Source of the DNA: Candidatus Dojkabacteria bacterium
GTDB lineage: Bacteria > Patescibacteriota > Dojkabacteria > B142 > JAFGFJ01
NCBI GenBank assembly: GCA_016931155.1
Contig: JAFGFJ010000006.1
Span: 385,419 to 449,418, forward strand
Direction: 5' to 3'
DNA: 64,000 nt
Part shown: in pieces, positions 1 through 64,000 of the stretch
Layout: each line of letters begins with the position of its first letter
How positions within the stretch are numbered: position 1 is the first letter of the stretch
Notes under the pieces: generated by a model
What the model was told of the DNA's origin: nothing
The model's database searches: none
The model's input: only the letters and a program-made list of their open reading frames with translations
Translations under genes and position numbers: made by a program

Positions 1-41
1 TTATATCAATAATCCTTAGGGAACGAAACTAACATCCATTT

Positions 42-118
42 TGGTCGGGATGCCCGGACTTGAACCGGGAACCTTACGCACCCGAAGCGTACATTCTATC
101 CAATTGAACTACATCCCG
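42..118 (-). tRNA. tRNA-Pro (anticodon CGG)
   Basis: Reverse complement folds as a cloverleaf: acceptor cgggatg/catcccg, anticodon stem tacgc/gcgta with loop ttCGGgt, T-arm cccgg-ttcaagt-ccggg, and an encoded CCA. Confidence 0.8.
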
Positions 119-228
119 TTTCCAAAGTGCAAGAATACTTGAACATTGTTCCCTGTTGAACTTCCACATCGATCAGAAGTCCCTGTTTTCCAGGAGATTA
201 TACTACTTTGAAGATGTTTTTTTCGATC

Positions 229-750
229 TTACTTGATATTTTTCTCCCTGAAGAGGAGATCTTTTGTGTGTTTCTCTACGTCAATGAAGTCGTCGGCTAT
301 CTCTATAAGCTCTTTATTGGCTGTACTTCTAAATGCGACCACTTCAACAAGACATCCGAGTGCTTGCTGAAGATAATTCACCACGGGTTTGAAGTCTCCA
401 TCTCCTGAGACAAGAACAATTGAGTCAGCCTTATGACCAAGCCTAATAGCGTCCATTGCAATGCCAAGATCCCAGTCTCCTTTCTTTGCTCCTCCGACAA
501 ATGTCTGAAGCTGTTTTTCCTTTATTTCGAATCCTGCGATATTTACGGCATCGAAAAATTCTTTCTCGCTTTTGTTAATTTCCGATTCGATTACGTAGGC
601 TATTGCTCTTGTGAGAATTCTTCCCTGAATAGCAATTTTTAGTAAATTTTTGAAACTGAGTCTTGCCTTGTATAAATTTTTGGCAGAGTAGTACATGTTT
701 TGTACATCGACTAAAACTGCTACTCTTTGTGCCGGATTTCTTACTATCAT
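229..750 (-). CDS. NYN/LabA-like (DUF88) domain protein
   Basis: Motifs VAVLVDVQN and LVSGDGDF are typical of NYN/PIN-like LabA proteins. Confidence 0.6.
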   Translation of the reverse strand: MIVRNPAQRVAVLVDVQNMYYSAKNLYKARLSFKNLLKIAIQGRILTRAIAYVIESEINKSEKEFFDAVNIAGFEIKEKQLQTFVGGAKKGDWDLGIAMDAIRLGHKADSIVLVSGDGDFKPVVNYLQQALGCLVEVVAFRSTANKELIEIADDFIDVEKHTKDLLFREKNIK

Positions 751-761
751 TATTTAAATAA

Positions 762-1460
762 TTAAATTAAATTTTTTCTTTTCTTTAGAACAATATGATC
801 AATGAGCATTGTAGCATCATTTTCAAGCATAAAGATAATAGCGGACGCAACTTCATCGGTATTCATCCATTGCTGATTATCTTTCTGGTTTCCTGCATTT
901 TCAAAAAGCTTTGTATTCATTCCGCCAGGGTAGAATCCTGCAACTTTTACGTCTGTCGTTTTGAGGTCTTCTTTTAAAGATTCAGTAAAACCTGTAACTG
1001 CATATTTGGATGCAACGTACACTACTTGATTTCCCTTACCAACGAGACCGGAAGTGGAAGAAATATTTATAATAAATCCGTCATTCTTCTTAATCATTAA
1101 CGGGAGGACTAACTTGGTAACATAAATGACTCCTTTAATGTTTACATCTATCACCTTTGAGATTTGATCTTGTTTGTTGCTCAATAGACTGCCCTCAAGC
1201 CATATTCCCGCATTGTTTATAAGGATGTCTATATCTCCAATTCTTTTTATTATTAGTTCAATACTCTCAAAGCTCGAGACATTTCCTTGATTTGTATGGA
1301 AGTTTGGATTGTTGAGTTTTTTTGAGGCTTCTTTCAGTTTTTTCTTGTCTCTTGCGATTGTGTGGACTATGCTTCCTTTCTCTAGTAGTAATTTTGCTAT
1401 AGAAAATCCTAATCCTTCCGATCCTCCTGTTATTAATACAATTTTATCTTTTAGTTTCAT
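762..1460 (-). CDS. short-chain dehydrogenase/reductase (SDR)
   Basis: N-terminal TGGSEGLG Rossmann motif, an NNAG motif and a YxxxK (YVASK) catalytic motif. Confidence 0.75.
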   Translation of the reverse strand: MKLKDKIVLITGGSEGLGFSIAKLLLEKGSIVHTIARDKKKLKEASKKLNNPNFHTNQGNVSSFESIELIIKRIGDIDILINNAGIWLEGSLLSNKQDQISKVIDVNIKGVIYVTKLVLPLMIKKNDGFIINISSTSGLVGKGNQVVYVASKYAVTGFTESLKEDLKTTDVKVAGFYPGGMNTKLFENAGNQKDNQQWMNTDEVASAIIFMLENDATMLIDHIVLKKRKNLI

Positions 1461-1782
1461 TTCTGGATTTCTTCTTCATACTATTAATAATAATTCCCAG
1501 ATAACTTGGCGAAAGATCCAATAATGTCTACCAAATTATCATATTCAATTACAACATTGGAGATACCTTTTACTGTTTATTTTACAATAGTCCTGACTTT
1601 ATGTTAAAAATATTTTTTTACAGTAGAGCATAATTGTTCAATTTCTTCTCAATTTCCTTTATTTTAATGGAGCTTCCCTAATATTTTCAGTTCAATAGTA
1701 CAGTAGCATTATAGATTAACAACAAACTAAGAGCTATGGATAATGGATAACAGAATGTATACAAACATCCCAATATTATTGT

Positions 1783-3636
1783 TTATAGTGACAAATCTCT
1801 AACTGTTCTTTTTATCATTCTTCTAACTTTTGCATCTTTCTCAAATCTAACCCTTTGGTTGAGTATTTGAATTGCACGATCTTTTAGATCAGGGACTTTT
1901 CCAAGCTTAGAAATACCTCTTACAATATCGCCGGTTTCACTGGCACTTCTTTCTAATTGAAAAAGCAAATTTAGTCCCTCTAAGCTTTTTGGATAAGTGA
2001 TGTAACTAAGTGATCGAGCTTGTTGATAAATTGGGGCTGAGCTTCCCAGTATCAGTGGTATGGCTTCTGGCATGTTTAGTATACCAATTGCTTCTATCCC
2101 GATTCGACAAGTTGTGTTACTTTCCAGTAACCTGCTGAGAAATTCCAGAGTCTCTTGATCCTGGTATGCCTCAGCTAATGAATAAGCAGCGTAGTCATGA
2201 ATAGGTTCGTTTGGGTTGGAATTTAAGACAACATTTCTAAGGATATCTCTACTCTCAGTATGTCCTCGTTTTGCTAATTGTACTGTAGCTATTACGGCTT
2301 TTCCCTTATCTTTTCCATTTTGGAGTTCAACTAAAACCTTCTCGGGTTCTTTATCAATTTCTGCAAAAGTCTCAATAGTATCAATAATATCCCGATTAGT
2401 GCTTCTGGCTTTTTTTATCTCGCCTATTATCCTTTGCCTTGATCTGTGGTCATTTTTTATTCGAAATAATTCAGAAGCGATAACTAAATTAACTGGATCT
2501 TTCCTCCATACTGAAAATGCTTTTTCTAATTGTTTTATTGATTGGTCGGTCCGCAAGAAAGATAGAATTCTAACACCAAATCTTGTTGGTATTCTGGTTA
2601 AATCAAATATTCCAACAATGTCAGCCCACATGTCTAAGTAGGGTTCGATAGACTCATCAGCAATGTGTCGGCTTAGGTTCGCAACAGCAGAATCTGTTCG
2701 ACTGCTTAATATGAAAGCTTCAACAGTTTTTTGTACTAGTCTTTGATACTCTAGCGTTCCATATCTATCATTGATATAAAGATCTTTTAATGGTGGCAAT
2801 TTTGATAAGATTAAATTTGCTTTTTCTGAATCAGCATACTCTATTAATTTTTCAATAATCTTCAAGTATAAATAATTTCCGTCATCAAGCGATTCATAGA
2901 GTATTTCAATAGATTCTCCTGAATTCATTTCAAGAAGCGCAAAAGCTGAATAGTAAAGTGCACGGTTCCTTTCTCGATAGATTTTTAGCTCTTTAAGTGC
3001 TTCAGGTATTGTTAGTCGACCCAATAGCTCAATTAGCGATTCACTTGCAAATTCACTACTGTTTTCGACATAGTGTCTGACAGAACGAAGAAACTCTACT
3101 TGGGAAGTTTCACTAATTTCATTTAATAGTACCTCCGTTATTGAATTCTTTATATCAAATAAGCCAAAACCTCCTTCCTCACCAATAAGTGCGATTAGCT
3201 TTGTGAGTCCAGCTTCTCCCATATTTCCAAGAGCTTGGACTGATGCGATACCGAGATCTTCTTGAAGTGCTGCATGGTAAAGATATTCGGTGATATTTAT
3301 GGTATCTTCATCTGTGGAGTGTATTTCTTCAGGATAGCCTATTTGGCCTATTCTAGTTATGGCTTCTTTTTTGATTTCTAAATTATTGTGGTGATTGACA
3401 GTATTGACTAATCCAATAAGTAATTTTTCTCTTTGTATAAAAAATTCATTATTTTCTAGTTGATATAAGCCCTCAATTGTAAAGCTTACTATGTCAGTGA
3501 ATTCATTCACATCCTTTAAGTTTGGTATTTCATTAATGCGATTTTTTAGTTTAGCCAATAAACCTAAGCCGGGTTCCATTCCATTCACTTTGTCTTGCTT
3601 TTGTATTCCACCTAGACCTGGAGTTTGATCGTACAT
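1783..3636 (-). CDS. hypothetical protein with HEAT/PBS-lyase-like repeats
   Basis: 617 aa ORF with repeated alpha-helical A-L-G-x-I/M-G motifs and no recognisable catalytic motif. Confidence 0.5.
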   Translation of the reverse strand: MYDQTPGLGGIQKQDKVNGMEPGLGLLAKLKNRINEIPNLKDVNEFTDIVSFTIEGLYQLENNEFFIQREKLLIGLVNTVNHHNNLEIKKEAITRIGQIGYPEEIHSTDEDTINITEYLYHAALQEDLGIASVQALGNMGEAGLTKLIALIGEEGGFGLFDIKNSITEVLLNEISETSQVEFLRSVRHYVENSSEFASESLIELLGRLTIPEALKELKIYRERNRALYYSAFALLEMNSGESIEILYESLDDGNYLYLKIIEKLIEYADSEKANLILSKLPPLKDLYINDRYGTLEYQRLVQKTVEAFILSSRTDSAVANLSRHIADESIEPYLDMWADIVGIFDLTRIPTRFGVRILSFLRTDQSIKQLEKAFSVWRKDPVNLVIASELFRIKNDHRSRQRIIGEIKKARSTNRDIIDTIETFAEIDKEPEKVLVELQNGKDKGKAVIATVQLAKRGHTESRDILRNVVLNSNPNEPIHDYAAYSLAEAYQDQETLEFLSRLLESNTTCRIGIEAIGILNMPEAIPLILGSSAPIYQQARSLSYITYPKSLEGLNLLFQLERSASETGDIVRGISKLGKVPDLKDRAIQILNQRVRFEKDAKVRRMIKRTVRDLSL

Positions 3637-3866
3637 TTTCTCTAATTAATATACACAAAATATTGCACAATTATATATATGTATATATATATAATCAACC
3701 AGGCTTCCGCATCTCTATTACGTTTTCTAGCGGATTCGTAGACCTTCGTTCCTATTAATAAATTTCCAGGGACAATGTTTGCATGCTTATTAATTTCGAT
3801 AATTGAGTGGTAAATAAAAATCCTATCGATACTTTTTGATTTATCATTTCCCGGTATAACTGGTCT

Positions 3867-3897
3867 GAGAACCTACGGGCGAAGCCCGTAGGTTCTC
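3867..3897. other. perfect 14 bp stem/3 nt loop hairpin (possible terminator of the minus-strand tRNA cluster)
   Basis: gagaacctacgggc-gaa-gcccgtaggttctc. It lies ~120 bp downstream of the 3' end of tRNA-Pro(TGG) on the minus strand. No adjacent U-tract. Confidence 0.4.
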
Positions 3898-4014
3898 AAA
3901 ATACAGAGACGTGTTAATTATCGAATGTATTTGGTATTGACCGAGTGAGTTATAGAGTAGCACCCTATTATTATTCTGCCTTAGACTTACTGAGAGTATT
4001 AATGTTTTACTATC

Positions 4015-4091
4015 TGGTCGGGACGGCCAGACTCGAACTGGCGACCTCTCGCTCCCAAAGCGAGCGTTCTAGCCAACTGAACTACGTCCCG
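4015..4091 (-). tRNA. tRNA-Pro (anticodon TGG)
   Basis: Reverse complement cgggacg...ctcgc-ttTGGga-gcgag...ccagttcgagtctgg...cgtcccg-a-cca. The CCA is encoded. Confidence 0.8.
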
Positions 4092-4130
4092 AAACGACCA
4101 ATTATAGCACGGAAAACTTAATTTTCTTTT

Positions 4131-4220
4131 TGGTGCCGGAGGCGGGGGTCGAACCCGCACGGGAGGATAAGTCCCAACGGATTTTAAGTCCGCCGCGTCT
4201 ACCAGTTCCGCCACCCCGGC
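4131..4220 (-). tRNA. tRNA-Leu (anticodon TAA), long variable arm
   Basis: Reverse complement gccgggg...ctTAAaa...gggttcgacccc...cctccggc-a-cca; about 90 nt with a long variable arm. Confidence 0.75.
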
Positions 4221-4527
4221 AATTCAATTAGCAGTTATTATATCAACTGATCTTGTTTTCTGCCATTAGTTGCTATTTTGTTAAGTCGTCCAGACAATCT
4301 TCGATAACGTGCCCAAGCTTTGTTTACTAATATTTTTTGTGTTTTTCCCTCAGGCAAATTGAAATATATTCTTTTTGAGTATGTTTGTCGGAAGGTTATT
4401 TTTGATAAATGCCGAAAAGTAAAGCTCTCTTGATTTTTACTATCACATTTAACAAACAGTATCTAAATGTATCTGAAAATGAAACGGTATCAATTTGGGA
4501 GATATTCGCTATCTTAATATCTGAAAT

Positions 4528-4604
4528 TGGAGGTCACGGCGGGATTCGAACCCGCGCATAAGGGTTTTGCAGACCCTTGCCTTAACCAGCTTGGCTACGT
4601 GACC
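4528..4604 (-). tRNA. tRNA-Cys (anticodon GCA)
   Basis: Reverse complement ggtcacg...ctGCAaa...cgggttcgaatcccg...cgtgacc-t-cca. The U73 discriminator is typical of tRNA-Cys. Confidence 0.75.
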
Positions 4605-4636
4605 TTGCGATTAATTAATTTGTCTTAGAGATTTTA

Positions 4637-6034
4637 TCACAAGAAGTCGGCGATATTCACAATTTCGAAGATATTCGGGAAATATGTATCGTTTTCAAGA
4701 GCTTTTGATGCATTTCCAATGACAAGTATCTTGTTATTCTTTTTTACTAGTCCCTTTTTAATTACTATTTCTACAATACCTGCCAGAGCATGATCCCGGT
4801 CTTTGTACTTCCTGGGAAGTTTGTAGCAGTATACGCCACTGCTTAAGTTTATCCTTCTTGTAAAATAGTCTTCACTTACAAAGGCAAATATTGGCTGTTT
4901 GATTCTAAACCTGCTCAATAATCTTGCTGCTCTCCCGGTTCTTGTAACTACAATTATGCTGTCAATGTCCAGATCCGAACATACCTGAAAAGCAGCTTTA
5001 GCAAGTGAGTCTGTTATTTCAGGGGCATCGGGTTTTCCAGGAATCATTTCAGGCTTGATAAATTTTTCTGTTTCGAGTGCAACTTTATTCATAACTTTGA
5101 TCGTATCCACAGGATGCTTTCCTGTGGAAGTTTCTGCAGAAAGCATTACTGCATCTGTTCCATCTAGTATCGCATTTGCTATATCGCTGATTTCTGCTCT
5201 TGTTGGATTTGGCTTTTCGATCATGGATTCAAGCATCTGAGTTGCAGTAATAACGGGTTTGCCCTTCGCATTTGCCTTCATTATTATTTCTTTCTGTATC
5301 AAGGGAAGTTTTTCGTAAGGAACCTCTATGCCCAGATCACCTCTTGCAACCATTACACCCTCTACTTCCTCGAGTATCTCATCGAAATTTTTGACTCCCT
5401 CTCCATCCTCGATTTTAGCAATTATTTTCATATGACTTTTACTGGTGTATTTTTTTACATATTTGACATCCTCAATATTTCGGATAAAGGAAGCGGAGAC
5501 GTAGTCCCAGCGATCATTTATGCAAAATTCTATTTGCTCTATATCCCTTTTGGTTAAAGATGGATTTGAAAGTTTTGTTCCTGGAGTGTTTATGCTTTTT
5601 CCTTTTTTAACAAAGTTCCCTGAAAGAACCTTTGTGTAAATTTTTTCATTTAATATTTTTGTTACTACTAGTTCAACCTCTCCATCATCAATTAGCAAGA
5701 TTGATCCAATTCTTAAATCCTTATAAAGCTCCGGGTAAGTAATGGGAAAAACATTATCCTCTGGTGAACTTCCAATAATGAACTGCTCTCCCTGTTTTAT
5801 GGGAATATCTTCTTCAAATTTATTTAGTCTTACTTCATGTCCTTTAATATCAAGTATAAGTGCAACCTCTGTTGAGGTTGATCGAACAAGCTCTGCAACT
5901 TTTTTAAGTTCTGCGGTATCTGCAAATGCCCCGTTAACTCTTGCGGCATTCATACCATTTTTTATCATTGCTCTCAAGACCGGTATTGGCCAACTTGAAG
6001 GGCCTATTGTTGCAACAATTTTTGTTTTTTTCAT
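4637..6034 (-). CDS. pyk: pyruvate kinase
   Basis: MKKTKIVATIGPSS N-terminus and the full PK barrel signature (MVARGDLGIE). 465 aa. Confidence 0.9.
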   Translation of the reverse strand: MKKTKIVATIGPSSWPIPVLRAMIKNGMNAARVNGAFADTAELKKVAELVRSTSTEVALILDIKGHEVRLNKFEEDIPIKQGEQFIIGSSPEDNVFPITYPELYKDLRIGSILLIDDGEVELVVTKILNEKIYTKVLSGNFVKKGKSINTPGTKLSNPSLTKRDIEQIEFCINDRWDYVSASFIRNIEDVKYVKKYTSKSHMKIIAKIEDGEGVKNFDEILEEVEGVMVARGDLGIEVPYEKLPLIQKEIIMKANAKGKPVITATQMLESMIEKPNPTRAEISDIANAILDGTDAVMLSAETSTGKHPVDTIKVMNKVALETEKFIKPEMIPGKPDAPEITDSLAKAAFQVCSDLDIDSIIVVTRTGRAARLLSRFRIKQPIFAFVSEDYFTRRINLSSGVYCYKLPRKYKDRDHALAGIVEIVIKKGLVKKNNKILVIGNASKALENDTYFPNIFEIVNIADFL

Positions 6035-6558
6035 TCTTTATTGCTGTTTAAAATATGATAGCAAAGTACAACGAGTGACATTGTTACATTAAGAGAAGCT
6101 CCTTTTCCGTACATGGGAAGGTATACGGATGAGTCAGCTTTTTCCAGTGTACCTTTTGTTATCCCGTAAGTTTCATTACCAATAACTATACATATTTTAT
6201 TCGGGTATTCTCTTTTTGCATAATGTGCTACCTTATCTGTTATTTCAAGGGCAAGGATCTCATAATTCTGCTTTTTGAGCTTATTTATTTCATTGCCGGG
6301 ATGTTCCTGGTATTCCCATGGAAGTGACAACTCCTTGTGTCTCGAGACTTTCTGAAGTTCTTTACCGAAAGGTGGTTTTTGAGAAATACCGCTAAGGATA
6401 AGTCTTTTTGCTTTTACGGCGTCAAGTATTCTAAACAGGCTGGCAACATTTCTGGCATACTGAATATTTTCAGCAATTACGACAATCTCTTTTGTTTCCA
6501 GTTCTTGCCTATTCTTTTTTAGAAATCTTTTTAGTTCGATGCCTCTGAGTTGTTTCAT
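6031..6558 (-). CDS. SpoU/TrmH-family RNA 2'-O-methyltransferase
   Basis: IVIGNETYGI and LNVTMSLVVL SpoU motifs. The gene overlaps pyk by 4 nt, indicating an operon. Confidence 0.7.
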   Translation of the reverse strand: MKQLRGIELKRFLKKNRQELETKEIVVIAENIQYARNVASLFRILDAVKAKRLILSGISQKPPFGKELQKVSRHKELSLPWEYQEHPGNEINKLKKQNYEILALEITDKVAHYAKREYPNKICIVIGNETYGITKGTLEKADSSVYLPMYGKGASLNVTMSLVVLCYHILNSNKE

Positions 6559-6735
6559 TTGAATATATTATCTTAATCCAGAAATAAATAGAATGTCGGA
6601 TAAGTTGGATTTTTTTATCAATTGTTGATAAAAAAATATGGAGAATGATGATGAGCTTTTCTGATATATGTTATTTGAGGTAAAATAGATTTATTTCTAT
6701 ATTTGCTGATTTGAGATAAAATAGTATTTAGTATT

Positions 6736-7386
6736 ATGAACAAATCTTTTACAAAACTAACAATCACTCTTCTGCTTATTATTATTTCTCTGGTTTTGCT
6801 TTTGGGGCTTGGAGGAAGTGTAGCAGCGGGTATATGGTTGCATACTTATAAAGTATTTACAAAAGAGGAATTGGTTGCGGAAATAATTGTCGGGGAACAG
6901 ATGAAGGATGAAAATGGTAATGAGTACTTTGAATTCGAATACAAACAGGTAAAGGAAAAGTCAGTACTGGAAGATATTTTTTCGAAAGACGAGGAAATAG
7001 AGCAAACCAGATTTGAAAAGGCAGAGGAATATATGGCTTATGGTGATCAAATAAAAGTGGGAGGTGAAGTTGTAAAATTTCATAATTGGTTGATTTTTCT
7101 CGGTTTTGAAACTATTTATAAAATATCAAGAATTGAAGGTGACTACGATAGTGTTGAGAAGGCTCGAAATGCACCGGAGAGATCAGTTTTTGAACTAAAT
7201 GGCGGTACCGATTCGTATTGGAAGGGATTGGAAAAAAATAAAGGAAAGTATAATTTTGCTGTTGATACTGTCTACGGTAGTTTCGCCTCAAAGTTTGTCC
7301 AGGATGAAGAGAGAATTTATGGACTTTATATTACAAAAGACGGTTTTTTGTTGGACGAACTGGATGAATTGAATTATACTAATTAG
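6736..7386 (+). CDS. hypothetical protein with an N-terminal membrane anchor
   Basis: 216 aa ORF with a hydrophobic N-terminal helix and no recognised domain. Confidence 0.5.
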   Translation: MNKSFTKLTITLLLIIISLVLLLGLGGSVAAGIWLHTYKVFTKEELVAEIIVGEQMKDENGNEYFEFEYKQVKEKSVLEDIFSKDEEIEQTRFEKAEEYMAYGDQIKVGGEVVKFHNWLIFLGFETIYKISRIEGDYDSVEKARNAPERSVFELNGGTDSYWKGLEKNKGKYNFAVDTVYGSFASKFVQDEERIYGLYITKDGFLLDELDELNYTN

Positions 7387-7401
7387 GCTTAATGACTGCC
7401 C

Positions 7402-8958
7402 ATGGGTAATTTTTTCAAAAGACCAAAACCTGTTATGCTCGTCATAATGGACGGTGTTGGGGTTGCACAGCCTGGTCCTGGTAATGCTGTTACATTAGCT
7501 CAGACCCCGAGTCTCAATAAGTATTGGCCGATATATCCGCACGGTTATCTTCATGCTTCAGGGTCGAACGTAGGGCTTCCTCACGGGACTGACGGAAATA
7601 GTGAAGTTGGTCATATAAATATTGGAGCTGGAAAAGTAGTATTTCAGGATCTTCCAAGGATAGATAATGCAATTACAAGTGGAAAGTTTTTTGAAGATCC
7701 TTTTTTAATAAAGGCAGTTAACCAGGTTAAAGAGATGAAAACACGACTGCACTTGATGGGTTGTTTGGGGGGTGGGCAGGTTCATTCTTCTTTGGATCAT
7801 ATCTTTGCACTTCTAAAATTTTGTGCGAATCATGGACTTGATGAAGAAAATGTAGTACTTCATTTGTTTACCGATGGGAGAGACTCTCCCCCGAAAAGTG
7901 CTGCAATATATTTGGAGCAAGTCGAATCAGAAATGCAAAGACTTAAGGTCGGAAAAATTGCATCACTGATAGGGCGTTATTATGCTATGGACAGGGACAA
8001 AAGGTGGGATCGTACACAAAAAGCCTACGATCTAATTGTGTCAGGAAAAGGGAAGAAAATAAGTAAATGGAAAGAAGCGGTTGATGATTCTTACAAGAAT
8101 GGAAAGACAGATGAATACTTTGAGCCATATGTAGTTTATGAGCACGATTTGCCTCTTGCTCATGTAGATGACAATGATGCTGTTATATTTTTTAATTTTA
8201 GACCGGATAGAGCACTTGAGCTCACACAGGCATTTGAGGAAGAGGATTTTTCGGCATGGGAAAAAGAAAAAAGCCCGGATGTGTATTTTGTTGGAATGAC
8301 TGAATATTCGATAGGATTTCCAAAAAATATTACTTTTCCTCCAGAGGATATTGATAATCCCATAGGAAGAGTTGTTTCAGATAATGGTCTTAGACAGCTG
8401 AGAATTGCTGAGTCCGAGAAATTTCCTCATGTAACATATTTTTTTAATGGTGGTAATCAAACTGTTTATCCTGGTGAGGACAGAGTCGAGATACCTTCAG
8501 TAAGGGATGTAGCTACATACGATCAAAAACCTGAGATGAGTATTGAAAAAGTGACAGAGGTGCTGGTTAAAAAAATTGATGAAGACTATTATGACTTTAT
8601 AGTGGTGAACTTTGCGAATGCAGATATGGTTGGGCATACTGGAGTACTTGATGCTGCAATAAAAGCGGTTGAGATCGTTGATCAAAAAACTGGCGTTTTA
8701 ATAGAAAAGGTATTGAGTAAAGATGGAGCTCTTGTTGTGATTGCAGATCATGGGAATGCAGAAGAAATGTTTAATCTCCAGACTGGAGATGTTGACACCA
8801 AACATTCAACCAATCCTGTGCCACTTATGATAATAAAAAATGGTCTTGACGGAAGAGAACTTCCTATAGGAATTTTGGCTGATGTTTCACCAACAATGCT
8901 TGCTCTCATGGGTATTCAAAAACCCGCGGAGATGACTGGAAGAAACCTGCTTGTATGA
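7402..8958 (+). CDS. gpmI: 2,3-bisphosphoglycerate-independent phosphoglycerate mutase
   Basis: VIMDGVG, DGRDSPP and ADHGNAE motifs; 518 aa. Confidence 0.9.
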   Translation: MGNFFKRPKPVMLVIMDGVGVAQPGPGNAVTLAQTPSLNKYWPIYPHGYLHASGSNVGLPHGTDGNSEVGHINIGAGKVVFQDLPRIDNAITSGKFFEDPFLIKAVNQVKEMKTRLHLMGCLGGGQVHSSLDHIFALLKFCANHGLDEENVVLHLFTDGRDSPPKSAAIYLEQVESEMQRLKVGKIASLIGRYYAMDRDKRWDRTQKAYDLIVSGKGKKISKWKEAVDDSYKNGKTDEYFEPYVVYEHDLPLAHVDDNDAVIFFNFRPDRALELTQAFEEEDFSAWEKEKSPDVYFVGMTEYSIGFPKNITFPPEDIDNPIGRVVSDNGLRQLRIAESEKFPHVTYFFNGGNQTVYPGEDRVEIPSVRDVATYDQKPEMSIEKVTEVLVKKIDEDYYDFIVVNFANADMVGHTGVLDAAIKAVEIVDQKTGVLIEKVLSKDGALVVIADHGNAEEMFNLQTGDVDTKHSTNPVPLMIIKNGLDGRELPIGILADVSPTMLALMGIQKPAEMTGRNLLV

Positions 8959-9014
8959 TTTCTTTACATTTGTCCGCTATTCCAATAATCTGTATCTAGT
9001 TAGATTATATTTTT

Positions 9015-9593
9015 GTGAAATCCGGAAAACTTTTTTCGACAATTGGAGAACTGGGATTGCTGGTGCTTCTGTTTCTAATAGTGTCGGCTTCGTTTATTTC
9101 TGTTGTGGGTCTTTCTCCTCTTACTTTTGAGGAGGTTGCAGGTGAAAAGAATATGGTTGGAGAGGTGGCGGGCGAGTATAATGATAGGGTTATTGAAGAA
9201 AACAGGATAAATATACTTCCGGCTTTTGCCCGTGAAGGTTTATTTTTTGGAAATCAGAGTATTGGGGAAAATTATTATTCTACTTCAGTTCAGTATGAGA
9301 AGATTCTGACGGGTGAAAATAAGGCAGAAATCTTGAAGCTTGTGAATCAAGCGGAACCTTCAAGTTTTGAGGTCAGAATAAGTGTGCCAAAAGATAATCT
9401 CAAAAATCTAAGTATTAGAATGCTTGCCAATGGAGAAAGTATTCGTCTTACGGATGGGCTGTTTCAAGGAAAAATTTTTCCTTACAGGTTTAAGGTTGAA
9501 AAAGGGGAACAGATTGACTTGATTTTAATACTGGATTCAAATATTCAGGTAAATTACCCTGTAATAGTTACTTTTGAATTGGAGAAGATTTAA
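9015..9593 (+). CDS. hypothetical membrane-anchored protein
   Basis: 192 aa ORF with an N-terminal TM helix. The GTG start is uncertain. Confidence 0.4.
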   Translation: MKSGKLFSTIGELGLLVLLFLIVSASFISVVGLSPLTFEEVAGEKNMVGEVAGEYNDRVIEENRINILPAFAREGLFFGNQSIGENYYSTSVQYEKILTGENKAEILKLVNQAEPSSFEVRISVPKDNLKNLSIRMLANGESIRLTDGLFQGKIFPYRFKVEKGEQIDLILILDSNIQVNYPVIVTFELEKI

Positions 9594-11476
9594 TCTTTCT
9601 TCAATGCTGCAAGAAAGGCTTCTTTTGGTATTTCAACATTCCCAAACATTTTCAGTCTCTTCTTTCCTTTTTTTTGTTTTTCTCTGAGTTTCATTTTTCT
9701 AGTAATATCACCTCCGTATAGTTTGGCAGTTACGTCTTTTTTATATGCCTGAATTGTTTCTCGTGCTATTACTCTTCCACTGATTGAGGCCTGAATAGGT
9801 ACTTTAAACTGGTGTCTGGGAATGATTGTTCTAAGCTTAGAGACCATTTCCTTACCTCTTCTTTCTGAATTAGTTTTGTGAGTCAGGAAAGATAGTGCTT
9901 CAACTTGTTCGTAATTTACAAGTATTGTTACTCTTGTTACGTCAGAACAGCGGTACTCAAGAAAATTATAATCCATTGATGCATAACCCTGAGTTACTGA
10001 TTTTAGTTTGTCAAAAAAATTTACAATAACTTCAGCTGTTGGTAGATTGGCTGTTATCATTACATGTTTTGAGCCTTTAATTGCGGTTTCAGTTAGATAG
10101 TTCATTGATACATATTCGCCTCTGTTTGATTGTATCAGTTCCATAATTTGTCCTATATATTGTTCAGGTGTAATAATTTCAGATTTTATCCATGGCTCTT
10201 TGATTTCCTTTATGTAAGTAGTATCAGGGAATTCATTTGCTGTTCGTACTCTTAAGATATCTCCTTCTACGTTTGCCAGATTTATTCCAGCTATTTTAGA
10301 CGGGTTATTAGTTGAGAGAGTAATAAGATATTCAACAGAAGGCGATGTTGCAATAAGATTAACATCAAATTCTCTCTCCAGTCTTTCCTGTGTTATTTCC
10401 ATGTGCAGAAGTCCTAAAAAGCCAACAACAAAACCTGATCCAAGAACTATTGATGTCTCTTTTTCGTATGTTAATGCGGCATCATTCAATGAGAGTTTCT
10501 CAAGGGCTTCCTGAAATTCCTTAAAATCATCAGCTTCAACCGGGAAAAGGCTCACAAATACCATAGGTTTTGGCTGTTTATAGCCAGGAAGTGCTTTAAT
10601 TGAGTTGTTGTTCTCGAATTCACTTTTCAGTACTACTGTATCCCCAACGTGAACCATTTTTATATCTTTTAGTCCGGTAGCAATATAGCCCACTTCTCCT
10701 GCCACAAGGCGTTGATTTTTCTCAAGACTGGGTTTTAGATAACCAATTTCAAGAGGCTCTATAGTTGTTTTTGTTCCCATAACATAGACTCTATCATTTG
10801 TTTTAAGTTCTCCGCTTATTACTCTTACTAAGGCAATAACACCTTTGTGTTCATGATAAAAAGAATCGTAGATGAGCATTTTTGTTTCATTTTCTTCTTT
10901 TTGTGCTCTAGTTTGAGGGGAAGGTACCCTTTCTATAATCGTATCTAAAATATTTTCAATTCCTATGCCCGTTTTCCCAGAAGCTCTCAGAATCTCTTCT
11001 CTTTTAAATCCAAAGGTTGAAATAATTTCTTCTTCAGTTTTTTCTATCTGGGCACTTGGAAGATCAACTTTGTTAATGACTGGAATTATTTCAAGATTGT
11101 TTTCAAGAGCTTTGTACATATTCGTAAGGGTTTGTGCTTGTATTCCCTGGGTTGCATCAACAAGAAGAAGAGCACCCTCGGAGGCCGCAAGTGATCTGGA
11201 AACTTCGTAGGAAAAGTCAACGTGTCCGGGAGTATCTATCAGGTTTAAGATGTAGTCTTCATTTTTGTGGTTATAATTCATTCGAACAGTTTGAAGTTTT
11301 ATTGTTATTCCTCTTTCCTGTTCAAGCTCAAGTGTGTCAAGCATCCTTTCTTTTATGTCTCTTTGTCTTACTGCGCCGGTTACCTCCATCAGTCTGTCTG
11401 CAAGTGTTGACTTGCCATGATCAATATGTGCAATTATTGAGAAGTTTCTTATTTTATTTATCTCTGTTTTGTCCAT
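9590..11476 (-). CDS. lepA: translation elongation factor 4 (LepA)
   Basis: GTPase motifs AHIDHGKST and DTPGHVDF, with a LepA-specific C-terminus. 628 aa. Confidence 0.92.
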   Translation of the reverse strand: MDKTEINKIRNFSIIAHIDHGKSTLADRLMEVTGAVRQRDIKERMLDTLELEQERGITIKLQTVRMNYNHKNEDYILNLIDTPGHVDFSYEVSRSLAASEGALLLVDATQGIQAQTLTNMYKALENNLEIIPVINKVDLPSAQIEKTEEEIISTFGFKREEILRASGKTGIGIENILDTIIERVPSPQTRAQKEENETKMLIYDSFYHEHKGVIALVRVISGELKTNDRVYVMGTKTTIEPLEIGYLKPSLEKNQRLVAGEVGYIATGLKDIKMVHVGDTVVLKSEFENNNSIKALPGYKQPKPMVFVSLFPVEADDFKEFQEALEKLSLNDAALTYEKETSIVLGSGFVVGFLGLLHMEITQERLEREFDVNLIATSPSVEYLITLSTNNPSKIAGINLANVEGDILRVRTANEFPDTTYIKEIKEPWIKSEIITPEQYIGQIMELIQSNRGEYVSMNYLTETAIKGSKHVMITANLPTAEVIVNFFDKLKSVTQGYASMDYNFLEYRCSDVTRVTILVNYEQVEALSFLTHKTNSERRGKEMVSKLRTIIPRHQFKVPIQASISGRVIARETIQAYKKDVTAKLYGGDITRKMKLREKQKKGKKRLKMFGNVEIPKEAFLAALKKD

Positions 11477-11533
11477 TTATCCAGGCATTATACCTTATTT
11501 TTGTTGTCTTTCTGGGGATAATTATAATATATT

Positions 11534-12352
11534 GTGTTATCCATGTTTAAGAAGTCTATTAGGAAATACGGAATTCCTACCCTAAAAATGTTCGGGATGG
11601 TAGTATTTGGTCTGGCAATTGTGCTCGGAAGTTTTTCTGCGGCATTTGGTTTTTCTGTTACCATTTCGGCTTTTTCAAAAGGGATTTTAAATTTAAATAG
11701 AGCAGGAGAAGTTCTTTCTCTGAGATCAGGAGGCTTGGAGACATCTAATCTTTCTGGAGCAATTTTGGGAAGCTCAGAAGCAAAATATGAGGATTTGGAT
11801 CTGAAAGATTTTCAGGTAAAACCTTTTAGAGTTGAGGTAAAAGAAGCCACTCCGTTACTTATTCCGACAAACGGTATTGCTGCTCACAAAGATTTCCTTT
11901 ACAACGAGGAAAGTCATCCAGGTGTTGATATCTGGACAAATACAAAAGGGACTGGACTTAACGGTACATCCAGAGGCTATCCGGTTTATAGTGCTTGCTC
12001 TGGCAAAGTTATCAGAATATTCCTGCCAAATCAGGAGATAGAAATACAATGCGATTCTTTACCAATTGAATATAGAGATATGGTGCCAAGCTTAAATATA
12101 AAAATTCTGTATTCCCATTTGGGGGATGGAGCTACGAAGGAGGTTTACCATGATTTGAAGCTGGGACAGAGGCTGGAGAGGGGAGAATTGGTTGGTTATC
12201 AGGGTGATATCAGCTCCTTTGTTCCGGAAAACAGAGTGGTTCATCTTCATTTCGGAGTTTACGATCTGAACATAAGAAGACCTCTAAACCCTGCTCCTTA
12301 CCTTGGATATGATGAGATCAGGTTGGGGCATACTTTTGAGGTCGGGTTCTAA
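11534..12352 (+). CDS. M23-family metallopeptidase (LytM-like)
   Basis: HPGVDI and HLHFGV zinc-binding motifs, with an N-terminal TM segment. Confidence 0.65.
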   Translation: MLSMFKKSIRKYGIPTLKMFGMVVFGLAIVLGSFSAAFGFSVTISAFSKGILNLNRAGEVLSLRSGGLETSNLSGAILGSSEAKYEDLDLKDFQVKPFRVEVKEATPLLIPTNGIAAHKDFLYNEESHPGVDIWTNTKGTGLNGTSRGYPVYSACSGKVIRIFLPNQEIEIQCDSLPIEYRDMVPSLNIKILYSHLGDGATKEVYHDLKLGQRLERGELVGYQGDISSFVPENRVVHLHFGVYDLNIRRPLNPAPYLGYDEIRLGHTFEVGF

Positions 12353-14763
12353 CTTCTGGAGAATTTTCTTACCAACAGTTTTGTTATCTCGATAAGGATT
12401 GTATCTACAATTGCTACTCCAATAATCACAAGAACTTCATTCATATCCAGTGGAACTGTATTTAAGACGATTTGGAGTGGAGGCCAATAAATCGTCAAAA
12501 TGAGCAAGAAGATTCCAACTAAAACGGAAATGTTTAGTACCTTATTTCCAAAAATTTTCTCTTTCCAGATGTTTGAATCAAGTGTTTTTGCAGAGAATAA
12601 GAACAATAGAGAGCTTAAAGCTATTCCTGCAAAAATAATTGTTTGTGCCCGGTTAAGGTTATATCCTGAGTCAATTAAATATTTAAAAAGCAGTAAATAA
12701 AGAACATCCGTAATTAGACTTATTATGACAATTGATGCGAGGACGTTTTTATCAAACACAGATTTACCCCTAATATCATGTTTCTTTTTCATCAAATCTT
12801 CTTCTGTTCTGTCAAAACTTAATGCCAGGCTGGGAAGACCATCCTCGATTATGTTTATCCATAAAAGCTGTAAGGCTGTAATAGGAAGGGGAAGGCCAAG
12901 AATAAGAGAAGACATTATTAGGAGCGTTTCAGAGAGGCTGTCGGAAAACAGAAAAACAAAAATTTTTCTTAAATTCTTAAAAATATTTCTTCCTTCTTCA
13001 ATTGCGTTTACAATTGTTTCAAAGTTTGAATCCAGGAGGATGAGGTCTGCACTCTCTTTTGAGACATCGGTTGCATTATTCACGGCTATCCCGATCTCTG
13101 CTCTTTTCAAGGCAGGGGAATCATTTACTCCATCTCCCATCATTGCAACTTTCTTTCCCTGCCTTTGCAGGCTTTTTACAATTGAGAGCTTTTGTTCTGG
13201 AGTTGTTCTGTAAAATAGTCGTACTTTGTGCACAATTTTATGGAATAGTGGAGTGTTTTGTGCCTTCGAGAGTTCAAAACCAGAAATTATTTCATCTTCC
13301 TTTACTGCGAAATTAATTTTCTCAAGTATACTAAGACTTGTTTCCATAAGGTCGCCTGTAATTACTTTAACTGATATCCCTGCTGATAGTACTTTTTGCA
13401 GGGAATCTACAACAGTTTTTCTCACTGGATCATTGATAAATATAAGACCCAGGAATTTCATATCAATAAAATCTGATCTTTCTATATGTCTCTTTGAGTA
13501 TTTTTTATAAGAAACAGCTATTACTCTGTTTCCGAGATTTGCCTGCTCAATGATTTCTTCTTGAAGTTTTTTCTTTTGAGGATCGGAAGTGAATTCCAGT
13601 ATTATCTCTGGAGCTCCGACAGCATATAAGTATTTTCCATCGGTTGCGCCTGTGTATTTATAAGTTGAAGAAAAGGGAAAAATCTGATTTCTTTGGTCTT
13701 GGGCTTTCTCATAATATGTCGTCCCTCTCTGAGAGATTATGTAGTCCTTGATAGATTTATCAATGAAATTGTTGTCGTTGTTGCAAAGAGAAAGAGCTTT
13801 CAGTGCCTGAATTTTGTCTGTGAAATCGGTTGCACTTACAAGCATTTTCCCTTCAGTAATTGTGCCCGTCTTGTCAATGCAGAGTATATCAATATTTCCC
13901 AGGGTTTCAGTTGCATGTAGGCTTTTTACTACGGACAATTTTTGGAGCAGTCTATTCATACCAAGAGCCAGTGTCACCGTATAGGCAATTATCAGCCCTT
14001 CGGGGATTGTACTAACTCCAAGGGCAACTGAGATGAGTAGTATCTCTCTTACTGGTATGCCTCTTGAAATTCCAAGGAGAAAGACTACAACACTGATTGT
14101 TACTGTTGAAACGGAAAGGATATTACCAATAGAAATAAGTCTTTTCTTTGTTGGAGTAACCGGATCGGAGCCGGAAGAAATAGAAGAGGCTATCTTGCCA
14201 AACTCAGTACTATTACCAGTGACCTCTATTTTTGCTATTGCCATGCCTTGAATAACCGAAGTTCCGCTGAATATCCTGTCTTTCTGATTTTTCTCAACTG
14301 GGAATGACTCGCCAGTAAGGACGGACTCATTAATCAGAAGCTCATTTGATTCGATCAAATATCCGTCAGCTGGAATATTCAGTCCTGGATCAAGGATGAT
14401 AAAATCGCCGGGGACAATTTCAGACGCAAGTACTTGCGTTGTATGTCCGTCTCTAATAACCTTGGCAATTTTTGATATTCTTTTTTTTAAAGCTGAAAGA
14501 GTGTTTTCGGCTTTATATTCTTGAAAAAAACCAAGAGAAGTGTTTACTACAACAACAACTAATATAAACATAGCATCAGTTTTTTCTCCAATAAAAAGAG
14601 AAATGCCTGAAGCAGCCAGGAGTATATAAATAAGTGGACTGGCAAGCTGCTTATAAAGAATTTTTATAGGATTGGATTTGTCGATAGATGATATTTCGTT
14701 TTTCCCGAATTTTTTGAGCCTTGCTTCTGTTTCCTTTGAACTTAGGCCTTTGTAATGCATCAT
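12349..14763 (-). CDS. P-type cation-transporting ATPase (P2-type, Ca/Mg-like)
   Basis: DKTGTIT phosphorylation motif, TGD, a GDGVND hinge and 10 predicted TM segments. 804 aa. Confidence 0.88.
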   Translation of the reverse strand: MMHYKGLSSKETEARLKKFGKNEISSIDKSNPIKILYKQLASPLIYILLAASGISLFIGEKTDAMFILVVVVVNTSLGFFQEYKAENTLSALKKRISKIAKVIRDGHTTQVLASEIVPGDFIILDPGLNIPADGYLIESNELLINESVLTGESFPVEKNQKDRIFSGTSVIQGMAIAKIEVTGNSTEFGKIASSISSGSDPVTPTKKRLISIGNILSVSTVTISVVVFLLGISRGIPVREILLISVALGVSTIPEGLIIAYTVTLALGMNRLLQKLSVVKSLHATETLGNIDILCIDKTGTITEGKMLVSATDFTDKIQALKALSLCNNDNNFIDKSIKDYIISQRGTTYYEKAQDQRNQIFPFSSTYKYTGATDGKYLYAVGAPEIILEFTSDPQKKKLQEEIIEQANLGNRVIAVSYKKYSKRHIERSDFIDMKFLGLIFINDPVRKTVVDSLQKVLSAGISVKVITGDLMETSLSILEKINFAVKEDEIISGFELSKAQNTPLFHKIVHKVRLFYRTTPEQKLSIVKSLQRQGKKVAMMGDGVNDSPALKRAEIGIAVNNATDVSKESADLILLDSNFETIVNAIEEGRNIFKNLRKIFVFLFSDSLSETLLIMSSLILGLPLPITALQLLWINIIEDGLPSLALSFDRTEEDLMKKKHDIRGKSVFDKNVLASIVIISLITDVLYLLLFKYLIDSGYNLNRAQTIIFAGIALSSLLFLFSAKTLDSNIWKEKIFGNKVLNISVLVGIFLLILTIYWPPLQIVLNTVPLDMNEVLVIIGVAIVDTILIEITKLLVRKFSRS

Positions 14764-14808
14764 ATATTTGATTTTTGTAAGAATAGCATATTTGATATAC
14801 TGAGAGCT

Positions 14809-16245
14809 ATGAATACCAAAGCCGTAACAAAAGTTTGTTTTTTTGCATTGGTGATTCTCTCAGGATTTTTTATTGCCGGATGTAAAAAAAAGGTGGCAGT
14901 AGAGGATCAGAATTATAATAAAGGTGTCTTGCATATGGAAAAGCAGGAATACTCTGCAGCTCTGCTTGCTTTCAAGAATTCGATAAATGAAAATCCGATA
15001 AATACTGATTCCTATATTAGATCTTCCGATATACTAAGGAAAAAACACAACTATGAAGAGGCTATATCGATTTTAGAAAATGGGAAAGATTTTGTTACAG
15101 AGCCTGATCTTGTTTATCAGAGTCTGGGAGAATTATTTCTGCTCAAAAATGATTATATTCATGCTGAAGAGAATTTTAGAAAGTCGATTGGGTTTGATTC
15201 AGGAAATGCGAAGGCTGTGGAGGGGCTTGCAAGCAGTCTGGTGCTTCAGCTTAAATTTGATGATGGTAAAAAAGTTCTAGCGAACTATAAAACTACTGAT
15301 AAAGATAGTCTTGTCAGGATCAAATATTTACTTGCAGTATTGCAGGCAAAAGATATCAGAGAGGCGAAGAAAACAGTCGATTCGATCAATGTTAATATGA
15401 AGGATTATGTACAGCTTGGAAAGTTGAAGTTGGCCATTGAAGAAGCGGAAGTATCTGAAGATAATAAAATAGAAGATCTTATGAATATTTCCTTTGTTGT
15501 TATTGATGGAGGAGATTATCCTTATGCACTTCCTCTCCTTGATGAAGTTGTTAAAGAAAATGAGTATTACTATGGGGGTCAGATGTATGCAGGTTACATT
15601 CATATGAAGCTTGGTCAGTATAGTGAAGCTAAAGAATTTTTGCAAAAGGCTTTGATTCTTGATTCGGAAAATAAAGATTCTCTAAAGTTCCTGGCTGAAT
15701 GCTATGTCGAACTCAATGACCAGAAAAGTGCTATTGATACGTACGTCATATTGCTTTCACTTTCTCCTTCAGATAGTGTAGTAAGAAGGTCATATATTGA
15801 GGGATTGCTAAGATTTGGAATTGAAGATATAGCGAAAGAACAGGCAGGTGAGCTGGTCAGAATTGAACCATCAATTGCCAATAGACTGTATTATTTCGAT
15901 ATTCTTATGCTTGATGAGGATTATGTTAATGGAGCTGAACAAATCAGGCTTGCCAGCGAAGGAGAAGAGTATAAAACAGCTGGGGATACTACTAAGGCAG
16001 ATCTACTTGCTCGTAAAGGATGGATTCAGTATAAAGCCGGTGAAAAAGCGGCAGGGTTGGAAACCTTGGAACAAAGTTTAAGAGAGGTTGAAACGAATCC
16101 ACTTTGTCATTTATACTTAGGTATGGTGCGTAAAGATATGAAAGAGCCTGTTAACGCAAAGATTCATTTGGAGAGAGCAGTGGATTTGGATTTTAAGGGT
16201 GAAGTATCAAAAATTGCAAGAGAAGAGTTAAATACATTAGAATAA
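14809..16245 (+). CDS. TPR-repeat lipoprotein
   Basis: The start is re-set to the internal Met, which gives a lipoprotein signal MNTKAV...FFIAGC followed by TPR-like repeats. The track start at 14755 would overlap the ATPase start codon head-on. Confidence 0.6.
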   Translation: MNTKAVTKVCFFALVILSGFFIAGCKKKVAVEDQNYNKGVLHMEKQEYSAALLAFKNSINENPINTDSYIRSSDILRKKHNYEEAISILENGKDFVTEPDLVYQSLGELFLLKNDYIHAEENFRKSIGFDSGNAKAVEGLASSLVLQLKFDDGKKVLANYKTTDKDSLVRIKYLLAVLQAKDIREAKKTVDSINVNMKDYVQLGKLKLAIEEAEVSEDNKIEDLMNISFVVIDGGDYPYALPLLDEVVKENEYYYGGQMYAGYIHMKLGQYSEAKEFLQKALILDSENKDSLKFLAECYVELNDQKSAIDTYVILLSLSPSDSVVRRSYIEGLLRFGIEDIAKEQAGELVRIEPSIANRLYYFDILMLDEDYVNGAEQIRLASEGEEYKTAGDTTKADLLARKGWIQYKAGEKAAGLETLEQSLREVETNPLCHLYLGMVRKDMKEPVNAKIHLERAVDLDFKGEVSKIAREELNTLE

Positions 16246-16249
16246 ATAT

Positions 16250-16918
16250 ATGTTTGCTGCCTTTACCAGGAAAAGCTTGTACTATCTGCTTTACATTTTA
16301 GCCGGAGTATCGGTTTCTCTTCTATCGTATTCCTTCATAGGAGGGGTCGAAGTATCAAATATCAATCTTAATACCGTGGTATTTGCTTCCTCAGAGAATG
16401 AGAATGTTGATCCCTTAGTTCTTGGTGCATTTGTTGAGGAAATTCCTGTCAGTAAGGCGCCATCGACTTTTTCTTCTCAGATATATAACTCAAACTACAG
16501 AGCTTACGTTTTTGATAAATATTTTGAAAAAAACAATTCTCCTTTGCAAGGTTATGGAAAAAACTTTGTGGAAGCCTGTATAAGATATGGAGCACCAGAT
16601 GATTGTCTTTTGATGGTTGCAATAGCAAAGGCTGAGACCAATTTGTGTAAAACAGATATATCTGATTTACAGAAAAACTGTTGGGGATTTGGTGGAGCAG
16701 GTTCGAACAGGATTGTATGGCCCAGCTATGAGGTTTCTATTGATGAAGTGACCAGAAGAGTAATGGAAGGTTATGGAACCCGGTTTTTTAATGATGCAAA
16801 TAACGGTAAGTTATATTATTGTGGGAGACACTGTACTAAATGGGGTAATGTTGTAAATTCATATAAGTATGAAATTAACGAATTTGGCATTAGTCTAGGA
16901 TTTCCCTCTATGCTTTAA
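16250..16918 (+). CDS. hypothetical secreted protein
   Basis: 222 aa, Cys-rich C-terminal half, with an N-terminal hydrophobic segment. Confidence 0.45.
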   Translation: MFAAFTRKSLYYLLYILAGVSVSLLSYSFIGGVEVSNINLNTVVFASSENENVDPLVLGAFVEEIPVSKAPSTFSSQIYNSNYRAYVFDKYFEKNNSPLQGYGKNFVEACIRYGAPDDCLLMVAIAKAETNLCKTDISDLQKNCWGFGGAGSNRIVWPSYEVSIDEVTRRVMEGYGTRFFNDANNGKLYYCGRHCTKWGNVVNSYKYEINEFGISLGFPSML

Positions 16919-17851
16919 TTTTTTATTCCAAAATCTGACTACAAATACGAAAAGTATAAGTACTACAAGGGTTATGTGATAAATTGGAATAACCCAGAAT
17001 GTGTCAGTTACCAAAAAAATATCCTTACCATCATCTATACCGAACGCTACAGTATGTTTTCCAAACTCAGGAATGATATATCTCCAAATATTTTTCCCTT
17101 CATGTTTTTTCCACGAGAGTTCTGATTCAAGATCCTGTCCGGGAAGTAAAATTTTGAGCTTTTGATTTACCGGTAGGTCTTTTAGTTTTAAGTTTGCAGG
17201 ACTAAGTATCGCAAGGTTTCCAAATGGTTTTGTATAGGTATTTCCTGTGTTCTCAATCTTTATACTAAACTCGTTGACAGGGAAGACCGTTAACTCCCTC
17301 TTAACGTTTACCTCGATTTTCATTTGTGCTCCTTTCCCTTGTTTGTCACCTGTGTCAGACTGGTAGCCCTCTTTTAGGTTGACATATAGGATGCTCCCAA
17401 GCTCTCCAACAGTTGAAAAGTTCGTTTCACTTTTTGGTTTTATCTTTATAAGAATGACAGGATAATAACTGTCACTTGTTGGCTTATCTGGCATAGTAAT
17501 ATCAGCAGGAAGGGTGAAATTACTATCAGGTTCTATGGAAAACTTTTTGGATGGGAAAGCAATTATACTATCTGTTTCAGTTGAAGACTTTCTCAACTCA
17601 TATTCCCCGTTATTCTCGTTTTGTTTTAACTCAGATATATTGACCTCACAGTCAATTTCTTCATCTTGTTTATTTGTGACTGTTAATTTTATCGTTTTCT
17701 TCTCGCCGGGAGCAAGCATTAACTCTATGATAGCAGGGGACAGAACAACTTTCTGTGTCTGTTGTGTTTCAGCACTAACGTGACCAGAAATTGCCAGCAA
17801 GATGGACAATATAGATAATATGGGTAAAGCTATCTGTAATATCCGTTTCAT
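16895..17851 (-). CDS. putative cell-surface protein (signal peptide plus C-terminal TM anchor)
   Basis: Signal peptide, a beta-rich body with the motif IENTGNTYTKPFG, and a C-terminal hydrophobic helix followed by a basic tail. It is paralogous in architecture to the next gene. Confidence 0.5.
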   Translation of the reverse strand: MKRILQIALPILSILSILLAISGHVSAETQQTQKVVLSPAIIELMLAPGEKKTIKLTVTNKQDEEIDCEVNISELKQNENNGEYELRKSSTETDSIIAFPSKKFSIEPDSNFTLPADITMPDKPTSDSYYPVILIKIKPKSETNFSTVGELGSILYVNLKEGYQSDTGDKQGKGAQMKIEVNVKRELTVFPVNEFSIKIENTGNTYTKPFGNLAILSPANLKLKDLPVNQKLKILLPGQDLESELSWKKHEGKNIWRYIIPEFGKHTVAFGIDDGKDIFLVTDTFWVIPIYHITLVVLILFVFVVRFWNKKLKHRGKS

Positions 17852-18924
17852 TTTAGATTATTTTCTTTCTTCTTCCCTTTCATCTTTCTGTAAACCATAA
17901 AGCTAACTATGATTATTGTTACAAGAAGAATGATCAATATTTGCCATGGGATAACCCAAAATGATGCATTAGCTTCTCCTGTTGTAAACTGCTGGGTTCC
18001 GTCTTTTGAATAGAGCAATTTGATTTTATATTTACCTATCCTAAAATGGCTCAACTTGTCCCAGTTGAGCTTTAAGAATGTCTTCTCAGTCCCATCTGTC
18101 TGTTTTTCCTTGATTTTAGTGATAAAACCATCTTCCCATGTAGTTGAAAAGAGTCTTGTGGTTTCAGGAAGAATGCTTCCATTTTCAGTATTTAGTTCAG
18201 CTTTGTACAAGTAATCTTGAAAGTTGTCTCCCTGGTATACATAGAATATGCCATTTGGTGAGGAGTGAGTATTACCTTTGTTTTTGATTATTGCATTGAT
18301 GTTAACTGGAAGAACAGAGAATAGTATGGTCTTTTTATTGTCTATGTTTGTTGTGAATAACTCCTGCAGGTCTAATTCTTCAGTGAGTTCTCCATCTACT
18401 GTTAGAAAGACGAGAGGTCCAAGTTCTTTATTTAATGAGAACTGTGTTATTTCGTCCTGAATATCAAGGTCTTCAGGGCGTGGTTGCTCAGTAAGTAATA
18501 TTGCCATTTGCTTTCCTCCCGGATTTGCTTCTGTAGGAACACTAATCTGGAAATTTATTGTTTCAACCTGACCATGTCTCGTGAGCTCAATCTTTTCCCT
18601 TTCGAAACTTGTCCACTCAGCAAGGTTCGACTTAATATCTACGTCTGAATTTTTAATAAAAACGGGTACTCCTGTCCTTCCATCGGAAGTAAAATTCATG
18701 GCCTTTACATGAAGTGTAGTTTGTTTGTTTTCATCCTCAAAGTCATGCGTAACAGTAAATGACCCATTCACTGTAGTTCCTCTTTCAACTTTGTTGTAAT
18801 AGAACTTAAACTGATTGATTATTATTCCTCTATAGGCTTGCGCAGAAGCTTTTTCGGGAGTGATGATAGCAGAAGTGAATACTAAAACGACACAAAGCAA
18901 AAAGGTAAAATAATTTCTCATCAT
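17848..18924 (-). CDS. putative cell-surface protein (signal peptide plus C-terminal TM anchor)
   Basis: Signal peptide, the motif IKNKGNTHSSPNG, a C-terminal TM and KKK tail. It overlaps the downstream gene by 4 nt. Confidence 0.5.
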   Translation of the reverse strand: MMRNYFTFLLCVVLVFTSAIITPEKASAQAYRGIIINQFKFYYNKVERGTTVNGSFTVTHDFEDENKQTTLHVKAMNFTSDGRTGVPVFIKNSDVDIKSNLAEWTSFEREKIELTRHGQVETINFQISVPTEANPGGKQMAILLTEQPRPEDLDIQDEITQFSLNKELGPLVFLTVDGELTEELDLQELFTTNIDNKKTILFSVLPVNINAIIKNKGNTHSSPNGIFYVYQGDNFQDYLYKAELNTENGSILPETTRLFSTTWEDGFITKIKEKQTDGTEKTFLKLNWDKLSHFRIGKYKIKLLYSKDGTQQFTTGEANASFWVIPWQILIILLVTIIIVSFMVYRKMKGKKKENNLK

Positions 18925-18930
18925 TTTATT

Positions 18931-18966
18931 AAAAGAACCTATTATTCTAAAATAATAGGTTCTTTT
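18931..18966 (-). terminator. intrinsic terminator-like hairpin after the surface-protein gene 18983-20035
   Basis: aaaagaacctattat-tctaaa-ataataggttctttt: a 15 bp perfect stem ending in a T/A run on both strands. Confidence 0.5.
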
Positions 18967-18982
18967 GTCTAAAAAAACAAGT

Positions 18983-20035
18983 CTAGAAAGTTGGTGTAAC
19001 AGTATAAGTTACCAACTGATCATAACTTCCAATAGCAGTACCGGATCCAACAGTAAGACCATGAATTACAAGGGTTAGGTCATCTGCTCCGCTTCCAGCA
19101 ATGTACTGAATTCCTGAAGCATAAGACACAAAGTTCTGTGCAGTTGTGGGTACAGGAGTACTACCAGTATTGAAAGTATAGCCTACCGGTGAGTCTACAG
19201 TTATCGGCTGATCATAAGTGCCTCCAATACTTCTTCCTGTTAGTGCACCTCTTACATTATCAAGCCCATAAGTTTCAGTTCCTGATACGAATGTACCATT
19301 GTCAGCTATGTCTGTTATTGCTGCTGAAGCGTTATTTAGCGGTCCATCTGCTATTATCTGAGCCTGGAAGCCGCCTTCAGCATTTGTTCCGATCGCTAGT
19401 CCATAGCCGCACTCTCCAGGGCCATCAACCGCTGCATCTCCATTTGGAGCTGTAGTAAGAGTTGATACATTTCCAAGATTACATACATTTGTATCAGCAG
19501 TGTCATCAACTGTTCTTATGTTGAATGATAAACTACTGCCTACCGATGCTGTAACTGTAACCTGGTTATCTCCTCCAACGTATAGAAGAACTGCACCATA
19601 ATCATTGTTTGCTGAGGATGAACCTACAGTTACCGAATATGAAGCAGCTGTTGCTATTGAAGGTACCCTAAGACACAAAGACCTACCTGTTGTGGTAGTA
19701 GCACTGGTCGTTGTGAAAGTCGCGTTAGTAGTGGAGAAAGAACCAAAAGAACCACTACCACCCGATACAGTGTCTGCCTGTGTGTCAGGCGTAGAACAAT
19801 CTGCAAATGCACTTGGCAGAGCTGGTGAGGCTGAAAAAGTAAATGTTGTCCCTGCAGCCTCTACAGCTGCTGAAGCCGTCCAGGTGAAGGTGACATCGGT
19901 CGCAGTGCTCAAATCTACTGCGCTTGGAGTTGCGGTTACAGCTACTCCTGCAGCTTCCGCTTTCTCACTATATGTGAAGAAAGAGGAGGCCAGCACCAAG
20001 GCAAATGCTAGAGAAATTGCTAAAAATTTCTTCAT
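18983..20035 (-). CDS. Thr/Ser/Ala-rich low-complexity secreted protein
   Basis: Signal peptide, then long T/S/A/G-rich tracts. Local GC is elevated because of codon bias. Antisense ORFs within it are spurious. Confidence 0.55.
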   Translation of the reverse strand: MKKFLAISLAFALVLASSFFTYSEKAEAAGVAVTATPSAVDLSTATDVTFTWTASAAVEAAGTTFTFSASPALPSAFADCSTPDTQADTVSGGSGSFGSFSTTNATFTTTSATTTTGRSLCLRVPSIATAASYSVTVGSSSANNDYGAVLLYVGGDNQVTVTASVGSSLSFNIRTVDDTADTNVCNLGNVSTLTTAPNGDAAVDGPGECGYGLAIGTNAEGGFQAQIIADGPLNNASAAITDIADNGTFVSGTETYGLDNVRGALTGRSIGGTYDQPITVDSPVGYTFNTGSTPVPTTAQNFVSYASGIQYIAGSGADDLTLVIHGLTVGSGTAIGSYDQLVTYTVTPTF

Positions 20036-20066
20036 AGTATTTTAAATAAAATAAATTAGAAGTACA

Positions 20067-20115
20067 AAAAGAAGAACCAAAGAAAACTATGCAGCTTTCC
20101 CTTGGTTCTTCTTTT
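20067..20115 (-). terminator. terminator-like hairpin after gene 20255-21481
   Basis: aaaagaagaaccaa...(21 nt loop)...ttggttcttctttt: a 14 bp perfect inverted repeat. Confidence 0.45.
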
Positions 20116-20254
20116 CTTCGGGCAGCGCAACAGTTCTCTAAGTGCTTCTACTTTCAAGAGTATTACAAATTCTATACAAAGTCAATATTAACTTAGGAGG
20201 TGTAATTGGTGGTTTTCAATCAAGAGTGTTGGTATTGTGTTGAAGCTTATGTAT

Positions 20255-21481
20255 TTAGAAATTGGAAATTACTGTAAATACAAGATTGTCTGAATAGTCG
20301 TCAGCGGGAGGAGTTGCGAAAGATGCGGTTGCTTTTACTTCAATTTGTGCCCTTCCAGCATAAATACCTGAAGAGGTGGTCAATATTGTATCTGTACCCG
20401 TTGACCTTAATCTTCCAACCTGGTCTTGTATACTTGCATTGTAGTAGTTACTATTTCTTACAAGTGATGAAGGGGTAGTACTGTTGATGTTTGAAATTTT
20501 TATCCCAAACCCTTCGCTTACAGTAGAAAGATCAACTGTGGTGGGATTTCCGACAGAAGGTGAGGGGATAGTATTGGAGGCGGAATTGCTTAGTAATCCG
20601 TCGTTTAGGTCACTAATGTAAGTGGAAATGCCACTAATGATGTTACTCCCAAGATCCAGGTATATTCTGTTTGGAGCAGTAATTACTTCCCCAGGCGTAA
20701 GTGTTCCCAGTGCTATGCTATAAGGAGCAGCACTTTCGTCGGGATTTGGCCAAGTATCTCCTGATATATCAATATCAAAAGCAATACTTGGGATCTGTGT
20801 TGTAGCATTAACAGAAGGGCTTGGTGGAGATTCTGTAAGATCGCCATGTAGAGCAGTCAATCTAACCTGGTATTCTGTATTAGGACTTAATCCGATGATA
20901 TTTGCACTGTCCCATGGGAAAGATTCCCATTGGTCTTTTGTAAGAAAATTCGCAATACTTTTTGCGGTTCCTGCCTGTCTTGTTACTCCGTCAATATATT
21001 GTATGGTCGTAAAATTATCGGTTGAAATTTGAATACCGTACAAGGCATCAGTAGGGTTATTTTGTGTGTCAATTACTATCTTGGCTCTGTCGTAAAAACC
21101 ACCCTCACCAGCTTCTCCCTTTGTACCATTTTGATTGGGGTATGAGGTGTTACATTGAGAATTTGCACTATCAGTATTTGTTTCAAAGCATGTAATTAAT
21201 GGGACATTTGCTATATAAGTGCTTGGTGTCCCAGCACCTATAGAATAAGAAGAACTCATTAGCTTCGGATCGGAAATTTCTCCTAAAGCTGAATAAAAAT
21301 AGTAGTTCGTTGATGATGATACTAATGTACCAGAGTTTATTGTTGGTGTCACGATTCTAAAGCTGGGAGAGGTGATCTCTTCTTGAGCATAGACTTTACC
21401 AAGAAAGAATATCTGCAATGCAGAAGCTAATACAACTACCAATTTAAGACTATTAAAAATTGCTTTTTTCATTAATATCAT
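20255..21481 (-). CDS. secreted Ser/Thr/Asn-rich protein
   Basis: 408 aa with an N-terminal signal peptide and no catalytic motif. Confidence 0.5.
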   Translation of the reverse strand: MILMKKAIFNSLKLVVVLASALQIFFLGKVYAQEEITSPSFRIVTPTINSGTLVSSSTNYYFYSALGEISDPKLMSSSYSIGAGTPSTYIANVPLITCFETNTDSANSQCNTSYPNQNGTKGEAGEGGFYDRAKIVIDTQNNPTDALYGIQISTDNFTTIQYIDGVTRQAGTAKSIANFLTKDQWESFPWDSANIIGLSPNTEYQVRLTALHGDLTESPPSPSVNATTQIPSIAFDIDISGDTWPNPDESAAPYSIALGTLTPGEVITAPNRIYLDLGSNIISGISTYISDLNDGLLSNSASNTIPSPSVGNPTTVDLSTVSEGFGIKISNINSTTPSSLVRNSNYYNASIQDQVGRLRSTGTDTILTTSSGIYAGRAQIEVKATASFATPPADDYSDNLVFTVISNF

Positions 21482-23108
21482 TTAATTCTTTAATATTTCT
21501 CAACCAGTATAATATTTTTTTGTCTTTTTCTCCAAAGATTTGCATTACTTTGTGTACAATGGCAACAGCGGCTTCAAATTCCGGCTGGACTGTTTCATCG
21601 ACACCCAGTCTGGCTAATACTTCTCTGTCTTTCCCATTATGAATTCTTGCTAGTACCTTTACCTTGGGATTAATCTCTTTTGATATCTTGCTTATTATAT
21701 TAACATCCTGTTCTTTGGGTAGAGCCAGCACTATTGCCTTAGCTCTTTCAACATCAGCTTTATCCAGTATTTCTCTATGTGAAGGGTCTCCATATATTAT
21801 TTTTAATCCCTCACTCTGGAGTCTTTCAACCTTTTCGGAGTCAAAATCGATGGCAATAAAAGGCAGTTTGAGTTTTGTTAGTGCTTCTCCAACATAAGCC
21901 CCAACTCTTCCATATCCGCATATAACTGTATGGTCATAAAGATCCGGCTGGTCTATTTCGAATTTATTTGTGTTTCTTACGAAGAGGAGCCTGTGAAGTT
22001 TAGGGTTTCTTTGCTGAGTAAGAACCTTTGCTTTATTATACAATTTGTCGGCACTATCGAAGAGAGCAGGAGCCAGCATCAAGCTTAAGATTGTTACTGA
22101 TATTACTATGGAACTAAGATCCTGATTTATCAGTCCTTTTGCGGTAAGTATTGTTGTAACTAGAAAAGCAAACTCTCCCACATGAGGAAGACCCAGGGCG
22201 ACCCTGAAAGCGATTTTCGGATGTTGTTTACCAATCCAGATCGTTAGGAATAATACAATTACTATTTTCAATCCCATTATAATAGTACCGATAAGCACTA
22301 TTTTGAATAGATTTGCGAAGAAGAAATCAAATGAAAATAGAGTACCTATTGATATGAAGAATATAAGGGAGAAAACATCCCGCAAGGGTTTTACCTCAGT
22401 AAAGATTTCATTATTCAGGAAGCTTTCTGAGATCATTACCCCCCCAAGAAAGGCTCCAAGTGTGAATGAAAGACCAATCTTTTCGCTGATGTAGGCTAGG
22501 ATCATCGGGAATATAAGAGATACAAGTAATAGTAATTCATTTGATTTTAATTTTGCTATCTGACGGAGAACTGCAGGAATTAAATTTCTTCCAATGAGAA
22601 TTGCTGATGCTATCAAAACGAAGCTTTTTAATATTGCATTTGAAATTGTTCCAATGTTAAAACTTACTTTCGCCCCAACATTTAGGAGAAGAATTACCAG
22701 AAAAACTACTGCAATATCTTGTAAGATCAACCACCCAATCATTATTTCTCCTGATTTTGTGTCTAGTTCATGTCTCTTTTCAAGAATTTTTATTGCTATC
22801 GCTGTTGAGCTTAATGAAAAAACTGAAGAAAGAGCTAAGGCCTCAAAAGAAGAAAGGTTGAAAATTCTGAAAATGAACCAGCCAAGAAGAATAGTTAGTA
22901 TGATTTGAAGTGTTCCTCCCAAAAATACAATTTTTTTAACTCTTAGTAACTTGTCAAGAGAAAACTCAATGCCAATTGCAAAAAGGAGTAGGGCGGCTCC
23001 AATTTCAGCGAGACGAATGGAGTTCTCAATTCTTACAAATTTTGCTGCGAAAGGGAGGGTGAGGATTGCTCCGACAAGAATATATCCGATTATGACTGGT
23101 TGTTTCAA
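21453..23108 (-). CDS. CPA2-family cation:proton antiporter with a C-terminal TrkA-N (NAD-binding) domain (Kef-like)
   Basis: Multi-TM N-terminal exchanger domain, then ICGYGRVGAYVG Rossmann motif. Confidence 0.75.
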   Translation of the reverse strand: MKQPVIIGYILVGAILTLPFAAKFVRIENSIRLAEIGAALLLFAIGIEFSLDKLLRVKKIVFLGGTLQIILTILLGWFIFRIFNLSSFEALALSSVFSLSSTAIAIKILEKRHELDTKSGEIMIGWLILQDIAVVFLVILLLNVGAKVSFNIGTISNAILKSFVLIASAILIGRNLIPAVLRQIAKLKSNELLLLVSLIFPMILAYISEKIGLSFTLGAFLGGVMISESFLNNEIFTEVKPLRDVFSLIFFISIGTLFSFDFFFANLFKIVLIGTIIMGLKIVIVLFLTIWIGKQHPKIAFRVALGLPHVGEFAFLVTTILTAKGLINQDLSSIVISVTILSLMLAPALFDSADKLYNKAKVLTQQRNPKLHRLLFVRNTNKFEIDQPDLYDHTVICGYGRVGAYVGEALTKLKLPFIAIDFDSEKVERLQSEGLKIIYGDPSHREILDKADVERAKAIVLALPKEQDVNIISKISKEINPKVKVLARIHNGKDREVLARLGVDETVQPEFEAAVAIVHKVMQIFGEKDKKILYWLRNIKELNDINEKSNF

Positions 23109-23443
23109 CTTAATGGCAATATATCCGCCGACAAAACCGGCAAAAAGAAGAATCGTAGCCTCTTTGATTAGTTCTATTCCTTCCAGAGCAGTAAATATCA
23201 GAAATAAAGAATAAAAATAATATAGACTAATAGGATTATGTTATCAAATTGAGAATTGCCTTGAAGGTTAGATCGCATTCTAAATCAGGTTTATATGCAT
23301 GCTTATAAGTATAGTAATTTGATTATTCGATTCTAAGCAATACGCTTTTCTGGTATGTACATCCGACTATTGCAAATCGTTATTTCGGGTGATATAATCA
23401 GCCCGCTAAATTGGCTGTAAGGAAATTTTAACCAAGAAGGTAA

Positions 23444-23641
23444 ATGAGAAAATTAAATCTAACTCTTACAATTTCTCTGGCAACATTATTGCTCACTCTT
23501 TTGCTGAAACCTGTAGCAGCCCAGGCAGGAGAAATGATTGTTCATACTGATGGAGATGCTGTCTCTGCGTTTTTTGCAATTACCCTGACCCCTCTTTGGG
23601 TGTTTGTTGGGAAGTTACTGAGAAGGGAACTCGGAGATTAA
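23444..23641 (+). CDS. possible small secreted protein (65 aa)
   Basis: AGAAGG ribosome-binding site 7 nt upstream and a signal-peptide-like N-terminus. It overlaps the 3' end of the convergent M20 gene. Confidence 0.25.
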   Translation: MRKLNLTLTISLATLLLTLLLKPVAAQAGEMIVHTDGDAVSAFFAITLTPLWVFVGKLLRRELGD

Positions 23642-24763
23642 CTTCTCAATAAATTTTCTTGAAAAGTCGATTGATTTCTGAATTGAGTTTATATATAGAA
23701 ATTCTTTGGCAGTGTGATCATTGTCTCCTTGGCATCCCATTCCATCCAGCACTATCATATTATATTGGGATAAGTGATTAGCATCTGACGCTCCTCCTCT
23801 TTTTTCTTCATTTACCTCAATGTGCAAATTTTTACCAATTTCTTTTGCAATCATTAACAATTTATTTGTCTGTGCTGTCGGGGTCATTGGTAGGATATCA
23901 TAAAGCCATTTAAGCTTGGTTGATGTTCCCCTGATAAAGTCTTTTTGTGCGATCTTTTCGTATTCTCTTCTAACTCTTGTTCTTTCTTCTTCTGTTGAAA
24001 TTCTGTAGTCTGCAGTGATTTCTGCACTTGATGCGATTGAGTTTAGTACTGTTCCGCCTTTGATTACCCCACAGTTTGTGGTAGTTTCCTTCTGATAGTC
24101 GGCCAGTTTTTCAATTTCCAGTATTTTATGTGCGGCCTCCTGTATGGCACTGATTCTTTCATTTCTTTTCGTTAGTACTCCGGAATGACCGCCAGGAGCT
24201 GAAATCGTGAAAACTGCTCCGCCAAATCCTTTTCTCGCTGTTACAACACTGCGTTTTAGGGGAGTAAAATTATGCAGTTTAGTATTTGGGCATCCGGAAG
24301 CCTCATAAACAAGACCAATGTCATGTTCTTTGTAAATATATTCCAGCTTCTTTTTATGTGCATTACTTCCCATTTCTTCATCGGGAATTAAGATAAAAGA
24401 AATATTTCTAAGTTTGTTTTCAGAATATAGATTCTTTAATACCTCGATAATAACTAGTAATCCGCCTTTCATGTCATTTGTTCCGGGTCCGTAGAGTTTA
24501 TTCCCTTTCTGAACAGTTGGGAATCTCAATCCCGGTCTATGTACTGTATCGGAGTGCCCAGCAAGAAGGACTTTTTTGGATTCATTAGTGAAGATTTTCG
24601 AACGAAAAAGTATTAAATCTCCGAATCTTTTGCTCGAAAACACTTTTTTGTTCATAAAAGGTAGTTCTTTTTGTACTATTAAACCGACTTTATCAACACC
24701 TGCTTTGTTTCTGGTGAATGAATTCTGATTTAACAGTTTTTTTAGTAATTCGAGTTTCTCCAT
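23615..24763 (-). CDS. M20-family peptidase (ArgE/DapE/CPG2-like)
   Basis: HSDTVH, GTNDMKGG and ISAPGGHSG motifs. Confidence 0.7.
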   Translation of the reverse strand: MEKLELLKKLLNQNSFTRNKAGVDKVGLIVQKELPFMNKKVFSSKRFGDLILFRSKIFTNESKKVLLAGHSDTVHRPGLRFPTVQKGNKLYGPGTNDMKGGLLVIIEVLKNLYSENKLRNISFILIPDEEMGSNAHKKKLEYIYKEHDIGLVYEASGCPNTKLHNFTPLKRSVVTARKGFGGAVFTISAPGGHSGVLTKRNERISAIQEAAHKILEIEKLADYQKETTTNCGVIKGGTVLNSIASSAEITADYRISTEEERTRVRREYEKIAQKDFIRGTSTKLKWLYDILPMTPTAQTNKLLMIAKEIGKNLHIEVNEEKRGGASDANHLSQYNMIVLDGMGCQGDNDHTAKEFLYINSIQKSIDFSRKFIEKLISEFPSQ

Positions 24764-26007
24764 TAGATCTCTCCTCTGAGTTGAGCAAAAAAGAAGTGAT
24801 GGTTTAGCAACAATGTTAATTCGTCTAAACTCAAAGTCTCTCCAATATTAGCATTAAAATAAGTTTTTAATATTCTTTCTATATCATCCCTGGTAAATGA
24901 ATTTGTTAACTCACCCCAGTTCATTGGTCTCAGGGCAATACTATCTACTGTTTTTTCGTGAACGTATCTATAAAATCTTTCGTATGCGTCGAGATCCATA
25001 TATTCCTTTCTGCTTACTTTTAGAGAGGAAATGCCTGCACGTGCTCTTGCCAATGTATTAATAATTGTTGGTTTTAATTGTTTTTGAGAATCATTTGTAG
25101 TTGTAAGGAGCTTCGTTTCGACCAGCTTGGTTATCTCGAGTAGTTCGGAAAGATCCTTAAAGTCAAAGTTTCCTTGCAGAGAGTCTAATGCCTTTTGCAG
25201 ACTCAAGGCTGTTCTTCCTTTCCGCTGAGAATCTGCGTTTGTGTATATCTGTTGATCTGCAAGCCATTTAAATACGTCATCATAACCATCTTTTACTGAC
25301 AGTACTCCTGCAAGGGTTAGTACCTCCTGAATTGCAACAGATTGTGCATATTTCTCCAGATCAGGAGTTGATCCTCTCCCTGTATACTCAATTCTTCTTG
25401 AATTTCCAATTAATCCAGGATTCGAGTTGATCATTGCTTCTTCGAACTGAGGCAGGCACACAGTTGATCTCACTCTAACTTGAGAATGGAGTCCTGAAAA
25501 CTCCTCTCCATTGTGAAGGACAATTATTGCTCCTCTATCAGGAGTGTTTGATCTTCCTTTTGCTACCTGTAGTGCCTGCAATTCAGCAAGATTTGTTGTG
25601 GGATCTATTATTTCATCAGCATCATTTGAGGTAGGCATTATTCTTTTTAGCAGTTCTCTTGAATCAGATACCAGTTGTCCTCCAATCTCTATTCTTGTAC
25701 CGTATGTCATTGCTCCGCTGTAGCAAAGACCATCCATTATATTGCTGTATGCGATGTATAGATTTGATATGGCCCTTGCAGATCTTTCTGACATAAAACC
25801 GTTTTCTCCCGTCGGAGCTTTTTTTGAAACATGTCCGGCATTTAGAAGCCAAAACCTCATATCCTTATAAGTAGAAATTAATGACTCTAATCCTTCAAAT
25901 CCGAGATTTGATGCTACCTGATTCCAAGCTTTTTTAACAGGTTCAGCCAGTTCACTTAGGTAAGGTTGAATTAGTTTTGTCTGTAGTATCCTGACCATTG
26001 AAGCCAC
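24763..26007 (-). CDS. hypothetical protein (414 aa)
   Basis: Its stop codon overlaps the start of the M20 gene, and no motif is recognised. Confidence 0.5.
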   Translation of the reverse strand: MASMVRILQTKLIQPYLSELAEPVKKAWNQVASNLGFEGLESLISTYKDMRFWLLNAGHVSKKAPTGENGFMSERSARAISNLYIAYSNIMDGLCYSGAMTYGTRIEIGGQLVSDSRELLKRIMPTSNDADEIIDPTTNLAELQALQVAKGRSNTPDRGAIIVLHNGEEFSGLHSQVRVRSTVCLPQFEEAMINSNPGLIGNSRRIEYTGRGSTPDLEKYAQSVAIQEVLTLAGVLSVKDGYDDVFKWLADQQIYTNADSQRKGRTALSLQKALDSLQGNFDFKDLSELLEITKLVETKLLTTTNDSQKQLKPTIINTLARARAGISSLKVSRKEYMDLDAYERFYRYVHEKTVDSIALRPMNWGELTNSFTRDDIERILKTYFNANIGETLSLDELTLLLNHHFFFAQLRGEI

Positions 26008-26156
26008 ATAGGGTCCGTACTCGCTTTGATCAGGTTGAAGTGACTCCCAGGAGTCAAGATTAATTTTTGCTGGATGTGAACCAGCATGGTTGAAAAGTAA
26101 AAATGAATGGAGCTGGCTTGAATTCTCGGGTAGTATTTTCTTAGCCAGATACGCTT

Positions 26157-26690
26157 TTACCTGCTAAGGAAATCTCCTCCAGAATAGGGAGAAGGTTCTT
26201 GTAGCTCAATTTGATATCGACCCAGCTCTTGTTTCCCTTCGGGAAGGACAGACAAATCATCCAAATCAGTGAAAAATGGTTGAAACGTAAGTTCGATTTC
26301 CGGACCTGCATAGGCACCACCATTAAATAAATATGAATTCAAGTAATCGATAGCTATTTGTTTATCTTCATCTCTTTTAAAGCTCTGGATAGCAATTACT
26401 CCGACTTCTGATTTGATTACCCTGCCTGGATTTCCAGGTCTTGCTTCAGTTATTTTCCCATTATCACCAAAATAGATTTTTCTTCTCCAGCTTTGAGACG
26501 GGACAACTGCAATTACTCCTGTTTCATTCCTATATATCTGTGCTTCATCATTATAATTACCTTCTATCTGTATAAATCCCAGCTGTTCAAGTTCAGTGGT
26601 CACTTCTTGCAATGCTAAGTCTTTTGTTGTCTTTTTGAATGTTACCTCGTTGTTTGGGATTAAATTTTCGGTTGTTGCTGTTGTTCCCAT
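26157..26690 (-). CDS. hypothetical protein (177 aa)
   Basis: Same strand as, and 150 bp upstream of, the 414 aa gene; no motif recognised. Confidence 0.45.
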   Translation of the reverse strand: MGTTATTENLIPNNEVTFKKTTKDLALQEVTTELEQLGFIQIEGNYNDEAQIYRNETGVIAVVPSQSWRRKIYFGDNGKITEARPGNPGRVIKSEVGVIAIQSFKRDEDKQIAIDYLNSYLFNGGAYAGPEIELTFQPFFTDLDDLSVLPEGKQELGRYQIELQEPSPYSGGDFLSR

Positions 26691-26904
26691 CGCTTTTATA
26701 AATAAAAATACCTCTCTTTCGAGAGGTCTGAATTTGTTGATTGTTAGTTTATTTACGACTTAGCCTCCCGATAGTTAATTAGCTCTTCAATGAGAGCTAT
26801 AGCGAGGAGAATAATAATTGCAAACAAACTGTTTATGTACATGATCTGTTTGCGGAATTTATCATAAGGACAGTATCAAGTCAATAGCGTACGTACTTTG
26901 TGTC

Positions 26905-27696
26905 ATGCACTTTTTGAACAGAAGTAGCCGATATTGTTATGATATAATTACAAACAATAAGCAGAAATTGGAAGCTCGTAATAAAATGGAAAAACCCAGT
27001 GGTATTCAAACTGCCAGAAAAACCAGTGATAATATGTTCCCTGAGATCCTTTGGATTAGTAATTTTGATATAAATACACCTACTAATGTAGGACTTCTTT
27101 GTGAGGGTGCTGGATACTTGGCTTTAATTAACCCAGAGATTAGGGAAGGTATACAAAGTGAGCTGGTTTTATTTAGTGAACTTCGGACTGATATAACACA
27201 GCTTCTGAGGTACGGAGGCATAATAACTCCAAGAGGAATTATAAAACTAAATTGTGAAAAAGTTGACGAAATTGATGAAATTGGCTTTTTGCAAAATTTG
27301 GGTATAGATGTAAAAAAAATAGCAATTGATACTGAGTTAATTCTGCAAAAGATTATGTTTAATCAAAGATACAATAGATATGGGGAAGTTACCCTGGTGC
27401 GTCCAGGTTTGATTTCAAGTTTAGAATGTAAAAAAAATAAATCTGGGGCGATAAATGTTTTTATAAAAGGTGAATTAGAGAGATTAGAGTTGAAAGGAAA
27501 GTTAAGACTGAGAAGAGGAGATGTTCGGGGTTATAAGTTAATAGCATGCCTGGTAGAGTATTCAAAATCAGCAAAAAAAGGAGCAGGCTTGATGGAAAGT
27601 CACATTTCAACTCAAAGTATGGTGGAAGCAATAATTTGTGATTTATTGTTGATGGATAAGCCACTTGGACAAAGTGAAATCCTTTCAACTTTTTGA
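26905..27696 (+). CDS. hypothetical protein (263 aa)
   Basis: Long ORF with no recognised domain. The true start may be the internal Met (MEKPSG). Confidence 0.45.
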   Translation: MHFLNRSSRYCYDIITNNKQKLEARNKMEKPSGIQTARKTSDNMFPEILWISNFDINTPTNVGLLCEGAGYLALINPEIREGIQSELVLFSELRTDITQLLRYGGIITPRGIIKLNCEKVDEIDEIGFLQNLGIDVKKIAIDTELILQKIMFNQRYNRYGEVTLVRPGLISSLECKKNKSGAINVFIKGELERLELKGKLRLRRGDVRGYKLIACLVEYSKSAKKGAGLMESHISTQSMVEAIICDLLLMDKPLGQSEILSTF

Positions 27697-27716
27697 GCCA
27701 CCACCAAATTTTAGAT

Positions 27717-28328
27717 TTATTTCGAAACCATCAGAAATGTTGTTCTATTCTCATGATCATCCTGAAGATTATCCATAATCACTTCAAGCCCATAAATATT
27801 TGCAATTACTTTTGACCCGACGGTGGCTATAGTATTATCAATCTTACCTTTTGACAGAGCCCATGCAATTTTTGCGGTATCAATCATATCTCCTTTTCCG
27901 ACCTTTTGAGTCAAACCCGGAAAGTATTTTGCTAAATTCTTTCTGCATTGAAAGAGTGCTTGCGGGTGAGCCATTACGGTTTCTATTTCTGCGTTATTTA
28001 CATCTTTCCTCCTCATCAAGTTGTGTGCAATTGAAATAGTGAATTTCTCTCTGATTTTGAATATGTGTTTTGCCATTGCATCTATCGACTCATCTACTAT
28101 ACCTCCGCTGGAATTCTGAATAGCAAATAAGCCAAAATCAATTTTTTTGTTACTGAGAGATTGAAGGACTTTTGGGGTTGTATATAAATATTTTATTTTA
28201 TAACTTTTAATGTTGTATTTCTTAGTATAGGTCATTAGCGCTTCCTCATTGAAGCTTCCCTTGCCACCTTGAATTCCAAAAGTGGTGGTATACTTTTCTA
28301 CTTTTCTGAATCTTTTTGTGTTTGACAT
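27717..28328 (-). CDS. prephenate dehydratase catalytic (PDT) domain protein without an ACT domain
   Basis: GxxGSF motif (GGKGSFNEEA), AHPQALFQC and a C-terminal ENRTTFL (TRF) motif. At 203 aa it is too short for a regulatory ACT domain. Confidence 0.7.
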   Translation of the reverse strand: MSNTKRFRKVEKYTTTFGIQGGKGSFNEEALMTYTKKYNIKSYKIKYLYTTPKVLQSLSNKKIDFGLFAIQNSSGGIVDESIDAMAKHIFKIREKFTISIAHNLMRRKDVNNAEIETVMAHPQALFQCRKNLAKYFPGLTQKVGKGDMIDTAKIAWALSKGKIDNTIATVGSKVIANIYGLEVIMDNLQDDHENRTTFLMVSK

Positions 28329-28349
28329 CGTTGTTACTGAAAAAAGGGA

Positions 28350-29243
28350 TTAATGTACTAATTCTCTAAATTTTCTTAGTTCCTTGGTCAAGAATTTCAG
28401 CTCATCAATTGTGATGTGCTGGTCTGTATCTGTTTTTGATGTTCCAACTTCAATCAAAATCCCGTCATAAAGGAATGCACCATTCTCCTCTTTTATCTTC
28501 ATTGCATCGATTGTTCCCTCAACGATCTGATCTCTTTTTTTGGAACCAAAAATATGACTGGGATCGAAAAATAGTTTTGTTCTTGTGCTTTGTTTAACTC
28601 TTTTGGAAATATTGTGGACTGGATAGTTTCTATAACTCCCTTTTTCAGCTATGTCTACTCCCCGGTGAATTAAAACTATATCATTGTCTCTGCCTCCATA
28701 TTCAGTAAGTCCTGCCCAGGTTTTTTCCAGTGAAGTTTGCTTATCGTATTCAGTTGAATCTGCTTTTGAAATATCTTCGCCGACCCATTTCCCATTTTTG
28801 ATTCCAATTGTCCATCTGTTTTTTCTTGCGTAACTTCCTATCTCAATTATTTGCCATCCGAGCTGGTTTACAGCAGGATTCCATGCCATCAACTTACCTT
28901 TTCCGATTCTTCCCTCGAAGAGCGGAAGTTGTATTGAAGGGAGCATTATTTCTGTTGCTACAATAAGTCCGGTATCTTTGTGAAATTTTTCTGCTATTTC
29001 AACGCTTGGTGGTATGAGAAGATCGTTTAGATTTCCGCCTCTCCATAGAATTTCCAGATTCTTCATTATGGGTTCAAAATCAATTCCCATTCCTTCACCT
29101 TTCGGATCAAGTGCTGTTCTTGATTTCAAACCCACGATGCGGGTGCCGGCAACGGGAAGTTTTGAGATTTCATAGATTTCGGGGACATTGGTCTCATCAA
29201 TAGAGCAGGGCCCTGCAATAATTGTTAGTTTTTTGTTTTTCAT
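28350..29243 (-). CDS. DAHP synthase / KDO8P synthase family protein
   Basis: IIAGPCSIDE N-terminal motif, KSRT (KPRTS-like) and DPSH metal-binding motif. Confidence 0.6.
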   Translation of the reverse strand: MKNKKLTIIAGPCSIDETNVPEIYEISKLPVAGTRIVGLKSRTALDPKGEGMGIDFEPIMKNLEILWRGGNLNDLLIPPSVEIAEKFHKDTGLIVATEIMLPSIQLPLFEGRIGKGKLMAWNPAVNQLGWQIIEIGSYARKNRWTIGIKNGKWVGEDISKADSTEYDKQTSLEKTWAGLTEYGGRDNDIVLIHRGVDIAEKGSYRNYPVHNISKRVKQSTRTKLFFDPSHIFGSKKRDQIVEGTIDAMKIKEENGAFLYDGILIEVGTSKTDTDQHITIDELKFLTKELRKFRELVH

Positions 29244-30086
29244 TTACTCATTGTTAAAATTTTTTATTTTTGTTTTTACAACTTGTTTTAATTCGTCCTT
29301 AACACCCTTCAACAATCTGTAGGGAGCGTACTCGTCAGGATTACTAAAAATATTTCCCTTGAGTTTTTCAGCGTACTTTATCCTGAGCTCGGAGTTAATG
29401 TTTATCTTGGTTATGCCTTCGTCTATCAAAGATCTGATCAGGTTCTTCTCAAGGAAGGAACCTCCATGTAGAACAAGGGGGACATCAGGGAGTAATCTGT
29501 TTATTTTCTTTAGGATATCTATTCGTATATTTGATAATGATTTAAATTTTCCGCTTTGAGTACCAATCGAAACTACTAAACTATCACATTTCGAATCTAT
29601 AACAAACCTTTTTGCTATCTCAGGATCGGTAATGGTCATATCTTTTAGCATCTCATTGTTGTAATAGACTAGAGGTACTACTTCAAGAACCCCTTCCAAT
29701 TGTGCTTTATATTTTTTTGTCAAATCTCTAGCCTTTAAAGTTAATTCCAGATTTTTGGTATAGTCTTTTTCATTGAACTCAGCACTTATTGAGTTATAGC
29801 CAGCGTCAAGGCATCTCTTCATCCAGGAAAGATCATCACTTCTATCCAGGTGCAAAATGTAATTAACACCATATAAATTGGATAATTCTTCAGTAATCGA
29901 AAAAAGGACTTTTGGCATAAAGTGCTCGGATTCGCCTCTGGAGGTTTCAATTATTACCTCAGAACTTTTTTCCGAGGCAGACTCAAAGATTGCCTGCAGT
30001 GTTTCAAGAGAGGATACATTAAAAGCTCCGACCGCTTTTTTCTGTGTTTTTTTCTTTTTTAGAAGAGTGATTGCGTTTACCAGCAT
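29244..30086 (-). CDS. class II aldolase-family protein (FbaA/KbaY-like), divergent
   Basis: GAFNV and VLHGGS motifs place it in the class II FBA family. The aligned zinc-ligand positions read HLDRS (canonical HxDH) and GTQSG (canonical GxVHG), so two His ligands appear to be replaced. Confidence 0.6.
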   Translation of the reverse strand: MLVNAITLLKKKKTQKKAVGAFNVSSLETLQAIFESASEKSSEVIIETSRGESEHFMPKVLFSITEELSNLYGVNYILHLDRSDDLSWMKRCLDAGYNSISAEFNEKDYTKNLELTLKARDLTKKYKAQLEGVLEVVPLVYYNNEMLKDMTITDPEIAKRFVIDSKCDSLVVSIGTQSGKFKSLSNIRIDILKKINRLLPDVPLVLHGGSFLEKNLIRSLIDEGITKININSELRIKYAEKLKGNIFSNPDEYAPYRLLKGVKDELKQVVKTKIKNFNNE

Positions 30087-30094
30087 ATTTGTGC

Positions 30095-31009
30095 TTAATC
30101 AAAATTTAAGTTGTATTCTATAAGTTTACTGACGGCTGTCGCTCTAAATTTTTCGATCTCCCTCTTTGTGGGAATTGCTTCATAATTACCTAGTTTTGTA
30201 CACTGTAATGCTGAGACCAAATTTGCATATTCAACGCTTTCCTGTATGCTCCACTTTTGCAATACTCCGTAGCCAAAAGCACCTCTGAAGATGTCTCCTG
30301 CTCCGAGTGTATCAATAGCAGGTACTTGTAGTGCAGGTACGTGAGTAGTTTTCTTTCCATCAAAAATGAGGCTACCTTTCTCTCCAAGAGTAATGACCAC
30401 TGTTTTTTTTGTAATTCTATAGACATCATTGAGGTTTGCGTCAAAGCCTTCGTGGATCCGAAATTTAGACAGGCTCTCATAAGGTATTATTGGAAAATCA
30501 GTTTTAGCCAGCATCTTGAAAATTTTTGTAGATACTTCTGTTGATGGGTCGATTATTATTTTTGTATCTGATCGTTTTTTGTTTAATATTTCTTCAAAGG
30601 CTTTTGGTTCGTGTCTGTCGAAGAGGATAATGTCAGAGGATTTTATTATTCTCTCGGAGATGCCCGATATCGGTAAGTGTCTTACTCCATCTCTTATTAT
30701 GGTTCGTGACCCATTTTTGGAGTTAATTAGAACCGTGTTTACTTTTGTTGAGCGAGCCGTTCTTGGAATAAATTGAATGTTTTCTCTTTTCAGCTTTGAT
30801 TTAATTTTTTCATATGCATCATCCTCTCCCACGGTCGATATGAGCGTGCATTTAACTCCCAGTCGTGAGAGAAGTATAAGCGCAGATGGCACAGGCCCTC
30901 CAACGGAGTATTCTACCTTCTGCGGTTGAACTTTTTCCCCTTCTTCAGGAAAGCGATTTAGTAGATTGACCTTATCAAGTACTATCTCGCCAATTCCCAA
31001 TACGTGCAT
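30095..31009 (-). CDS. PfkB-family carbohydrate/nucleoside kinase (ribokinase-like)
   Basis: GGPVPSA N-terminal motif and DTLGAGDIFRGAF anion-hole motif. Confidence 0.75.
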   Translation of the reverse strand: MHVLGIGEIVLDKVNLLNRFPEEGEKVQPQKVEYSVGGPVPSALILLSRLGVKCTLISTVGEDDAYEKIKSKLKRENIQFIPRTARSTKVNTVLINSKNGSRTIIRDGVRHLPISGISERIIKSSDIILFDRHEPKAFEEILNKKRSDTKIIIDPSTEVSTKIFKMLAKTDFPIIPYESLSKFRIHEGFDANLNDVYRITKKTVVITLGEKGSLIFDGKKTTHVPALQVPAIDTLGAGDIFRGAFGYGVLQKWSIQESVEYANLVSALQCTKLGNYEAIPTKREIEKFRATAVSKLIEYNLNFD

Positions 31010-31017
31010 TTTATGGT

Positions 31018-31049
31018 CTAAAAAATAAAAAAACCGCTTTTATGCGGTT
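31018..31049 (-). terminator. rho-independent terminator (minus strand) immediately upstream of the PfkB start
   Basis: On the minus strand: aaccgc-ataaaa-gcggtt followed by tttttatttttt. Confidence 0.55.
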
Positions 31050-31400
31050 ATGTTTTGTATGTTAATTAAACGACCAACAACTAACCGCGTTTAGCGATTC
31101 CAAAAAAAGTAAAAGCTAAAGTATTTTCTGGTTAGTTGTTTTCTCATATCTCAAGGATTGTATGTGCCTGGAGAAAATATGTCAATAAAAATACTGAAAA
31201 AAATCCTTACATGAAAAATACCGATCCAGGCTAATTCTGGTAGTTTCTCATAAATTCTGATAAGTCCAAATAAATCCTGATAATATTGGTAATAATCTAA
31301 GCCGTTGGACTTCCACATCTGTATGGTCTCGAACTTCATTCGAAAACTTTACGAATTTGAAGGCAGTCCATGAATAATTCAGGAATTTACGAAAAACAGC

Positions 31401-31430
31401 TTGATACCCAGGTCTGTATTGTTATATAAT
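31401..31430 (+). promoter_or_regulatory. sigma70-like promoter (TTGATA, 18 bp spacer, TATAAT)
   Basis: Exact -10 consensus and 5/6 match to the -35 consensus with 18 bp spacing. It sits ~160 nt upstream of the ParB-like gene at 31591. Confidence 0.5.
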
Positions 31431-31544
31431 GGCACACTTATGGAATCAAGTAACTTTACACATATTATTGTCAGCCTTGTACTTCTCCTCACGAATGGGG
31501 GGTTTTCGCTGGCGTAAGGGTAAAAGTTACTAACATAAATATGA

Positions 31545-31573
31545 AGCCTGCGAAAGCAGGTTGTTTTTATTTA
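31545..31573 (+). terminator. intrinsic terminator/attenuator hairpin in the 5' leader
   Basis: agcctgc-gaaa-gcaggtt followed by gtttttattt; it ends ~18 nt before the GTG start at 31591. Confidence 0.5.
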
Positions 31574-31590
31574 TTAAGAAGAATTAAGTT

Positions 31591-32130
31591 GTGGGAACAG
31601 TTAACTTAGAAAGTCTTTTTAGAGAGGGAGATAATCAGGAGGGGGCGTTCCTTACAATTGAAAATTTCAAGGGCTTGGATTCTCATGATATGGCCTATAT
31701 AAAGGAGGCTCTTCTGGAGGGGAATGTGTTTTTGACTTATGTTGAAAGAAGCGACTACAACAACAAGCTACTGGGAACAACTCAAGATTTTATTAAAGAG
31801 CAGGGTATCAAGCGCATTACAAGTGGAACCGGTGATGATAAAGAACCCTTGCCTTTATGTTACCTTCAAGTAAGAGAAGATAAACATGGCAGGCAAAAAA
31901 ATGAACTTATATTCTGTGAGGGTAATAACAGAGTGGCACTAGCTATTATTCATGGTACCTCGATTGAGGTAGGGATTATTGGAGTTATTGACAGGAAAGA
32001 AAGCACATTTACCTATTGGAAAGGGAATGAAATATCTGTGCCGACACCTATTCTAGGATTCAATGCAGTTTTTAGTAAAGCTCGTTCTGCTGTGACCAGT
32101 TGCTCGAGTGCTGGACAGAGTTTGGTATAG
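31591..32130 (+). CDS. ParB/Srx-fold (ParB-like nuclease domain) protein
   Basis: Motif HGRQKNELIFCEGNNRVALAII resembles the ParB/sulfiredoxin GxxR/DGxHR core. It is paralogous to the convergent neighbour. Confidence 0.5.
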   Translation: MGTVNLESLFREGDNQEGAFLTIENFKGLDSHDMAYIKEALLEGNVFLTYVERSDYNNKLLGTTQDFIKEQGIKRITSGTGDDKEPLPLCYLQVREDKHGRQKNELIFCEGNNRVALAIIHGTSIEVGIIGVIDRKESTFTYWKGNEISVPTPILGFNAVFSKARSAVTSCSSAGQSLV

Positions 32131-32136
32131 TGTTTA

Positions 32137-32628
32137 TTACTCGAGCAGTTGAAGATTGCCGAGGTAAAGTGTAACCTCGTTTCGCATTTTTTGAAATCCG
32201 TGCATGTTTTGTATGTGTTCATCTATGCACTCTCCATATACCCGAGCCACTACTTCTTGTCTATTCAGACATGCTATGGCAATCCTGTGGTTACCACATT
32301 CAACGCATACTATTCTTTTCTGTCTACCTTTACTATTTGTCACGTCTCTCAGAGAAACTACTATTGGTTCACATTGCTTATCTCCATCTCCTTCTATTGC
32401 TGCTAAAAGCTTTTCGTCTTCTACATGGTTCTGTCGTGTTAGAAGGATACCTTTATTTAAAAGTTTTTGCGGATTAAAAAGAATATATTTGCCGGTCAAA
32501 TCTTTTATGGAGATTTGTTCATAATTTGTAATAAACCCACTATCCACATCGTGGGTTCCAATTAATCTGACTGTACCGTCTTGTCCTGAATAATTGTGTA
32601 AATCATTTCCCCGAGTGGTTTCCGTCAT
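32137..32628 (-). CDS. ParB/Srx-fold protein, paralog of 31591-32130
   Basis: Shares KGRQKRIVCVECGNHRIAIACL, plus PxxxLxVRD and DGDK motifs, with the neighbour. The two are arranged tail-to-tail with 6 nt between their stops. Confidence 0.5.
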   Translation of the reverse strand: MTETTRGNDLHNYSGQDGTVRLIGTHDVDSGFITNYEQISIKDLTGKYILFNPQKLLNKGILLTRQNHVEDEKLLAAIEGDGDKQCEPIVVSLRDVTNSKGRQKRIVCVECGNHRIAIACLNRQEVVARVYGECIDEHIQNMHGFQKMRNEVTLYLGNLQLLE

Positions 32629-32853
32629 GAATATATTATACTATCTTCTCACAAGCTTGTGTTTTTGAAAAATTATTAATTCCTTGTTTTCTGGCAATGT
32701 CTTTTCCAATTCTTAAGGTGATATTGAAACAGTCGAAAACTGTAATAAATTTTGGCACTTGACCACTATGACTGCCAATTTGTATAATCGTATGAAGATT
32801 AATTTCTTCATATTCAAATTAATCTTCAAAAAATACAAAAGGAGGTAATTGTT

Positions 32854-33267
32854 ATGGCAATCATAAAATGGGAACCCTTCAGAGAAATGGAGAGATTTTT
32901 TGATGATGATTTCGGAATGTTTAAAATGCCTGCCTTGGGCTGGGATATGGCGGTAGATGTTTTTGAAAAAGATGGAAAAGTTGTTGCTGAAATGAGTCTT
33001 CCCGGAGTTGATCCGGACAATGTAAATATCGAGGTGGAGGATGGACATCTAAGAATTAGTGGTTCCAGGGAAGAGGAGAAGGAAACGAAGGATAAGAATT
33101 ATTACAGCAAAGAAATTAAGAGGGGATCATTCGAAAGAATAGTAAGGCTTCCCTCAGCTGTTCAGGCAGATAAAGCGGAAGCGGAGTATGAGAAGGGAGT
33201 TTTGCGTGTTTCTCTTCCAAAGAAGGAGAAAGAGGAGACAGGGAAGATAAAAGTAAGGGTAAAATAA
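32854..33267 (+). CDS. Hsp20/alpha-crystallin small heat-shock protein
   Basis: MAIIKWEPFREM N-terminus and an alpha-crystallin domain (GVLRVSLPK). Confidence 0.85.
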   Translation: MAIIKWEPFREMERFFDDDFGMFKMPALGWDMAVDVFEKDGKVVAEMSLPGVDPDNVNIEVEDGHLRISGSREEEKETKDKNYYSKEIKRGSFERIVRLPSAVQADKAEAEYEKGVLRVSLPKKEKEETGKIKVRVK

Positions 33268-33294
33268 GATTTGGAACAGGAATTGTTCAACGAA

Positions 33295-33320
33295 GGAGCG
33301 CATTGGACGCTCCTTTTTTT
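33295..33320 (+). terminator. rho-independent terminator after the hsp20 gene
   Basis: ggagcg-cattgga-cgctcc followed by ttttttt. Confidence 0.6.
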
Positions 33321-33364
33321 AATGTGGATGGAAATTCCTATCCAATGACCATTTTTTTATTGTA

Positions 33365-33808
33365 ATGTTTTGTGGGTTCGATGCAAATTGTTTATTATTG
33401 AGGATGGAATTAAAGGTATTAAAACAAAAAATTATATTTAGATTATCTCCTCAAGAAATTTACGAGTCTATTATGGATTCTGAGAGCCACTCAGTAATTA
33501 CAGGTTCCTGGGCTGATATTACCGAAAAAACAGGGGAGCCATTCAGTATCTGGAGTGGAGACATAGATGGAGAAAATCTGGAATTGATACCTGGTAAAAA
33601 AATCGTCCAATCGTGGAGATACAAAAGTGAAGGCTGGCCGGAAGAACATTTTTCAATAGTAACCTTTGAATTTGAGGAGGATGAGCGTGGAGGGACGATA
33701 TTAAATTTTACTCACGAGGGAATTCCGGAAAAAGAGTTTGACGGTGTGAAAGATGGATGGAGAGATTTCTATTGGGACAACATGGGTGGTGTGGTTAAAA
33801 AACTTTAA
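33365..33808 (+). CDS. SRPBCC/AHSA1-family protein
   Basis: Beta-strand-rich ~140 aa domain with W-rich motifs typical of Aha1-like/START-fold proteins. The start may instead be the internal Met at 33404. Confidence 0.5.
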   Translation: MFCGFDANCLLLRMELKVLKQKIIFRLSPQEIYESIMDSESHSVITGSWADITEKTGEPFSIWSGDIDGENLELIPGKKIVQSWRYKSEGWPEEHFSIVTFEFEEDERGGTILNFTHEGIPEKEFDGVKDGWRDFYWDNMGGVVKKL

Positions 33809-33964
33809 CAAGGTAGCTGAACCTCAGGTTAGTCTTCTTGTGCTTTCAAATCACCCAAGGAGATCGAGAAATGCAGTCCGTTCAGTTGTAGTTAAAAAAT
33901 AATACCAAGCTGTCATCGAAAAACAAATTTCATATTATTTTATTGAGAAGATACACAATACACG

Positions 33965-35287
33965 TTAGTTTTTCTCAACTTTGTGAGCTTGTGTTTCGTG
34001 TGCATTGAAAAACTCTATTGCCCTGGCAAGCTCGGGGTAATTTTTGGAGTATTCTTCAATTGAAATATCTTGCTTCCATGCAGTACATGCCTGAACAACG
34101 GCTGCTGCTCCTGCTTTTGTTCCATCCGGGTGGCTATGCACTCCTGCTCCCATTGTGATAATGAAATCAGTATGGCCTATAGCCTCAATAAACGGACGGA
34201 GTAGAACGGGATTCATACCCCCTGAAATAATCGGATTTGTTTTTTTTAGATCTCCCCAATCCTGTTCAAAAAAGTGCCCCTTTGTGATTTTTCCAAGAGC
34301 CGAATTGGCTGAGGTCACATCTTCACCTTGTGAACCGGACATTTTTCCGATCCCCGAGGTGCCTGTGTGAATACCTGATGCGCCAGCAAGGCGGGCTAAT
34401 TTTGTAAGCACCAGAACTGAAAAGCCAATGGGGTTTTCTTCACGAGTGAATGCTCCATGTCCTGCTCTATGGAAGTGAAGATAGACATCCGGATAACGTC
34501 TTCTGATTGTTTGAACGGCTGTCCAGCCTGCAGTAATACCGTCTACGAGAAAAGCGTAACTATCCGGTTTCATAATCTTTTGTACATAGTCCGCCCGTTC
34601 AATCATTGTGTCAAAATCTGCGGCAGAAACATTGAAGGAATGAACCTTTGTTTGTCCGGTTTCAGTTTCTGCCTTATCCATGGCTTCCTTTACAAGGTCA
34701 ACTGTTTCAGTGAATGGTGCAAAATCCTGATCTGCCTGAGGTTCATCGTTTTTGACAAAGTCTCCACCGCCAGCCCAGAAGTTGTAGCAGACGTCTGCAT
34801 ATTCGGCGGATTTAAGGCCGATTTTGGGCTTGACGATAGTGCCCAAAATCGGCCTATCATAAGCGTTCAAATACTTCCTCATCTCATCGATCGTATAACT
34901 CGATCCGTCATAGTTTTCTAACATGTCAGGCGGGAACGAAATATCAAGAAGTTTTAGTCCTGCAAGTGAGCTCATTCCAAAGACGTTCCCGGCCAGGAAT
35001 GTAACAATATTTTGGACATTACCTGCGCGATCAAACATCCTCCATGGATATGCTATATATACAAGCCCTTTATCTTCTTCCACTTTATAGACAACTCCTC
35101 CCATTGAATCAGAAAATTCTGTCGCAGTATTTACCTCAATATTTGAGCCGTTTGAAGATTCTGCTGCAATTTCTGAGGCCGCATCAAGAAGGTCTGTTTT
35201 TCCATAGGGTATTACTTTGAAAACTGCAAGCAGGTGGGTTCCTTTTAGTACTTCTTCATTCCCGAGTTGTATGTATTTTTTCTGCAT
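33965..35287 (-). CDS. rbcL: ribulose-1,5-bisphosphate carboxylase large subunit, form III-like
   Basis: GGDFVKNDEPQ active-site motif, KPKIGLK (with the lysine that is carbamylated) and the GGMNP C-terminal loop. At 440 aa with no small-subunit gene nearby it is archaeal/CPR form III-like. Confidence 0.85.
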   Translation of the reverse strand: MQKKYIQLGNEEVLKGTHLLAVFKVIPYGKTDLLDAASEIAAESSNGSNIEVNTATEFSDSMGGVVYKVEEDKGLVYIAYPWRMFDRAGNVQNIVTFLAGNVFGMSSLAGLKLLDISFPPDMLENYDGSSYTIDEMRKYLNAYDRPILGTIVKPKIGLKSAEYADVCYNFWAGGGDFVKNDEPQADQDFAPFTETVDLVKEAMDKAETETGQTKVHSFNVSAADFDTMIERADYVQKIMKPDSYAFLVDGITAGWTAVQTIRRRYPDVYLHFHRAGHGAFTREENPIGFSVLVLTKLARLAGASGIHTGTSGIGKMSGSQGEDVTSANSALGKITKGHFFEQDWGDLKKTNPIISGGMNPVLLRPFIEAIGHTDFIITMGAGVHSHPDGTKAGAAAVVQACTAWKQDISIEEYSKNYPELARAIEFFNAHETQAHKVEKN

Positions 35288-35413
35288 GACGATGAATGTG
35301 ATATTGTTGTTGGCTAAAAAATAGTTAAATTATTTGCAAAGAAGAAAGAATCAATTATTTCTGTCCTTTCTTTTCTGTAAAATTTGGTTTAATTACATAA
35401 TTCTAGTTAAAAA

Positions 35414-36286
35414 TTATTCCCTTTGATTAACCGGTTGAATATAACTGAATTCCGGTTCATCCTCCTCTGGTGGAGTCTTACTGTCAAATTTTCTTGCGAG
35501 TTTTTCAAGTTGTCCTTTTAGAAGACCAGGCAAGTACCTGGAAAGAAAGGCATAGTTCTTGGCTAACTGTGGTATTATCACTTTTTCTTTGTCGGTAAAT
35601 ATTGCATTATAAGTTGCTTCCGCCACTTCTTCGGCTGTAATTGCATCTTTTTCCAACCCCAAATCCTTCAAGTCGATGTTTGCATTTTCTTTAGAGAAGA
35701 ATTCAGTATGAACTGCACCAGGATGGATTGTTGTTACTTTGACATTATGTTGTTTTAACTCCAGTCTGATGGTATCAGCAAAAGCGGTAATACCCCATTT
35801 TGTTGCCGAGTATACTGACCATTGAGGTAATACGATAAGACCGGCAAGAGAAGAGGTAAGAATCAGATGACCGAATTTCTGTCGAATCATTATCTCGGAT
35901 GCAAGTTTTATCGTCGTTATGGAACCAATTAAATTGACTCCGACAATGGCTTTTATTTCATCAATAGTAAGTTCATGTATGTTCCTAACAAAACCTATAC
36001 CTGCGTTTGCCACTACAACGTCCAATACTCTGCCGTTCTCTGTTGCTTTCAGAAATAAGTTTCTTAAATCATTTGCGTTAGTTACATCTGTTACAACTAT
36101 GATTGGTTTGCCTCCTAGTTTTGTAACGTTTTCTGCTACCTCAGCAAGCTCATCTGACCTTCTTGCGGCAAGAACTATTGTTGCACCATCTTTGGCACAT
36201 TTTAAAGCAATAGCCTTACCTATTCCACTTGAAGCTCCTGTGATTAAAATTGTTTTGCCTTTTAGTTTCATTTTGTGTAATAACAA
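35414..36286 (-). CDS. short-chain dehydrogenase/reductase (SDR)
   Basis: ITGASSGIGKAIA, NAG and YSATK motifs. Confidence 0.75.
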   Translation of the reverse strand: MLLHKMKLKGKTILITGASSGIGKAIALKCAKDGATIVLAARRSDELAEVAENVTKLGGKPIIVVTDVTNANDLRNLFLKATENGRVLDVVVANAGIGFVRNIHELTIDEIKAIVGVNLIGSITTIKLASEIMIRQKFGHLILTSSLAGLIVLPQWSVYSATKWGITAFADTIRLELKQHNVKVTTIHPGAVHTEFFSKENANIDLKDLGLEKDAITAEEVAEATYNAIFTDKEKVIIPQLAKNYAFLSRYLPGLLKGQLEKLARKFDSKTPPEEDEPEFSYIQPVNQRE

Positions 36287-36545
36287 CTTAAATTTGAGTA
36301 CAGTATAGGGAATTTTAATAGAAAGGTAAAAGGTACGATATCTATCAGATCAAATACGACAAACTGCTGTCTCATTTGGAATCTTCATATTAATCCCTAA
36401 ATGAGACCTTTCATTATTGTAAAAGTTCACATGGAAATGATGCGTAAAATTCAATTGCGGTTCTCGTCTGTTTCGGTATCATCTTAGAATTGGAAAAGAC
36501 TACAAACGGTGGTGTGTCCGTCAGTGCGAGGAAGTCAATACGGTG

Positions 36546-36911
36546 TTAGGCGAAGAAGCTCATCGACAAGATTATTGTTCCAATGCCAGAAATAATATTT
36601 AGGTAGATCAGTATGTTTGAACATATGGAACTAAAATGTTCTTTTCGTCTTACAATTACTTTATGAACAATAAATGGAATTATTCCTCCAATTCCCATTA
36701 TTATCCCGATAATCGCTCCAATCAATGTAGTTTTTTCAATTTCCAGTAATCCAATTAGGATTACAAGAATTATCGGAATATGAATCAACAAAAAACCAGT
36801 AATCTTTCCGGGAAGTTTTAGTAATTCCCATTCTCTTTCATAAGCTGATTCAATTTCATGTAAGAGTAGTAATGTTGCATTTATTATATAGAAGATAGTA
36901 ATTAATTTCAT
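36546..36911 (-). CDS. small integral membrane protein (121 aa)
   Basis: Four hydrophobic helices. Confidence 0.45.
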   Translation of the reverse strand: MKLITIFYIINATLLLLHEIESAYEREWELLKLPGKITGFLLIHIPIILVILIGLLEIEKTTLIGAIIGIIMGIGGIIPFIVHKVIVRRKEHFSSICSNILIYLNIISGIGTIILSMSFFA

Positions 36912-37065
36912 ATTTCAATCAACTCCAAATTGAACCGTCCGCTTTTTCGCCTACCGTTTCTTAATAGCTGAAGTTCTGACGGCGGAATTGGCTCGTTCTT
37001 TTTATTAAATCACAAACACTTTTTAAAATACAAGATATCGATTATCACCGTTCGAGTCGGGATTT

Positions 37066-37105
37066 GGACGGAAGAATTTCACATTCCTTTAAAAAATATT
37101 TGAGT
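37066..37105. repeat. intergenic repeat family copy A (…GGACGGAAG…ACATTCCTTTAAAAAATATTTGAGT)
   Basis: The 25-mer ACATTCCTTTAAAAAATATTTGAGT is identical at 37081-37105 and 39568-39592, and degenerate at 40524-40568. Each copy lies ~165-175 bp upstream of a minus-strand start codon. Confidence 0.7.
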
Positions 37106-37153
37106 GAAATTCTGGAGTCGGCTATTAAGTGTTAGACGATGTAAAAAGAAAAT

Positions 37154-37609
37154 TTACCTCTGAAGCTCGTTATAAAAGTTCTCTAATTCTTCAACCCTTT
37201 TGTTAGTAATCCTTTCGATACAACTCCACTCTATAAGTGGTTGCATACTACCTTCTTCGTATTGTTTGCTTTCAAGTTTACATGTTTGATCGCGATATTG
37301 CTTCCAAGAATCTTGGGATGAGATAATCAGATTGTCATTATTAACTTTCTTTAGGTCTGTTAAGATTTTTTCTAATCTTGTAATTTCTTCTTCTGCTTTG
37401 TTTTTAGCACAAATATTCATTTCAGATTGGGACTTTTGTTCTTTGCAATCGATTGCATTATTATCAGTGTCTACTTTATTGAGTAAGTGTATAGGTCGTT
37501 GTTGTGTATCTTTAGCTTTGTTTTCACTATCGTTTTTATTTTTATCTTTAGTGCACCCAAACAATAAAACAGATGCCAACAGAAGAATGATTAGAAAAAA
37601 TCTTTTCAT
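37154..37609 (-). CDS. DUF1311/LprI-like lipoprotein
   Basis: Lipoprotein signal ending ...LLFGC, and a C-terminal W-x-x-Y-R-D-x-x-C motif typical of DUF1311. Confidence 0.5.
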   Translation of the reverse strand: MKRFFLIILLLASVLLFGCTKDKNKNDSENKAKDTQQRPIHLLNKVDTDNNAIDCKEQKSQSEMNICAKNKAEEEITRLEKILTDLKKVNNDNLIISSQDSWKQYRDQTCKLESKQYEEGSMQPLIEWSCIERITNKRVEELENFYNELQR

Positions 37610-37777
37610 GGTATTTCGTATTAATGTTTTCTTTTTATTTCGCCTATGTTCAAGAGTATGCGAAGTTATTTCTGTAGCGATAGCGGAACAAAAAACTTGG
37701 GTGAAGGAATTTTTTACTCCTTATTAATATTACAAACGAAAAATTACTGAACTGCATACTCTTTGTTATGTGATGTG

Positions 37778-38359
37778 CTAATTTTGCGACCTGTAATACT
37801 CCTTCGCTTTTTTAGTAACAGACAAAATGAAGCCGCTTTTTTCTTCCGTATATTTGACTCTATCATTTGCATGTTTATCTGAAAGTTTTCTCTTCAGATT
37901 ATCATACTGTTTAGCGACGTCAGGAAATTGCCGAAGATATTCTCTAAAATAGAGCCTGTCCCATAATTCAGAATCTGCCTCAACCATATGAATATGATGT
38001 GTACGTTTACCTTCTGAATTGCGCTTGATAAACCAGGCGTAGTAGGGCGGATCATCGTCACCAAATACAGGACGCCAAAAGTACTCATATCCTTCGGCTT
38101 CTAAAATAGGCACAATTTGCTTTTTAGTTTCTTCAAGACTTGAAACTTCCACTAAAATATCAATGATAGGTTTAGCAGAAAGTCCTGGAACCGCCGTACT
38201 ACCAAAATGCTCAATTCTTTTAACGATATTCTGAGGCAATTTCTTGAGTAAAAAAGCGGCTTCATCTTCAAACATTTTAGGCCACACTAAATCATAAGGA
38301 ATGATTGATATTTCCTCTTTCACTAACTCTTGTATTCGTTTTTTCATTTTATCTTCCAT
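37778..38359 (-). CDS. GrpB/UPF0157-family protein
   Basis: HIGSTAVPGL-AKPIIDI motif. Confidence 0.6.
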   Translation of the reverse strand: MEDKMKKRIQELVKEEISIIPYDLVWPKMFEDEAAFLLKKLPQNIVKRIEHFGSTAVPGLSAKPIIDILVEVSSLEETKKQIVPILEAEGYEYFWRPVFGDDDPPYYAWFIKRNSEGKRTHHIHMVEADSELWDRLYFREYLRQFPDVAKQYDNLKRKLSDKHANDRVKYTEEKSGFILSVTKKAKEYYRSQN

Positions 38360-38369
38360 AAAAGTAAAA

Positions 38370-38798
38370 TTATTCCTTGATTTTATTAATTATTGATAAA
38401 AAAAATTCTTTATCTTTATGGTGTGTGAGCAACTCAGCTACTTCGTTTTTACTAACCCATCTGGCTTCGGGATTTTCCGGGTCTATCGGACTAAGTAAGG
38501 ATTGGTTCGTCTTGAATAGAAACATAAAGATTGTTTTTTGCTCAGAAGTGTCATCGCCGCCATCAAGGGCAATCTTGGGCCTCTGATAATTGCCCAAATC
38601 TGCCAATAGTTCGAGCTGATTAATACCGGATTCTTCGTATATTTCTCTTTTTGCGGCATCAAGTGTGCTCTCTCCTTCATCAATATGACCTTTGGGCAAC
38701 GACCAAGATTGCCCTTTTTGATTTACCACAAGAACCAATTCGGCTTTATTGATCACCACACCACCTGCTGATTTAGTTTGTTTAATGTTGTTTTCCAT
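38370..38798 (-). CDS. NUDIX hydrolase
   Basis: Nudix box GHIDEGESTLDAAKREIYEESGI. Confidence 0.8.
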   Translation of the reverse strand: MENNIKQTKSAGGVVINKAELVLVVNQKGQSWSLPKGHIDEGESTLDAAKREIYEESGINQLELLADLGNYQRPKIALDGGDDTSEQKTIFMFLFKTNQSLLSPIDPENPEARWVSKNEVAELLTHHKDKEFFLSIINKIKE

Positions 38799-39004
38799 AT
38801 TGCAGAGTAAAGATAAAGAGTTTTTTATAATTTTGCCTGAATTTCATATAACGTCTTGCGAGTTCAAGAAGTTGACCGCAAGTTTTATCAACAAGTAACT
38901 ATTCTCAAAAATATATTTCAAGTCCTAAAATAAATCAAACATGATTATAAATATCGCGGTCAATTTGGGTGAAGCGAGTACTCGAGCGAAACCTTGAACT
39001 CGCT

Positions 39005-39029
39005 GTTGTGCGATGTAATCCAAAATCCA
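39005..39029. repeat. second repeat family, inverted copy (GTTGTGCGATGTAATCCAAAATCCA)
   Basis: This is the reverse complement, with 3 mismatches, of TGGATTTTGGATTATGTCGTACAAC at 39415-39439. The 14 bp core TAATCCAAAATCCA is exact. Confidence 0.65.
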
Positions 39030-39034
39030 TATAT

Positions 39035-39397
39035 TCAATTTTCAATTCTTTTTTTAGTAAATCCTATAAATATATAGAGAACACCTATTAAAAATGGAAT
39101 AACCATATGCAATGTTAAATCTCTCTCAACTATAAAACCTATAATGAATCCAATTAAAATAGGTATTGATGTTAAAAAACCACCAATCTTTTCGAATTTC
39201 CAACCTAACCCCAAACCAATAAACATCAGTAGAAAAACCGTTAACCAAACATTATCCCAAATAGAATATTCTGATTTAATGAACGGTAATGGATTTCCAT
39301 ATCCAAAATAAAAGGGAAGTCCAAAGATAATTACTGCAGTTGCTAAAATCCTTGTTACCCATTTTATTATTTTGTAGTCTCTTTTTTTTAATTTCAT
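39035..39397 (-). CDS. small integral membrane protein (120 aa)
   Basis: Three to four TM helices. The gene is flanked by a 14 bp perfect (about 26 bp imperfect) inverted repeat. Confidence 0.45.
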   Translation of the reverse strand: MKLKKRDYKIIKWVTRILATAVIIFGLPFYFGYGNPLPFIKSEYSIWDNVWLTVFLLMFIGLGLGWKFEKIGGFLTSIPILIGFIIGFIVERDLTLHMVIPFLIGVLYIFIGFTKKRIEN

Positions 39398-39414
39398 TAG
39401 GTATCCTCTATGCT

Positions 39415-39441
39415 GGATTTTGGATTATGTCGTACAACGTT
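39415..39441. repeat. second repeat family, direct copy (TGGATTTTGGATTATGTCGTACAACGTT)
   Basis: It shares an exact 16-mer TATGTCGTACAACGTT with 40388-40403 and forms an inverted repeat with 39005-39029. Confidence 0.65.
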
Positions 39442-39550
39442 TCGGCATATCTGATGTTTTCGCCGAATTTGTTAATCAATACTTGAATATTAGCAGGTTC
39501 TTCTTTATTTCGAAAGACCATTGATTGACCGCCGAGCAGAGGCGAAAATA

Positions 39551-39592
39551 TGGGCGGAACAAAAAGGACATTCCTTTAAAAAATATTTGAGT
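39551..39592. repeat. intergenic repeat family copy B
   Basis: GGGCGGAACAAAAAGG followed by ACATTCCTTTAAAAAATATTTGAGT, identical to copy A. A related GCGGAACAAAAAA fragment is at ~37673. Confidence 0.7.
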
Positions 39593-39640
39593 CCTTTTTG
39601 TGTAGCCAGATATGCGTTGTTATACGCTGTAAATCAAATT

Positions 39641-40375
39641 TTACCCCTCTTTTATGCACTTAATAATTAAGAAAGGAGGAAATTCTTGTTTATATTTCTT
39701 CATCTTAGGATCAGTGATTACTTTTCCATCTCTATGTTTCGTGTATATTTCATGAAACCCAGAAAGTAAAAAACCTGCTGAAAATAAATTTGCTAAATAA
39801 AATCCGATTGAACGATGATAATGTGGATTGATATCATTAAACGTTATCACGCTTTCCGTCCTATAGCTTTTCATTTTATTGTAAATTTGCTCTTCAGCCT
39901 CTTCCCGAATTACATCATCTGTAATAGGATTTAAGATCGAAAAAATCAAATTTCCGCCTTTTTTAATAACACGACTACATTCATTGATTGTATCTTTAAT
40001 CGTTCTTATATCATGAAATGCCATATTTGAGACAATAAAATGAAATTTGCGGTCTTTAATATGTTCAAGAGCAGATGAATCTCGAATGAAATATTTAATA
40101 CCTAAAGGTTTTTTACTTTCGTGATCTTGGGCAATTTTAATTAGTTTATCAGCAATATCTATACCAGTTACTATAGCTCCTTGCTGAGCCAACCACCTTG
40201 AAAAATATCCCTGTCCACAAGCAAGATCCAAAATTTCCTTCTTTCTTATATTGCCGAGTAATTCTTTTATAATCGGATTAAGATATGTCTTATGGTATAA
40301 ATCACCAGTTTCTCCGACGCTTCGATTGTATTCATCGGCAATATTATTCCATGTTTTTTTATCATTAGATTTCAT
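39641..40375 (-). CDS. class I SAM-dependent methyltransferase
   Basis: Motif I ILDLACGQGYFS with post-I acidic residues. Confidence 0.7.
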   Translation of the reverse strand: MKSNDKKTWNNIADEYNRSVGETGDLYHKTYLNPIIKELLGNIRKKEILDLACGQGYFSRWLAQQGAIVTGIDIADKLIKIAQDHESKKPLGIKYFIRDSSALEHIKDRKFHFIVSNMAFHDIRTIKDTINECSRVIKKGGNLIFSILNPITDDVIREEAEEQIYNKMKSYRTESVITFNDINPHYHRSIGFYLANLFSAGFLLSGFHEIYTKHRDGKVITDPKMKKYKQEFPPFLIIKCIKEG

Positions 40376-40383
40376 AATGTCTT

Positions 40384-40403
40384 CGTAAAATTTGATTTAT
40401 GTC
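40384..40403. repeat. second repeat family, partial direct copy (GATTTATGTCGTACAACGTT)
   Basis: Exact 16-mer shared with 39426-39441. It lies 9-28 nt upstream of the methyltransferase start codon. Confidence 0.6.
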
Positions 40404-40523
40404 GTACAACGTTCATTTGTATGCGAGGTTTTGTGCCGTTTCATCGCATCTTTTCAGTATATTATCACATTCGTTCAGAAATGGAAGTTGCTTTGTATTA
40501 GCACTTTCGGAGGCACAAAATCT

Positions 40524-40568
40524 GGGTGGAATGAAAAAGACATTTCCTTAAATTTTTACAAAAGAGTC
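40524..40568. repeat. intergenic repeat family copy C (degenerate)
   Basis: GGGTGGAATGAAAAAGACATTTCCTTAAATTTTTACAAAAGAGTC. Confidence 0.55.
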
Positions 40569-40633
40569 TTTTTCATGGAACCGCATACAAATTGTTATAG
40601 GATGTAAATTTTATTCGTCGTTGTATTACCACC

Positions 40634-41269
40634 TTACATTATTATCTCGTCGCCACTACCGATAAGCTGAATTTTTTCGTCCCTTATTATCATAGCTTGA
40701 TCATCGTTCAAAATACGTATAGGTAAATCCAAATCCTTCGACTTTTCCTCCAATAGTTCTTTCATCTCAGAAACATAGTGAGCTTTCATTAAAAAAGGTG
40801 TTAGCTCCATGCCTTTAAAATCTGTTATTCCACAACGATCAAAACCTCGTTTAGACCAAGTAGCCATGATAATTGAAGGACATGCGATGTATGAACCAGC
40901 ACTTGTCCCAATGTAAACAAGCCCTTTAGGTAGTAATTCTTTGACTACTTCTTCAAAACCGCTTTCTCTAACAGATTTTAAAAGATAGAAAGTATTACCT
41001 CCTTCGACATATACAACATCATAATCAGAAAGCACCTTTTTTAATTCCTCTTTGGATTTGCCGGTTATATCGTACTCCGCGTAAGAAAAATTCAGCTTAT
41101 CCATCGATTGCTTTTGCCGTTCTATGTAATCAGTACTAGGAACCTTTTTAGATGCTGTTGTTACATAAAGAATCTTCGATTTAGAAAGAGGCTTAGGCAA
41201 AAAATCATCTAACTTATTGGCGGCGATTAACTTTCCGCTTGATGTAAGTATTATCGTTTTCATCTGCAC
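40634..41269 (-). CDS. peptidase S51 (PepE-like) family protein
   Basis: GTSAGS nucleophile-elbow motif in a class-I glutamine-amidotransferase-like fold. Confidence 0.55.
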   Translation of the reverse strand: MQMKTIILTSSGKLIAANKLDDFLPKPLSKSKILYVTTASKKVPSTDYIERQKQSMDKLNFSYAEYDITGKSKEELKKVLSDYDVVYVEGGNTFYLLKSVRESGFEEVVKELLPKGLVYIGTSAGSYIACPSIIMATWSKRGFDRCGITDFKGMELTPFLMKAHYVSEMKELLEEKSKDLDLPIRILNDDQAMIIRDEKIQLIGSGDEIIM

Positions 41270-41409
41270 TAAGAATAAAATTTATTTCCTATAACTGGTT
41301 ACTATGCGAACTATTTTCGTAATTAATACACCAATCTGTATGTTTTGCGAACTAATCTGGTATAATAACCTTAATCTAATTATCAGCATAATATCAAGAT
41401 CATATTGCT

Positions 41410-42224
41410 ATGAACAGCGAATTGCATAAAACCACTCGTGAGCTTAAAATTCGTGACTACAGTCCCAAAACCATCAATAGTTATATGAATGGTCTCAAGA
41501 ATATTTTTCTTTTAGAATAGTGAACTTAAATCAACTGGATACTGATAATATCAAGGACTTCCTGCTCTACTGCAAAGATAAAAATATTTCAGCCAAAACG
41601 AGAAACCAGTATCTTAATGCAATCAAATTCTACTACTACAAGGTTATTAATGTCAGAGATAGAATAGAAATCAGATCTGCCAAACGAACTAAAAGTCTTC
41701 CTATTGTATTAAATCGATCCGAGATTAAAGAGTTAATAAATGCTACAAATAATCAAAAACACAAATTGTTGCTCTCAGTTGCATATGGAGCTGGTTTAAG
41801 GGTCAGCGAAGTTGTAAGTTTGAAAGTTAAAGATATAAATTTTCAAAACTTGACACTTCATATCAAGCAGTCAAAAGGAGATAAAGACAGAATAACTATT
41901 TTCCCCAATAGCATTATAGATAGTTTAATTGCAATCACTGGTAGTAAAAGTAGAAATGAATACGTTTTCTCAAGCGAAAAAGGTGGGAAACTGACTACAC
42001 GTACTGCACAGAAGGTATTCTCTAATGCACTAAAAAGGTCAGATATTAAAAAAGATGCCTCATTCCATACTCTCAGGCACAGCTTTGCTATACATTTACT
42101 TGAGAATGGAACGGACGTACGTTATGTACAGGAGTTACTTGGGCATCAAAATATAAGGACAACCCAGAGATATACCCACGTTACCAATCCTCAGCTTAGA
42201 AACATTAAGAGTCCTTTAGTTTAG
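41410..42224 (+). pseudogene. tyrosine recombinase/integrase (XerC/D-like) interrupted by a frameshift
   Basis: A 36-codon ORF (ATG at 41410; ...IRDYSPKTINSYMNGLKNIFLLE*) encodes the start of the N-terminal SAM-like domain. The remaining 234 codons (41520-42224; C-terminal R...HxxR...Y catalytic region ending HTLRHSFA...RYTHV) are in another frame. The frames overlap at 41481-41520 across a TTTTTCTTTT run. Confidence 0.65.
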
Positions 42225-42593
42225 AAAATATAAATTTAAAGTTACTGTAATTTCGAGGATTTCTGAAATTTTATTCTTATGTCTTTCTAATATACCACCA
42301 CTAATTACAACAGCATTCGTATGAAGTTGATATGAATGCTAATAGTAATAAATTTGTTTTTTTGTTTTGGATTTTAGGCAGAGTGGTTTAGGGGCGAATG
42401 CCCAAAATTTGATACTCCTTATTCTTTATTCTTTTGCATAAACACTTTCAATGCTTATGTCAGCTAAAAAAACAGGTAGGAAATCATAACCATTAGAAAT
42501 ACTGTCTTGGTTTGCTGCTTCATTATTTCCCCTCATTTAAATTAAGAAAATTTTTCACACGTTCCTTATTTTTAAAAAGACCCTTTTCCTAAC

Positions 42594-42683
42594 TGGCGGA
42601 GAGGGCGGGGTTCGAACCCGCGTGGCGCTTTCGCACCGCGTCGCTTTCCAGGCGAGCCCTTTAGACCGCTCAGGCACCTCTCC
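42594..42683 (-). tRNA. tRNA-Ser (anticodon GGA), long variable arm
   Basis: Reverse complement ggagagg...ctGGAaa...gcgggttcgaaccccgc...cctctcc-g-cca. G73 is the discriminator base. The 3' end faces the integrase gene. Confidence 0.75.
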
Positions 42684-42779
42684 GCTTCGGCTTTATTACA
42701 TCAGCCTTACCGCTCCATGATTTTATCACAAAAACTGTCTCCATCTGGATCGTTTTGGGCTCGTTGTTTTTGGATCGGT

Positions 42780-44384
42780 TTATTGATCCGGTGTTGAGGT
42801 GGGAGTAGGAGTAGGCTCTGCAGGTCCAACTACGATTTTTATATTTTCTTTGTATGGACTTAAGCTTATGCCAAGGGAATCAGGATCTGTATAAACCTTA
42901 TCAGTTTCGAAGTATTCTTTAAGAAAATCAATAGTTTCAGGATTTTTCCCGTTAGTGAAATCATATATTCTTATACCGGTCTTTTCTGCTTTCTTCTCAG
43001 TCAGATAGGTGATAATTCCAAGCGGGGCCTCATGGTTTTTGAGAGCGGTAGCCTTGTCATCGGCAGGATAGCTTGCCCCCGTTCTATTTGAAATAACCAG
43101 ATGTGCCTGCTCATTGTAGAGAGCGCCCCACTTCCACAAACCTTCAAGCTCTTCCTGTATGGCTTTATATGTTTTATCTCTCGCTTCTATGACATAACCT
43201 CTATTTTGATCAGTTGGCGGGTGATAAATATATTTACCTGAGCCTCCGAAGTTTGGATCAAGTACAATACTTATTGGATCCTTGTCTATCTTGTTAATAA
43301 GATCGAGTCCAGCAAGCATATCTTCAGATGTGATGTTGACTTCAACATTTTTGCTGATTGTTTGTAGAATGTCCCAGTACTTTGTTGCCCTGTCTTTAAG
43401 TGAAATTTCCTCGGCAAATGCTTTTTCTTTCAGGGCAGTGATAATTTCCTGTTGTCTTTCTCCTCTACTGAAGTCGCTGGAAAGCGAGGAATCTCCAGAA
43501 TAAAGATATCTAAATCTTGAATAAACCAGTGCCTTTTCTCCGTCAAGGTGATTTTCTCCTTTCTGAAACTCATATCTTAGCCAGTGATTTGGATTTTGTG
43601 CAGTCGGATTGTCGTTGGGGTATTTTGCAACAAAACCATCCTCAAGGTAAATATTTACTCCACCAAAAGTATCGACTACATCTTCTACTGCTTTAAGTTT
43701 TACTACGGACGTATAATGTATCGGCTGTCCGATAATATCTTCTACCACTTGTTGAAGAAGTACTATGCCATTATCCACGTCGTTTCTGATCTCACCTGTC
43801 ATATACACAGAATTGATTTTCATAGAAAATGGCCCTGCTATGACCTGTCCCGTTTCGTCTTTTATCTTGAATGTAACCCAAAAATCCCTGGGAATTGATA
43901 TAAGCATTGTCTGCCCTGTCTCATGATTAAGTCTGGCAACCATTATCGTATCAGTATTTTGAAGATCGCTGCCTCTCCCGGATTCTCTGGTATCGAGACC
44001 CACAATCAGTGCGTTGGTATATCCATTATGTTGCATAAGTTGGGGTCTGAATGCTGCCGTCCAGCAGGATGGGTCAAGAATATTTGAGCAAGTGTTGTTT
44101 ACTCCTGCTTTTCCATCATTCCCGGAAATTCTTTTCTGGAGCTCACTCCATCTGTATGCTGCGAATCCAAAAGTGCAAAAAACAATAATTATTAAAAGAA
44201 AAAGTAAAACTCTTTTCTTAGTAAAGAAAATTTTTCGTGTGCCTTGATGTCTGTAAGACGGAGTCTCCTGGGATAGTTGGTGGGGTTTTGTATTCCTGTT
44301 CAATTCTTTCCTTGGAGTATTTACTGCTTGCAATTGTGTCAGCTCTCCTTCTTTGTTGTATGTTCCTATTCTTACTGTCTTCAT
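42780..44384 (-). CDS. LytR-CpsA-Psr (LCP) family cell-envelope phosphotransferase
   Basis: N-terminal TM, then the LCP core ALIVGLDTRE...SDTIMVARLN...LISIPRDFWV. Confidence 0.75.
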   Translation of the reverse strand: MKTVRIGTYNKEGELTQLQAVNTPRKELNRNTKPHQLSQETPSYRHQGTRKIFFTKKRVLLFLLIIIVFCTFGFAAYRWSELQKRISGNDGKAGVNNTCSNILDPSCWTAAFRPQLMQHNGYTNALIVGLDTRESGRGSDLQNTDTIMVARLNHETGQTMLISIPRDFWVTFKIKDETGQVIAGPFSMKINSVYMTGEIRNDVDNGIVLLQQVVEDIIGQPIHYTSVVKLKAVEDVVDTFGGVNIYLEDGFVAKYPNDNPTAQNPNHWLRYEFQKGENHLDGEKALVYSRFRYLYSGDSSLSSDFSRGERQQEIITALKEKAFAEEISLKDRATKYWDILQTISKNVEVNITSEDMLAGLDLINKIDKDPISIVLDPNFGGSGKYIYHPPTDQNRGYVIEARDKTYKAIQEELEGLWKWGALYNEQAHLVISNRTGASYPADDKATALKNHEAPLGIITYLTEKKAEKTGIRIYDFTNGKNPETIDFLKEYFETDKVYTDPDSLGISLSPYKENIKIVVGPAEPTPTPTSTPDQ

Positions 44385-44386
44385 TT

Positions 44387-44821
44387 TTACTTCCCTGCCG
44401 AATCAAGTATTAGATTTACTAAAGAGTCTGCAAATTTATTTTTTTCTCTAGGTATATGAATAAACCTGATGGATTTGAAACTTCCCGAAACGGCATCAAC
44501 TTTCTTCTTTAAAATCTTCATCTTGTCGTCTTTAACTCTGTACTCACCATTCAGCTGCTTAACAATAAGCTCACTGTCCAGAAAGCATTCAATATTTTCT
44601 CCAGCCAGCCTTTCGGCTATTTTCAGTCCAAGGATAAGTGCCTCGTACTCAGCCTGATTGTTTGTTGAGTTACCAAGGTAATCAGCGTCAAACTTCAGTA
44701 GATCATTATTTTCTGCATTAAACACAAAGGCAGCAGCAGAAGCCGGTCCTGGGTTCCCTCTTGCTCCACCATCTGAATATATTTTTAAATCCATATTATA
44801 TTTGTCGTTTATGGAGTACAA
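44387..44821 (-). CDS. rnhA: ribonuclease HI
   Basis: KIYSDGGARGNPGPASAAAFV with the DEDD catalytic arrangement. 144 aa. Confidence 0.8.
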   Translation of the reverse strand: MYSINDKYNMDLKIYSDGGARGNPGPASAAAFVFNAENNDLLKFDADYLGNSTNNQAEYEALILGLKIAERLAGENIECFLDSELIVKQLNGEYRVKDDKMKILKKKVDAVSGSFKSIRFIHIPREKNKFADSLVNLILDSAGK

Positions 44822-44905
44822 AGACCATTTTTAATGGCTTGTATAGATTATAACAAGATGCGACAAATTAAAAGAAAAATTGCTATAATTGCCCACTCAA
44901 ATAAT

Positions 44906-44976
44906 TGCGGGATCGTCTAATGGTAGGACAAGTGCCTCTGAAGCACTCGATCCAGGTTCGAATCCTGGTCCCGCAA
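44906..44976 (+). tRNA. tRNA-Gln (anticodon CTG)
   Basis: tgcggga...ctCTGaa...ccaggttcgaatcctgg-tcccgca-a. No CCA is encoded. A TATAAT box lies at 44884-44889 upstream. Confidence 0.75.
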
Positions 44977-45037
44977 TTCGACTCCTTCCGCTTTGCGGAA
45001 CTCGCTCATTGCAGGCAATATTTGAAAAGTCGAATTT

Positions 45038-45047
45038 GGTTCGAGCC
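45038..45047 (+). repeat. T-loop-like near-palindromic decamer GGTTCGAGCC (copy 1)
   Basis: TTTGGTTCGAGCCAA lies 60 nt after the tRNA-Gln 3' end, and the flanking TTGG/CCAA can extend the hairpin. Confidence 0.6.
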
Positions 45048-45079
45048 AATGATACTAAATATTAGTTCAGCCTAAAAAG

Positions 45080-45649
45080 ATGACCGAAATTTCTAAAAAT
45101 CACCCTACAATTGCTTCCTGCGGTATAGATTGTGGTTTGTGTCCAAGATTTTATACAAAAGGCCGCTCAAGATGCCCAGGCTGTGGTGGTTCAAAATTCT
45201 CGAGCAAACATCCTTCATGTTCAATTCTAACTTGCTGCGTAAAGAAGAACAATTTCGAAGTATGCTCAGAATGCAACCAATTTCCTTGCTCAAAAATGAG
45301 AGATTGGGATAAAGGTGATTCTTTTGTTACTCATAAAGTATCATTGTCAAATTTGAAGTTAATAAAAAACCAGGGTATAGATAAATTTCTAAAACAGCAA
45401 AGAAGACGAATTGAGTTTCTAAAAATGTTTATGAAAAACTTTGATGAAGGACGATCAAAAAGTTTTTATTGTATTTCATGCACTCTTTTACCTATCAATT
45501 CTTTAGAAGAGTCAATAGAATTTAGTAACCAGAAAATAAAAGAAGGGAAAATAAGACACAATGATTTAAAAGCAAGATCAAAAATATTGAGAGAACAGCT
45601 TAAAAAGTTTGCTATAAAAGAGGGTATCGAATTAAAATTAAGAAAATAG
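45080..45649 (+). CDS. Cys-rich DUF3795-like putative metal-binding protein
   Basis: CGIDCGLCPRFY...RCPGCGG...CSILTCC...CSECNQFPC cysteine ladder. Confidence 0.5.
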   Translation: MTEISKNHPTIASCGIDCGLCPRFYTKGRSRCPGCGGSKFSSKHPSCSILTCCVKKNNFEVCSECNQFPCSKMRDWDKGDSFVTHKVSLSNLKLIKNQGIDKFLKQQRRRIEFLKMFMKNFDEGRSKSFYCISCTLLPINSLEESIEFSNQKIKEGKIRHNDLKARSKILREQLKKFAIKEGIELKLRK

Positions 45650-45731
45650 TTTTAATCAGAAGGATCAATCAACCTATCCCAAACGAAACCTTTGGCATAA
45701 TAATCTCAGCGGTGGGATGGACATAGAAAAA

Positions 45732-46004
45732 GGTTCGAACCTTGTCCAATTCCCGCAAGTGTATTTTAAGAAATTTCCACCGCGTGAAAGCATCGATAAT
45801 AAAGGCTAAACAACACTTAGTTTGGTTCGAGCGACAATTTGCCCTATCCCTGTAAATTGACAATATATGATTATACAACAGCAATAAATAAGGTTCGAAT
45901 CCAGATTGCTATCCAGCTTGCACAGAATATATGATTGACCATATAAATATCGGTTCGAGCCGAGTTAATTCAACATATATTTGAGATGACTTTTGGTTCG
46001 AGCC
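45732..46004 (+). repeat. cluster of five GGTTCGA(G/A)C(C/G) decamer copies
   Basis: Copies at 45732 (AAGGTTCGAACCTT, a perfect 14 bp palindrome), 45824 (GGTTCGAGCG), 45892 (GGTTCGAATCC), 45952 (GGTTCGAGCC) and 45995 (TTTTGGTTCGAGCCAAAA hairpin). All are in the same orientation in a 680 bp noncoding stretch. Confidence 0.65.
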
Positions 46005-46013
46005 AAAAATTGC

Positions 46014-46268
46014 TTATCTGTCACTACTTTCTGATGATTCAATAAAATCTTCTAACCATAAATCATACTTATCTCCATATTGTTCTTTCTTTTTACTGTA
46101 GAAATTTTGAATTACTCTACCGAAATTTAATAATCGATAGGCAATTGTCTTTGCTTCTGTTTCAGTTAATTTTCTTTTGTAACGTTTCTCGAAGATTCCG
46201 CAGATCAGGGACAAATATTTTTGTGAAAGGTTTGACATAATATATAAAAAATAAATTATTATTTCCAA
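46014..46268 (-). CDS. small hypothetical protein (84 aa), divergent from the two-gene locus
   Basis: Its start is 63 bp from, and divergent to, the 574 aa gene start. No motif is recognised, so it could be spurious. Confidence 0.3.
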   Translation of the reverse strand: MEIIIYFLYIMSNLSQKYLSLICGIFEKRYKRKLTETEAKTIAYRLLNFGRVIQNFYSKKKEQYGDKYDLWLEDFIESSESSDR

Positions 46269-46331
46269 TATGAATACAAAAGAATATAATTACAAAAGGA
46301 GTAGATAGCTAATAAAATAGATAAAACTAAT

Positions 46332-48056
46332 ATGAACACAATTGAGGATTTAGGTAAAAACAGATCAACACAACATACTATAGGAGAGCTGGCTGTTAAT
46401 ATATTTAGGAGCATTTTAACTACTAATGAGAAAGAAGTAATTTTCACAGAAACTCCTAATCAACACGATTATGGTATCGATGGTCAATTACAAATATTCA
46501 ATGCAACTATTAAAGGGAAGCAACATTCAGGAATTTATTATCATGTTCAGATAAAAGGGGAAGAAGTACTTAAACTTAATAAAGATAAAAGTTACATAAA
46601 GTATCCCTTAAGCCTCAGAGATGCTAGAAGTCTTTTAGAAATTACAAAAATGCCAACTGCATTTATTTTAGTAGATACAACTAGTAGAGAATGTTATTGG
46701 TTTGATCTACAAACAAATGATATGTTTAAACAGAATTACCAGAAAAGCATATCAAAGTATCTTAAAGCTAAGAAGAAAGTAGAAGATCCGTCAATAACTA
46801 TTTCAATTCCCACTGCAAATAAACTTCCTTCAACGTGGGATGAATTACTTAGCTATTTTAAAAATGCCGCAACAAGTCTTAGCAAAAGAGAAAATATTAG
46901 CAGTTTAAAATCTATGTCTTTAGATAAGGCATTACTTGAAATTGATGATTTTGAAGGCACATTGGATTTACCTGGGATGGATAAGATGTATAGAAATGAG
47001 CAAGCACTTCCATATCCGGGAACCATACTTTCTGTTAGCAATTGCAAAGGTAAGGTAATAGACTATGTTCCGGGTAAAAACTGTGATCCCTCGAATATCC
47101 CTAGTGTTAACTTTAAAGTGAAGTTTAAGAAAGACGATCAAAAGATTGATATTTTTCAAGAAGTTATTAAAAAAGGTAACGGCTCAATAACCTTAGAACC
47201 TGAAAATATTGAAGAACTTGTTTCCAAAACAGGTGATAGAGAACTTTTTCAAATATTTGAAAAGTCAAATGTATCCCTCACGATCTCACCCGTGAGATCA
47301 AATATCAGGCAGAATATTATACATATTGGGATACCTGGGAAAAGTGATTCATTAACCCTCAATGTAAATACCTGGAGGGAACGAAATGAGATAGTAATTA
47401 AGAGTAATTCAAATATTCCTCAGCTCGTATCGATAGATGCTAGGTTTGATATCGTAACTAAGCAAGGGAAAATGAATTTTCAAGTGAATACAAGCGAAAT
47501 AACTAGTATAAAAGAAGAAGTTGAGATAACAAATTTCTATAAACAAGTTACAGATTGCTTAGACTTCTATATCGATTATAAAGGAATCAGGAAGAAAGCT
47601 TTCAATATATCGGTTCCAAAACATTTAGGTATAAGTGAAAAATTCATAGAAGTAATAGAAGCACTTAGTTTAATAGAAGAAATTACAAAAGCCTTCATTC
47701 CTTACCCTCTTCCAGATAGAATTACAGTAGCAGACTCATATAATATTATTTGGATACGTGATTTGATTTCTAAAGGTAAAGCAAACAAATCGTTAACTAT
47801 TGATTTTACTCTTGAGTCTGATCCCCCTACTGAAGTCACTGAAGGGAATTATGTCTCATTCAGAGCAAGCCCAGCAGAATTTAATATCTTTGGGAAACCT
47901 TATGTTTTATCCAACTATTTACTCGAAATTCAGGGGAAGATTATTAAATTAGAAAAGAATAAAGGAAAGAAAAATTCCTATAAGATTACAATCGAGAATG
48001 CTGAGCATATATTAAAACTTAGTGAAGAAGAATCAAATGATACAGGGAACAATTAA
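46332..48056 (+). CDS. large hypothetical protein with an N-terminal PD-(D/E)xK nuclease-like (DUF4365/Mrr-like) motif
   Basis: 574 aa. The first ~80 aa contain GELAVNIF...NQHDYGIDGQLQIF...YYHVQIKG, a D...D...(V)QxK restriction-endonuclease-fold signature. The rest has no recognised motif and no P-loop. Confidence 0.6.
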   Translation: MNTIEDLGKNRSTQHTIGELAVNIFRSILTTNEKEVIFTETPNQHDYGIDGQLQIFNATIKGKQHSGIYYHVQIKGEEVLKLNKDKSYIKYPLSLRDARSLLEITKMPTAFILVDTTSRECYWFDLQTNDMFKQNYQKSISKYLKAKKKVEDPSITISIPTANKLPSTWDELLSYFKNAATSLSKRENISSLKSMSLDKALLEIDDFEGTLDLPGMDKMYRNEQALPYPGTILSVSNCKGKVIDYVPGKNCDPSNIPSVNFKVKFKKDDQKIDIFQEVIKKGNGSITLEPENIEELVSKTGDRELFQIFEKSNVSLTISPVRSNIRQNIIHIGIPGKSDSLTLNVNTWRERNEIVIKSNSNIPQLVSIDARFDIVTKQGKMNFQVNTSEITSIKEEVEITNFYKQVTDCLDFYIDYKGIRKKAFNISVPKHLGISEKFIEVIEALSLIEEITKAFIPYPLPDRITVADSYNIIWIRDLISKGKANKSLTIDFTLESDPPTEVTEGNYVSFRASPAEFNIFGKPYVLSNYLLEIQGKIIKLEKNKGKKNSYKITIENAEHILKLSEEESNDTGNN

Positions 48057-50448
48057 TATAAAATCCAGACCAATTAAACTGGCTTTTCTAATAAAGGCTA
48101 ATAGTCAAAGTTCTCTCAGAAAGGCTATCCAAATTAATTCTGTTCTTTGGGGAGGGATGTTTAATCCTATTATTCCAGTATACAAAAATCTAAGAAAACA
48201 TCTTAAGGAGCCGTACTTTAATAAGCCAAGTGCGCGCGAATTTGTTGAAGGGTGTATAGATAATTTTGATCCCGACTTTATTGTAGTTGTTGATAAGTGT
48301 GATGTTAGCAATATAAAGTTAGGAAACAGAAAAGTTATCTCAGATCTAGAGCTAATTAAAGAATTGGATCAAGGTGAATTTGAATGGGGGGTAGGTATTT
48401 ATGATATTTTGCATCATTTATTAAAAACTGAGTTAAAGTACAAAAGACGTAAACCTCTAGAAATATTGTTCCCACAACTAAATGGAATAGGCTATACAAA
48501 GTTATTCTTAGAATCAGTTTTTGGTAAATTGCCAAAGCCAGTTGAAGATAGTATCCGAAATGACTGGAGTGAAGCACTAGAAGCAAAATTCCCTAAATAT
48601 AACTTGTCTGATTACGTTAAGTATCGATCTGACGCTCTGTTCACAAGACGGCTAACTAACTTGTATTTTGAGACAGACAACCCAGGTAGGAGATTTCGAG
48701 AAAACATTATCTTTCTGATGGATATAGGTAAGTTTATTGATATTGTCGATTATTGGAATCTTAGAGCTCTTGGACTAAATGTGCTTCCTGTCCCAATCCA
48801 ATTAAATAAGGATAAATCCACAATAACTCTTGCAGAGGAATTCATTAAGGATAATTACAATAAATATAAAAACCATTATGGCGAAATGTATACGCATGTG
48901 ACTATACAGATAAGTAGAAGCTTGCAACCCGAACAAAGTAAGAATTTTGCCAGTCAGCTCACGTATGTCAAAGGTACTGGGAATGGCATTACTGTAAGTA
49001 ATGCATTCCCAAGAATTTGGGATGCTTGGGCTAGAGATAAGGATGGAGCCGAATCATGCACTTTAGAGGCTGAAGAAGAAGAATACGATATATCCGAAAG
49101 TTCTGAGAGCTTAAATCTAAAAGGTACTTTCCCGATATTCTTAGATAAGAAGAAATATGGTCAGGGCTTTAGAGTAGCTAATGATTTAAACTTTAGAATC
49201 TACAGCAACAAGGAGCTTTATGCTGAGGTTATTCCAGAAACCGATGTAAAACTTGCAAGAGCAATCGGGCATATAGGAGAGGATGACAATATAAGATTCT
49301 CGCGCAGTGGTATTAAATATTATCCAGATTCAATTGGCAGAAGGTTATATTTTGACTTACCAAAAGGAGAAGATGTATTTAAGGAATGGCTAGAAATTCA
49401 AGGGTATACTAATATTGAAGTTTCTACCCCAGGTAAGATAGCAAAACAAATCTATAAGCATCTTGGTGGTATGAGATATCTTGGACTATTGAGTACACTC
49501 GGAATCATAGGGTTTCTCAATGAGATGTCTGAAATAAGAAAAGAATCAAAAGACGGTAAAGAAGCCTATAGAGATAGCAAATGTATGAACATTGAGGAGG
49601 TGAATGAAAAACTCAGCAAGATTGGTGCAAAATTAAAATTTCCATTGTCTGCCCAAAATCTTTTATACAATTTGGTTCAATCAAAGATCATTGAGCTTGG
49701 AGTGGAGATTCAATGTGATATTTGTAGTAAGAATTCTTGGTATGAACTTAAAACATTGGGTCAAAAAATAAAATGTTCTAAATGTTTTGGTGAATTTGAA
49801 ATCCCAGCATACAATCCTACAAAACTACTTAGTTGGGCTTATAAGACTATTGGACCTTTTAGCCTTCCACAACAAGCGGATGGAGCGTATACGGTTTTGT
49901 TAACATATAGATTCTTTTCTCAGCTTTTGGATGGGCTAACTACACCGCTTATGAGCTTTGCTGGAGAAAAAGACGGTAAGCCATTTGAAGCAGATTTAGG
50001 CTTATTTTTTAGAAGTTCTAAATACAGGATAGAAAGTAATGATGTTGTATTCGCAGAGTGTAAGACTGGAAATGACTTTAAACAAAGGGATATTGATAAA
50101 ATGGTTTCGCTAGGGAAAGATTTTTCAAAAGGTATATTAGTTTTCGCAACACTTAAAGAATCTTTATCTGATGAGGAAATAAAAATGCTTAAGGTCGTAG
50201 TAGAGAGAAATAGAAAGAGGTGGCGGACAAAGAAAACATATAATTACATTGTAATCCTAACTGCAACAGAACTACTTTCTGACTGGCATCCAGAACAAGT
50301 ATGGAAAGATAAGGGAGGTTTTCGCCAAAAATTTGCTCATCATTATAGTGAGAATGAGGAATTATGGGATGCTACTGTCCAAATTTATCTTGGAGTTGAT
50401 TCTAGAGATGAGTGGTTACATCAATACCTCTCTAAAAAAAGTAAATAA
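48022..50448 (+). CDS. large hypothetical protein with a C-terminal zinc ribbon plus PD-(D/E)xK-like motif
   Basis: 808 aa. A GTG start at 48022 (or ATG at 48037) overlaps the upstream stop by 35 or 20 nt. CDICSKN...CSKC is a four-Cys zinc ribbon, followed by EADLGLFF...VVFAECK (D...ExK). Confidence 0.6.
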   Translation: MKKNQMIQGTINIKSRPIKLAFLIKANSQSSLRKAIQINSVLWGGMFNPIIPVYKNLRKHLKEPYFNKPSAREFVEGCIDNFDPDFIVVVDKCDVSNIKLGNRKVISDLELIKELDQGEFEWGVGIYDILHHLLKTELKYKRRKPLEILFPQLNGIGYTKLFLESVFGKLPKPVEDSIRNDWSEALEAKFPKYNLSDYVKYRSDALFTRRLTNLYFETDNPGRRFRENIIFLMDIGKFIDIVDYWNLRALGLNVLPVPIQLNKDKSTITLAEEFIKDNYNKYKNHYGEMYTHVTIQISRSLQPEQSKNFASQLTYVKGTGNGITVSNAFPRIWDAWARDKDGAESCTLEAEEEEYDISESSESLNLKGTFPIFLDKKKYGQGFRVANDLNFRIYSNKELYAEVIPETDVKLARAIGHIGEDDNIRFSRSGIKYYPDSIGRRLYFDLPKGEDVFKEWLEIQGYTNIEVSTPGKIAKQIYKHLGGMRYLGLLSTLGIIGFLNEMSEIRKESKDGKEAYRDSKCMNIEEVNEKLSKIGAKLKFPLSAQNLLYNLVQSKIIELGVEIQCDICSKNSWYELKTLGQKIKCSKCFGEFEIPAYNPTKLLSWAYKTIGPFSLPQQADGAYTVLLTYRFFSQLLDGLTTPLMSFAGEKDGKPFEADLGLFFRSSKYRIESNDVVFAECKTGNDFKQRDIDKMVSLGKDFSKGILVFATLKESLSDEEIKMLKVVVERNRKRWRTKKTYNYIVILTATELLSDWHPEQVWKDKGGFRQKFAHHYSENEELWDATVQIYLGVDSRDEWLHQYLSKKSK

Positions 50449-50496
50449 AAATATTCAGACTATTAATTAATATTTAACGATTGATAGTATCTTCCT

Positions 50497-50506
50497 GGTT
50501 CGAGCG
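50497..50506 (+). repeat. GGTTCGAGCG decamer copy downstream of the two-gene locus
   Basis: CCTGGTTCGAGCGATGCC lies 49 nt after the stop of the 808 aa gene. Confidence 0.55.
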
Positions 50507-50919
50507 ATGCCAACTCCACTTAAAATGAAATTAAACGGAAATTCTATTTTTTAAAATATTTTTTACGCAAATATCAATACTTTTCAGTATTATTATCATG
50601 CCGTATGGATGTAAAACATTATTAAATAAGAGTTTCTTCATAATCTATGTTGGAATAATGAAATTTGTTTTAACTGAAAATAATTTCTGATCAAAATACT
50701 CTGCCCAATTGAAAGAAAGCCTTGGTATTCGTATAATAGTGAAGGGATTGAGGTGGAAAAAGTTAACCATTTTGTTCAGCTCCCCCAACCACGAAAAGAA
50801 AGGGTAGTGATTCAAAATTGTCAGTTGCACAAAATTCTAAGTAAATGGGAGTGATTCAAAATTGGCATATGGCAAAGATCTAAATATATAAGTGTTATTA
50901 TAAATAATCGCTTCCTATA

Positions 50920-52197
50920 ATGATTAGATGTATTACAAATACCCTGAGAACAATATTTGTTGGTAAAGAACAAAATTTTACTTTCAGGAAGGTTGATCCA
51001 TCTAGCTTTACAATTCCAATGGTTTCGAAAACAAATTTATATATTCACATACCATTTTGCAAGAGCATGTGTCCTTATTGTCCCTATAATCGAGTCAGTT
51101 ACAACAAAGAGCAAATTACTTCATATATAAAATCGTTGTTGAGAGAAATTGAAAAATATTCAGATAAATTGGGCAAAATAGAAATTGGGTCGGTTTACAT
51201 TGGGGGTGGGACACCAACTAATGCGATTGATGAACTTGGAATTATTATTAAAACAATAAAAGAGAAGTTCATTATCATTGGTGATATTGCAATTGAGACG
51301 ACAATTGCTGATATAAAGCCTGATATTATAAGGAAAATGGAATCATATGGCATAAATATGATTAGTGTTGGTGTTCAAAGTTTTGATAATAAATATTTAG
51401 AATTTCTTGGCAGAAATTATCGTTCTGAAGCAATCAAACCAGCAATTACTTTATTAAAAAAATCGAGCATAAAAAACATTAATATTGATTTAATGTTTGC
51501 ACTACCAGAACAAACACAAGCGGAATTATCTAGTGATCTAAAAAATTTTATTAGCCTGCAAGTTGACCAAGTAACAACTTATCCATTATTCACTTTCCCA
51601 TATTCAGACGTTGCTGATTATATAAAGGTTTCAAAATTAAAAACTCCAAATATTTTTATAAGAAGAAAGTATTATAAATTTATTCATGACTATCTATCAA
51701 AAAGGGGTTATCAGATGTCTTCTGTATGGAGTTTTAATAAAACTGACAGTCAGTATAATAAGCGGTATTCTTCAGTTACCCGAGAGAACTATATGGGTCT
51801 GGGTGCTGGTTCAGCTTCAAGGTTTGAAAACACTTTTTATTTTAACACCTTTTCTATTCCTGAATATGAGAGTAGACTTTCACAAAATCGTCTTCCAATT
51901 GCAATTAATATGAACATTACTCCTTCTTTATCAAAGTATTATTGGTTCTATTGGAGACTTTACGATACAGAATTTAATCAACAGGACATTAAGAAGTTGA
52001 AAGATTATAAAATAAACACATTAATAAAACTATTTCATTTGTTGGGATTTTCCAAAAGAAGTGGAGAAATAGTGAGCCTAACTGAGAGGGGTTCCTTTTG
52101 GATTCATTTGGCACAAAACTATTTTATGCTTGATTACATTAATAAGGTTTGGAGCGTCATGAAAAATGAGCCATTTCCTGAAAAAATAACAATCTAG
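50920..52197 (+). CDS. radical SAM protein, HemN/HemW-like (coproporphyrinogen III oxidase family)
   Basis: CKSMCPYCPY (CxxxCxxC) motif and the GGGTP motif. 425 aa. Confidence 0.7.
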   Translation: MIRCITNTLRTIFVGKEQNFTFRKVDPSSFTIPMVSKTNLYIHIPFCKSMCPYCPYNRVSYNKEQITSYIKSLLREIEKYSDKLGKIEIGSVYIGGGTPTNAIDELGIIIKTIKEKFIIIGDIAIETTIADIKPDIIRKMESYGINMISVGVQSFDNKYLEFLGRNYRSEAIKPAITLLKKSSIKNINIDLMFALPEQTQAELSSDLKNFISLQVDQVTTYPLFTFPYSDVADYIKVSKLKTPNIFIRRKYYKFIHDYLSKRGYQMSSVWSFNKTDSQYNKRYSSVTRENYMGLGAGSASRFENTFYFNTFSIPEYESRLSQNRLPIAINMNITPSLSKYYWFYWRLYDTEFNQQDIKKLKDYKINTLIKLFHLLGFSKRSGEIVSLTERGSFWIHLAQNYFMLDYINKVWSVMKNEPFPEKITI

Positions 52198-52481
52198 TAT
52201 CGAAATATATTTGATCATGTTTGCAGATACTCCCTCGAGTCTCCAAAAGTCAATTTCCTGTTGAAAGAAGGTTTTGGTATGCGTATACTTGTAGATGGAT
52301 ATAGAGAGGAGGTGTTTTTTTATTGTGTTTAGTGTCAGCAGCTTTAGAAAATAAGAAAGCGAGAGAGTCTCTATCCAGAATTGGTGAGAATGTCGATGCC
52401 GGTTTAGAATTGGAAGAAGAATTCAGCTTTTTCCGAAATCTTTTACCAAGTTTAAGTAATTGTTATTTTATCTACACGAGC

Positions 52482-53663
52482 ATGGAATCGTTTAATAAAT
52501 ACAAAACATTAATACTTCTTTTTCTTTGTGCATGGCTTGTTCTGGTAATTACCATATATACAGGCAGTGAAAGTTTCTACAAGAATCTTCCCAAAGAAAA
52601 TCCTGACACGGAATTTGTTGAGGGAGATCCAGAGTATACTGGAGAGTTCTATCTGGGAAAAGTTGTTGAGGTAATTGAGGAGGGTGTTGATGAAGAGATT
52701 AATCAAGGGTATCAGCTGCTAAGAATAGAGCTGTTGTCCGGTGATAGAGCAGGAGAAGAAATTGAAATACCAAATGAAGCATTATTGGATGTAAAAGATG
52801 GGAGGATGGTTGAGGTAGGAGAGAAGGTTATTGTTAACAGGAATGCTTCACAACTGGAGTCAAACTATGTAATAACAGAGAAGTATAGGCTTGATGCTCT
52901 CATTTTGATTGGTCTTCTTTTTGTCTTGTTTGTCATTGCTACTTCCGGTTATAAAGGTCTTGGTTCTGTTTTTGGTCTTATCTTCACGGTGGTGGTTCTT
53001 GTTAAATTTGTTGTTCCCCAGATACTTGAAGGAAAGAATCCATTGATTATCTGTATTGCTGGAGCTCTTATTATAACTACCGTATCAATTTATCTGGCTC
53101 ATGGTTTTTCAAGAAAGACATCTTTGGCGGTTTTGAGTACTTTGATAACAGTAACTGTTTCAGCAGTGCTGGCTTTTCTATTTGTTGATGCGACAAAGCT
53201 TTTCGGATTGGGGAGCGAGGAATCATATTTTCTAAAATTTGCTCAGGGGGAATCCATTGATCTTCGTGGTCTTTTACTTGGAGGAATAGTTTTCGGTGCA
53301 CTAGGTGTTCTTGATGATGTGACAACAGCTCAGACTGCATCTATATATGAAATAAAAATAGCCAATCCGATGCTTGAGTTTGGAGAACTATACAGAAGAG
53401 GTTTGTCTATAGGTAGAGAGCATATCGCTTCTCTAATAAATACTCTTGCTCTTGCATATATTGGTTCATCATTCCCGGTTTTACTCCTTTTTACTTTGAA
53501 TAAATTTGAGCCAATTTGGACGAGTTTGAATGATGAATTTATTGCAGAGGAAATAGTAAGGACTTTAATAGGAAGTTCTGCTCTCGTCTTTGCGGTTCCA
53601 ATTTCAACATATATTGCTGCTAAGTTCTTAAAAGTTAAAAACGAAATACCCCGCTCACACTAG
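52482..53663 (+). CDS. YibE/F-like multi-pass membrane protein
   Basis: Start re-set to MESFNKYK. N-terminal TM, an ~110 aa extracytoplasmic domain, then 6-7 TM helices. Confidence 0.4.
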   Translation: MESFNKYKTLILLFLCAWLVLVITIYTGSESFYKNLPKENPDTEFVEGDPEYTGEFYLGKVVEVIEEGVDEEINQGYQLLRIELLSGDRAGEEIEIPNEALLDVKDGRMVEVGEKVIVNRNASQLESNYVITEKYRLDALILIGLLFVLFVIATSGYKGLGSVFGLIFTVVVLVKFVVPQILEGKNPLIICIAGALIITTVSIYLAHGFSRKTSLAVLSTLITVTVSAVLAFLFVDATKLFGLGSEESYFLKFAQGESIDLRGLLLGGIVFGALGVLDDVTTAQTASIYEIKIANPMLEFGELYRRGLSIGREHIASLINTLALAYIGSSFPVLLLFTLNKFEPIWTSLNDEFIAEEIVRTLIGSSALVFAVPISTYIAAKFLKVKNEIPRSH

Positions 53664-54009
53664 AGTAATATACTATTCAGAGGTATTGTTAAGAACCAAT
53701 CGGCTGTGTGTATCTTCTGTAGGTAATAACTACCTGTACTTGCAGTATATTTAGTGTTCTACCTTTTGTCTTCTGGCAAGTATAGGTTCAGGCATTGTCC
53801 TTTGTTTTGAATATTTTCTGCTTTGTGTATATAATGTTTGAACGGAAATAATACTCTATCATTGTAAAAATAATTGCTCAGTTGGAGTACAGGTTTGATG
53901 TCAAACTAATAAATTGGAATTAATAAACATAGGGGTTGCGTTGTACATTTTTGGTGATTATTCTCTTGGATTTGAAAGATAAATTTTATCTATTTTTTAA
54001 TTATTATTT

Positions 54010-54828
54010 ATGGCTACTCACAGAACGACAGGAAGGACTGAGGGATCGGTGACAACAATCGACCTTCAAAATTTTCTTGTACCAATTTCAATTTTTTTAT
54101 CTTCTATCATTATTGCACTCTCCATCTTTTTAGCTGGCAGAACGATTGCGATCTCTATTGATCCTGATTCGGTTAAATCTTCAAAAGATGATAATAGTGT
54201 AATAGGAAATGTCGAGGGAGAAGTTGCCCCGGTCGAACCTGAAGAGCCAATAATTACTACTATCTCAATTGATGATGATGCTATTCTGGGTGATCCAAAT
54301 GCAAAAGTTGCGATTGTAGAATTCAGTGATTATGAGTGTCCTTTCTGTAAAAGACACTGGGAGGAAACTTATTCAGAAATTGTGAAGAACTATGTAGATA
54401 CGGGAGAGGTCATTATTGTATTCAGAGATTTTCCTCTTTCATTTCATGATCCTGCTGCGACAAGAGAAGCATATGCCGCCGAGTGTGCAAGAGAACAGGG
54501 GAATGATAAAACCTACTATAAAATGCATGACAAAATATTTGAGACAAGTATTGGGAATGGAGCAGGTATTTCCGATGATACTATGAGGTCTTTGGCGGAA
54601 GGGATAGGAATAGATGGAAACAAGCTTATAGATTGTATGAACAGTGGGAAATATGCAGATGAGGTACAGAAAGATCTCTCAGAAGGATCTGTTGCCGGCA
54701 TCAATGGTACACCTGGATTTGTAATTGGGAAACTTGGTAGTGATGGAATGGTCACAGGCACTATAGTATCAGGAGCACAGCCTTATACATCTTTTGAGAG
54801 TATTATAAAAGAATATCTCGGCAAATAA
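54010..54828 (+). CDS. DsbA-like thioredoxin-fold oxidoreductase, membrane-anchored
   Basis: N-terminal TM and a CPFC active-site motif in a thioredoxin fold. Confidence 0.7.
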   Translation: MATHRTTGRTEGSVTTIDLQNFLVPISIFLSSIIIALSIFLAGRTIAISIDPDSVKSSKDDNSVIGNVEGEVAPVEPEEPIITTISIDDDAILGDPNAKVAIVEFSDYECPFCKRHWEETYSEIVKNYVDTGEVIIVFRDFPLSFHDPAATREAYAAECAREQGNDKTYYKMHDKIFETSIGNGAGISDDTMRSLAEGIGIDGNKLIDCMNSGKYADEVQKDLSEGSVAGINGTPGFVIGKLGSDGMVTGTIVSGAQPYTSFESIIKEYLGK

Positions 54829-54959
54829 AGAAGGAAGGAAATAGCCCTAATTTCAGCTTGTGGAATATGTCACAGTTGTGTTTTTCCTGCGGATTCTTGA
54901 CGTTTTTTGCTCTGTCTATTACTATATTGTGTTAGTTGTTTATTTTCGGGATCTGACTA

Positions 54960-55337
54960 ATGGGGAATAACAAGAGAATTCTGGTTGTTGAAGATGAGAT
55001 TGATGTTCTGGCTCTTTATAAGGATGCGCTCGTGTCGAGCGGGTTCGAAGTTGAAAGTGTGAGCAACGGTCAAGAGGCTTTGGATATTCTGAGTACTGAT
55101 AAATTTGACATAATTCTTCTGGATATTGTTATGCCTGTTCTTGATGGGGTAGAGACTCTAAGACAGATCAAATCTGATACGAATAAGTATGGAACGATGC
55201 CTGTTGTAATGTTGAGCAATATTGGAGGAGATGTTGCAATAGATAAAGCATTGGAATATGGAGCAGATGGATATCTTCTAAAATCGGAAACCGACGTAAC
55301 TGAGCTTGCGGATATTGTAAACAAATATCTCGCTTAA
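54960..55337 (+). CDS. stand-alone response-regulator receiver (CheY-like) domain protein
   Basis: ILVVEDE...IILLDIVMPVLDG...LLKS receiver motifs. At 125 aa it has no output domain. Confidence 0.75.
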   Translation: MGNNKRILVVEDEIDVLALYKDALVSSGFEVESVSNGQEALDILSTDKFDIILLDIVMPVLDGVETLRQIKSDTNKYGTMPVVMLSNIGGDVAIDKALEYGADGYLLKSETDVTELADIVNKYLA

Positions 55338-55457
55338 TAATTCCTGTGAGCTTTTTTTGAATACTTTCTTTCTATCAATTTACAATTCAACAACAACACT
55401 ACACAAGGGTTTTTCTAAATGCTAAGATGGTTTTTGTTATTCTTTTAATCCGGTCTT

Positions 55458-56744
55458 ATGAAAATTAGAAAAGTTGCGGCAAGGCAAATATTTGATTCAA
55501 GGGGAACACCAACAGTTGAGGCAGAAGTGTTTCTTGAAGGTGGAGTTTTTGGTCGTGCCAGTGTTCCAAGTGGAGCCTCGACTGGAGAGCATGAGGCAAT
55601 TGAATTGCGTGATAATGATGAAGATAAATTTTTCGGTCAGGGTGTGCTGAACGCAGTCCAAAATGTAAATGACTTGATTGGCAGGCAAATTCTCGGAATG
55701 GATGCTGGAGACCAGGAGGGGATTGATGAAAAGATGATTGAAATTGACGGGACTCAGAATAAGTCAAAACTAGGTGCAAATGCTATTCTTGCGGTCTCTA
55801 TGGCTGTTGCTGTAGCTGAAGCAAAAGCAGAACAAAAATGGCTTTTTGATTATCTCTCCAAATATAATATCTGGGACAAAAGATCGATTCTTCCATGTCC
55901 GATGTTTAATGTGATCAATGGAGGGAAACACGCAGTCGGAGGTGTAGATTTCCAGGAATTTATGATTATGCCTCTAGGTGCTGAGAGTTTTCACGAAGCA
56001 TTTGAAATGGGAGTAAAAACTTTTTCGGTCTTGAAACAGATTTTCAGAGACAAGGGTCTTCCTACTCTTGTCGGGGATGAAGGAGGTTTTGCACCCAGGA
56101 CTGAAAAAAATGAGGACGCACTAAAGTTGATTATGCAGGCAATAGAAACTGCAGGATATAAACCGGGGAAGGATATTTATATTGCACTCGATCCTGCGGT
56201 TTCAGAAATATATGAGCAGGGTTATTACAATTTAATTTTGGAAAATGAAAAACTTGATAGGGAAGGTATGATCAGTTATTGGGAAGAAGTAGTTGAGAAA
56301 TATCCGATAATATCTCTTGAAGATCCGCTAGATGAAAATGACTGGGAAGGATGGCATGAAATTATGAAAAAACTCGGAGACAAAGTACAAATAGTTGGAG
56401 ATGATCTCTTCGTGACAAACGTTGAAAGAATAAAAAAGGGGATTGAGCAAGGAGTAGCGAATTGTTCGCTCATAAAATTAAATCAGATAGGAACGGTTAC
56501 CGAGACAATCAGAGCAATCAGACTGGGTGTTGAAAATAGTTTTACAAATGTTATTTCACACAGATCCGGGGAAACTGAAGATACTTTTATTGCTGATCTC
56601 TCGGTTGCTATGGCAACAGGGCAGATAAAGACGGGATCATTCACAAGAAGTGAGAGAGTAGCAAAATACAATCAGCTTTTAAGAATAGAGGAGTATCTCG
56701 GTGACAAAGCAGTGTTCCTCGGAAAAAACGCATTAAATCTGTAA
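55458..56744 (+). CDS. eno: enolase
   Basis: Full enolase signature (SHRSGETED, IKLNQIGT). 428 aa. Confidence 0.92.
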   Translation: MKIRKVAARQIFDSRGTPTVEAEVFLEGGVFGRASVPSGASTGEHEAIELRDNDEDKFFGQGVLNAVQNVNDLIGRQILGMDAGDQEGIDEKMIEIDGTQNKSKLGANAILAVSMAVAVAEAKAEQKWLFDYLSKYNIWDKRSILPCPMFNVINGGKHAVGGVDFQEFMIMPLGAESFHEAFEMGVKTFSVLKQIFRDKGLPTLVGDEGGFAPRTEKNEDALKLIMQAIETAGYKPGKDIYIALDPAVSEIYEQGYYNLILENEKLDREGMISYWEEVVEKYPIISLEDPLDENDWEGWHEIMKKLGDKVQIVGDDLFVTNVERIKKGIEQGVANCSLIKLNQIGTVTETIRAIRLGVENSFTNVISHRSGETEDTFIADLSVAMATGQIKTGSFTRSERVAKYNQLLRIEEYLGDKAVFLGKNALNL

Positions 56745-56753
56745 ATAAATTTT

Positions 56754-57698
56754 ATGAAAACTGCTTTTGTAAATGAATTGAAGATTGGGCAAAAGCTTGA
56801 AGCCGAACATTTTTTGTTAAGTGATTTCAGGAGCGCGAAGACAAAGAAGGGAGACACGTACTACAGGCTGGAGCTTGCCGATAAAACTGGAAGAATTCCA
56901 GCAGTAATGTGGCCGGATAACATTCAAAATGCAGAAAGAAATATCTTCAATGTCGGGGATGTACTATCAATTGATGCCTCAGTAGAAGACCTCAGGGGTA
57001 TGCTTCAGTTGGATATCGTGAGGGCGGCTAAGGCGAAGGAATATGATGATGGCGATTTTCAGGAGACAACAGGTAAGGATATAAAGGATTTGTGGAGAAA
57101 GGTTGAGGATACTATTGATACTATTGAAAATAAGTGGATAAAAGAATTACTACAAGATATTTTTTCGGATAAGGATATTGTAGAAAAATTCAAAAAATAT
57201 CCTGCGGCGAAAACAATTCACCATCAATTTATTGGAGGTCTTCTTGAGCATGTAAGTGAGATGCTTTCTATCTCTGAGATACTATGTCAGTACTATCCGG
57301 AAGCGGACTCTGATATAGTAAAAGCCGCTGTTCTGCTTCATGATATCGGTAAACTTCAGGAGTATACACAAGCCGGCATTGGTTATGACAGAACAGTAGA
57401 GGGTAGGCTAATTGGCCATGTAGTTCTTGGTGTAGAATTTGTAAATTCCAGGCTTAGGGATGGTTTCCCGAAAGACCTGAAGATGAAAATTAACCATATA
57501 ATACTTTCACATCACGGACAGCTTGAATTTGGAAGTCCTGTTGTTCCGAAAACAATAGAAGCTGCAATTGTGAGATCAGCTGATGATGCTTCTTCAAAGG
57601 TACGCCAGTACCAGAAATATCTCAAAGCTCACGAAGGATCTGACGAGGAGTTTTCAAACTACGATCAGTTTATAGAGACTGAAGTGTATTTGAAATGA
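56754..57698 (+). CDS. OB-fold plus HD-domain protein (YhaM-like 3'-5' exoribonuclease family)
   Basis: N-terminal OB fold, then H...HD motifs (HHQFIGGLLEH, LLHDIGK). Confidence 0.6.
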   Translation: MKTAFVNELKIGQKLEAEHFLLSDFRSAKTKKGDTYYRLELADKTGRIPAVMWPDNIQNAERNIFNVGDVLSIDASVEDLRGMLQLDIVRAAKAKEYDDGDFQETTGKDIKDLWRKVEDTIDTIENKWIKELLQDIFSDKDIVEKFKKYPAAKTIHHQFIGGLLEHVSEMLSISEILCQYYPEADSDIVKAAVLLHDIGKLQEYTQAGIGYDRTVEGRLIGHVVLGVEFVNSRLRDGFPKDLKMKINHIILSHHGQLEFGSPVVPKTIEAAIVRSADDASSKVRQYQKYLKAHEGSDEEFSNYDQFIETEVYLK

Positions 57699-57809
57699 CA
57701 AGGAAGGTAAAGACAGGGAAAGTCTCTGGCGGCTCGGATTGTATCTGGATTCGGCTAGGATTGCATGTGGATTACTGCTAAACTTGATCTGAAATATATA
57801 TTGTCGGTT

Positions 57810-59252
57810 ATGCTTACACCTCAGCAGAAATCAATTATTTCCGATACCAATGCTCTCTACCTTGGAGTGAGCGTGTCGACTTTGACTGAAAATGCAGGTA
57901 AGGGTATAGCAAAAAAAATAGTTGAAAAATACGGAAAGGATAAGGATATTGGAATTCTTTGCGGGCTTGGGGGAAACGGTGCGGATGGTCTCTGTTCTGC
58001 AAGACACATGGTTGAAAATGGGGTAAAAAACGTAACCGTTTATCTTTTCGGCAGGAGTACTGACATTAAAAGTAAATCTACCCTACAGCAATGGGAAAAA
58101 TTGAAATCTCTCGAAAAGCTTCAGAAAGATGTGAGAGCATTGGTAGTCAAGCAGGATTGCTTTGCAGACTCCGTTGAAAACCACGATGTTTTCCTTGAGT
58201 GCCTTGTGGGTATGGGAATCAAGTCTAAAGATGGAAATAAGCCCAGGCTTACCAAAAGATTTGCAGATGTAATTAAAAAGATAGTTAGAATGGACGGGAA
58301 AAAGGTTGCAGTCGATTTCCCTGTGCCGGGCTACAACTGGGATTATTCAATTTCAATGGCATATCCAAAAACTTCAGGTGCGGTAGTAGTCGATATCGGC
58401 TTACCAAAAGAGGCTGATCTTTACACTGGCCCGGGCGAGGTCAAAGTTCTTGAAAACCCAAAAAAAGAGACACACAAAACTCAGAATGGCAAAGTTTTGA
58501 TTATTGGCGGGTCGGATACATATCACGGTGCGCCGATTATGGCATCAATGTCTGCTTCCAAGCTTGTCGGAATGGTCTATTTTTATTCAACCCTGGAGAA
58601 TCGGGAACTTGTCTCCAATCTGAAAAAGGGACTTCTAGAGGTTATTTCTGTATCTGATAGTGAGCTTGAAAAGTATGCTGATTATGCGGATGTGTTTGTG
58701 ATCGGACCCGGTCTTGAAGATAATCTTGTAAACAGGGCTCTTGTCCGTTTTCTTCTCGAAAAATATCCTGAAAAGAAGAAAGTAATTGATGCAGGAGCGA
58801 TTGCGATGTCTCCGAAGTCACTTTTGAGAAATGCAATTCTTACTCCTCATAGAGGAGAATTAAGATATTTGTTTCCCGACGAGAACAGCTTTCTGAGGAA
58901 TGCAAAGACTGGCGGAGAAGCAGTTGAAGGAAAAATTAGAAGATTCACAAAGGAAAGTGGTTCTTGTGTTGTTTTGAAAGGCCATGTAAGTCTGCTTTTC
59001 GGCCCGAATGGAGAATTTAAAATGAACAAAACTGGAAATCCTGGAATGGCTAAAGGTGGAAGTGGTGATGTACTTTCCGGCCTGATTGGTGCACTGGCTA
59101 CAAAAAATGAGCCATGGCTTTCAATGTGTGCAGGGGCTTTCATAAACGGAATGGCCGGTGATCTTTGTTATAAAGAGTTCGGTTATAATTTCAGTGCTAC
59201 CGATTTAATTCCGAAAATCCAGCAGGTGATAAAGTGGGCAAAGGAAATGTAG
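57810..59252 (+). CDS. nnr: bifunctional NAD(P)H-hydrate repair enzyme Nnr (YjeF-N epimerase plus YjeF-C dehydratase)
   Basis: GLGGNGADGL (YjeF-N) and GSGDVLSGLIGAL (YjeF-C). The track start at 57765 is probably an upstream extension. Confidence 0.75.
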   Translation: MLTPQQKSIISDTNALYLGVSVSTLTENAGKGIAKKIVEKYGKDKDIGILCGLGGNGADGLCSARHMVENGVKNVTVYLFGRSTDIKSKSTLQQWEKLKSLEKLQKDVRALVVKQDCFADSVENHDVFLECLVGMGIKSKDGNKPRLTKRFADVIKKIVRMDGKKVAVDFPVPGYNWDYSISMAYPKTSGAVVVDIGLPKEADLYTGPGEVKVLENPKKETHKTQNGKVLIIGGSDTYHGAPIMASMSASKLVGMVYFYSTLENRELVSNLKKGLLEVISVSDSELEKYADYADVFVIGPGLEDNLVNRALVRFLLEKYPEKKKVIDAGAIAMSPKSLLRNAILTPHRGELRYLFPDENSFLRNAKTGGEAVEGKIRRFTKESGSCVVLKGHVSLLFGPNGEFKMNKTGNPGMAKGGSGDVLSGLIGALATKNEPWLSMCAGAFINGMAGDLCYKEFGYNFSATDLIPKIQQVIKWAKEM

Positions 59253-59334
59253 GACTTTTACTTAATTTGTGTTATCCTTTTTTAGTCAATTCAGCACTAA
59301 TATTGCCTCAATCTTATTTTTTATCCTTTGTTCA

Positions 59335-59817
59335 ATGTTTGGCGACCTAAATAGAGTAGAAATAATTGGAAATGTCACACAAGATCTGGAGGTCAGATAC
59401 ACGGCGAATGGGGCGGCGGTAACGAGCTTTGGAGTTGCAACAAATCGAAGATGGAAAAAACAGGATGGAGATGAATGGCAGGAGCAGGTTGAATTTCATA
59501 ATGTAGTAGTATGGGGTCAACTTGCAGAAGGTCTTGCACAAAGAGCGAAAAAAGGGACACGAATATATATTGCCGGACGTCTTGGAACCCGAAGCTGGGA
59601 AGACAAGGAAGGAAAGAAAAATTACAAAACGGAAATAACAGCTACCGAAGTCATTCTTCTTGATAGATATGAAAAAGGTCCAAGTGCAAACCTTCCTGAG
59701 GCAACTGTGAACGACAGTTCACCCAATGAGATTCCTGAAGACGAGCTGGAAAAGGGAGCAAAGGGTAAGAAAGGAAAGAAAAGTGAGGAAATAGATCCTG
59801 ATGATTTGCCTTTTTAA
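59335..59817 (+). CDS. ssb: single-stranded DNA-binding protein
   Basis: OB fold (VEIIGNVTQDLEVRYT...W) and a C-terminal acidic tail ending DDLPF. Start re-set to MFGDLNRVE. Confidence 0.85.
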   Translation: MFGDLNRVEIIGNVTQDLEVRYTANGAAVTSFGVATNRRWKKQDGDEWQEQVEFHNVVVWGQLAEGLAQRAKKGTRIYIAGRLGTRSWEDKEGKKNYKTEITATEVILLDRYEKGPSANLPEATVNDSSPNEIPEDELEKGAKGKKGKKSEEIDPDDLPF

Positions 59818-59886
59818 TTCCAAGAATCCTTAAGTAATCAATTCTTGAGTTTTGCTTGGAAGTATTTTCTCATGTTAATGAGAGAA

Positions 59887-60810
59887 TCAGAATAATTGAC
59901 ACTTTAGAGGCTTTTCATCACAGGCAATCCCATCATGATCAGCGTCTCTAGCTTTACATCCGCAAGTATTCAACTGATACTGAGCTTCAGCACAGGAGGA
60001 TATTTGTGAACAGGTCTTCGAACAATCACAAGCCCATGTTTCTACAGGCTTTGGAGTGGATATTTTGTAAACCAGACATCCGATAGTACAACTCGCATCT
60101 TGAGCATTTCCAGTAAAAGTTGAACAATCCCAGTTTCTGTAGGTCACTTTTGCTTGATTACAAGCAATACATATTCTTGAAACCTCTTCATTTCTCTTGC
60201 ATTTACAAGCACTTCCCCACATTCCTTTCTCTTTTGATTTCGCTTCTGTCTCTATTGTTTGAAACTCTTCTAAATAATCCGAATCTATCTTTGTGTAAGC
60301 TCGTGCAAATCCCTCTCTTACCATGTATTCATTTACAAATATTTCAGTTCCATTATTATCCTTTACCCAAAGGTAAAGTAACGTTCGACCATATCTATCC
60401 TCTTTCCCTTGCTTGCTATCTTCTTCAATATAAACATTTTTTCCAAGAAGTAGACGTGATAATTCTGATGAAGCTTCTTCAGAATAACACTCAACAGGCT
60501 TGGCTGGATCGTTTTTTTCAGGTGAGTCGATGCCAACCAGTCTGACAGTAATGTCACTACCACTATAGTTGAGATGTACTGTATCACCGTCAATAACGCT
60601 AAGGATCTGATATGAGTATTCTCTGACAGGCTCATCCAGTTTTTCCGTATTCACTCCTGAGATCTCCTGTTTCTCTGGCTGAACGGGATTCTCCGAAAGA
60701 ACCAACAAAGCAATAATAATGAAGAGTAAACAGCAAAATAGTAAAGGAATAATGATACCAGCACTGAGTACTATCAGGACTTTTTTCTTTTTCACAGATT
60801 GCTCCTCCAA
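59887..60810 (-). CDS. secreted/membrane-anchored thermonuclease (SNase) with a Cys-rich tail and C-terminal Excalibur domain
   Basis: N-terminal TM, SNase motif GDTVHL...RLVGIDSPE, and a C-terminal DADHDGIACD Excalibur motif. Confidence 0.7.
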   Translation of the reverse strand: MEEQSVKKKKVLIVLSAGIIIPLLFCCLLFIIIALLVLSENPVQPEKQEISGVNTEKLDEPVREYSYQILSVIDGDTVHLNYSGSDITVRLVGIDSPEKNDPAKPVECYSEEASSELSRLLLGKNVYIEEDSKQGKEDRYGRTLLYLWVKDNNGTEIFVNEYMVREGFARAYTKIDSDYLEEFQTIETEAKSKEKGMWGSACKCKRNEEVSRICIACNQAKVTYRNWDCSTFTGNAQDASCTIGCLVYKISTPKPVETWACDCSKTCSQISSCAEAQYQLNTCGCKARDADHDGIACDEKPLKCQLF

Positions 60811-61021
60811 ATCTTAACAAAGGGGGGGTTGATAATCGGAAGTAACTATTACTATTATATTGTAGCATTTTTTATTTTTAAAAAGACACAGAATTGATGG
60901 CTGTCCTGTTCAAAGTTTGTTTTGCATAGGGATTTGTTAGATAATGGAGATAATTTCCCAAGAAGAAAAAACAAGGGAAAACTTTTATATATGATCTGGT
61001 TTGCAAATTATACCTGAAAAA

Positions 61022-62737
61022 ATGAGGTATTCGAGGCTTTTTGGAAAAACTTTGAAGACAATATCAAGAGATATTGTTATGAAGTCTCACAAGCTTCTGA
61101 CTCGAGCAGGTTTTATTTCGGAAAGTACTGCCGGGAGATATTTCTTCCTGCCTCTCGGTATGAGAGTTCATGACAAAATTATGAAAGTGATTGAGGAAGA
61201 GATGGATAGGGCAGGAGCTCAGAAGATGATTACACCGGTTCTTCACCCACTTGAGCTTTGGAAGGAAACAAATAGAACAAAGACTACAGGGTTTGAACTA
61301 ATGAAAGTAAAAGATAGAAGAGGGGCAGACTTTGCTCTTGGGGGTACAGCTGAGGAGATGTTCGTTGATGTTGTCCGAAAAAATGGGGTTTCATACAAAG
61401 ATCTTCCAATGAACCTTTATCAATTTTCTACAAAATTTAGAGATGAGCTTCGTGCTCGTGGCGGTCTTTTAAGGGTTCGAGAATTTACTATGAAAGATGC
61501 CTACTCTTTTCATGTTGATGAGGAAGATTTCAAGAAGGAGTACAAAAACATGTGGGATACTTATTCAAGAATTTTTAAAAGGCTTGGACTGGATACTGTT
61601 GTTGTGGAATCTGATAACGGTTACATTGGAGGAGAATACTGCCATGAGTTTGTTGTAATTTCTGATGCTGGGGAGTCGAGATTTTTGATGACGGAAGATG
61701 GAAGTTATGCTGCACATGAGGATGTGGCAAAATTTAAGAAAGTAGGAATGAATATTGATGAAAAGGAAGAAGAAATGGTCGAGGTTGAAGCAAAAAGAGG
61801 TCCGAAAATGGAGGACGGGGTAGAACTTCACAAAAAACCTCTCTGGCAGCAGATAAAGGATGTTTTGTTTGTGGATGAGCATGGAAGGTTTATTCTAGCA
61901 ATAATCAGAGGCGATCTCGATGTAAATGAAACCAAGCTTAAGCACGTTGTTGATGTGGTTGACCTACGACACGCTTCTGACGACGAAATACGAGATGTTG
62001 TTCATTCAGAGCCAGGATTTATTTCGCCTGTTGGAATAAAGGATCTGATTTGCAAAGATAAAAAGATTGTCGTTATTGCAGATGACTCAATGAGGACAGT
62101 GAAAAATTTCTATGGAGGTGCAAACAAGAAAAATAAAGATTTATTTAATGTGAATATTGACAGGGATTTCAAGCCTGATCTGGAAGGGGATATTGCGATG
62201 GCTGAGAAGGGATATTTGTCTCCTGAAGGAAAGAAATTGGTCGACAAGAAGGGGATTGAAGTTGGAAATATCTTCCAGCTTGGTCTTCACTATTCCTCGA
62301 GAATGAAAGATGCCGTTTTCACGGATAAGGATGGAAAGGAAAAGCAGTTTTATATGGGTTGCTATGGAATTGGGCTTGGAAGGACAATGGCGACTATTGT
62401 TGAGATGATGAGCGATGAAAAAGGTATTATCTGGCCTGAGATTGTAGCTCCTTATAAAGTGCATCTTGTAAGGCTTGGGGACTCGGGTGATCTAAAAACG
62501 AAGGCGGAGGAGGTATATGAAAAACTAAAAAGCTGTAATGTTGAGGTGCTGTATGATGATAGAGAAGATGTTTCTGCCGGTGAAAAATTTGCTGACGCTG
62601 ATCTTATTGGCGTTCCAATTCGAATAGTAGTAAGTAAGAAATCTTTACTTGCAGGCGGAGCGGAGGTGAAAAAGAGGGGAGAGGAAAAGATAGGAATAGT
62701 TGAAATCTCAAGGATTGAGAAAGTATTGGGTTTGTGA
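61022..62737 (+). CDS. proS: prolyl-tRNA synthetase
   Basis: Class II aaRS motifs and a ProRS anticodon-binding domain. Start re-set to MRYSRLFGKTLK. Confidence 0.88.
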   Translation: MRYSRLFGKTLKTISRDIVMKSHKLLTRAGFISESTAGRYFFLPLGMRVHDKIMKVIEEEMDRAGAQKMITPVLHPLELWKETNRTKTTGFELMKVKDRRGADFALGGTAEEMFVDVVRKNGVSYKDLPMNLYQFSTKFRDELRARGGLLRVREFTMKDAYSFHVDEEDFKKEYKNMWDTYSRIFKRLGLDTVVVESDNGYIGGEYCHEFVVISDAGESRFLMTEDGSYAAHEDVAKFKKVGMNIDEKEEEMVEVEAKRGPKMEDGVELHKKPLWQQIKDVLFVDEHGRFILAIIRGDLDVNETKLKHVVDVVDLRHASDDEIRDVVHSEPGFISPVGIKDLICKDKKIVVIADDSMRTVKNFYGGANKKNKDLFNVNIDRDFKPDLEGDIAMAEKGYLSPEGKKLVDKKGIEVGNIFQLGLHYSSRMKDAVFTDKDGKEKQFYMGCYGIGLGRTMATIVEMMSDEKGIIWPEIVAPYKVHLVRLGDSGDLKTKAEEVYEKLKSCNVEVLYDDREDVSAGEKFADADLIGVPIRIVVSKKSLLAGGAEVKKRGEEKIGIVEISRIEKVLGL

Positions 62738-62749
62738 GCTTAGCAAAGA

Positions 62750-63211
62750 TCAGTCAACTTGCGACGGTGATTGCTCGAATAGACCAAAGCTCTTTTTTCC
62801 CTGTTTAATATCTTCTATAGCTTTTTGGATATTTGACTCATTTTCCTCTATTTGTTTTAGCTCTTCATTTGACACTCCAAGTGCTACCCCAGGGAGATTA
62901 AATAAAGTGCAGTTTTCTATATCTTCTGAGTTTTTACACAATTCTTGAAGATCGGCATAAATCTTGATGAGCGAATCTGCCGAGAAGTTCTCGTTCGGTG
63001 TTACAATGTACCTATCTTCAGATCTATCATACTGAATATTATATTCACTATTTTCACGAATTGTTCTGGTGTTTTGAGTAAACAAGAGAATAAAACCAAA
63101 TATTAATGCGATAACCAGGATTCCCCCTATTATAAGTATTAATTTTTTATGCCTTTTGTAGAGAGATTTTAATCTTTCTGCTGTGTTTTGCTTTATATTA
63201 TTTTTTGGCAT
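62750..63211 (-). CDS. hypothetical membrane-anchored protein (153 aa)
   Basis: Basic N-terminus, one TM helix and an acidic C-terminal domain. Confidence 0.4.
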   Translation of the reverse strand: MPKNNIKQNTAERLKSLYKRHKKLILIIGGILVIALIFGFILLFTQNTRTIRENSEYNIQYDRSEDRYIVTPNENFSADSLIKIYADLQELCKNSEDIENCTLFNLPGVALGVSNEELKQIEENESNIQKAIEDIKQGKKSFGLFEQSPSQVD

Positions 63212-63243
63212 GTTATTTGTATAATTATTCCTCTAAATAATTA

Positions 63244-64000
63244 TTAATTGGATGGGCATGACTTTGACCCAATATAAAAAGGTACTGGTCTGTAACTCCC
63301 GATGTTTCGGGTAAATATATTAACTGTTGAATTCGGCTCTCCGTCTGATGATACAATTCCTCCTCCACTCGCAAATAATTGTTGGGAGCTTCCACCGTCA
63401 AGTAGAATTGCATTCTGAATTCCGTCAGTAATCATTTTCTGTGCAAGAGCCTCTGACGTGTATTTTGAGCTATAGGCAAAGAGCCTTCCATTGCTATCCC
63501 ATCCGATCGCAGAGTAGGGAGCTACGACTGTCTGGAAATTTGCCAGCTGACCATTATTTATCAGTAGAATACCGGAAACACCGTTTCTGAGACCTCGGGT
63601 TGTCGACTTTACTGAATTAAAATTCGAAGTCTGATTATAAAATGGTTCGAGGTTAATTAGACCCAGTTTCCCTTTTTGAGCAAGCATTGATAAACTTCCA
63701 AAATTGTCTGCAACTGCTATTGCCGCCTTTACAGCGTGAGCGACGGGGCAGCCTATGCATGGATTGTACTGATCTCCATACAAGCCAATCGCAATATTTC
63801 CGCTTCCGTAAAAATTCGAATTAATTGCAACTTTGGCTCCAGTCTCTTGGGCGAATTCAGTAATGCTGTGGGAACCTCTGGTTAGGGAATTTGTTACCAG
63901 GTTATCAGGATCAAGCTCGACTTTATAGTGACCTGGTTCTATTCTTGTGGCTGTACAACTACCTTCTGGTTGCGGATTTTCACTATCTGAGTCATTCTCG
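63244..64000 (-). CDS. DUF2233/phosphodiester-glycosidase-like protein, 5'-truncated by the window edge
   Basis: The reading frame stays open on the minus strand from 63783 to the window end. An LLDGGSSQQL motif is present. Confidence 0.45.
   Translation of the reverse strand, partial: ENDSDSENPQPEGSCTATRIEPGHYKVELDPDNLVTNSLTRGSHSITEFAQETGAKVAINSNFYGSGNIAIGLYGDQYNPCIGCPVAHAVKAAIAVADNFGSLSMLAQKGKLGLINLEPFYNQTSNFNSVKSTTRGLRNGVSGILLINNGQLANFQTVVAPYSAIGWDSNGRLFAYSSKYTSEALAQKMITDGIQNAILLDGGSSQQLFASGGGIVSSDGEPNSTVNIFTRNIGSYRPVPFYIGSKSCPSN

Follow-up and report, generated by a model that had tools for sequence, protein, structure and literature searches.

T-arm-like decamers downstream of a tRNA-Gln gene in a Candidatus Dojkabacteria genome: probable scars of a tRNA integration hotspot

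The stretch of DNA analyzed here, referred to throughout as the window, comprises 64,000 nt of a Candidatus Dojkabacteria bacterium (GCA_016931155.1, contig JAFGFJ010000006.1, 385,419-449,418 of the forward strand) and harbors a tRNA-Gln gene followed by a block of cargo genes among which a decamer, GGTTCGAGC[C/G], and its close variants recur. tRNA genes were called with ARAGORN and Rfam RF00005, the interval 44978-52481 was searched for domains, defense systems, and integrases with Pfam, PADLOC, and PHROG on the five ORFs tested, and the locus was compared with its counterparts in the closest relative, L186, and in L187-L191. The features of the locus, with the copies of the motif numbered along the sequence, are the following.

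41410..42224, plus strand: tyrosine recombinase beside the 3' end of tRNA-Ser (Pfam PF00589, E = 2.7e-44; PHROG integrase)
44905..44977, plus strand: resident tRNA-Gln(CTG) gene (ARAGORN; Rfam RF00005, 66.2 bits), with T-arm CCAGGTTCGAATCCTGG
44978..52481, no strand: inserted block of ~7.5 kb between tRNA-Gln and the conserved YibE_F start, not in L186
45038..45047, plus strand: copy 1, GGTTCGAGCC, 42 nt upstream of the DUF3795 start codon
45080..45649, plus strand: gene for a DUF3795 Cys-rich protein (Pfam PF12675, E = 9.5e-8), cargo between copies 1 and 2
45731..45758, plus strand: copy 2 (decamer at 45732, GGTTCGAACC), reading AGGTTCGAA-CCTTGTCC[AATTC]CCGCAA
45824..45833, plus strand: copy 3, (T)GGTTCGAGCG(A)
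45892..45902, plus strand: copy 4, GGTTCGAATCC
45952..45961, plus strand: copy 5, GGTTCGAGCC
45995..46004, plus strand: copy 6, GGTTCGAGCC, in an 18-bp near-palindrome, TTTTGGTTCGAGCCAAAA
46014..46268, minus strand: 84-aa small ORF (called at 74 aa in the public contig) without a family match, a candidate gene only
46332..48056, plus strand: 574-aa protein with an N-terminal DUF4365 domain (restriction-endonuclease fold; Pfam PF14280, E = 3.9e-15)
48022..50448, plus strand: 808-aa protein with no recognized domain
50497..50506, plus strand: copy 7, (T)GGTTCGAGCG(A), 49 nt past the stop codon of the 808-aa gene
50920..52197, plus strand: radical-SAM (HemN-like) gene (Pfam PF04055), the most distal cargo gene

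The first-pass annotation of this DNA had reported seven co-oriented copies of the motif, at 45038, 45732, 45824, 45892, 45952, 45995, and 50497, and had held them to exceed chance. All seven were recovered on the plus strand, which is also that of tRNA-Gln, in non-coding sequence and within 5.5 kb downstream of tRNA-Gln(CTG), and the excess was borne out: 10 matches with at most one mismatch occur in the window, against 1.12 ± 1.03 expected, and none of 100 dinucleotide shuffles of the window reached 10. Matches outside 45038-50506 fall in the T-arms of genuine tRNAs: one is in tRNA-Leu (4146), and tRNA-Ser (42609) is hit on both strands. The remaining 58 kb of the window are thus free of non-tRNA copies. 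Likewise, no copy of GGTTCGAGC[C/G] was found in 33 unrelated control loci, and no non-tRNA copy in the corresponding loci of Dojkabacteria relatives. For a REP-like dispersed repeat, which would have many intergenic copies across the genome, the sequences covered were this remainder of the window and the relatives' loci, and neither yielded a copy. Within the inserted block, two-mismatch intermediates do not rise above background, and there is no gradient of decay through two and three mismatches. Five of the seven copies are packed, with no cargo between them, into an intergenic array of 364 bp flanked by the 3' ends of two ORFs that converge on it; the last of these, copy 6, is 10 nt away from where the small ORF on the minus strand has its stop codon.

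The resemblance of these decamers to tRNA T-arms extends well beyond their core. The T-arm of the L186 tRNA-Gln, ctaGGTTCGAGCCCtag, contains exactly GGTTCGAGCC. For the copies at 45038, 45952, 45995, 45824, and 50497, the best alignment is to the L187 tRNA-Gln T-arm and takes in bases of the variable loop and the 3' stem; the scores are 19-24, and the null maximum of the L187 query over 37 kb of the window is 19. The context of copy 1, AAT-TTGGTTCGAG-CCAA, aligns to the L187 T-arm AATCTTGGTTCGAGTCCAA with a score of 24 (null maximum 19); that of copy 5, AATATCGGTTCGAG-CCGAGT, aligns to AATCTTGGTTCGAGTCCAAGT of L187 with a compensated stem, TC/GA replacing TT/AA; and that of copy 7, TCCTGGTTCGAG, matches TCTTGGTTCGAG of L187. 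Copies 2 and 4 match the T-arm of the resident tRNA-Gln, copy 4 in 12 of 12 positions (AGGTTCGAATCC). Across the tRNA-Gln T-arm alleles, the copies score 19-24, at or over null maxima of 17-21. The earlier statement that the motif matches no tRNA of the window exactly thus holds for GGTTCGAGCC only, since GGTTCGAATCC (45892) is an exact T-arm match to both the adjacent tRNA-Gln (44955) and tRNA-Cys, and GGTTCGAACC (45732) matches the T-arm of tRNA-Ser. Copy 2 goes furthest: apart from one deleted nucleotide, one substitution, and a short insertion, it corresponds to the T-arm and acceptor 3' strand of tRNA-Gln (full alignment score 26; shuffles averaged 13.4, and none of 1000 did as well). Its tail, CCCGCAA, is the only acceptor tail retained (p ~0.002); comparison of the other six copies with the tRNA-Gln alleles revealed nothing similar on the 3' side of the core (p = 0.19-1.0). 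No similarity to tRNA-Gln was detected in the sequence 5' of the copies, and the Rfam tRNA covariance model, run over 44800-51000 with E up to 10, returned only tRNA-Gln, so that the copies fail the RF00005 cloverleaf. Judged on these alignments, the decamers are leftover copies of tRNA-Gln T-arms. As to a longer att-like consensus in their surroundings, for which a search had been suggested, the flanks are mutually unrelated save for one adjacent pair (45824/45892), and the matches to tRNA-Gln T-arm alleles extend past the decamer.

The comparison with an empty orthologous site that had been proposed for this locus could be made in L186, where RNase H and tRNA-Gln are followed by 8 bp and the ATG of YibE_F. 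Identity between the YibE_F products of the window and of L186 is 66% and begins at residue 54 of the long ORF in the window, corresponding to ATG 52482, and L187-L191 carry different cargo genes at the same place. The cargo of the block looks foreign. Its GC content is 0.28-0.35, against 0.37-0.44 in the flanks; the best matches of the radical-SAM gene, 60-64% identical, are in other phyla (Desulfuromonadaceae and Bacillota MAGs); and homologues of the 808-aa protein (~40% identity) occur in many phyla, in restriction-modification and BREX-like defense islands. The 574-aa protein is defense-type cargo, with PADLOC matches to PDC-M02A and Aga_REase confined to its N-terminal domain. In other genomes, neither the surroundings of 808-aa homologues nor those of radical-SAM homologues contain the motif, which hence, as far as these sequences tell, goes with the site rather than with the cargo. 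Among the six tRNAs of the window, tRNA-Gln is the only one without an encoded 3' CCA when 3' ends are compared; as a trace of integration this is ambiguous, because the entire tRNA, and not just its 3' end, differs from that of L186.

The explanation that we consider probable, if by a modest measure of confidence, is that the decamers are relic T-arm recombination scars that mark an integration hotspot at tRNA-Gln, and not parts of a working system. A T-loop with a dyad-symmetric stem is a classic crossover site of tyrosine integrases, and scars of this kind are a known and fairly ordinary trace of repeated DNA insertion at a tRNA gene, here with unusual details. In the ancestral arrangement, still present in L186, tRNA-Gln abuts YibE_F, and ~7.5 kb of AT-rich foreign cargo has since gathered between them. 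Recombination anchored in the tRNA-Gln T-arm would have brought in this cargo over several events, each leaving behind one more T-arm core that has new flanks and is oriented like the tRNA. Integrase genes and most acceptor tails would then have been lost by later decay, small local duplications would have multiplied some copies in the 364-bp array, and the copies of today would most likely be inert. The position and orientation of the copies, their T-arm identity, the retained tail, the empty site, and the variable foreign cargo all count for the hotspot and make it the best fit. Furthermore, the copies carry T-arm variants of the tRNA-Gln alleles of different relatives, suggesting different donors, and their unrelated flanks are expected if each copy arrived with different DNA. 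A tRNA gene followed by a duplicated T-arm and tail is also seen in the unrelated metagenome loci L062, L065, L174, and L185.

The fit to the classic att model is nonetheless incomplete. No integrase was found in 44978-52481 with Pfam, PADLOC, or PHROG among the five ORFs, and the only recombinase gene found near the array, the one beside tRNA-Ser, is split into 36-aa and 234-aa ORFs in different frames and is probably a pseudogene. The classic model wants the 3' strand of the T-stem and the acceptor tail on every displaced copy, and six of the seven lack the tail. At the distal junction, beyond the radical-SAM gene and next to YibE_F, where the oldest fragment would be expected, there is neither a tRNA-like match nor a copy of the motif. 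Simple excision cannot yield five cargo-free copies within 364 bp, the copies show no decay gradient, and viral contigs yielded no donor element (attP). The serial tRNA att-site remnants envisaged in the first-pass annotation are hence upheld by T-arm identity, one acceptor tail, the empty site, and the variable cargo, and weakened by the missing integrase, the six missing tails, and one local duplication.

Two known systems, besides the integron arrays treated below, come close to this arrangement. The Islander article treats tRNA-gene islands formed by tyrosine integrases (PMC4383910; Williams 2002, NAR 30:866, as cited in PMC4383910), and the signature of a tDNA with its displaced fragment, crossover sites in the T-loop and T-stem, and tandem islands are described there (PMC4383910). 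The present locus shares with such islands an intact tRNA gene at one end of the block, co-oriented downstream copies of part of that tRNA (the T-loop/T-stem, a recognized crossover sub-site), and foreign cargo, in several blocks in a row, with an empty site in a relative. It differs in that the block has no tyrosine integrase, in that six of the seven fragments consist of internal T-arm sequence, 10-20 nt long, and are not 3'-end fragments, and in that five fragments crowd into 364 bp and the distal end has none. Because they require an integrase and end fragments, the Islander filters would reject it. Partial tRNAs scattered in decayed islands have also been reported for the tycheposons of Prochlorococcus (bioRxiv 10.1101/2020.12.28.424599), where, as proposed here, successive insertions at one tRNA displace older elements inward, degenerate elements leave partial tRNAs and cargo without an integrase, and defense or niche cargo accumulates in a small, streamlined host genome. 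The phylum is here Patescibacteria/CPR, however, no integrase or replication module of tycheposon type was seen, and the fragments are far shorter and restricted to the T-arm.

The strongest competitor, which we regard as unlikely but deserving of attention, is local amplification, whereby replication slippage or unequal crossing-over multiplied a single T-arm-derived pseudo-site, so that the copies would be inert junk rather than integration marks and the cargo would have come by unrelated routes, such as homologous recombination in flanking genes. At least one adjacent pair of copies is, on flank similarity, a product of local duplication: the units that follow copies 3 and 4 are diverged duplicates of each other (45824 against 45892, z = 3.35). 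Copy 4 also runs into a 12-bp tandem repeat, ATCCAGATTGCT, present 1.9 times at 45899-45921, and, compared with the L187 T-arm, the three GGTTCGAGCC copies all lack one and the same loop nucleotide, pointing to common descent. The clustering of five copies and the lack of an integrase in the block agree with such a process. On the other hand, the otherwise unrelated flanks imply that most copies are not pieces of longer duplicated units, different copies match different tRNA-Gln alleles, and copies 1 and 7 lie ~0.7 and 4.5 kb off the cluster, at cargo boundaries. The 12-mer TGGTTCGAGCGA of copy 3 recurs unchanged in copy 7.

A functional role for the copies, as operators of a dimeric regulator, as hairpins that process or stabilize transcripts, or as active sites of a recombinase encoded elsewhere, appears rather improbable. 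Its main support lies in symmetry. The perfect 14-bp palindrome noted earlier around copy 2 is indeed present (AAGGTTCGAACCTT, enclosing the decamer GGTTCGAACC), within a 47-nt hairpin at 45711-45757 (fold z = -2.76), and a dyad reaches at least two pairs past the decamer in four copies, at 45038, 45732, 45952, and 45995 (p ~7e-4), whose stems differ in sequence and are each compensated. The local hairpins previously described stand for these four, with the geometry TTTTGG-TTCGAG-CCAAAA and a loop of 6 nt instead of 7; at 45824, 45892, and 50497 no convincing hairpin forms. The 6-nt loop common to the three GGTTCGAGCC copies, one base short of a T-loop, together with the compensated stems suggests common descent with the dyad maintained, hinting at constraint, as does a core that is sharply conserved without decayed intermediates; dyad symmetry with differing stems is compatible with T-arms and recombinase core sites alike. 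Read from the sequence, U3 stays paired whether position 8 is G or A (G-U or A-U), though only on the plus strand, and the array folds better than its shuffles on that strand (z = -3.86) and not on the minus strand (z = -0.61), largely because the near-palindromic copies pair with each other. Against a function stand the three copies without a hairpin and the absence of the motif from homologous systems and relatives; moreover, no terminator-like site and no Rfam family match were found. The operator sites suggested at first find no support: five copies lie between convergent 3' ends, away from promoters, no DNA-binding regulator domain was detected in the block (Pfam, PADLOC, PHROG), and the motif is missing near homologues of the 808-aa and radical-SAM genes.

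It is similarly doubtful, though conceivable, that the T-arm-like dyad (NNNGG-TTCGAG-CCNNN) is a live minimal recombination site in an integron-like, tRNA-anchored cassette platform. A recombinase elsewhere in the CPR genome or on a visiting element might then shuffle integrase-less cassettes (DUF3795, the DUF4365/808-aa defense pair, and the radical-SAM gene) behind tRNA-Gln, and the 6-nt spacer, compensated stems, and sharp core would reflect selection on the site and not chance survival. Like integron arrays, the locus has promoterless-looking cassettes of one to few genes, in which defense cargo also occurs, and short imperfect palindromes between them, in one orientation and with a conserved core and variable stems. 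Integron attC sites are 57-141 bp long, with R'', L'', L', and R' boxes and an R' core of GTTRRRY. The dyads here span 14-18 bp, their GTTCGAG core has C at the first R position of that consensus, the array is anchored at a tRNA gene, and neither an IntI integrase nor attI is present.

That the decamers are what is left of a cluster of tandem tRNA genes in which only the T-arms can still be recognized is very improbable. The resemblance to T-arms, the arms flanking the T-arm at 45711-45757, which look like acceptor 5' and 3' strands, and the tRNA-like spacing of 92 bp between 45732 and 45824 would suit such a cluster, but the remaining spacings, of 68, 60, and 43 bp, fall short of a tRNA's length, the copies lack tRNA-Gln similarity on their 5' side and detection by the tRNA model, a T-loop alone would not survive neutral decay, and no sampled relative has intact tRNA genes at equivalent positions. 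Least credible of all are the recognition or self-marking sites, also suggested at first, for the nucleases of the island, which the copies bracket and for which TCGA and near-palindromes in the core would be typical of restriction sites, given that Pfam found no methyltransferase in the block, that the motif is absent near 808-aa homologues, and that a T-arm origin accounts for the sequence without nucleases.

With the hotspot as the favored reading, the locus offers a clean case in Candidatus Dojkabacteria (CPR) of foreign genes, a defense module among them, using a tRNA gene as their landing pad, and indicates that tiny, streamlined CPR genomes acquire accessory genes at tRNA hotspots like other bacteria. 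Short repeats consisting of the T-arm only can reveal old integration sites that standard island finders overlook because these need an integrase and an end fragment. If the sites were active, they would represent a cassette-capture system distinct from integrons.

The window belongs to a Candidatus Dojkabacteria (Patescibacteria/CPR) MAG, and its 808-aa and LCP proteins match NCBI entries from a 559,650-bp contig at 100% identity. Syntenic loci of related Dojkabacteria were reached through homologues of the LCP protein. In the closest relative (L186, whose LCP is 66% identical to that of the window), LCP, RNase H and tRNA-Gln are followed only 8 bp on by YibE_F, which provides the empty site that the first-pass annotation had proposed as a comparison. 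The YibE_F proteins of the two genomes are 66% identical from residue 54 of the long window ORF, so the true start codon is ATG 52482, and the window thus contains an inserted block of ~7.5 kb (44978–52481) that is missing from L186. The block is AT-richer than its surroundings (GC 0.28–0.35 vs. 0.37–0.44 in the flanks), and different genes again lie beside tRNA-Gln in L187–L189 (64% identical) and L190–L191 (46% identical). The tRNA-Gln site is a variable hotspot, and the block is a hotspot insertion adjoining the tRNA gene.

Gene order and decamer copies at the tRNA-Gln locus (window coordinates)
LCP gene, reverse strand, first in the order
RNase H gene, reverse strand, preceding tRNA-Gln
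44905–44977, forward strand, tRNA-Gln(CTG)
45038, forward strand, decamer copy 1, GGTTCGAGCC
DUF3795 gene, forward strand
45732, forward strand, decamer copy 2, GGTTCGAACC
45824, forward strand, decamer copy 3, GGTTCGAGCG
45892, forward strand, decamer copy 4, GGTTCGAATCC
45952, forward strand, decamer copy 5, GGTTCGAGCC
45995, forward strand, decamer copy 6, GGTTCGAGCC
small ORF, reverse strand
DUF4365 protein gene, forward strand
48022–50448, forward strand, 808-aa protein gene
50497, forward strand, decamer copy 7, GGTTCGAGCG
radical-SAM gene, forward strand
YibE_F gene, forward strand
DSBA, response regulator and enolase genes, forward strand

The same hotspot carries a different short-repeat array in L187 (~7830–7960, minus strand), where three CACCACTT units and a fourth, shorter copy, CCACTT, form direct repeats that closely follow tRNA-Gln and precede a 172-aa gene. 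A public Logan contig of the same organism (L001) begins at window position 45019, 42 nt past tRNA-Gln and 19 nt ahead of copy 1, which places an assembly break exactly at the junction between them; strains that differ at the hotspot may be the cause of this break. Besides this organism, the sample of that contig (SRR13394437) contains at least one further Dojkabacteria genome (L242).

All seven decamers listed in the first-pass annotation were recovered in place on the forward strand. They are non-coding and co-oriented with tRNA-Gln, and five of them (copies 2–6) are packed into a 364-bp intergenic stretch. Allowing one mismatch, the window yields 10 matches to the decamer against 1.12 expected, a count attained in none of 100 shuffles, and the matches beyond the copy stretch are true T-arms of tRNA-Leu and tRNA-Ser (the latter scored on both strands). 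Raising the tolerance to two mismatches adds no copies above background in the region, so that the family consists of seven sharply defined members. None of 33 unrelated control loci around radical-SAM gene homologues contains the form GGTTCGAGC[CG], and no non-tRNA copies of it occur in the loci of related Dojkabacteria. The copy dyad, NNNGGTTCGAGCCNNN, encloses a loop of 6 nt (TTCGAG or TTCGAA). The local hairpins proposed previously hold for four copies, in which the dyad extends at least two pairs past the decamer (p ~7e-4) through stems of different bases (ttt/aat, aa/tt, tc/ga, and tttt/aaaa), but not for the other three. When anchored on the motif, copy flanks are mutually unrelated, except for the adjacent units after 45824 and 45892 (z = 3.35), and the only tandem repeat that TRF detects is a 12-bp mini-repeat at 45899–45921, with no period spanning the array.

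The origin of the motif is revealed by the tRNA-Gln alleles of the relatives. The T-arm of L186, ctaGGTTCGAGCCCtag, contains the exact decamer, that of L187 reads cttGGTTCGAGTCCaag, and those of the window and L190 carry GGTTCGAATCC. Each copy was aligned, together with the preceding 12 nt and the following 40 nt, to the four tRNA-Gln 3′ halves. The best match of the copies at 45038, 45824, 45952, 45995, and 50497 is the L187 allele, variable-loop bases included, and in three of these five the 3′ T-stem strand is matched as well; the context is AAT-TTGGTTCGAG-CCAA at 45038 and AATATCGGTTCGAG-CCGAGT at 45952. The other two copies, at 45732 and 45892, correspond to the resident allele. Furthermore, the copy at 45731–45758 retains the acceptor strand (AGGTTCGAA-CCTTGTCC[AATTC]CCGCAA vs. 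AGGTTCGAATCCTGGTCCCGCAA), a full match equaled in none of 1000 shuffles (tail alone, p ~0.002). When the tRNA halves are slid along the entire block, all seven copies are among the best matches, with scores of 19–24, at or above the null maxima of 17–21 that 37 kb of the window yields. The motif is therefore tRNA-Gln T-arm DNA in several allelic forms, present as co-oriented repeats at or near cargo boundaries.

Of the six tRNA genes in the window, only tRNA-Gln fails to encode a 3′ CCA; the tRNA-Gln genes of L186 and L190 encode it, and that of L187 does not. The window gene or its end could have been replaced by incoming DNA, a reading made ambiguous by differences between genomes along the whole tRNA (e.g., from L186) and by the lack of CCA in L187 as well. 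Directly after tRNA-Gln lies a perfect 6-bp hairpin, TTCCGC-ttt-GCGGAA (44988–45002), preceded by TTCGACTCCT, a 9/10 match to the tRNA-Gln T-loop and 3′ stem (TTCGAATCCT); this element may be one more scar or the tRNA terminator. The 19-mer AATATTTGAAAAGTCGAAT (45017–45035), immediately 5′ of copy 1, recurs at 18/19 positions within the DUF4365 gene (47252–47270), possibly a coincidence of AT-rich sequence.

The motif is a property of the site rather than of the cargo, and no copies were found near homologues of the 808-aa protein. Searches for two decamers 25–55 bp apart returned 31 loci in viral contigs, none with an analogous array, and at least 120 in metagenome contigs, with no analogous array among the matches listed; nearly all matches in both sets are high-GC coding tandem repeats, whose periods are multiples of 3 or 15, or else tRNA genes with a duplicated 3′ end. 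In four unrelated metagenome loci (L062, L065, L174, and L185), a tRNA gene is followed by a duplicate of its own T-arm and tail, and these represent a fresh form of the signature seen at tRNA-Gln. The 15-mer TTTGGTTCGAGCCAA gives 44 single, unrelated matches in viral contigs, none beside an integrase of the local type, and thus yields no donor element.

Homologues of the 808-aa protein lie between hsdM and hsdS in a type I restriction-modification operon, next to SNF2/DUF1156/DUF499 genes, or by a type ISP enzyme (loci L192, L193, and L195), and the nearest relatives of the radical-SAM gene belong to other phyla. Taken together, this marks the cargo as accessory and defense DNA of a typical kind. 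The 808-aa protein represents a widespread unannotated family (267 matches at ~40% identity in many phyla), and its pairing with the DUF4365 protein is not conserved in other genomes. Neither island protein matches a solved structure; on sequence, a C-terminal D...ECK stretch of the 808-aa protein reads like a putative PD-(D/E)xK nuclease motif. The further suggestion that the copies are putative nuclease target sites is a weak one. Upstream of the radical-SAM gene, two intergenic 25-nt direct repeats (50799–50823 and 50843–50867; 88% identical, 44 bp apart, sharing AGTGATTCAAAATTG) are a candidate regulatory site for that gene. Elsewhere, this CPR genome encodes a RuBisCO large-subunit homologue (33965–35287, reverse strand; PF00016, E = 1.6e-98).

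The T-arm is a recognized crossover sub-site of tyrosine integrases in tRNA genes (PMC4383910). We propose that the cargo arrived in several events through T-arm-anchored recombination, each of which would have added one core copy with new flanks, and that decay and small duplications would have followed. Serial integration leaving att remnants, as put forward in the first-pass annotation, is the best-supported reading, favored by T-arm identity and by the hotspot insertion, but it must accommodate the lack of any integrase in ORF scans of the block and of a tail in six copies, where the classic tRNA-island scheme places an acceptor tail on every displaced copy. The nearest integrase is a tyrosine recombinase (41410–42224, forward strand) ~370 bp past the 3′ end of tRNA-Ser (42594–42683, reverse strand). 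A stop and a frame change divide this gene into a 36-aa ORF that terminates at TAG 41518–41520 and a 234-aa ORF in another frame, and it is therefore probably a pseudogene. To its left lie small accessory genes (Peptidase_S51, methyltransferase, DUF7670, NUDIX, GrpB, and LprI), and L186 and L187 hold other genes at the tRNA-Ser position; the region looks like a second, decayed island.

Further observations sit poorly with the classic scheme. The distal junction lacks any displaced tRNA fragment, the loop is identically one base short in all three GGTTCGAGCC copies, the differing stems of the four dyad copies are compensated, and the 2-mismatch scan reveals no partly decayed copies. Together with the missing integrase and tails and the 364-bp packing, these misfits leave room for two other readings. 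One, the local amplification of a pseudo-site, we consider unlikely; to the other, a site still under selection, such as an active minimal recombination site, we assign a low probability. That the copies form an active T-arm-like cassette-capture site is likewise improbable.

The remaining alternatives fare worse. Operator sites, also entertained initially, are not supported, given the location of five sites between convergent gene ends, the lack of a detectable regulator and the failure of the motif to be conserved with the cargo. The forward strand folds well (z = −3.86), largely through mutual pairing of the near-palindromic copies, but a structured RNA family is rejected, since hairpins are inconsistent among copies and Rfam, at gathering and permissive thresholds, returns tRNAs only; a terminator scan was likewise empty. 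A decayed tRNA gene cluster is discarded on the basis of spacings that are too short (43–68 bp) and of the absence of a cloverleaf signal in Rfam. Integrons possess IntI and an attC R′ core with consensus GTTRRRY, whereas the array has no IntI and its core does not fit. Lastly, the dif-like resemblance of AATATATGATT stretches is an unsupported, low-complexity AT-rich similarity.

The preferred reading, serial T-arm-anchored integration, has a precedent in Prochlorococcus, where decayed islands display scattered partial tRNAs and have lost their integrases (bioRxiv 10.1101/2020.12.28.424599). Island hotspots anchored at a tRNA gene and marked by partial-tRNA scars are a known kind of phenomenon; the present one lies in a CPR bacterium and takes an unusually short, T-arm-only form.
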